A stretch of DNA of 64,000 nt, taken from assembly GCF_001194135.2 (NCBI RefSeq), contig NC_068983.1, positions 111,817,822 through 111,881,821 on the forward strand. The letters are read 5' to 3'. The DNA is from Octopus bimaculoides. Taxonomy: Eukaryota. How positions within the stretch are numbered: position 1 is the stretch's first letter; each line of letters starts with the position of its first letter. Made by a program: the position numbers and the translations under genes. The notes beneath the pieces are model-generated. The model saw only the letters and a list, made by a program, of their open reading frames with translations. It did not search any database and was not told the DNA's origin. Shown piece after piece: positions 1-64,000 of this stretch.

Positions 1-49
1 ATATATATATATATATATATATATACATACATATATATACACAAATACT

Positions 50-345
50 TCATTTGCTACAATTCCCATCCAACCACAACAACTTACCTTCTGGACCCAA
101 GAAGACAATTTGTATTGAGATATTCACAGCCTTCTGAAATAATACAGCAGTTCTGTCTCTGAATCCTGGCTGGCTTGAAGATAAGTAGATCTTGTATTCA
201 TCAAAGATGGACATGAAGACATGGATTGGAAATTCTGATTTCATTGATGGCCACCACCTCTATATCTACTGATGTGAGATCATTGAACAAATAGCTCCAC
301 CTCCAAGGTGATCCCAGGCCAGGTGCATTTACACTGCCTTTCTGA
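50..345 (-). pseudogene. L1/Tx1-type LINE ORF2 APE endonuclease N-terminal remnant (frameshifted)
   Basis: Minus-strand translations SVNAPGLGSPWRWSYLFNDLTSVDIEVVAINEIRIS and TAVLFQKAVNISIQIVFLGPEGKLLWLD match the NxxGL...E and GVAILF...D.EGR.L motifs of L1/Tx1 endonucleases. Confidence 0.65.
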
Positions 346-636
346 TTCTGAGTGAACCCATATTTCACACAAAGAAGATAATAACAAAGACCCACGTAAT
401 TCCTATGGAGGGACAAGTGTTCTGTTGCTCCATCTTGTTGTGGGTGTTTTCCTAAGCAGGTCCTTACCCAGTCTTTTGTTAATATTCCTGTTGAAGCTTT
501 CTATTCCACTGAGGTATTTAATTCATTTTGTAACATTGCATGTGTGCTGTGATACCTGAAAGATTTTAATTTATTGGGGTATGCTATTCATTAAGGCATA
601 TATGTATTTATGTGTATATATCATCATAATCCTAAG

Positions 637-830
637 CATCATCATCATTTAACGACCGTTTTTCATGCTGGCATGGGTTGGACAGTCTGTAAAGAGCTGG
701 CAAGCCAGAAGACTGTGCCAAGTTCTATTGTGCGTTTTGGCCTGGTTTCTACAGCTGGATACCTATCCTAATGCTTGCCAATTTACAGCATGTACAGGGT
801 GCTTTTATGCATGTCATCAGCACCAGTGGA
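637..830 (-). mobile_element. SINE family C fragment ((GAT)n tail)
   Basis: catcatcatttaacg...catgggttggac...ctacagctggat motif shared with copies at 38002, 43739 and 44641. Confidence 0.75.
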
Positions 831-1674
831 CTGGGTGAGTGGGCAGGATAGAGGTGATTATAGCAAATGATGGAGAGAAACCTAGAAGAGGATCAGGAGA
901 GGATCAGGAGTAGATATGTGAGGGCATTTTGGTTGATAGCAGATAAGCAAGGTATTAGTGATGGATAACAGCATGGGGTGACTTGTGCAGAAAGTAGGCA
1001 TGGGAAATCGAAGGGAAATATAAGTGGTTTGGAGTGGTGAAGAAAGGTCATTGAGAAATCTGGGGATAGAGTATGTACCTATTCTATTCTCAGATGATCG
1101 TGAAGTGATGGGTGTTAGGGTATGAAATATGTGAGCATGTGTGGTGGGAATGATGGGGCAAAGCCCCTCATGGACAAACATTACCAAGGTGGTTTTAGGA
1201 TATCAGTTCTGCTGTGGTGAGCAGATGTATGTATGCATATATGTATGTATTGTTGTGATGCTTCTGTTTCAGTGTGTGATCTATTTGGTCTATTGTGTCA
1301 ATAGCTGTTTTGTTTATTTCTTTTTTCTTTTTGTTCATATTGAGGGATAGGGTTTGGCTGTTAGTGTATGTATGAATTTGCTTGTTCTTATACCAGTGAT
1401 AGTGGTATCTATAATAGCAATGGTGCTGGGGATAAGGATGATGATATTGGTGAGCAATAATGCAGCCCCTCTGCTTTAAGACCCACCAGCACCTTTGTTC
1501 ATATCAATCAGATTTTGTTCTGTTGCTATCTTTGTTGTTGTTGCTTGTAATAAGGTAGCCATTAATGGTGATATACTTTTTTGATTTTGAAACTGCAGCT
1601 GTTTCTGCTATTGATGCAGTTGTTGTTGTGGTGACATTGTCGGCAGGAGTGATGACCATCTGTCACTGTTTCTT

Positions 1675-1998
1675 TTCCAGTTGATCCGATCAATGGAACA
1701 GCCTGCTCGTGAAATTAATGTGCAAGTGGCTGAGCACTCCACAGACACGTGTACCCTTAACGTAGTTCTTGGGGATATTCAGTGTGACACAGTGTGACAA
1801 GGCTGACCCTTTGAATTACAGGCACAACAGAAACAGGAAGTAAGAGTGAGAGAAAGTTGTGGTGAAAGGGTACAGCAGGGTTCGCCACCATCTCCTGCTG
1901 GAGCCTCGTGGAGCTTTAGGTGTTTTCGCTCAATAAACACTCACAACGCCTATGACCACGAATCCACTGCCCTAACCACTGGGCCATTGTGCCTTCAC
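1675..1998 (-). mobile_element. tRNA-derived SINE family A, tail-truncated copy
   Basis: Near-identical to 3291-3691 and 25505-25898; tRNA-like A/B-box head on the minus strand. Confidence 0.9.
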
Positions 1999-1999
1999 T

Positions 2000-2500
2000 A
2001 CTTTGCTTTGGACAGAAAACCCTCAGATGGTTTGTGTCATCACACAAATGATACCTCAGCTTCTTACCCTCAGCAGTCATGTAAATTTTGTGACATCTGA
2101 TAGATTGACCAGTTCTGGGATGGATTCCATACTTTCTGGATTCATTTGGCTCAATTGCCCCATCTCTTGACTCAATCAATTTTTCCCTGTGGCCTCTGGA
2201 CCAGCAGAATATTAGTTTTGTTCTAAGAAAGATTTCCACCACTAAACATCATATGTTTATTTCTGAGGATGAATTGGACAAACTTTACTCTTATTATCCT
2301 CTGGCCAAAATAGATTTGTATGTGAATCAATTTGTTACTCTTTAGTGCTTTGTAGAGAGCTTCCTGACCTCATCCTCTGTCAGGAATCTCAACCTCCATT
2401 GTGCTATAATTGCTACTCTGGCAACATACATTTCGATGCCACAGATTAGTCTGAGGCACTTTTTTGTCTGTCGTTGCGTTGCTGGCTTTATATTTCTATT
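2000..2500 (-). pseudogene. Possible decayed ORF1 of the same L1/Tx1 element (SINE inserted at 1675-1998; low-complexity T/S/N tail 1220-1670)
   Basis: Coding-like broken frames (ALYKALKSNKLIHIQIYFGQRIIRVKF; YGIHPRTG...) upstream of and co-oriented with the EN remnant. Confidence 0.3.
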
Positions 2501-2941
2501 TTTTTTATTTCTATCATTTTATAAGTTATAATTATCAAATTTCATTATAATTGGTTGGATTGTAGCATATTTAATCTTACATTTTTTCCTGACCTTGAAA
2601 GGAGGTTTTTAGCATCTTTTAATCTTTCAGAATTTATTTACTTCCTTCTTTCAAACAACTTTTACAAACTCAGTAAACTTTGGATTTTGTTAATAGTGTT
2701 GTCTTTATTTTTATGTGTTAATAACAATGGTAGTAGCGGTGGAGGTGGAGGTAAAATTTTCAGGTGAGTTGAATTGATTATCATGTTTTTCTCTTTGTGT
2801 TTTTCATGCTCATTGTTGTTATTTTTCTTGTTTGTTGGTAATGATAGTGAAATTTGTAGTAGTGGTAACATTGCTTTCATTTTTTTCTCATTTTTGTTGT
2901 TTCCATTGGTGTTGTCATTATTGTTGTTGTGGACATTCATA

Positions 2942-3089
2942 CTCTTTTACTCTTTACACTTTTACTTGTTTCAGTCATTTGACTGCGGCCATGCTGGAGC
3001 ACCGCCTTTAGTCGAGCAAATCAACCCCGGGACTTATTCTTTGTAAGCCTAGTACTTATTCTATCGGTCTCTTTTTGCCGAACTGCTAA
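2942..3089 (-). mobile_element. SINE family B, 3' portion
   Basis: Reverse complement of 22920-23069 (gctccagcatggcc...gactgaaacaagt, aaagagt-type tail). Confidence 0.9.
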
Positions 3090-3290
3090 TTCACTATTTG
3101 TAGGTAGTAGTGGGAGATTGGTACAGTATTACCTGTCGGAACCGGTAACTGTCCTCTGACTTTGCGTAACCATATTTACCTTTAGTATGTAGCTGCACCT
3201 GGGTAGTGAGCTAGCAGAATCGTAAGCATGTTGTGTAATTCTGAGTTCAGATTCTGCTGAGGTTGAATTTGCCTTTTGGAGTTGATAAAA

Positions 3291-3691
3291 TTGTTGTTGT
3301 TGTTGTTGTTGTTGGCACTCCATCACTTACGATGTTGAGGGTTCCAGTTGATCCGATCAACGGAACAGCCTGCTCGTGAAATTAACCTGCAAGTGGCTGA
3401 GCACTCCACTGACACGTGTACCCTTAACGTAGTTCTCGGGGATATTCAGCGTGACACAGTGTGACAAGGCTGGCCCTTTGAATTACAGGCACAACAGGAA
3501 CAGGAAGTAAGAGTGAGAGAAAATTGTGGTGAAAGAGTACAGCAGGGTTCGCCACCATCCCCTGCCAGAGCCTCGTGGAGCTTTAGGTGTTTTCGCTCAA
3601 TAAACACTCACAAAGCCTGGTCTGGGAATCGAAACCGCAATCCTATGACCGTGAGTCTGCTGCCCTAACCACTGAGCCATTGCGCCTCCAC
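3291..3691 (-). mobile_element. tRNA-derived SINE family A, full length, (CAA)n tail
   Basis: Minus head gtggaggcgcaatggctcagtggttagggcagc...ggtttcgattccc (A/B boxes); three copies in the window. Confidence 0.92.
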
Positions 3692-3977
3692 TGGTTGATA
3701 AAATAATACTAGCTAATTAGTGGTGTCGATGTAACTGACTTAATTTGCCTTGAACTTGCTGGTCTTGTACCAACATTTGAAACTAATATGTAACTGCATT
3801 GCCAAAAGATCACAAATTTTGCCCCAAGGGGGCAAAAATTTCACAAAGCCAACTAGCATCATAGGATGCTGGTTGTTTAATGAGAGAATGATACAAAAGC
3901 CAAAATTACTTTCTTCAGACCAAACAAATTTCAGTAACAACTTATGAACTTAAAAACAGCTTTCTCTTGCACTCATT

Positions 3978-4185
3978 ATAATAATGGTTTCAAATTTTAG
4001 GACAAGGCCAGGAATTGTAGTAGGTGGAGTTAGTTGATTACACCAACTTGGCACTTGATTGGTACTTTACTTTATCAGCCTCTAGATGCTTGCAGTCAAA
4101 CTTGACCGCCATGGGATTTGAACTCAGAACATAAAGAGCTGGAAGATATGCCACTAAGCATTTTGTCCAACATGCTACACAACAT
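3978..4185 (-). mobile_element. SINE family D, diverged copy
   Basis: caaggcc...aaat...ggtactt...gacc...atttgaactcagaac...aagcatttt motif chain shared with 8128 and 22368. Confidence 0.7.
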
Positions 4186-4483
4186 TAATAATAATGACAT
4201 TATACTAATTAGGAGAATCACAACTATGTTTTTCTTTTGAGAAATTAAATATAAAGGCTGGTTCTATTAAATACTGATTTTTCTCTAATTTTTGGTAATC
4301 AGATTCCTTCATTCTTAACATACCATCATAGACCCTTATGGAAGGCACCATTTTAGTTTTTGTTTTGTTTTTTATTTTATTTTTTGCTTTTATTTTATTT
4401 ATTCATTTGTATATTTATTGAAAAATTAACAAAACTACAAAGCAAATTGATATTTGAAACAACGTTTTGTGATACACTGCAAT

Positions 4484-4632
4484 CCCTAAACCTAACCCAA
4501 AACTCTAAACCTTAAATCTAATCAAAATCCTAAACCTAACTCTGAACCTTAACCCTAGACCTGACCTTAAATCCTTAACTCAGACCTAAATCTTAAAACC
4601 CAAATCCTTATCCAAATCCTGAATCCTAACTC
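4484..4632. repeat. Degenerate telomere-like (CCTAAC/CCTAAA)n tract
   Basis: Imperfect hexamer run cctaaacctaacccaaactctaaacc... Confidence 0.7.
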
Positions 4633-5229
4633 TCTTCACAAAATTATTTCAATTGATTTCTATAAAAACATATACAAATAGCATAGTTTGCAGGATTGGA
4701 TATCAAGAATAGATAAACCTGATTGGCTAATAGTTTATTTAGAAGTATAAAATTTTATTGAAATTTTATTTTCTTTTGTGTTTTTTTATCATTAAGCATT
4801 TGATTCTTTAGATATTGCAAACATTCACATAGGTCCATTCTTATGCAACGAGAAAATTGCAGCAAAGCTGCATGATAGTTGTGTCAGATGTAGCATGCAG
4901 ACATTCATATAACTTGTTTTATTCTTATCTTCCATTTTATTTTGACATGTGCATTGTGATTTTATTCTTCTCTTACATTTTACGAATTCAGTGTGCACAT
5001 GTACATTGCATGTTCATACTTCTCTTTCTGGTTCCTACTCAAAACTGTTTACAGATCACAACTATATCACCAACCTGCGTTCATGAGGAGCACTTTGCTC
5101 TCCAGTAGTTGTGAAATAACATCTCAGAAAGCAATATTCCTCATTTCACCTCTTCTGTTTTAAGAGTTCTTTATTACTTTTCACCTGAAGCTAACAAGTA
5201 AACTATGTAAGGAAATCAAAGACATAATC

Positions 5230-5455
5230 TTTGCCACATAGCTTAGTGATTAGGGTATTACACTCTTGATTCTAAGATTTGGTTTTAGGTTCTGGCAATG
5301 CAAAGTTTTCTAAAGCAAAATACTTCATTTCTCATTGTTCCAGTCCACTCAAGTGGCGAAAATGGGTAATCCTATGATGGACTGGTGTCCAATCTAGGGA
5401 AAGAGTGTATATTCCAAAGAAACCAGAAAACTGGCCTTATGAACTTATGGCTTAG
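5230..5455 (+). mobile_element. CORE-like tRNA SINE (family E), diverged
   Basis: tRNA-like head then gcaaaatacttcatttc...ccagtccactca...aaatggg resembling the CORE domain. Confidence 0.55.
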
Positions 5456-5539
5456 GAAGGGACTTTGATACTTTTGACTGTATGACTATGCTGGTAAACT
5501 TTGACAAATCTTTATATGCTGTATCTTTATCTTTATATG

Positions 5540-6200
5540 CCTAGACTTGAACACCTAGTCCCATTGAACAAGGTACAGAAGAGTTCACAGCATGACCATC
5601 TGAGACAAGCTCAATAGGGAACATCCCCCTCTAGTTCCACAAAACACACAACATGACCTTCAGATCAAACTGATCTTGTTTGACCACAAGTTCTGAAGTC
5701 TGACTAGCAAGAAACCACTGAATTCTCTTATTAGGATTATGAAAATAGATCTATTTTCCATCTCTAGTTACAATTTGATGCCATAAATAGACATCTCAAG
5801 GATTTACCAGAAGTTGTCTGAAAATGCTCACACCTTTTTAGAGCTGGTTATTGGTCAGTTCATGAGAAGCTCTTTGAAATCATCTGTGCACAAGGCCAAA
5901 CTTATATAAGTGTCAATTGATGGTGCTTTGTGAAGGACTAAGTTCTGCCGACAATATATGAGCCCTTGTGCTTGGCTGCTGTTCAACCATTTCAAGCAAG
6001 GCCTCATCTTCCACAACAGGAGGTCTCCCTAACCTTGGTTTGCCTTTGAGGTGGATGTCACCTTCCTGAACCAGTTTTATGCTTCACATTTTTGCTGACA
6101 CTTCCTGGGCCCTCCACATCATTAATTTCTTTTACCATTGCTCTTGCACTCAGTCCTTTTTACTACAGGTAATGTAAAATGACTAATTGCAATTTTTTGG
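5540..6200 (-). mobile_element. Decayed mariner transposase remnant
   Basis: Minus frames give mariner HTH-region words (NWFR..., GDIHLKGKPRLGRPPVVEDEALLEMVEQQP), with many stops and frameshifts. Confidence 0.65.
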
Positions 6201-7739
6201 CTGCTCATTGTCAAAGCTGTAAAATAAAGATTAAGCAATTAATGTTTATGTTATCTATGAAAATATAGAATAAACAATTCATTAACAATTGGACAAGTTT
6301 TATCAAATTAATGATACAACATGTATACACAAGTTGCCAAATATCATCGGGGAAAATCCACAAAAAACGTTTGACTGGTAAATTTAGAAAGTACAATAAA
6401 ACACACAATAATTGAAATATAATTAAAGATACCTGGTTAGAGTGAGTTAGAGCACTTCATGACATTGTTCACTTAACCATTTCTCAAATTGTTTTTTAGA
6501 GTAAAATAATGCAACAGGGGCTATTTATATTTTTTGAGATAGTTGTTGAATGACACCAGCATTTTGAGGGTATTCTTTTTAAAGTTCAATGTAATGTTTT
6601 AGTTAGAATTTTACTAATAATCTATCGTTAACATATTGTTTATTATCTTTTCTAATGCAATAGTTTTTGTGTCATTCTAAATTCTTTGTAAAGTCCGTGC
6701 ACTACAGATGCATAAATTGATCTATTAATAGTTCGTTTGACTCTCAAAGAGCAGTAAATTTCAATTCAATGTTTGTTCTCTTAATTTTCTTTATTCTGAA
6801 GAGGGATTTCATTGTCATTTGGCATAAATTGTTCCTTCTCATCCACTTTTTCTGTTTCATGTCGAGACTTTTTCTGTGATTTTTTTTTTTCCTTTTCATT
6901 TTGGATTTCCTTTTGTATTTTCACTGACTGTTTGTGAATTTTCATCCATAATTATTATTTCTTCCCCAATCCAAGATGAAGGTGTGATACTATTGGTTGG
7001 CACTGTTAGGAAATGAAGTGTTTGTTCATTTGTTTATTTATTTATTTTTTAATGTGCATGAAGATATTTTCTTTACCGTTTTTGGGAAGCAGTGGCATAT
7101 AATTTTTCTCTTTGCCCTATCATGAATTAGCTCCTATGGTAAAGAAATGCTGTTAAGTTTAACTAAATTCTACTCTTCCACTTATTCATTTTTTTTTTTT
7201 TTGTTTTTTTTTTTTGTAACATCAACAGATATAAAAAAAAAATTCCATGCATCCATTTTGCATTAAAAGAAAGTTTGCCTTCCTGAAGCTGATGTATGAA
7301 AGGACCACAGTATTTGAATTCATGTAAGAGCCGCTTCTGCTATTGTTGTGGTTATTGCTGTCACTGTCTTTAAAGTTATTCATTTGAGCACTTGTGGCAT
7401 TTTCTCTAATTAATTGTTCACTAAACTATTCATTTTCTTTTTTCTCTCTTGTAAGCTGTGTATTTTGAATTGGTGTTTTCAATTTTTTTATTTTGCTATT
7501 GTAGCAGAAATGTGTGCGGCAGCAATTTTTTGATGTGAAAATGTAATGTGTGTGAAGAAAATTTTATCTGCTTGTGAAACAAACCTCTTTTTTGTTGTCC
7601 ACTCTTGAGTATCAATGGGCTTTCCTTAGGCAATTATATATTTTCTTCTTACAAGTAATTCAATGAATATTTTATTTGGTAATACTTGACTAGCTAGTAT
7701 TTTGAAGAGAGTAGCAAACAGATGGTTTTACATTGAGTT

Positions 7740-7895
7740 ACCTATAGTAGTAGTAGTAGTAGTAGTAGTTGTAGTAGTAGTAGTTGTAGTAGTAGTAGTA
7801 GTAGTAGTAGTGGGGGGGCGTTGGTGGTGGCGGCAGCAACGTCGACGGCGGCGGTGGCAGCGGCGGTGGCGGTGGTTGTGGTGGTGGTGGTGGTG
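7740..7895. repeat. Compound trinucleotide microsatellite (GTA)n/(GGC)n/(GGT)n
   Basis: Direct reading. Confidence 0.95.
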
Positions 7896-7899
7896 GTCC

Positions 7900-8347
7900 T
7901 TTCTATTATAGATACAAAGCCTTAACACTTAGGGAAGGGGTTAGTTGATTACATTGATCCCAGTGCTTCACAAATACTTATTTTACTGATCCCAAAAGGA
8001 TGAAAGACAAAATTAACCCCAGTGGAATTTGAACTCTCATCATAAAGGTAGATGAAATGTCACTACGTATGTTGTCCAGTGTATTAACAATTCTGTCAGC
8101 TCAACACAGTAAAACAATAATAATAATAATCTTTTCTACTAAAGGCACAAGGCTTGAAATTTTTTTGGATGGGGTCAAGTTGATTACATCGAACCTAGTA
8201 CTCAACTGGTACTTAATTTATTGGTCCTGATAGGATGAAAGGTAATGTTGACCTCAGCAGAATTTGAACTCAGAACATAAAGACAGATGAAATGCCACAA
8301 AGCATTTTGCCCATCATGCTAGCGATTCTGCCAGTTTGCTGCCTTAA
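7900..8347 (-). mobile_element. Two tandem SINE family D copies (7900-8105 partial, 8128-8347)
   Basis: Shared aaggcacaaggc...gattacat...ggtactt...ggatgaaagg...aatttgaactcagaac motifs. Confidence 0.8.
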
Positions 8348-8539
8348 CAATGATGATTTGGAGGAGGAGGAGGAGGAGGAGGNNNNNNNNNNNNNNNNAG
8401 CGGAGCGGAGGGAGAGGAGGGGAGGACCAGGAGAAGCAGAAGAAGAAGAACAACAAGAACAACAACAACAACACCAACAACAACAACAATTAATAATAAT
8501 GATGATGATGATAATGATAATAAGACTGTATAGTTTTCA

Positions 8540-8790
8540 AAATGAGATATTCAAGATTATGTTAGAAGCAACTGAGAAAGACTGATTTCAGTTGCCAGAG
8601 AAGAGGAGAAAGAAGCTGTAGAGACGGCAATGGAATACAAGAAAAGAAGAAAACAGGAACAAGAAAGAAGCATCTGGAGTAAAGAACTATATGGTCAGCA
8701 TCTCAGGCAAACACAGAACGTTACAGCAGAGGAGTCTTGGTTGTGGCTGGCAAACGAAGAAAGCAATAGGACTCATAATGGCTGCTCAAA
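8540..8790 (+). pseudogene. R4/Dong-type non-LTR retrotransposon C-terminal remnant
   Basis: ORF 8630: WSKELYGQHLRQ...ESWLWL matches the K.LHGQ..RQ...SW.WL motif; follows an (AAT/GAT)n tract. Confidence 0.7.
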
Positions 8791-8869
8791 TATAGGAATG
8801 AAAAGGTACTTATTTATTACAGAAGACTGGATAGTGTAGCTTGTGAACAAACACGAAAGCAGCAAAAAC

Positions 8870-9625
8870 TCCTCACTCAGTTATCAACGAAGCATGTCAA
8901 TTTGTAAAGGAACTTGGCATTAACCCTGAATTGAATGAAGAACTAGAAGCCACTACTATAAAACACAAACTGCTAAAAAGAATGGGCAGAAACAACTTAA
9001 GGAATGGTGCAGCCAAGAGTCTCTGCATTGACAATATATTTTTCAAAACGAAAATGCTGATGTTGACTAAGAAACAACCTATAAATGGCCGAGGAATTCA
9101 GGATTGAAAGCAATACTGAAAGTTTCATTCTGGTGGCACAAGTTCAAAGCCTGTTTACCAGAAAACACCAGGCAAATATTCTTAAAAATGGTGCAGACCC
9201 AAAAATGCAGATTCTGCATCGAATTTGATGAGCCAATAGACCATTTTATTTTGTGGTCTCTTGTGCTAACATCAAGCTGATATTAAAATCACAATAGGGT
9301 AGAACAATTTTTACATTAGAAAATATGCAAGCACTACTAAATCGACACTCTTGCTAACTTGTAAGAATATCATCTCAAGCCAATGGCTGAAGGTGAAAAT
9401 GTAAAGATTTGGGATTTTCCTGTCAACACTGACAGAACAATGCAGGTCAATTGACCAGATACAACGATTAAAGAAAGTTAAAGACATTTGGTAAACTGAT
9501 AGATAAAATTATCTCCACTAATAAGATTATATCCATCTAGGAATTTGGCAGGATCAGTATATATAGAGATCTGAAAATTGAAATATAAAAGATGTAGCTT
9601 CTTAAGGTAAAAATTGTATGTACCT
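8870..9625 (+). pseudogene. R4/Dong-type element: zinc knuckle and restriction-like endonuclease remnant
   Basis: Broken frames give QANILKNGADP.CRFC, WDFPVNTDRT.Q...PD and YRDLKIEI. Confidence 0.8.
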
Positions 9626-9789
9626 ACCTAGAGACAGTGGGGGAGAGGAATGATGCAGTTAGAACTGTGTTATAACAACTCCATTATTGGAATGAATAGG
9701 AACTCTTGGTATGATGAAAATGTGCTGTCAGAAACATATAGCTAACATCTCAAGAGACCCATCTCTCACAGATATTCAAATGATTGTAG

Positions 9790-10520
9790 TGACTAGCCTT
9801 GCTCACATCCTTTGAAAACTCCTATCAACTTAAATTAAATGTTGATGGCTATCAGATTGTGAAAGTACAAGCTGTGATCCATGAAAATCGTTACCTGACC
9901 ACCTGTGAAGTTTCAAAAGTAGTTAGTAGTTGTAACAGTTTGTACCACATAATTTTGAAAGAAAAATTGAAAATGCATTGTGTTGCTAAAAAATTTGTGT
10001 TACGCTTGCTGACAGATAAAAATGTTGGGAGTCAAGTCCCAATCAGGAGTTGTTTTATTGTTGGAAATATATCACAATAGGTGACGAGAAATGGATGTAT
10101 GATCCTCATATCAAAATGCAAAGGTAATTGCTGCACTAGTTAGGATCATTGTTGCCACAACACAAAAGTATGTCAGAGTATCTCAAATATGAAAATTATA
10201 TCGATTGCCTTTTTTATTGGAAGTTACATTGTTCAGTATGAATTTGTTTGATGTGGTCAGATGTTCAGTAAAGATTTTGATCAAGGATGTCCTGAGGTAT
10301 TTAAGAGAAGCAACATGAAAGAAGGGGCCTGAGGCATTGTGGTAGCACTGTGTCTATGGACACTACCACCATAATGTACCTGCTTACACATAGCTCTTAC
10401 CTGTTATTTATTTGTTGAATCTCAAGGTTACTTCTGTACATTAGCTACCTTACACATTTGCTTGCTTATGAACTTTTTACGTTCTCTTAGTTCAACTGTA
10501 CCTTGAAAAGCTACCAAATT
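9790..10520 (+). mobile_element. Decayed mariner transposase remnant
   Basis: VIHENR..., KLKMHCVAKKFVLRLLTD, IGDEKWMY and HHHNVPAYT (HHDNAPAH-like). Confidence 0.75.
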
Positions 10521-11674
10521 AGAATAACAAAAGAAATGGAAGAAAATATTTAAAGCAAACTGTACACTCTCTCTGAAAAAGCATATCAGAACATGTTTTC
10601 CAAACTGGACGAAACATTAGGAGAAGTGTATGGAGAATATTATTTTGAAGGAAACAAATCTGCTTAATTTGTAAGTGAAGCAATAGATTTATTTCCTTCA
10701 AGTGATTGATTCATTTTGGACAGAACTTGTATGCTGGCAGCTGAGAATAATGTCAGCACATCAGCTGAAATAGAGAAAAGGTATGAAATGTAAGACAAAA
10801 TACAGATAACAAAGTAAAACTCAAAGAAGTCTTGACAGGGTTTAACTAATTAGATAGACCAACTGTAGTTGGAAAGCAACTATTTTATAATTACTGTGTA
10901 AGGCCAGAGTTTATCCTCAAGAAATTACCTCAAAATTATAGACACTCAAGGAGCAAACAGTAAATTCAGTGAAGACCAAAAACCAATTACTTGGCTTAGG
11001 TTGTACAGTTATTTCCAAGTCAATATTTTCAAATATTTATAACTGAATAAGATGTCACTATATTTGCTTTTGCTGTTGTTATTGTGTAGCATCAAATCAA
11101 TTCTTATTGAACAAAGCATGCCATGATCAAAGGCATTCTAGCAGTGACTATCCTGTCTTGTCTTCAGGCACAGTGCATCCAGTATATCCTTCCATTTTAA
11201 AGATTGTAGGCTGTGATTCGAAAGAGATTTGGCAGTTATTTCTAGCAGGATGAGTGCTCACATAGAGATTCCTTTGTTGTTTAGTCCCAAGGCAAAACTG
11301 GTCCAGTATACCTATCATAAAAAGTTTTAAAGCTCTAAATATATTCATTTTTTCTTGTTGCTGATGTTTGACCTCAAGTTAGCCCTCATCAAGCAGACTT
11401 TTAACAAAGGCATTACAGCCATGAGTATGTCATCTTTTATTCATATCTAGAAAGGCTTTGTTTAATTTATCCTTTTTTTTTTTAAGGTGAAGGGAGGAAT
11501 TTGAAGGGTTGCTATCTCTAACAGATTGAGTGACCACATAAAAGTTCTTGTGTTGGCTTACACTCATCTTTTTTTCAGACAATGTGTCTAGGACAAGATT
11601 ATTGTTGTAGGGAATTAGTAATAATGGTACACCCCACCCATGTGATGAATGGAATAACCTAGTCACCATAAGTA

Positions 11675-11737
11675 AAGAGAAGTACGTGAAGTACAAGAGA
11701 AGTACGTGAAGTACAAGAGAAGTACGTGAAGTACAAG
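11675..11737. repeat. Perfect 20-bp tandem repeat x3 (aagagaagtacgtgaagtac)
   Basis: Direct reading; ends 4 bp before the 5' LTR. Confidence 0.95.
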
Positions 11738-11741
11738 TGAA

Positions 11742-11844
11742 TGTAGCAGGCGGCCAGAGATAGTCATGTCTTTAGTGGTTTCATTTTGTATACTGTATAC
11801 CGAAGTGGACATTATAACAATCCAATATCGTAAGGATTATAACA
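11742..11844 (+). repeat. 5' LTR (103 bp)
   Basis: tgtagcagg...tataaca; 14 mismatches in 103 versus 17463-17565 by eye. Confidence 0.85.
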
Positions 11845-11857
11845 GTGGTGACAAGGA
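11845..11857 (+). promoter_or_regulatory. Primer-binding site
   Basis: gTGGtgacaagga immediately after the LTR CA end, similar to TGGCGACGAG-type PBS. Confidence 0.7.
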
Positions 11858-12016
11858 TTTAAATACCTTACATGGAACTGATAAACTCCATGAAGATTTA
11901 AACGATTCACGAAGAATTAATAAACTCGACGAGGATTTGAACAACTCATGAAGAGTTAACAAAGTCACAAAAGTTTTTGTTGTATGAATTTTATGAAAAA
12001 TAAAATCGTAAAATTA

Positions 12017-13290
12017 TGGAAAATTTGTTGGCTGGTTTGCTCAAGTTGTAAAAGCAGCAACAACAGCAACTGAAAGAATTACAGCAGCAGCTACAACTTC
12101 AAGAATAACAGCTGAAGCAATAACAACTGAAGGGAAGAAGAAGAACAACAATAGTTACTATTTCAGCAACAAATACTGCAATTAATGAAATTGTCAGGAA
12201 ATTCGATGGAAGAGTGTAGGACGAAAGTTGCGAATGAATGTAACCGCATGAATGAGATGAAGGACTCATCTCAGTTATCAGTGGCGAGGCGGGGCACGTG
12301 GGGTCCGTGCTAAACCCGCCTTACCACTCCATCCGTAATGTCTTCCGGTGTGTCTTATCATTCAATTTTATTCCGATTTCATTGTCCAAAATTTTTTAAT
12401 GCATGTTTCTGTAAATTCATCCCTTTCATCTGACCCCAAATCTATGTCGCCCCTTGTGGGTAAGAAAAAATTAGAAATTAGAAATTCAGAAAAGTGTTCT
12501 CACCAGACTATGTCATGAACTCCATAAGAAAGTTCAAATGCGAACCTGACGACGCATACTACAGAAGATATGAGCAAATCTTCGAGAAACAATGTAAAGA
12601 TTAGGATGATGAGATGAAAACGCACTTAATCTTGAGAAAACTGGTGGCAACAGAACATGAACGATACAGTAGTTATAAGCTCCCAAGAAAACGTTTGGAC
12701 ATAAACTTTAATGACACAATAGATATATTATGTAAAATGTTCAGTGGAAAAAGCTCACTGTTCAACACACATTGGAAGTGTCTGAAAATAGAAAAAACAA
12801 CGACGAGGACTACATCACATATGCTGATTGAGTAAACAGGGAATGCGAGAAGTTTAAGCTGAATGAATTAATGCAGATGTGTTCAAATGCTTGATTTTTA
12901 CACAGGGACTTACTGCCGAAAATGACACAGAATTTAGAACTAGAATTCTCGCAAAGCTGGAAAAAAAGCCAGGATATAACCCTATAGAAAGTGTCAGAAG
13001 AATGTGAAGGGATAGTTAAATTAAGACATGACACAGAGGAAATCAAGCAGAAATATTGTTTCCAAGTAAGGTAAGTGCGAAACAATCAGAATAGAGATTT
13101 TCTAAAAGACATGACAAAAATCAAGAAATAAGCCAATGTTTTGCATGTGGAAGTATACAACTGAGGAAAAATTTTCCATTTAAAAAAGTGGAGTGTTTTC
13201 ATTGTGGAAATATAGGACATAGAAAGATGCTCTGTAGAATGAAGATGACAAAACGTCAAAATAAAGGAAAAAGAATAAATAGTATGTCAT
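12017..13290 (+). pseudogene. Gypsy gag remnant with CCHC knuckles, interrupted by an insertion at about 12205-12490
   Basis: Q-rich N-terminus, VFSPDYVMNSIRKF, FKLNELNADVFKCLIFTQGL, CFACG and CFHCGNIGHRKMLC. Confidence 0.8.
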
Positions 13291-13319
13291 CAGAAGAAAT
13301 TGGCAATATAACGATGAAA

Positions 13320-13560
13320 AAATTCATGAAGGTGAAAATCAGAAATACAAGTGTTAAAATGCAGTTGGACACTGGTACTGATATCACCATTATAAACGAA
13401 AAATTTAGAAATATGTCAGTAAGTCAAAATAAAATTGAAAAAGGTAGCATATGGTGTTACAGGAAAAAGATTATATTTTTTCAGTGAATTCATATGTACT
13501 GTAACATTTCATGGTCAAACGAAAAAGGTAAAGATATATGTGTTAAAAAGTTCACATAAT
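13320..13560 (+). pseudogene. Gypsy aspartic protease remnant
   Basis: VKMQLDTGTDITIINEK (DTG catalytic motif). Confidence 0.85.
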
Positions 13561-13744
13561 CTATTCATCACAGAGTGGATGGAACTATTAAAATTGTGGA
13601 ATATGCCCATAAGTGTGGAAATATAGTCAGTCCAGTCGAAGATTTGAATGCAGCTGAAGGACTAAAAACTAAAAATTGCACTAAAACAGATTGAAACACT
13701 TGTATGAAAGCCAAAACGAAATAAAAAATTGCCCATGATAAAAA

Positions 13745-13916
13745 GTAGATGTTCGGTGGTTGAGACTTACACATCGATTTCACTGGTCTTTTAAATGGTT
13801 CTTATTACTTTCAAAATGGCCAGAAATGTTTAAGTGTAAAAAGCCAAACCTTCTCAATGGTGATAAATTGTTTGCACGAATTGTTTGCAAGATTTGGCAT
13901 CCCAGACAAGATAGTG
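13745..13916 (+). pseudogene. Gypsy integrase core fragment (truncated)
   Basis: LHIDFTGLLNG, SKWPE and RFGIPDKIV; stops before SDNG. Confidence 0.75.
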
Positions 13917-14043
13917 CTTTGAAGAGAGCGTTCAGTTTGTTTGATTTGTATTTTGTTGAAAATTGTTTGAAGAATTGTTGTTGAAATATTATTGTTAATA
14001 TTTATTGTTGAAGATTGTTTTCCTACCCAATTTGGGTATGAAA

Positions 14044-15337
14044 GCAGGAATGTGTGCTGCGGCAGCAGGTAAAAGCCTGTCTGCTAATGCAATGCAAATG
14101 GAAGAAATTCACATTTAGAAAAATTTAAGAATTTATTCAAAAAGGAAGGAGATTGTTTGAAAATAACACCGCCTAAAGACGTAGTCGAACGAGCTGAAAA
14201 GAAAATTATTGTATACAGAACGCTTAATGTCGAAACAAAGAAGATTGAAATAGCAGAAATTGAAGAGATAGAGCAGTGCCTAAGTGAAGTTAAGCCATTA
14301 GCAACATTTTACGCAAGAGGTAGAAAGTATGGCATGGTGGAGGTACACTTTACAAGTGAGGAGAAGGCAAAAAAGCACTCCACTGTACCTTTAAGAACGG
14401 CTAGGTGGGCACTTTTGCCTACCTATTGTAGAAGAAGAGCCGCACGAGTAAGGATTGGCCGAGTGCCTCTTGAAATAGCCCCAGAGTGGCTGGTTACAGC
14501 CATTATTTATAACTGCAAAGATGCAGTGGAAGTTCTAAAGGTTGAAAAGTCACAAGAGATCAACTGGTGGGGTTTTGGTGTAGAGGTACTTATCCATATA
14601 ACCCTGCCAGATCTGCATAACATAGCCGAAGCATTGGTGCTCCTCGATGAAACACGACTGAAAGTTGTGGTGGAGGGGAGACCACCAATATGTTACAGAT
14701 GTAAAAGTAGGGGACACATGCAAACAAAGTGTCCCTAAGAGAAGTACCTGGTGAAGAATTAGAAGGGTGTAACGATGCAGTAAGAGAGGAAGAAGAGGAA
14801 AAAGTGGAAGAAAAGGAGGAAGAAATAACTGTTGATAGAAAGTGAGCGCGTGTGGAATGCCCACCAAAAAGCCTGAAAAAAAAAAGAAAGGTAAAAAGAA
14901 AATAATGGAGGAAATGAAAACGACAGTGTCGAACCCGAGAATCAGAGCAAGCAGTGACTAGAATAGAAGAGGAAGATGACATCAGACTTGAGCAGTGGAA
15001 GGAGAGAGTGGCATTTCAAACAGAATATGCAGCATGAGTAGGGAGACCAAAAGGAAAGAATTTAAAATTGTTGGTGTTTTACATGAGGGAGATGGAAGTA
15101 GAAAAGAGGTTGGCAAAAACAAAGGGATTAATACGAATTAAATTGGATTCAAATATGTTCCATAGAGATCAGAAAGTAGTGTTATTGGACAAAGATTGAA
15201 TGGAAAGAATGGTAGAGTTGTTTCCTAGTAGTATCATGGGAACAGGAGTATATGTCCATTATGAGAGTCTGCCAAATGTTGTTGAACTGGAAGATTTGAT
15301 GGAGCTTATAACAGACGAGAAATTTAAAAACGATTAA
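14044..15337 (+). pseudogene. ORF1/Gag-like unit A: RRM-like region, CCHC knuckle, E/K linker, unknown C-terminal domain
   Basis: Open 14157-14738 (193 aa) ending VVVEGRPPICYRCKSRGHMQTKCP; frameshifted acidic tail; C-terminus IRIKLDSN...LLDKD...GVYVHYESLPNVVE. Confidence 0.75.
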
Positions 15338-15717
15338 AAACTGTATAAAAGAATAGTCAAATAAAACTGCAAGCTTTGGGGGGCTCGTAAGCCATTTCAT
15401 CCTTTCATTTTAAATAATTCATGTCATCGTTCATTAAATGTAACCCACGTTTTGTATTGTATTGTCTGTTCTTGTAATGTCCCCCTCTGTGTTGTAGCCA
15501 TAGTGCCAAATAAAGAAATGAGTATGTAGTAGGTAGTGAGAGATATTTTTACCAATTGGAGTTAATTTTGTTGTGTTTTTTTGATTGCTGTTAAGCATAA
15601 GTCACCTTGTTAAATATTTGTTGAAGGTCTCCCATCATGGGTGTACCCAAGATTATTGATTGTTACTGTTGAAATTGCTGTTACTGTTATTGTTGAATTG
15701 CTTGTTTTCATCCCATT

Positions 15718-17140
15718 GTGGGAAAGATGGAGAAAGTGCCAGCAGGAGGCCACAGTTATGCAGCAGCAACTGGTAAAGGAATAGAAGTTGAAACCTTGGA
15801 GGTGCGGGAAGTAAAATTTGAGCCGAGGAGGATGAAAGAATGCGAGAAACTATTGAAAAAGAAGGGAAACACATTGAGACTAACACAGCCTGAGGAACTC
15901 ATAAGTAGTGTAACCAAGAGAACAGTGATTTTTAAAACCCTGAAGGTGTCGAGTAGGAAGATCAAAATAGCAACAATTGAGGCTATTAAGAATTGCTTGA
16001 AGGACATTAAGAAACTCATCATGTTCATCACACGTGAAAGGTATGGCACGATGGAGGATGAAGCAATGAAGCACTCCACAGAAGCCATAAGAACGGAATA
16101 ATGGGTACTCTTGCCGATGTACTGTCACAAGCATGTTGCCAGGGTGAGAGCTGGCAAAGTGCCCCCAGAGTTAAAGGAAACATGGCTGATGGCAGCCATA
16201 ATGCTTAACATGCAGGAGGATGCCAAGATACTCAAGGCAACGAGAACCAAAAGGTTGAATTATTGGCGGTATGGCATAGAGATGGCCATACAAGTGAGTT
16301 TGGAATACCTCAACAGACTGGCAGAAGAAATAGTTCTGCCCGAGGAAATAAGGCTGAGAGTGGTGGTGGAGGGTAGGCCTCCCATATGCTATTTATGTGG
16401 AGAAAAAGGCCACCTGAAGGTGACATGCCCCCAGAGAGAAGAGGAACAACAGATGGAACAGACTGTGGAGTAGGAGAATATGGACCAAGTGGTACACGTC
16501 GAGGTAAAGGAGACAAGAACAGCAGAGGAATTCATGGTAGTCAAAAAGAGAAAGAGAAGTGAAAGAGTAAGCTCTCTGTCAGAGAGGCAGAAAAAGAAAA
16601 AGGAAGTAGTTAAGGAGGTAGAGAAAGAGGTTGTGAAGGAAGTCAGAAGGAAGGAAGGTGAGAAGATGGTTGACAAGGAGATTGAAAAGGAGCTTGAAGA
16701 GGAGGAGGAGTTTTAGAAGGAGGAGACAGCAGGAAAGACACTGGTTATACCAGTGGAAGAAAAGGATTTAGGCAAACAACTGTATGAGGGTGAAATGGCG
16801 ACACTATTTAGAGTGGAGGAGGAAAAAGCAAAAGTACCAGAAGAGCAAGAAATGGAAAAACAAGCAAGGAAGGTGCAAAAATACCGATGAAATTTTGTGA
16901 CATACTCTAAAAATAAAGAAACTGGACAGAAAATAATGAAATTTAAGTCTATTATAAGGGTGAAGTTGCCCACAGATGTGTATACGGAGAATGTGAAGGC
17001 CATTGTGATCGACAAGGAGAGGTACAACAGGCTGAAAGATGTGTGGAAGAGGCATTGATCTGCCAGGATTTGTGGTGGAATTTGATGAATTGCCACCTGT
17101 GGTAGAACAGAAAGGTCTTGAACCTTTTATGAGATATTAA
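15718..17140 (+). pseudogene. ORF1/Gag-like unit B, paralog of unit A
   Basis: One frame from 15718 to about 17058 with four in-frame stops, then one late frameshift; SYAAA motif, VVVEGRPPICYLCGEKGHLKVTCP, IRVKLPTD...VIDKE...GFVVEFDELPPVVE. Confidence 0.8.
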
Positions 17141-17462
17141 AAACAAAAAAGTAAGTAAAATTGTTTTAAGTTAGAAAATAAAGGGAAAAAATAAGTAAAA
17201 TTGTTTTATTTTTAAAAAAGAGGAAAAAACGATTATAAAGGAAAAAAAAAACAGAGGAAAAAAATGAACGATTACAAACAGTGCATTTAAACATTCAAAT
17301 GGTACTGCATGAGAGTGGGGCTCATGCAGCCAATTCATTTTCATTATATAACATCAACGTTTTCATTTGTTTTATGTTTTTTTGTCCTCACTGTGGTGTT
17401 CTGTCTGTTCTTGCACTGTCCCCTCTGTGTAATGGATGTAGCGCCAAAATAAAGAAAGTGTA

Positions 17463-17565
17463 TGTAGTAGGTGGTTAGAGATAGTCATGTCTTTACTGGT
17501 TTTACTAAGTATACTGTATACTGAAGTGGGCATTATAAGAATCCAACATTGTAAGGATTATAACA
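17463..17565 (+). repeat. 3' LTR (103 bp)
   Basis: tgtagtagg...tataaca, preceded by purine-rich aaataaagaaag. Confidence 0.85.
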
Positions 17566-19199
17566 ATTATCCAATGTGCTCTCATTATTTAAGGTAAGGT
17601 TTTATTTGATGGCTATTTCACAGCTATTTCCAACAGACTAAGCAACCACATAATGGTTCTCTCATTGACTAAAGACTATGAAAATACTACCGAATTAAGA
17701 TAGATGACAAAAGGCTTAAACTCCAGGGGTATTCGTTCTGAATTTACAATGAGAGCATTGTACACCTATTTTTGGTATATTCATAAATATTAAGCTCATT
17801 CAGGAGCATAATCATAGATCATTATGAGAGACTAGTCTTTCTAAATCTTGTGATGAAATACTGAGGCACTGGTTCTGAAATAAAAGGGTTCACCTTACAG
17901 CTAATTGCATCATATGACACTGAATGGCAGCATAATAGAAATATGATAAAAATAAGGACTGAAAAAGAGCATCTTTCCACAAAGCACACATGCTGTGTTT
18001 GTCTTCATGATGGCATGTATATATGAAGTCTTGGAAACATTAAGAGGCATTTCATATCTGTATAAAAACTAATTTTGAGTTATTTAGAAGGCTAAAATGC
18101 AACTTCCATGTTGTAATCGCTTCGGTCTCAGATCAAGATTTGTACAACTCTGAAATATTGAAAATATTATACATAAAACTGATTTTGTTTACAATAACTT
18201 TTTTCTTGCAGGATTATGATATAATCTTGTCATAATTTGTAATGATTCACTTTCAGAAACAAAGATAAAGTTAATTTTAACTAATAATACACACACCTGT
18301 ACTACATTTAGAAACAAAGATTATATCTGTTTGGAGCTGTAGATGTAACAATATTCGCTGTTGTTTACAGCAGGTGATCTAAACATTATGTATGTTATAA
18401 TTTATCAATGTTGAAATACTGTCTAGTTACAGAAAAATACGACTGTTTAAGCATATTTTTTATTACCAAATCCATGCAGAGGTGATTTGTTGATAAAAAT
18501 GTAGTGAATCCTTTATATACAACAGTGAAAGTTTTGTGCTTTTACTAGAAGCAATCGTTTTTATTAGAAAGAATCATAGAGCACACCCAGTTATAATAGT
18601 AACTATAAGCCACTTATAAACACCAAAACGTTTTACTTAAAACTGAGCAAAATTCAACACTCTTCAACATTACTAACAAAGATTAAGTTAAGAAAATAAT
18701 TACTCTTTACTATATTACTTGAAATTATGCTGAGAAACTATCAGAACATAATGATTAAGAGATACAAGTAAAATGGATGCAATCCACATAAGTTGAGTTT
18801 TCTCCATTTCCACTGAGATTTTTCAAATATTTTTAGCACTTCAAGATGATTGCAAGAGACCTCTCCTAAATAAAAGAATTTTAAAACTGCATAATTATTA
18901 AATGTTGTTCCCTGTCCATTGTACCTTCATGACAGCGATTACTATCATAAGGAGACAGTGATGACTGTCATGAAGGTACAAGGATTAAAAACGTTTTTAT
19001 TCCTCCTCTTGTTATTATATTGCATATTCTGGAATACATATAATCCAAATTTTTAGAGCAAAAACAAAATTTTAATTTGTGCATTTTTAATGCACCCCAT
19101 TTCTGAAGTAGGGAAGAGCTACTCATTGGTATCCCACAAATCAATGTCAACTTGACCTTGAGGGCAAGTGCCCTCTTTCCACTCTCCTCCCTCAATCTA

Positions 19200-19615
19200 T
19201 AGGCACATGCTGGGAGTAGGTCCATTTACCTGGCCCATTTTTACTGCTGTCACCCAAATTCGCTAGAAAGAAGCACTTTCTTCTCCAACCTCACTTCCTT
19301 TTTCAAGCAGAAGTGGAAATGTTGATAAGGGTTTGGCCAAGGAGAAAGACATCTGTCTTCAACATTTTGAATCTGGTTCATCTCTCAACCTTTTTCACTA
19401 AGTTTACCAGGTAGATAAATGCTGCCTGTCCTTCTCAGTTAAATGAAGGCAGCAGTACAATCTTTGCAATGGACTCAGCTGAAAGCCGGATCCATCCAAC
19501 ATACAACAGGAGCTGTTCAACATACATTCTCTCGTCAGCAATGCTTGGCCACTGGATGATCACATGCAGAACAGTTTCTTTGTTCTGTGCACTCGTCGTT
19601 AGGTCCAGCTGATGA
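19200..19615 (-). pseudogene. L1/Tx1-type ORF2 C-terminal remnant
   Basis: ETVLHVII...YVEQLL..VG.IRLSAESIAKI...EG...F..LV...K...TR.K.L.T; resembles the Tx1 post-RT cysteine-rich C-terminal region. Confidence 0.6.
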
Positions 19616-19822
19616 TAATTCTGTGCTTAATGATAGCTTCTAACATAAGCACAAATTTTGGCAGAGAAGACAAGCAGTCATTGATATCTACTTCAATACT
19701 TGACTGGTGCTTCGTTATATCAACCCTGGAAGAATGGAAGGCAAAAACTGACCTTGGTTTGATTAAAACTCTATGCTAAAAAGAAAAAAAGAAACAAATA
19801 CTGGAAAGCATTTTGTCTGACA

Positions 19823-19872
19823 CTCCTCCTCCTCCTCCTCCTTTTCTTCTTCTTCTTCTTCTTCTTCTTCTT

Positions 19873-19942
<70 letters not shown>
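19823..19942. repeat. Compound microsatellite (CCT)n-(CTT)n-(CTA)n-(ATA)n
   Basis: Direct reading. Confidence 0.95.
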
Positions 19943-19944
<2 letters not shown>

Positions 19945-20969
19945 CATTTTGTGCTGTTTAGAAGAGTTTAGATTTCTATGTCTCCATTAGAAGTCATATT
20001 GAAGCAATACATGTCGGATATGAGATGTCTAGGTTATTTGTAGATGATAATTAAGATAAATCTCTATAGAGAGAGGGTAACATGAAAGAGTTCTGCATTG
20101 ATAGGATCTATTTTTATCAATTATAATGAAACCATGTTACAGTACAGACAATATCACTCGGAAGATAAACAATTATTTTTACCTTATCTTAATCATTATG
20201 GGATTGAGGTTGTTTTGTTTTCCTTCTTTTTCTTTTTTGTTTTTTTTTACATTGTTATGAAATGACTGCTTTGTAAGAGAAAAAATTATAATTCACCAAA
20301 TAATCTCCAGGATATGTGTGATATTTATCTTTATGTATGAAAAGAAAAATCAATTCCAATGGGATTTGAACTCAAAACATTGAAAAGCATAACTAAATGC
20401 TACAAGACAAGTTGTCTACTATTTTTTTTTTTTTTTTGTCTTTGTTACTTTCGGTGATAATAGTAAACATTTTTTAATTTAAGCCCAAGGCGACACATTC
20501 GGAAGAATGATATATCATTCTCAGTACTTAATTGATATTTTATCTTACCAAATCCTGAAAGATGAAAAGCAAAGTTAACCCTGGCTGGATTTCAGCTGAT
20601 AGTTAAACACAAAAAGACTTTTTATGTAGTGGTAGTGCACCATCAATTCCACCAGCCATCTCTACAGAAAGACTTATATATTACTTTCTAAACATGACCT
20701 GGCATTTAGGGAAGATAATTTCAATGTTACTGGCTCTATTATTTACCTATTGAATATAATATTTTAACATACTAGGAGGAATGAAAAGCAAAAGTAAATC
20801 TTATGGGCATTTCAAATTTAATAACAACAACAGCAACAACTACAACTAAAATAATAATGATGGACTTTCCCATTGAAAATGATGTATAAGTGTTCAGCTT
20901 TTGCTGAACAATTTTCACAAATGATTTGTCTATAGTGATCAGATATTTATGCCACATATTAATTTACTC

Positions 20970-21155
20970 ACTTCACCAAATCGATGTTGTCTGAACAGGT
21001 GCGCTGTGTACCACATGTCAAGTGTCAAAGTGATTGAAGAATAACATGAAATGAAGTGTTTTGCTTAAGAACACAACACACACCACCCAATCTAGGAATT
21101 GAAATCATGATCATTAGATCATGAGCACAATGTCCCACCACTAGTCCAGGTGCCC
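20970..21155 (-). mobile_element. CORE-like SINE (family E) 5' part
   Basis: gaagtgttttgcttaagaacacaac...ctaggaattgaaa shared with 23600-23778, 49680-49820 and 52915-53052. Confidence 0.7.
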
Positions 21156-21183
21156 CTACAAATTAATAATAATAATAACAATG

Positions 21184-21220
<37 letters not shown>

Positions 21221-21222
<2 letters not shown>

Positions 21223-21775
21223 CCCTGATGCAGCACAAGGCAGTAACTCTCATGGCTTCTGATCTTAATTGATTGGAAGTGTTATCATGTACATTGTTTT
21301 GTCTTGGTATAAAAGATGGGCTACAGCAAATATTCTGCTCATGCCTCAGATTTGCTAGTCAGTTGTTTGACTATAACCATTTGAGCATGTCCCTTGGTGG
21401 CTGACGATATGTGCATCTCTGATTATGAGCAGAAGTAGTGGAGGAGCATCATAGCCATGTGTTGAGAAGAATTCTTTGAGGTTTGAATAATTCACCTTTG
21501 AAAACATGGGTGTTTTGCTCAACATCCTTAAACAAACCTTATTCAGGGACCTTTTGAGCGGGATGGGCTACTCGACCTGAAGAAAGTTCTAACTGGGCCC
21601 CACCTGTAAGGTCATGCGCTGTTTATCTTGATATGAGATCACCATGTCGCACACATTTGGTTTTGATGCATGTACCTGGTGTACCCTTATCAGACGGGTA
21701 GTCATGATGGGTATAATGGGCTTCGTATATTTTACCCCAGTGTCACTTTGATGGCATGCACAGCTCTCTCACTCA
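21221..21775. mobile_element. Unclassified 555-bp interspersed element bounded by (AAT)n on both sides
   Basis: Sharp boundaries into (AAT)n tracts, higher GC than flanks; recalled as a recurrent octopus repeat (not verifiable here). Confidence 0.5.
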
Positions 21776-21794
21776 ATAATAATAAAATTATTAT

Positions 21795-22320
21795 CATTAT
21801 TGATCATTTAACATTCGCTTTCTGTGTAGGCCTGATTTGGATGGTTTGACTGAAAACTGGTAAACCAGGGGGCTGCACCAGGTTCTGATCTGATTTGACA
21901 AAGTTTCTACAGTCAGATGCCCTTCCTAATGCCAACCACTCCAAGAGTGTAGTGGATGCTTTTTACATGCCACTCACATGGGTATTAATGACCTGACACC
22001 AGCATCGGCCATGACTACGGTCTCACTTGTCTTGACAGGTCTACACAAGCACGGTATATCGCCAAACATCTTAGACACCTGTCACTGACTCCATACGGCC
22101 CAATAAACAAATGGAGCTTTTTACGTGCCACTAGCATAGGTGCCAGTCAGACGGCACTGATATTAGTCAAAACTACAATTTCAATCAGTTTCGCAGGTCT
22201 TCACAAGCACAGTATACCACCCAAATATTGAAGGGGGCTTTCAAAGGGCCAGTACACATCACTGGCATCGATCGCAACTACAATCTTATTTAGCTTGATG
22301 ATGATGATGATAATAACAAT
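21795..22320 (-). mobile_element. SINE family C, long copy with internal tandem subrepeats
   Basis: Shared 3' region plus two internal units (..tttttacgtgccac..cagtc..caagcac..tat..cc). Confidence 0.75.
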
Positions 22321-22367
22321 AATAATAATATTAATAATGATGATAATAATAATAATAGTAATAATAA

Positions 22368-22583
22368 TCCTTTCTACTATAGGCACAAGGCTTGAACTTG
22401 TGGAGGAGAGGGATAGCTGACTACATCAACCCCAGTGCATAACTGGTACTTATTTCATTGACTCTGAAAGAGTGGAAAGCAAAGTTGACCTCAACAGAAT
22501 TTGAACTCAGAACGTAAAGACAGACAAATTGCTGCAAAGCATTTTGCCCAGCAAGCTAACAATTCTGCCAGCTTGCTACCTTA
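22368..22583 (-). mobile_element. SINE family D copy
   Basis: Matches 8128-8347; tRNA-like head on the minus strand. Confidence 0.85.
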
Positions 22584-22664
22584 AAAACAATAATAATCAT
22601 GATAATGATGATGATGATGATGATGATGATGATAGAGCAAAAAAGTGGTACGTACATAAACAGT

Positions 22665-50082: not shown

Positions 50083-50290
50083 TCTTTTACTTATTTCAGT
50101 CATTTGACTGTGGCTAAGCTGGAGCACCACATTGAAGGGTTTTAGTCAAAGAAATCAACCGCAAGACTTATTTTTTGAAGCCTAGTACTCATTCTATCAT
50201 TCTCTTTTGCCAAACTGCTAAGTTATGGGGATGTAAACACACCAACACTGATTGTCAAGTGATGGTGGTGGACAAACACGGACACAAAGA
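50083..50290 (-). mobile_element. SINE family B, 3' portion
   Basis: Family B tail motifs. Confidence 0.8.
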
Positions 50291-51105
50291 CATTATGGTT
50301 TCTTTTCTTTAATTGATGAGGGATAATTTGAGCAGAATTTGGCTGCCATCTCTAGCAGTTTATTCAAATTTTCTCGTTGATTTGTGTTGCGCACAAGAGA
50401 ATAAAGTGGGTGTAATGAAACAGGATAATTCTGTAGTGATCAAAAAATTTCAATACGGCCAAAGGAATACTAAGAATTATTCTAATATTTCAACATTCAA
50501 AGGAATGTTAGAATACATTGTAATATACTTCAATATTTCCATATACCAAAGAAACTTTCTGTCTAGTTCCACACAGAAGTAATAAGAGCATTAACTTTAT
50601 AATGCTTATTGTTAATAATTCTTGATGCTTCAAATACTACATTCTCTTGGGAAGAAAACAACAGAATTGAAAACTTGGATAAACTCTAAAGATTCTTTTC
50701 GTTTGAACAACATTATTGCATGCAAGTAATTATAATATCTGACAGTTGTAGCTGAATTATTGACATTTGAAAAATTTATATATACACGTGTGTGTGTGTG
50801 TGTGTGTGTGTTAAAATTTATGTTTTTGGCATAAAAAATATGCTCCTTACTTTCTTAAATAAGCTAAAAAAAAGTTTGCTAAATAATTCTTTTTATGTAT
50901 ATTGATAATTTATGTTTTGTAAGGTTAACAGACTGTTAATGTTGCTACTCATACCATTATTCTTTGTTGTTGTTCTTCTTGTTGTGATCATTGATATTTC
51001 TCACTATTTTCTTGTCTACTATTTATCCTTCAATTTATGTATTTCATAAAGGTTGAATAGGACAAGAAAGATTGTTGAAGTTAATGCAAAGACATATATA
51101 TGCAC

Positions 51106-51264
51106 AGAAGTAGCTGTGTGGTAAGTAGCTTGCTAACCAACCGCATGGTTATGGGTTTAGTCCCACTGTGCGGCACTTTGGGCAAGTGTCTTCTACTATA
51201 GCCTCAGACTGACCAAAGACTCATTAGTGGATTTGGTGGACGGAAACTGAAAGACGCCTGTCAC

Positions 51265-51306
<42 letters not shown>
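51106..51306 (+). mobile_element. SINE family B 5' half running into a gap
   Basis: Head plus ggatttggtggacggaaactgaaag. Confidence 0.85.
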
Positions 51307-51819
51307 NNNNNNNNNNNNNNNNNNNNNNNNNNNNNNNNNNNNNNNNNNNNNNNNNNNNNNNNNNNNNNNNNNNNNNNNNNNNNNNNNNNNNNNNNNNNNN
51401 NNNNNNNNNNNNNNNNNNNNNNNNNNNNNNNNNNNNNNNNNNNNNNNNNNNNNNNNNNNNNNNNNNNNNNNNNNNNNNNNNNNNNNNNNNNNNNNNNNNN
51501 NNNNNNNNNNNNNNNNNNNNNNNNNNNNNNNNNNNNNNNNNNNNNNNNNNNNNNNNNNNNNNNNNNNNNNNNNNNNNNNNNNNNNNNNNNNNNNNNNNNN
51601 NNNNNNNNNNNNNNNNNNNNNNNNNNNNNNNNNNNNNNNNNNNNNNNNNNNNNNNNNNNNNNNNNNNNNNNNNNNNNNNNNNNNNNNNNNNNNNNNNNNN
51701 NNNNNNNNNNNNNNNNNNNNNNNNNNNNNNNNNNNNNNNNNNNNNNNNNNNNNNNNNNNNNNNNNNNNNNNNNNATATATAGTTCAAAAACACAATAACA
51801 AAAAAACAAAAAAACAACA

Positions 51820-51980
51820 AAGTGAGGACGTGATATGGATAGTATTATTGGACGCTCAGGAAAGGAAAGAGAGAGTGTATGACGTTTCGGGCGTAGCCCT
51901 TCATCGGAAAGGTGGAAAGTTCGGAGAATGGAAGAACGGAGAAAGAGGAAAATGGTACCGATGCCCACGAGGTTACATAT
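51820..51980 (-). mobile_element. Probable Penelope-like element terminal repeat fragment
   Basis: Minus-strand ccgatgaagggctacgcccgaaacgtc, the CTGATGA...GAAAC word typical of PLE ends. Confidence 0.5.
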
Positions 51981-52309
51981 ATATATATATATATGGACAA
52001 ATGACTGCCATGTCTAGCAGACAGATATAACCAGCACCGAGGAAGGGAAATACCCAGAAACTAACTGGTCTGTCAATGCTGGATGTGAGTTGTTTGCTCC
52101 TTTGTTTGCAATATAATGGACACGATGATGATGATGAACGATGATGAGATAGTATGTCGTTAACTATTGGGAGGAGATGTCCTCCTGGGGTTAAAAGGAA
52201 TAGTAACATTGTTCTGTATGGAATAACCACGTTGAGGTGGTAACAACCATTACTTTTCAGTAGAGTTACTACTCACAGCTCCTATAGAGATATTAGAACT
52301 ATATATATT

Positions 52310-52700
52310 CTTTTATGTTTTACTTGTTTCAGTTATCTGAGTGTGGCCACACTGGAGTACTGCCTGCCTTGAAGGATTTTAGTCAGACAATTCGACCCCA
52401 GGACTTGTTCTTTTAAGCCTAGTACTTATTCTATTGGTCTCTTTGCTGAACTGCTAAGTTACAGGGACGTAGATACGTGAACACCGGTTGTCAAGTGATG
52501 GTAGCAAGAAACTTAGATATAAAGACACACATGGACACACACACACTCACACACACACACATGCACACACACACACACACATACACACACACACACACAT
52601 ATATATATACAATGGGCGTCTTTCAGTTTCCGTCTACCAAATCCACTCACAAAGCTTTGGTCAGCTAGTGGCTATAGTAGAAGACACTGGAACCATGTGG
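52310..52700 (-). mobile_element. SINE family B, nearly full length
   Basis: Reverse complement of 22665-23069 motifs. Confidence 0.85.
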
Positions 52701-52721
52701 GTGGGAATATATATATATATG

Positions 52722-53052
52722 TAAAAGAGGATAAAAACACCTTTTGGTTACAAGTGTCCATGGGATTGCACCAAGAATGTTCCCCTCTGAAGCATAAGTC
52801 CAGGCAAGGTTATTTATGGAAGACCAGAAGTCATCCATGCATAACAGCCCCACATCTCCATGCCACCGATGCTATCCAAAGCAGCTTGGCACTAGTGATG
52901 TTGTAACTCATTTCTACAGCTGAGTGAACTGGAGCAACATGAAATAAAGTGTCTTGCTCGAGAATATAGCACACAGACCAATCCAGGAATCAAACTCACT
53001 ACCTCATGATTGGAAGCCCGATGCTCTGACCACTGAGCCATGCGCCTTCACC
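52722..53052 (-). mobile_element. CORE-like SINE (family E subfamily)
   Basis: Collinear with 49470-49820. Confidence 0.8.
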
Positions 53053-53282
53053 ATATATATATATATACATACACTTACTTTTATCTTTACTTTCATTTGT
53101 TTTGAAGTAACAAGCTGGGGCCATGCTGGAGCATGGTAAAATTGCTAGTTTATTTCATTTCACTTCTATGCCCATCTTTACATGTTTGGTTCAAGTGAAT
53201 CTGTGAGTTGGACAATGCTGCCTTATTTGTATTTATTTCTATGATTTAGATGTGGTTTTTGAATGCATTTACAAGTATACTA

Positions 53283-53495
53283 CAATGGGGACCTGAAAAG
53301 TTCCTGGCTTTAGGTAAAAGAAATTACAGGTGGATCATTTGATTATTATTTTATTCTACATATTCCCATCTCAGATTCACACACTGCAGCAGTCCTTCAG
53401 TTTTTCTAATCCTTGTAAAAAGTACTTGGGTGGTTGGGCCTCTAGTGAGGCCTTTCATGATACCATTAAAACCAGGAACTTTTCAGCCCTCCAAT
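53283..53495. mobile_element. Mariner-type MITE
   Basis: Inverted core ctgaaaagttcctggcttta / taaaaccaggaacttttcag. Confidence 0.7.
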
Positions 53496-53519
53496 TTGTG
53501 GGCTCTTGAACCCTAAGAT

Positions 53520-55560
53520 GTTACAGTCTTGGATCCTTACCCTAGATAAAAACTTTGCTATTATGCAATGCCATCCAGTTCAATATAGCTTTCAATCTCA
53601 AAGCTAAGGGTTAGATCTTTAAGGGTCTTCCATGTATATATCATTGCAAATCTTTTGCATTTTCACTTTAAGTCTCTCCCAGTTGCTCACCTATTTCAGT
53701 GAGGTTATCTTCTTGACGTAACAATTTTGGATTTCTTTGAGCTCTGCTGTTTGTTTCATACTATGTTCAATGATAACTAGAAGCAGTATATTAGGTGGCT
53801 GAGAAGAAATCTCCTCCATAGAACCAACATGTTTTCATCTTTTCTTGTTCTGAATGATCTGAGTCCAAACAGCCAGTTGCCTGCCCTTTCTTGCTTAATT
53901 AATATGCACACAGAATGCTGCATCATCTGGATTCCCAGATGATGTTCCATTTGAGACTCTGAGATTCCAAACTCCCTTGCCTTGTGTATTTTGATTGCAA
54001 TCTGTGTAAGGCTGCTCTTTCTTGAAAGGGTGTCAGTGAGGAAGTCATTTAATGCTAGGAACTTGATCAGCTTCATTCTGACAATGCATCCCGTGAATTT
54101 GCTAATATATGAGGTCAGTGAAATGGGTCTGTAAATTTTAGCATTTGCTCTGCTTCCCACTTAATGGAAAGAGCAAGTTATCCATTGTTTTAATTTTTGT
54201 GAAGTTTGCCACATGCAAGGAAGCTCTGGAAAAGTATCTGCTGTGGTTCTTGCAGCAGCTTTCTTGCTTGTCTTTAAAAGAATCTCTGGAAAACCTTCAG
54301 GGCATATTGCTGAGTTCACAATCATTTTATCAATGACCATTATCACATCCTCCTCCAATGTAACTGATGGTATCCCCTTCCCTCTGTAAAGCTATTGTAC
54401 TGAGGAATTCAACAGGCATATTTACTTGCATATCTCCCAATATGGAAATAAAAACATTTTGGAATGGTTTATTTAATATTTCACTTATTCTTTTGAGACC
54501 TGCATCATGTAAGTTCTTCAAACTATAGCTCTTTCTTATAATGCAACAAGGCAAATGTTTTTACAAATTTGGAGACAGCTTAGATTTAATTTTTACATTT
54601 TCAACTGCCCATTATACTATTTCTTACTATTTTTTTTTTCTTTAGAGAACTTAAGTCTGCTTTCAATCTCTGAAAGTACATTTTTTACATTAGACTCCTT
54701 AAGTTGTTTATTTTAGTGATTTGTGAACTTTATTTTTCATCTCATAGATACACACCTATCTCTAGAAACAATGTTTTTTGTGTGTAATTGCTCTTCTCTT
54801 TGGGACAAATTTAATGTATAAATTCTTCAACTTTCATTTCCTTGTCTTTCAAAGAAAGATTTCAGGACCATTTTGTTCCAGAATCTTTTTTAAACTGGTT
54901 TTCAGTCAGTTTTGTAAAAATTCAGGTTGCATATAGTTTGGGTGCTTCCTCATTGTAGGCATCTTTGATGTAATTTCTATCATACATTATTTCTATTATT
55001 TTTACGTCTACATTTTTACTTCTACAATGGTCTGAGAAAATTATTGGTATCACCTTCACATTATAAGTAGATTTTATGTTATTAGTGAAACAAAAGCCCT
55101 CAATTTTGTACTGTATTATTTGTTCCATGAACATCATTTTTGTGAGATCAACTTGAGATTCTGCTTGTTCTTTATTCATGTAGGTACATTCCTGAGATTA
55201 CATAGCTTTTGGGCTATTTGATGTTATGGAAGTATCCAACAGACATATATTGATATGTTGATCTAGAATTGTTTGTAATTTTACCATTCTAAGGCTTTTC
55301 TTAAATTTACCATCATGATTTGAGGTATCAGGTGGATATTATCTGCATATTAAAGCATCAAATTGTTTTATATGTACTATTAGTGTATCACAGACCTAAT
55401 TTGAATATGATAACAAGGTTAAGAGTGTGACATCTTCATGAATTAACATGGCAACTCTACCATGGCTTCGGTTTTCCTGTCTGCATGAAACAAAATATGC
55501 TATAGCATGTGTATCTTTGCATCTGCTATATTTGTTGATAGATGTGTTTCTGTAAATGCT
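53520..55560 (-). pseudogene. CR1-type LINE ORF2 remnant (endonuclease to RT)
   Basis: R.ENRSHGRVAMLI (EN), IIFSDH (EN end), YRPISLTSYISKF...LIKFL (RT start), in correct order. Confidence 0.75.
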
Positions 55561-55687
55561 ATGCATATTGCCTGATTGCATGTGGAAAGACCTCTCGAAT
55601 ATGAAATTTAGCTTTTATTGTCAAGTTGTAACAGGCCTCTGATATTTGGTAGTAAAACTTGTGTGATGTTTGATACACACAGACACA

Positions 55688-55718
<31 letters not shown>

Positions 55719-55991
55719 NNNNNNNNNNTATATAGTGAAAATGTACTTAATGCAACCTGCATTAAAAATTCTAGCCAGAAATATTTATGCATTAGAAACA
55801 AAAGAAACAAAAGCGGAAAAAAGCAAAAACAATATCACTCAATGTTTGATATCATTTTCATTTTCTTAGTGCAAACAAGAGATGCCTCTAGAATATTTCA
55901 GTCATACTCTGATGTAAAAAGTGAAGCACAGTCTTCACAGAATGGTATATATTACAGAGGGGGAGTGCTGAGCAGTGATAAGTAAAATTAT

Positions 55992-56446
55992 AATGTTATT
56001 ATCAGTCCAAATATACTTGGGCATGTTTGAACCAGTGAACAAGCTACACACTGCATTTTGTCATGGAAAGTACATCCCATTTGTTGACAAATGGTGTGTA
56101 TACACCTGGACTAGCTCACAGCACCACCTACCCACACTGTGAGATGTCGCCATTTCAGAGTAGTTAGGAGTAGTTATTTCCTCATTTGTTCTCTTCAGTC
56201 ACAGACACCAAGCAGCCAATGCTACGAGCTGATTGAAGAAACTAATTCTTTTATGCTTTTCCACTTGCCATAACTACTCTGAAATGCTCGCATCTCATAG
56301 TCTGGGTAAGTGGCACTGTGAGCTGATATAGGTTTATACACACCATTTGTCAACAAACGGGACATATTTTCTATGACAAAACGCAGTGAGTAGCTTGTTC
56401 ACTAGTTTGAACGTGCCTCAAACATATTCAGACTGATAATAACGTT
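55992..56446. mobile_element. Foldback/MITE-like element with ~175-bp inverted arms
   Basis: 55992-56166 versus reverse complement of 56271-56446, about 80% identical by eye. Confidence 0.8.
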
Positions 56447-56474
56447 NNNNNNNNNNNNNNNNNNNNNNNNNNNN

Positions 56475-56525
<51 letters not shown>

Positions 56526-56904
56526 GTACAAAGAATATATATGCATGTATACACACATATATGTACATACTTACATCTACATGTGTATATAGATGCATAT
56601 CAGAGTACAGGACGTTAGAAAAATGAACTACAGACGACGGAACGAACACATAGGAAAACAGATACCCACTTGGAATTATTCCTTCATCAGCTGCCTCTAT
56701 TCTAACTAGACGTTTTGAAGATAAGGCATATATATATTTAGGAAGTTAGTTGTTATGTCTAGTCAGAAAATGACCATTGATTTCATGCCTATAACATGTA
56801 AAACCTAATGGTTACTCTCTGACTGGTCATAAAAAGTAATTTCCTAAAAAATACACTACTGCTCATTCTACAGTGTGCTCCTTCAGATATATGAACTATA
56901 TATA

Positions 56905-56935
<31 letters not shown>

Positions 56936-57297
56936 ATCACCTCCACCCCACTTCAGTCTACCTATGAACTAGTCTAGCTGACTCCTTTCCCCACCAGGGT
57001 TGCTGACCTTATATATATTACACACTTTCAAGAACTATAACCTTAACCTCAATGGCCAACATAGTCATTCTCCCATTTCATAGTTGGCCTCAGCAGACTT
57101 CAGCCACATCTCTGCTGTATTCTTGGGATATTCTTTTGTTTGTAAAATTACTTCTTGTCTGATGATTAGTCTTTTGTAATGGAGTAATCTTCTCATTCTT
57201 CTATTAAAAAGTTACATAAGAAACAGCTGCAACAAGCTCACAATTATCCATCGTATGTTATTCTTCATTTGATTATATATCCATATATATATATATA

Positions 57298-58850
57298 CTA
57301 GCAATAGAACCTGTCATTAATTGGGTAATTGCTTTTACAGTTTATCGGAAGTCACATTAAAAGTATTATTATATGTATGTGTGTATTTTTAGAAGAGGAA
57401 ACTACGTAATAATTGAAGTAGAAAAAAGATCAATATTTCTTTATGAACAATGTTTTTTTTTTATTTTGGGGTACATAAGTCTTTACTAGAAACAGGGAGG
57501 ATATTTTGGGTCAATGAAGTTCTTGTACAATTAATCTTGTACCATTGCATAATTTTGGTTGAGACAAAATATGTAATAGCATAATAGGAGTCCCTTTTTT
57601 CATATGAAGATAATGAGGAGCTGTATCTGATGGTTGTAGTGAGTTAAAGAATTCGATGGGGTAGTTGACACTATCCTGATCATCAACAATACTGTCAACT
57701 GCATTATAAGTGAAGATTTCTGGATTTTTATTCAATAGCATATCATTAATGGTATGTAGAGGAACATTTTCTGGAACCAGGATAGCTCTGTCACTGATGT
57801 AATCTGTATTGATGTAATTATGAAGAAGATTAGGACAGGTTTCATGCATCAAATTATCAACGGAATCAATTGAATTATATATTGCATTGACTGTAAGAAA
57901 CTGTTCTCCATCAGTTGGAACTCTCCCTTCACCAAGTTTCAAAAGCTGCTCTGCAAATAGTTCAGCTGACTGATCTCTTGAAAGCATCGATATCATATAA
58001 TAATTGAAGTAGAAAAGAGATGAACTTCATACATGAACTTCTGTTTGTTTATTATATGACAATAGTGAGTTTTATTCTTTTATTATATTTATCAATACAG
58101 TAATGGCAATTATGTAATACAGTTCAATGAAATAGGTAATTTAGCCATTTTTTAATGTAATGATAGTAAGGGGAAATTAAGTTATTAAAGTATTTATGTT
58201 GCATTAAGAGTGAACATTTCTTTATAAGCAATGTTTTGGTTTTATTTCAGGGTGCATAAGCAAAAAGATTTGCATTTGCTCCCACACATGATGCTCAGAC
58301 ATAAAGTTGGCTATGTAAAAAGCATGGTTCTTGAAGTTGCAATCCAGCAACATAGTGTTTGGTTCTGACTTTTATTAATGCTCATGGCAAAGGAAACTCA
58401 GATAGGAAACTGTAATCATTTAAATTGGAATGAGACATTAGATGGTATAACTGGTATTTGAGGAATGAAGACGGTGTCACCGTTACCACAGCCAATGAGA
58501 ATATCTGCCTCAATGCAGTTCCTCATAAGTTTGTGCACAATTAATCTTGTACCATTGCATAATTTTGGTTGAGACAAATTATGTAATAGCATAATAGGAG
58601 TCCCTTTTTTCAGATGAAGACAATCAGGAGCTGTATCAGGCAGTTCTAGTGAATTAAAAAATTCGATAGGTAGATAACACTATTCTGATCATCAACAACA
58701 CTGTCAACTGCATTATAAGTGAATGTTTCTCTTGGAAGCTTATTCAGTAGCATGTTATTAATGCTATATACTGCAACATTTTTGGGAGCCAGGATAGCTT
58801 GCTCACAGATCCAATCTGTATTTTTGTAATTATGAAGAAGATTAGGAAAG
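57298..58850 (-). mobile_element. Helitron 3' remnant with two PIF1-like helicase segments
   Basis: [34 protein letters not shown]...[22 protein letters not shown]; minus-strand 3' end CTAG|T at 57298 with a subterminal imperfect palindrome. Confidence 0.88.
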
Positions 58851-58852
58851 AT

Positions 58853-59200
58853 TTATGTGTGTGTGTGTGTGTGTTCTTTTAGTGAGGGAAAGAGAGAGAG
58901 AAAGAAAGAAAGAGAGACAAAGAGAGAAAGAAGGTGAGAAAGGAAGAGAGAGAGAAAAAGAGAAAGGAAGAGAGAGAAAGAGAGAAAGGAAGAGAGAGAG
59001 AAAGAAAGTGAGGGAAAATAGACAGATAGAGAAGAAAGAAAATCATAGTTAGATGGTGTCTAGTTTTAGTCTCACTTTGCAGGACAAAGAGACAGAATCT
59101 CTTTGAAGTAGCATGACAGAAAGACAGACAGGCAGACAGACAGAGAACATAGAGGCGGAGAGAGAATAGAGGAGACATAGAAAGAAAATAACAGAGAGAT
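58853..59200. repeat. (GT)n and (GA)n-rich low-complexity tract
   Basis: Direct reading. Confidence 0.9.
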
Positions 59201-61787
59201 GGTGTCTGGTTTTAGTTTCACTTTGTGGGACAAACAGCCAAATAGAAAGAATCTTTCTCTTTCACTGATATCACATACTTAACATATCTGCATCGTTTAA
59301 ACATCAGGTACTGCAACTGCTCATCTCAGAAAGATCCCTTTGGAAAACAGTATTTTTTAACCACATTTAAGCAACATGCAATTTAAGTATGCTATTTTAT
59401 ACTGTTTACATTATAAGCCTCTTTCTAAACATAATTTGAATATATAGGTGCAGGCATGGCTGTGTGGCAAGAAGTTTGCTTCCAAACCACATGGCACCTT
59501 GGATAAGTGTATGCTATTATAGCATCAGGTTAACCAAAGCCTTGGAAGTGGACTTTTGAGAGAGCAACTAAAAGAAGCCCATAAAATATATGTGTATATG
59601 TGTGTATACACATACATACACAGACTACTCGCACAAACACAAACACACACACACAGTTAACACCACACATACAAATGCTACCATACATACACATGCTATC
59701 AGACACACACACACACAGTTACCACCAAATGCACACACACACACACACACATATAATTACTGCCACACACACAAACACTACCGTATATACATATGCTATC
59801 ACGCAAACACACATACTAACCATCTTCACACTCCTCTGTCTCAGAAAGCACTTTCACTTTCTCTTTCTACTTTCAGTCACTAGAGGACATGTAACCACAC
59901 GTGGACTGTTGGTGACTTTTCCTCCTTCATTCTTCTTTCCATTTGGACTTACCTGTTTTTCCTGTTTCCAATGAAGAGTTATGCTCAAAACAAAACAACA
60001 ACACTCTTCTTTCTCCAAGCATTATATTAATACATTGCTTGTGTTATGTCCACACGTTTTGTTTTTTGTTTTTCTTTTTTTCTGTTTTTTGAATTGACAA
60101 TATATATATACATCAAAATAAGGATATCAAGTAGTGATGTAGTACAACCATTTCAAGTGGCTCCATTTAATTGAACAAGACAATCATTACATCAATTTAA
60201 ATGTAGTGCCATCTTCAGCTGCACAAATAAATAAATAGAATTTTAACCAGTAGGACATATTGATATAATTTTTCTCAAATATTTTAACAGAGCAAGAAGA
60301 TGGTAGAAATTCATGTTGTCACTATTGTAGCCAAAAATAGACTACACTTCCAAGAATCACATGAAGCCTATTGGGGTCATAATGTTGTAAGGGATTATAA
60401 TTCATTTCTAATTCATTTATCTCCCTATCAACCATTAAATCTAAGACTAGAAGACTGTGTCTATTTTGAATAAAGGACAAGAGTGAGTTGACAGCTCATG
60501 GCTAGGTATGGTCATAAATATTATCATATATATTCCTTTCCCTCAGGGAGGAAAGAAGACATTAGGAGTAGTCAATTGAATATAAGTAACTGTCTATAAC
60601 ATGTATATATATACATATATGCATGTGTCTTTGCTTTTGTATTTGTCCTTCCTACCATCACCACCTCTTCTGAACTGGTGTTGCTATGTTTACATTGCTG
60701 TAACTTGGCAGTTTACCAAAATAGACTGATAGAATAAGTACCAAGCTTAAAAAAAAAACCAATAAATACTGGAGTTTATTTATTCAACTAAATTTCTTGA
60801 ATGTGATGCCATTACATGGCTGTAGTCTAATGACTGAAACAAGAAGAAAATAAAAGGTAAAAGATATATATATGTGTAAGGAATTGTTTATGATTACTTA
60901 TGTGTGGCTGTCCTCTATGATTTGACATTAGGAAAACATCTCCTCCAGCTGGTTTATTCAGTGAGCTTCTTATGACAGTGAGGTTTTTATGACAAGTGGG
61001 AGATAACTCCTGCCACCCTGGCTTTAAGACAACCAGACAATGTGGTTTTGATCTATATTGGATCTCCTCAGTGGTAGGTACTCGTTGCCAGGCATAGCAG
61101 CATTTTACTACACTTGCAATATATAGAAAACACAGTCTCATGCAATCACTGATTTTGTAACTAGGAAACTGGTCAGTTAGAAAATCTTTGTTCGAGATAG
61201 AAGCAATATACGAACCCAAAAGTATTGCTTATGTCTACTTTAATATAACTCTCTTCTAAGAGACAGTCTTTGATGTTTCTTAGAATGTGGCTGTACTCTT
61301 TGAGTACAGCCACATTAAATTGGCTATAAACAATGCTTTTCAGTTCTTATATAGCTTCTATCTCAAAGATTTTATAATAGATATATATGGTGTGTGGGTG
61401 TTTTTGTGTATGAATGTGCGTGTGTGTGTGTGTGTGTGAGTGTATAATTATTAATATACACATGTATATATATACANNNNNNNNNNNNNNNNNNNNNNNN
61501 NNNNNNNNNNNNNNNNNNNNNNNNNNNNNNNNNNNNNNNNNNNNNNNNNNNNNNNNNNNNNNNNNNNNNNNNNNNNNNNNNNNNNNNNNNNNNNNNNNNN
61601 NNNNNNNNNNNNNNNNNNNNNNNNNNNNNNNNNNNNNNNNNNNNNNNNNNNNNNNNNNNNNNNNTATATAAAAATAAAAAGATAAAGAGAGCAATGGTAA
61701 GGTTGGAGAAGTATTTTATGGATAGAGTCTTACAGCTGTTTCTAGGAAGATCCAGTACTTCCCTTCATCCAATACCCTCCTCAACCT

Positions 61788-61817
<30 letters not shown>

Positions 61818-61818
<1 letters not shown>

Positions 61819-62475
61819 TAGGTTGTCACAAACAAATGAAATTTTGTATTTGAGAGGTAACAATAAAATGTTTCAGAAGTGTTTGAGAACTGATTTATTT
61901 AATCAAAGTATGATCCATGTTCATTTATAACCTTTACCCAACATTTCTCAAAGTGATATATTCCACCTTAGAAAAAATTTCATTGTTTGCTGTGATAAAC
62001 TGCCCGAATGCTTCAATTACCTCTTCTCTATTTAAGAATGTTTTATTGCATATGAAATGCTGAAAATGCTTAAATAAATGATAATAATTAGGGGAGATAT
62101 CAGAGGAATAGGGAAGATGTTGCAAAATCTTATAATTCAGGCTTTACAACTTTTGGACCATAGCTTGAGAAGTGTGAGAACGTGCATTGTCATAGAGCAA
62201 AATTGGGCCATCTCTATTCACTAGTTTGGGTTGCTTCTTTTTCAAATTCTCATGCATACAATCAATTTCCTGGCAATACAATGTTGTTGTTACTGTGTTT
62301 CCTTGTTGCTAAAATGAATAATTAATAACCTCCTTCACAGACCACCATACAGTGACTACTAACCTTTTGGAGTGCAATGGTGGTTTTGGGTAGTGTTTAG
62401 GTGACTCTCCTGCATCTAATCACTGTCCTGTTCTCCTGTTGTTGTCAAAGAGTATCCATTTCTCATCACATGTAA
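61818..62475 (-). mobile_element. Mariner 3' half
   Basis: TA|ttaggttg terminus; ITCDEKW and PYSSDISPNYYHLFKHF. Confidence 0.8.
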
Positions 62476-63063
62476 TGAGATCTGGACTTCTTAGAGTTCT
62501 GGACTTTTGGAATTCTGCTGTCACAGTCTTCAGATTTTAGCTCTTGCATGTAATGAGGATTCAATGGACGAAAATTCAATTCTTTACATAACAATGTATG
62601 TATCGTGTGTCTTGTCAGTCCACTTTCATGAGTTGATGTGTTGATTTTTGCAGGCTGTGGTTAAACATTTCCTGCACTGTTGCTACATTCTACACTGTTG
62701 CTACATTCTACACTGATTGGGAGGTAGTCGGAAGGCCACTCCTTCTTGCATCGTTTACAGAGCCAGTGGTCATCAGCTTTGCATGATAACTTTTAATTGT
62801 CTCTGGATGTAGTGTTGCATGCTTACCTTTCTATGCATGCCACCATCAATGAAACAAAACAATGGAATTCCACACTTCATAACGTGCTGCTATCTTAGCT
62901 TGCTCCTGAACAGTCAAGCGACTGGCCATCGAGAAAGAAGAAATAAGAAAATAAGAAATCCCCATTAGTGTTGTCTGTTTCAAAAATGTTATCATCATGA
63001 CTTCAGTGATACTAAAAATTCTATAAGTAATTTCTAATACCTAGTTACTTTCCACCTGCCCTG
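62476..63063 (-). mobile_element. Second copy of the deleted maT/rosa-like element
   Basis: Collinear with 41035-41579; same terminus; MASRLTVQEQAKIAARYEVWNS N-terminus. Confidence 0.85.
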
Positions 63064-63559
63064 TATATATATAAGTCAATAATCTAATATAATATATAAA
63101 TTAAAAACGTAAAAATAAAAACAAAACACAAAGTATTCTGCGGTGCACGTGTTTCAAGCTTTATAGTTGTTGCATCATTATTGGTATATAATTGATAGTA
63201 TAAAGCTATCTTCAGCCGCAAATATATTCTTTCCCAAGAATTATATCACAAAGAAGAAATTAAAAGAGGGAGAAACATGAGAGATAAAAGGTGAGAGTCC
63301 ACTTGGTATANNNNNNNNNNNNNNNNNNNNNNNNNNNNNNNNNNNNNNNNNNNNNNNNNNNNNNNNNNNNNNNNNNNNNNNNNNNNNNNNNNNNNNNNNN
63401 NNNNNNNNNNNNNNNNNNNNNNNNNNNNNNNNNNNNNNNNNNNNNNNNNNNNNNNNNNNNNNTATATATATATATATATATATATATGTGTATATATATA
63501 AACATGCATATATGGGTACAGGATGTCACTAAAGGTGCAAATAACATACACATGAGAGA

Positions 63560-64000
63560 TATGAGATGTGGGCAGTAATTACAGGACAAAAACAGGTGAA
63601 ATATGTAAACAAGAAAAAAATGGAAAACAGGACCCTTCACTAGAAAAGGACCTTTCATCAGTTGTTGGCTGTCTATCTATTCCCCATTTCGGAGGTTTGA
63701 AACAACAATATGAGTCTTCAAAGACATTTGCTCCCATAAATTCTAAAATAAAATTTAGGATTTATGGAGAGTCAAAGTTGGGAACAGAAAAATAACAGTG
63801 GAGACATTCAAGGAAACTGAACGTTAATCCAGAACGAAAGGAGAATAGTGAACGCTGGGAGAGACATTTTTTGAAAAGAGAAAAGATGGTAGAGAGAGAA
63901 AAAACGTCCAGTCGTTTAGACATCCAAGCAGGAAAAGAAAGATTGTCACATGAGGAAAAGAAGGATGGACGATGGTCACGTGTGAGCAATGAGAGAGAGA
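63560..64000 (-). mobile_element. Possible Penelope-like terminal region
   Basis: Minus-strand ccgaaa...ctgatgaaagg...tgttttcc, with similar architecture at 56595-56760. Confidence 0.35.

Follow-up and report, generated by a model that had tools for sequence, protein, structure and literature searches.

Two diverged ORF1-only elements with relatives among Tx1-like LINEs, stacked at the R-U5 segment of a gypsy LTR in Octopus bimaculoides

Organization of the locus

The window analyzed here, a 64,000-nucleotide stretch of Octopus bimaculoides DNA, contains a decayed gypsy element, all features of which lie on the forward strand and the limits of which are marked by identical copies of a 5-bp target duplication, ATTAT (11598..11602 and 17566..17570). 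The 5' LTR (11603..11844) holds no unit, and its U3 resembles that of further family copies that are empty as well; from TGTTG at the start of U3 it runs through a decayed TATA-like box (about 11667-11676) and three 20-nt repeats to an R-U5 segment with terminal TAACA. Next comes a primer-binding-site-like TGGTGACAAGG (11846..11856), which occupies the same position in other family copies. The remnant at 12452..13916 holds gag, a zinc knuckle, an aspartyl protease and a short integrase fragment, all decayed; the zf-CCHC and protease matches are below cut-off, the integrase motif was identified by eye, and RT and RNase H are missing from this remnant. Within gag there is also a fragment (12268..12470) of the 3' UTR of a full-length-type Tx1-like LINE, recognized by its 77-89% identity to the 3' UTRs of three such LINEs (L248, L257, L259); this is not a start-site target. 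Of the 3' LTR, the R-U5 segment (17458..17565) is present; its U3 is gone, as are the polypurine tract and the greater part of pol. A preliminary description of this DNA referred to a 103-bp LTR, which is real as the R-U5 portion of an LTR whose full length is 242 bp (11603-11844).

Between the integrase fragment and this R-U5 lie two units arranged head-to-tail, namely unit A (13917..15519; ATG at 14038, AATAAA at 15509-15514) and unit B (15535..17457; ATG at 15727, AATAAA at 17448-17453), which belongs to a different subfamily. Each has a T/G-rich leader and a single ORF with an (S)YAAA-like start, a VVVEGRPPIC-X2-C-X4-H-X4-C knuckle, an E/K-rich linker and a common C-terminal domain, followed by a tail that ends in AATAAAGAAA and is 82% identical between the two over 84 nt. 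Both ORFs are disrupted by stops and frameshifts. Unit A, which has lost a few tens of leader bases, retains an N-terminal frame at 14088-14738 and the C-domain at about 14990-15337; in unit B the knuckle maps to 16386-16433 and the C-domain to about 16845-17140. The C-domain profile scores 133 and 43 bits in A and B, respectively. Their proteins are 46% identical over 132 aa and 42% over about 207 aa, compared with about 40% previously estimated by eye over the first ~190 aa. Neither EN nor RT follows unit A or unit B. This anatomy and the positions of the units were correctly recognized in the preliminary description, with the exception that the last 5 nt assigned to each unit are part of a 15-nt target duplication. 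Its upstream copy (15520..15534) corresponds to the start of the LTR R region and is identical at 14/15 positions to the downstream copy (17458-17472) on the other side of unit B, with host-like similarity extending past the upstream copy to 15545. Both units are diverged copies of an Octopus bimaculoides element that encodes only ORF1 and measures 1.6-1.9 kb. The DNA of unit B is 77-84% identical to B-type units found elsewhere in the same LTR family. Joint duplication of unit B and R-U5 with the locus L072 was considered but found no support, as the R-U5 segments are 94% identical and the units only 78%.

A family of ORF1-only elements under purifying selection

Protein searches of the genome with A and B yielded 8419 and 6094 first-look candidates, respectively, and at least 150 genome matches were scored with each protein. 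Apparent open frames of 1300-1500 aa in these matches were rejected as assembly gaps. In a census of 120 loci the tail is reached within 1.7 kb and without an ORF2 in 71, and the others show the C-domain without a detected tail (21), gaps (9) or truncation (19). An ORF2 follows the unit ORF, with no intervening tail, in just 3 of the 120, and 46 were uninformative for this test. In two of the three the sequence passes into a different LINE that has an ORF1 itself; in one ambiguous case (L066) a unit-type ORF1 may be followed by an endonuclease. No copy, then, clearly leads into an ORF2 of its own. The prospect that most copies would continue into ORF2 at random sites, raised in the preliminary description, is therefore not what the flank census found.

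The subfamilies evolve under purifying selection, with a median dN/dS of 0.13 over the 22 measurable of 45 subfamily pairs (23 being saturated). In a phylogenetic tree 48 units fall on one side of a branch that separates them from the ORF1s of 9 related LINEs (SH-aLRT 98), a result that is partly built in because the units were picked by similarity to A and B. Protein databases already contain gene models of the family under the uninformative label "CCHC-type". Our searches of openly accessible literature recovered no published description of these units, although Repbase or a subscription journal may have an entry, and Tx1 is absent from the main text of a paper on octopus LINEs (PMC9115989).

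Structure prediction gives the protein two RRMs and a CCHC knuckle, consistent with the RRM-like region noticed earlier by eye. The zf-CCHC is present in 14 of 15 aligned sequences; Pfam searches detected this knuckle alone in the N-terminal part and nothing credible in the C-domain. A structural model of the latter (pLDDT 81) was uninformative: Foldseek returned nothing at E 0.001, and the best VIA Z, to ferredoxin-like folds, was 5.2. A C-domain profile did not match the C-termini of the ORF1s of the related LINEs, and in the protein database it retrieved two proteins, the named one being from O. bimaculoides.

Full-length relatives

A homologous ORF1 precedes ORF2 in 9 of 20 LINE loci of the same genome, and the unit protein is about 27-39% identical to the ORF1s of these nine; the nearest ORF1s are those of octopus LINEs. 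The ORF2 of these potential partners encodes an APE endonuclease, an RT and a zf-RVT domain, with PF03372, PF00078 and PF13966 scoring over or near cut-off in the natural frames of L243, L246 and L249. Among the 120 matches listed, the sole informative name is that of an alligator "transposon TX1" protein (40% identity). The preliminary description noted a resemblance to L1/Tx1-clade ORF1p; the relatives found in this genome are LINEs of Tx1-like type.

The full-length LINEs have the same tail design as the units, and 10 of their 41 recognizable 3' ends abut hosts that are also used by units, seven of them in a single hammerhead-bearing repeat. One full-length LINE lies in a Penelope-like end with a 16-17 bp duplication. 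Two LINE-type tails (L262, L265) occupy the very site of the LTR family found in the window; a search upstream of these tails recovered no ORF2. We regard the units as HAL1-like offshoots of Tx1-like LINEs that choose their targets, and related full-length LINEs, which occupy some of the same sites, are likely to move them.

Insertion sites and hosts

The unit tails end in AATAAAG and, in 101 of 105 cases, no A-run of 6 or more follows. Target duplications were detected in 37 of 82 testable units, as against 10/410 and 1/410 in two sets of controls, and are 14-18 nt long in 28 of the 37; no duplication reached the threshold in the remaining 45. Locus-specific variants are often common to both copies of the duplication (e.g. 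L058, L144 and L038), as expected for a duplication generated at insertion. Two 5'-truncated stubs (L268, L033) are located at the same site.

Gypsy LTRs of six or more families serve as hosts, as do repeats with a hammerhead, a Penelope-like end, a tRNA-type SINE and other repeats. The earlier suggestion of an ORF1-only LINE family, non-autonomous and directed at this LTR, is supported, but the target is wider than that LTR. Insertions in gypsy LTRs lie 29-33 nt behind the TATA box where this could be measured, and host transcription starts were deduced from this spacing. Among 29 unstacked sites, 17 from 8 host families have a TATA motif 28-43 nt upstream, compared with 11 of 261 control windows, with the motif and distance window having been set only after the unit census and duplication results were seen, and with one host family supplying 8 of the 17. 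The other 12 sites, including those in the SINE and other non-TATA hosts, have no TATA at that distance. Exact junction matches recur at repeated nucleotide positions (5 and 11, with none in reversed-pattern controls). Host choice is clustered on the unit tree, which requires 24 changes as against a mean of 34.8 for shuffled hosts, none of 500 shuffles being as low. In one subfamily the same host-like base is seen at the 5' junction in all five copies, and in three of these the downstream host copy bears another base; the flanks of two of the three are near-identical and may represent a single event.

In the LTR family of the window, 33 of 34 R-U5 copies elsewhere lack a unit tail, which indicates that the unit was inserted where U3 meets R and is not a gypsy gene. 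At one locus (L172) the complete order U3, duplication, unit, duplication, U5, PBS and gag is preserved; a second LTR was not found within 10 kb of it. Penelope-type ORFs were detected near host repeats at 4 of the 9 loci that contain such ORFs, with a clear link in one host family only. Visual inspection of core and stems identified the hammerhead motif of host repeats; at the gathering score Rfam recovered none in 13 loci, a relaxed search of one site was likewise negative, and single-strand folding did not recover the fold for most copies. A search for RNA records containing unit B listed none. The RNA-seq check suggested earlier did yield reads: three raw runs gave 74-163 against a related copy, sparse in depth, from both strands and mostly deriving from other copies, and neither their starts nor their ends piled up at any point.

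A model for transposition and its alternatives

Taken together, these observations make it likely that A and B are separate insertions of ORF1-only, Tx1-like-related elements stacked at the U3/R border, placed there by the EN and RT of a partner LINE and transcribed from the host promoter. Targeting of start sites is the new part of this proposal, and its mechanism is inferred. The units likely borrow the promoters of host transposons. An RNA from the host promoter would start in the upstream duplication, cross the unit and be cut just past the unit AATAAA, i.e. within the downstream duplication. The unit's own ORF1p would coat this RNA, providing a reason for retention of the gene, and the partner ORF2p would nick an empty copy of the host repeat near its transcription start. 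The host-derived RNA end would then likely pair with the nicked strand, such that copying begins before any poly(A). Such pairing would tend to bring subfamilies back to the same host, and as the target would be recreated at each insertion, copies could stack.

How the site is found admits a second, more tentative answer, in which position rather than sequence is read: ORF1p or the partner ORF2p might bind the TATA-bound transcription complex and cut at the start site, much as has been proposed for Dictyostelium TRE5-A, with TFIIIB, at tRNA genes. The common distance of 29-33 nt behind TATA in unrelated LTR families points in this direction, as do the presence of one young subfamily in four hosts that have no common target sequence (L031/L032, L035, L037, L040), the better-matching duplication pair of the TATA-adjacent copy in one stack (L043), and the maintenance after ORF2 loss of an ORF whose C-domain has no detected match in partner ORF1s. 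Against it, the spacing in the hammerhead repeats is 39-43 nt, units have entered the SINE at depths of about 6, 13 and 43 nt, and TATA is absent from some hosts. Moreover, the fidelity of subfamilies to their hosts fits sequence recognition, and all identifiable hosts, including both singletons tested, are repeats; gene promoters were not seen among the hosts, though selection could purge such insertions. We are similarly doubtful of the extended form of this idea, in which octopus Tx1-like LINEs and their ORF1-only dependants would recognize the Pol II start sites of other transposons by where these lie, about 30 nt behind TATA, and the retained ORF1p or the partner ORF2p would read the initiation complex; each insertion would capture the host promoter and, through the AATAAA that it brings, terminate the host transcript, making the family a promoter-stealing hyperparasite that silences gypsy and Penelope-like elements.

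It is quite improbable that the gypsy enzymes themselves move the unit, by way of an RNA with R at both ends that is caught in first-strand transfer to give U3-R-unit-R-U5. Such carriage would account for the absence of poly(A) and for a duplication at the place that a short R should occupy (the TATA box and the AATAAA or AGTAAA of the host overlap), and at one locus (L039) both LTRs do contain units. However, those two LTRs carry different units (84% and 67% identical), the gypsy element of the window has only its 3' LTR filled, 13-18 bp duplications also occur within the SINE and non-LTR repeats, a duplication of the same kind surrounds a LINE with its own endonuclease, and short 5'-truncated stubs exist. 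Hardly any credence can be given to the preliminary suggestion that the ORF is an extra gene of this gypsy lineage in the env position, despite the placement of the units between the integrase fragment and R-U5 and the recurrence of B-type units in the host LTR family: the apparent env position arises because the 3' LTR has no U3 and the element has lost its polypurine tract and the bulk of pol, intact cases have the unit between U3 and R, some of them in a 5' LTR that is followed by PBS and gag (L172, L035, L040), other family copies run from polypurine tract through U3 to R-U5 without an ORF, and the same ORF is present in many non-gypsy hosts. What had been termed a LINE/LTR hybrid system is instead a LINE-derived parasite of LTRs. 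Finally, chance landings of ordinary truncated or internally deleted LINE copies, which the LINE ORF1 nature of the ORF and the endonuclease downstream at L066 might suggest, can be dismissed with near certainty given the constant length of 1.6-1.9 kb, the conserved tail directly after ORF1, the deep subfamily structure under selection and the reuse of the same nucleotide positions.

Implications and comparison with known systems

These units add an abundant, long-lived ORF1-only lineage outside mammals and bring within reach of testing an existing question, namely why an element lacking ORF2 should keep its ORF1p under strong selection. They further point to a LINE system whose targets cluster at the putative transcription starts of unrelated transposons and not at one sequence. 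If the transcription complex is read, the strategy of TRE5 and Ty3 would have its equivalent at polymerase II starts; if pairing of RNA with the target sets the site, it would represent a natural form of self-reinforcing homing. As insertions at U3/R are predicted to silence the host LTR, the family may shape the activity of retroelements in the octopus.

Among Gag/ORF1-only elements, Drosophila HeT-A forms head-to-tail arrays and relies on the RT of a partner; it extends chromosome ends, has poly(A) and makes no duplication, whereas the octopus family inserts internally with 14-18 bp duplications. Mammalian HAL1 elements have poly(A) tails, show no site preference and descend from mammalian L1; in contrast, the octopus units lack poly(A), are directed into other repeats and have as their parent a Tx1-like LINE with an RRM-RRM-CCHC ORF1p. 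The two are alike in being non-autonomous LINE derivatives with ORF1p only, HAL1 (half-L1) being described in PMC5753468 as encoding ORF1p alone and as having several origins.

PMC4494074 describes Tx1, Keno, Tx1-Mar, Tx1-8_Crp and Tx1-4_AMi as APE endonuclease LINEs that prefer particular repeats, with Tx1-8_Crp and Tx1-4_AMi favoring specific LTR retrotransposons, and SINEU as non-autonomous passengers that share a Tx1-clade target; transcription from the flanking target is also proposed there. The octopus partner LINEs resemble these in having an APE endonuclease, in preferring repeats and in sharing their target with a passenger. The octopus passenger differs from SINEU in encoding a conserved protein, and its sites cluster near inferred transcription starts in many unrelated families; the landing position within the crocodilian LTRs is not given in the relevant passages of PMC4494074. 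Stacking or homing to a recreated target, and the ability of target-matching RNA to anneal to the nicked strand, are reported for R1Bm, SART1 and R2 in PMC7265360. The octopus units likewise stack at a recreated target, but those elements belong to other clades, are autonomous and have a single fixed target (rDNA or telomere). For the ORF1p of Dictyostelium TRE5-A, PMC5006619 mentions in vitro data that suggest TFIIIB binding. TRE5-A and yeast Ty3 share with the octopus units a position-specific insertion near a transcription start, a deduced one in the octopus, but theirs is at RNA polymerase III genes, whereas the octopus sites lie mostly behind the TATA of other transposons.

Organization of units A and B and their host element

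Units A (13917-15519) and B (15535-17457), two ORF1-only elements stacked head-to-tail at the 3' LTR of a gypsy element, are both present at this site as the preliminary description had them. Their proteins share 46% identity over 132 aa and their tails (the conserved 3' ends bearing an AATAAA) 82% over 84 nt; stops and frameshifts break both units. They lie in a single gypsy insertion (11603-17565) flanked by a 5-bp ATTAT duplication. The 103-bp LTR originally delineated proved to be only the R-U5 part, the whole 5' LTR being 242 bp long. At its 3' end this gypsy has neither U3 nor polypurine tract, and pol is mostly absent, so that the units appear to occupy the env position. The initial 15 nt of R recur 4-5 nt past the AATAAA of each unit. 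Database matches identify the genome as that of Octopus bimaculoides. In two gypsy elements (window 13916/13917 and L039 at ~9790) pol runs straight into the unit at the 3' LTR, with U3 and the polypurine tract absent, which may reflect a deletion at insertion or a later one. The 5' LTR in the window contains three copies of a 20-nt sequence (11678-11737) between a decayed TATA box and R, which is present once in other family members. Outside the gypsy element, a decayed frame (8560-9500, + strand) displays, by eye, C-terminal motifs like those of non-LTR retrotransposons, and two dispersed repeat families of ~220-300 bp (1631-1930, 3298-3597 and 25505-25804; 22631-22853, 45690-45912 and 51068-51290) are probably SINEs.

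The units define a family lacking ORF2

Searches with proteins A and B each recovered at least 150 scored matches, from 8419 and 6094 first-look candidates respectively. We took 120 loci of 8-10 kb around the top matches on large contigs and counted the best unit in each. The conserved tail is reached within 1.7 kb in 71 loci; in 21 the C-terminal domain is present with no tail detected, 9 are interrupted by assembly gaps and 19 units are truncated. An ORF2 within 2.5 kb downstream, without an intervening tail, was found at 3/120 loci: at L043 and L190 it reflects a junction into a different LINE that has an ORF1 of its own, and the case at L066 is ambiguous. After 101 of 105 tails the next 30 nt contain no stretch of six As. 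Frames starting with ATG span at most 348 aa in the first 100 loci, and none reaches the end of the C-terminal domain.

AlphaFold modeling of a natural unit frame (mean pLDDT 70, about 80-90 across domains) predicts two alpha-beta domains and a knuckle, with tandem RRMs as the best structural matches (IMP3 RRM12, E 2.7e-6). Atlas matches, a lead only, comprise unnamed arthropod CCHC clusters and ZCCHC3-type domains (0.90). The C-terminal domain has a confident predicted fold for which no clear structural match was found. The ORF is under selection: among ten subfamilies the median dN/dS is 0.13 over the 22 measurable pairs, synonymous sites being saturated in the other 23, and it was therefore needed long after the loss of ORF2.

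Insertion near putative transcription starts in other repeats

A flanking duplication (score >=11) accompanies 37/82 testable units, as against 10/410 pairings with another locus and 1/410 shuffles; 28 of the 37 are 14-18 nt long, and the other 45 units have none at this threshold. Locus-private variants are often common to both copies (L058, L144, L038), indicating that the duplication arose at insertion and not by joint amplification with the host repeat. Stubs holding just the last 16-26 nt of a unit at the same site (L033, L268) are expected of 5'-truncated target-primed reverse transcription. The downstream flanks of four loci of one young subfamily (L047, L133, L154, L051) are unrelated to one another, and a clear duplication is lacking; this subfamily may be less site-specific.

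For the LTR family of the window, 33 of 34 other R-U5 matches (29 loci) lack a unit tail, most being preceded by an intact U3, and at L172 the order is U3, duplication, B-type unit, duplication, U5, PBS and gag. The exact junction pattern recurs 5 times for this LTR and 11 times for another (reversed-pattern controls, 0 each), with a unit ORF upstream in 3 and 9 cases respectively. The downstream flanks belong to six gypsy LTR families (gag seen in five, polypurine tract and PBS in one), to two repeats in which we recognized a hammerhead-like core by eye (an Rfam search of them for hammerheads was negative), to a Penelope-like element at its 3' end, to a SINE that we take as tRNA-type because it has A and B boxes, to additional repeats, or to other units. 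The two singleton hosts that were checked are repeats of at least 40 copies. A TATA motif starts 28-43 nt upstream in 17/29 unstacked sites from 8 host families, compared with 11/261 control windows, the motif and distance range having been chosen after inspection of these flanks. In LTRs the motif lies 29-33 nt away; in the hammerhead repeat, the source of 8 of the 17 cases, this distance is mostly 39-43 nt. TATA boxes typically lie ~30 nt from the transcription start, and by this spacing the LTR insertion sites correspond to the putative start. RNA reads are few and come from both strands.

In some LTR families (L073-L100, L341-L346) the TATA box is overlapped by a hexamer resembling a poly(A) signal, from which R would be very short, about as long as the duplication. 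At L342 a different LINE-type tail lies immediately upstream of 1500 (match strand), at the same start-site position of the sixth LTR family. Insertions into the hammerhead repeat (L038, L044, L053, L054, L058, L062, L144, L228, L304), which represent several unit subfamilies and one LINE family, all end AATAAAGAGAA; thus, the last few bases follow the target and not the ORF tree.

Probable partner LINEs with shared targets

A zf-RVT search gave at least 150 scored matches, and in 9/20 long LINE loci an ORF1 ~27-39% identical to the unit ORF precedes ORF2. In a 61-row tree a branch (SH-aLRT 98) parts 48 host-assigned units from the 9 partner ORF1s, with four divergent rows kept out of either group, a split partly built in by selecting units for similarity to A and B. 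Two of the four are nearest to database proteins matching the C-terminal domain, one match being weak. Recognizable tails of unit-like design (a GTCC-rich stretch, a hairpin-like segment and AATAAA) terminate 41/65 LINE 3' ends; 10 of these adjoin hosts also used by units, two at the identical nucleotide offset. LINEs are also stacked with other LINEs and with units (L252, L233), and L259 shows a 16-17 bp duplication. Two LINE-type tails occur at the site of the window's LTR; a search upstream of them found no ORF2. The one informative name among the 120 RT matches listed is an alligator TX1 protein (40%), and related ORF1 proteins are present in O. vulgaris, O. sinensis and Argonauta. Overall, we regard the units as an ORF1-only family that depends on Tx1-like LINEs with target preference; their anatomy, the selection on the ORF and the shared targets are demonstrated here, and the mode of site recognition is inferred.

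Part of the 3' UTR of a Tx1-like LINE of the full-length type (12268-12470) lies within the gypsy gag of the window, away from any start site, so the partners are not restricted to promoters. Several families of short repeats contain hammerhead-like cores, and many LINEs of the full-length type terminate 10-35 nt upstream of these (L211, L228, L234, L282, L287, L291, L292, L304; also L222, L227, L238, L286, L289, L296, L305). These LINEs may form a lineage that targets Penelope-like repeats with ribozymes, which may merit separate study.

Mobilization and site recognition

The most likely reading is that units are mobilized in trans by partner ORF2p and transcribed from the host promoter, which we infer they borrow. 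RNA is cut 10-30 nt past AATAAA, and a unit transcript would accordingly terminate in host sequence that matches the target exactly; this end could pair with the nicked strand, allowing copying without poly(A). Such pairing has been proposed for R1Bm and SART1 (PMC7265360). It fits the clustering of hosts on the unit tree (24 changes versus 34.8 shuffled; 0/500) and one subfamily with the same host-like base at the 5' junction in 5/5 copies, in three of which, two possibly being one event, the downstream host copy has the other base. The occupation of four unrelated hosts by one young subfamily counts against a pure sequence reading of the site, and position may instead be read via the initiation complex. 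Carriage of units by gypsy strand transfer is disfavored, as hosts include SINE and non-LTR repeats and the two LTRs of L039 hold different units.

Relationship to known systems

In the literature searched, which did not extend to Repbase, we found neither this unit family nor a LINE that targets other transposons at their starts described. HAL1 is the known ORF1-only LINE type (PMC5753468), and start-site preference is described for the Mu and P DNA transposons (PMC7337890) and, at tRNA genes, for TRE5 and Ty3 (PMC5006619). Hammerheads are typically located in Penelope pseudo-LTRs (PMC8557442). Tx1 families favor repeats as targets, two crocodilian ones favoring LTR retrotransposons, and have a passenger of their own in SINEU (PMC4494074).
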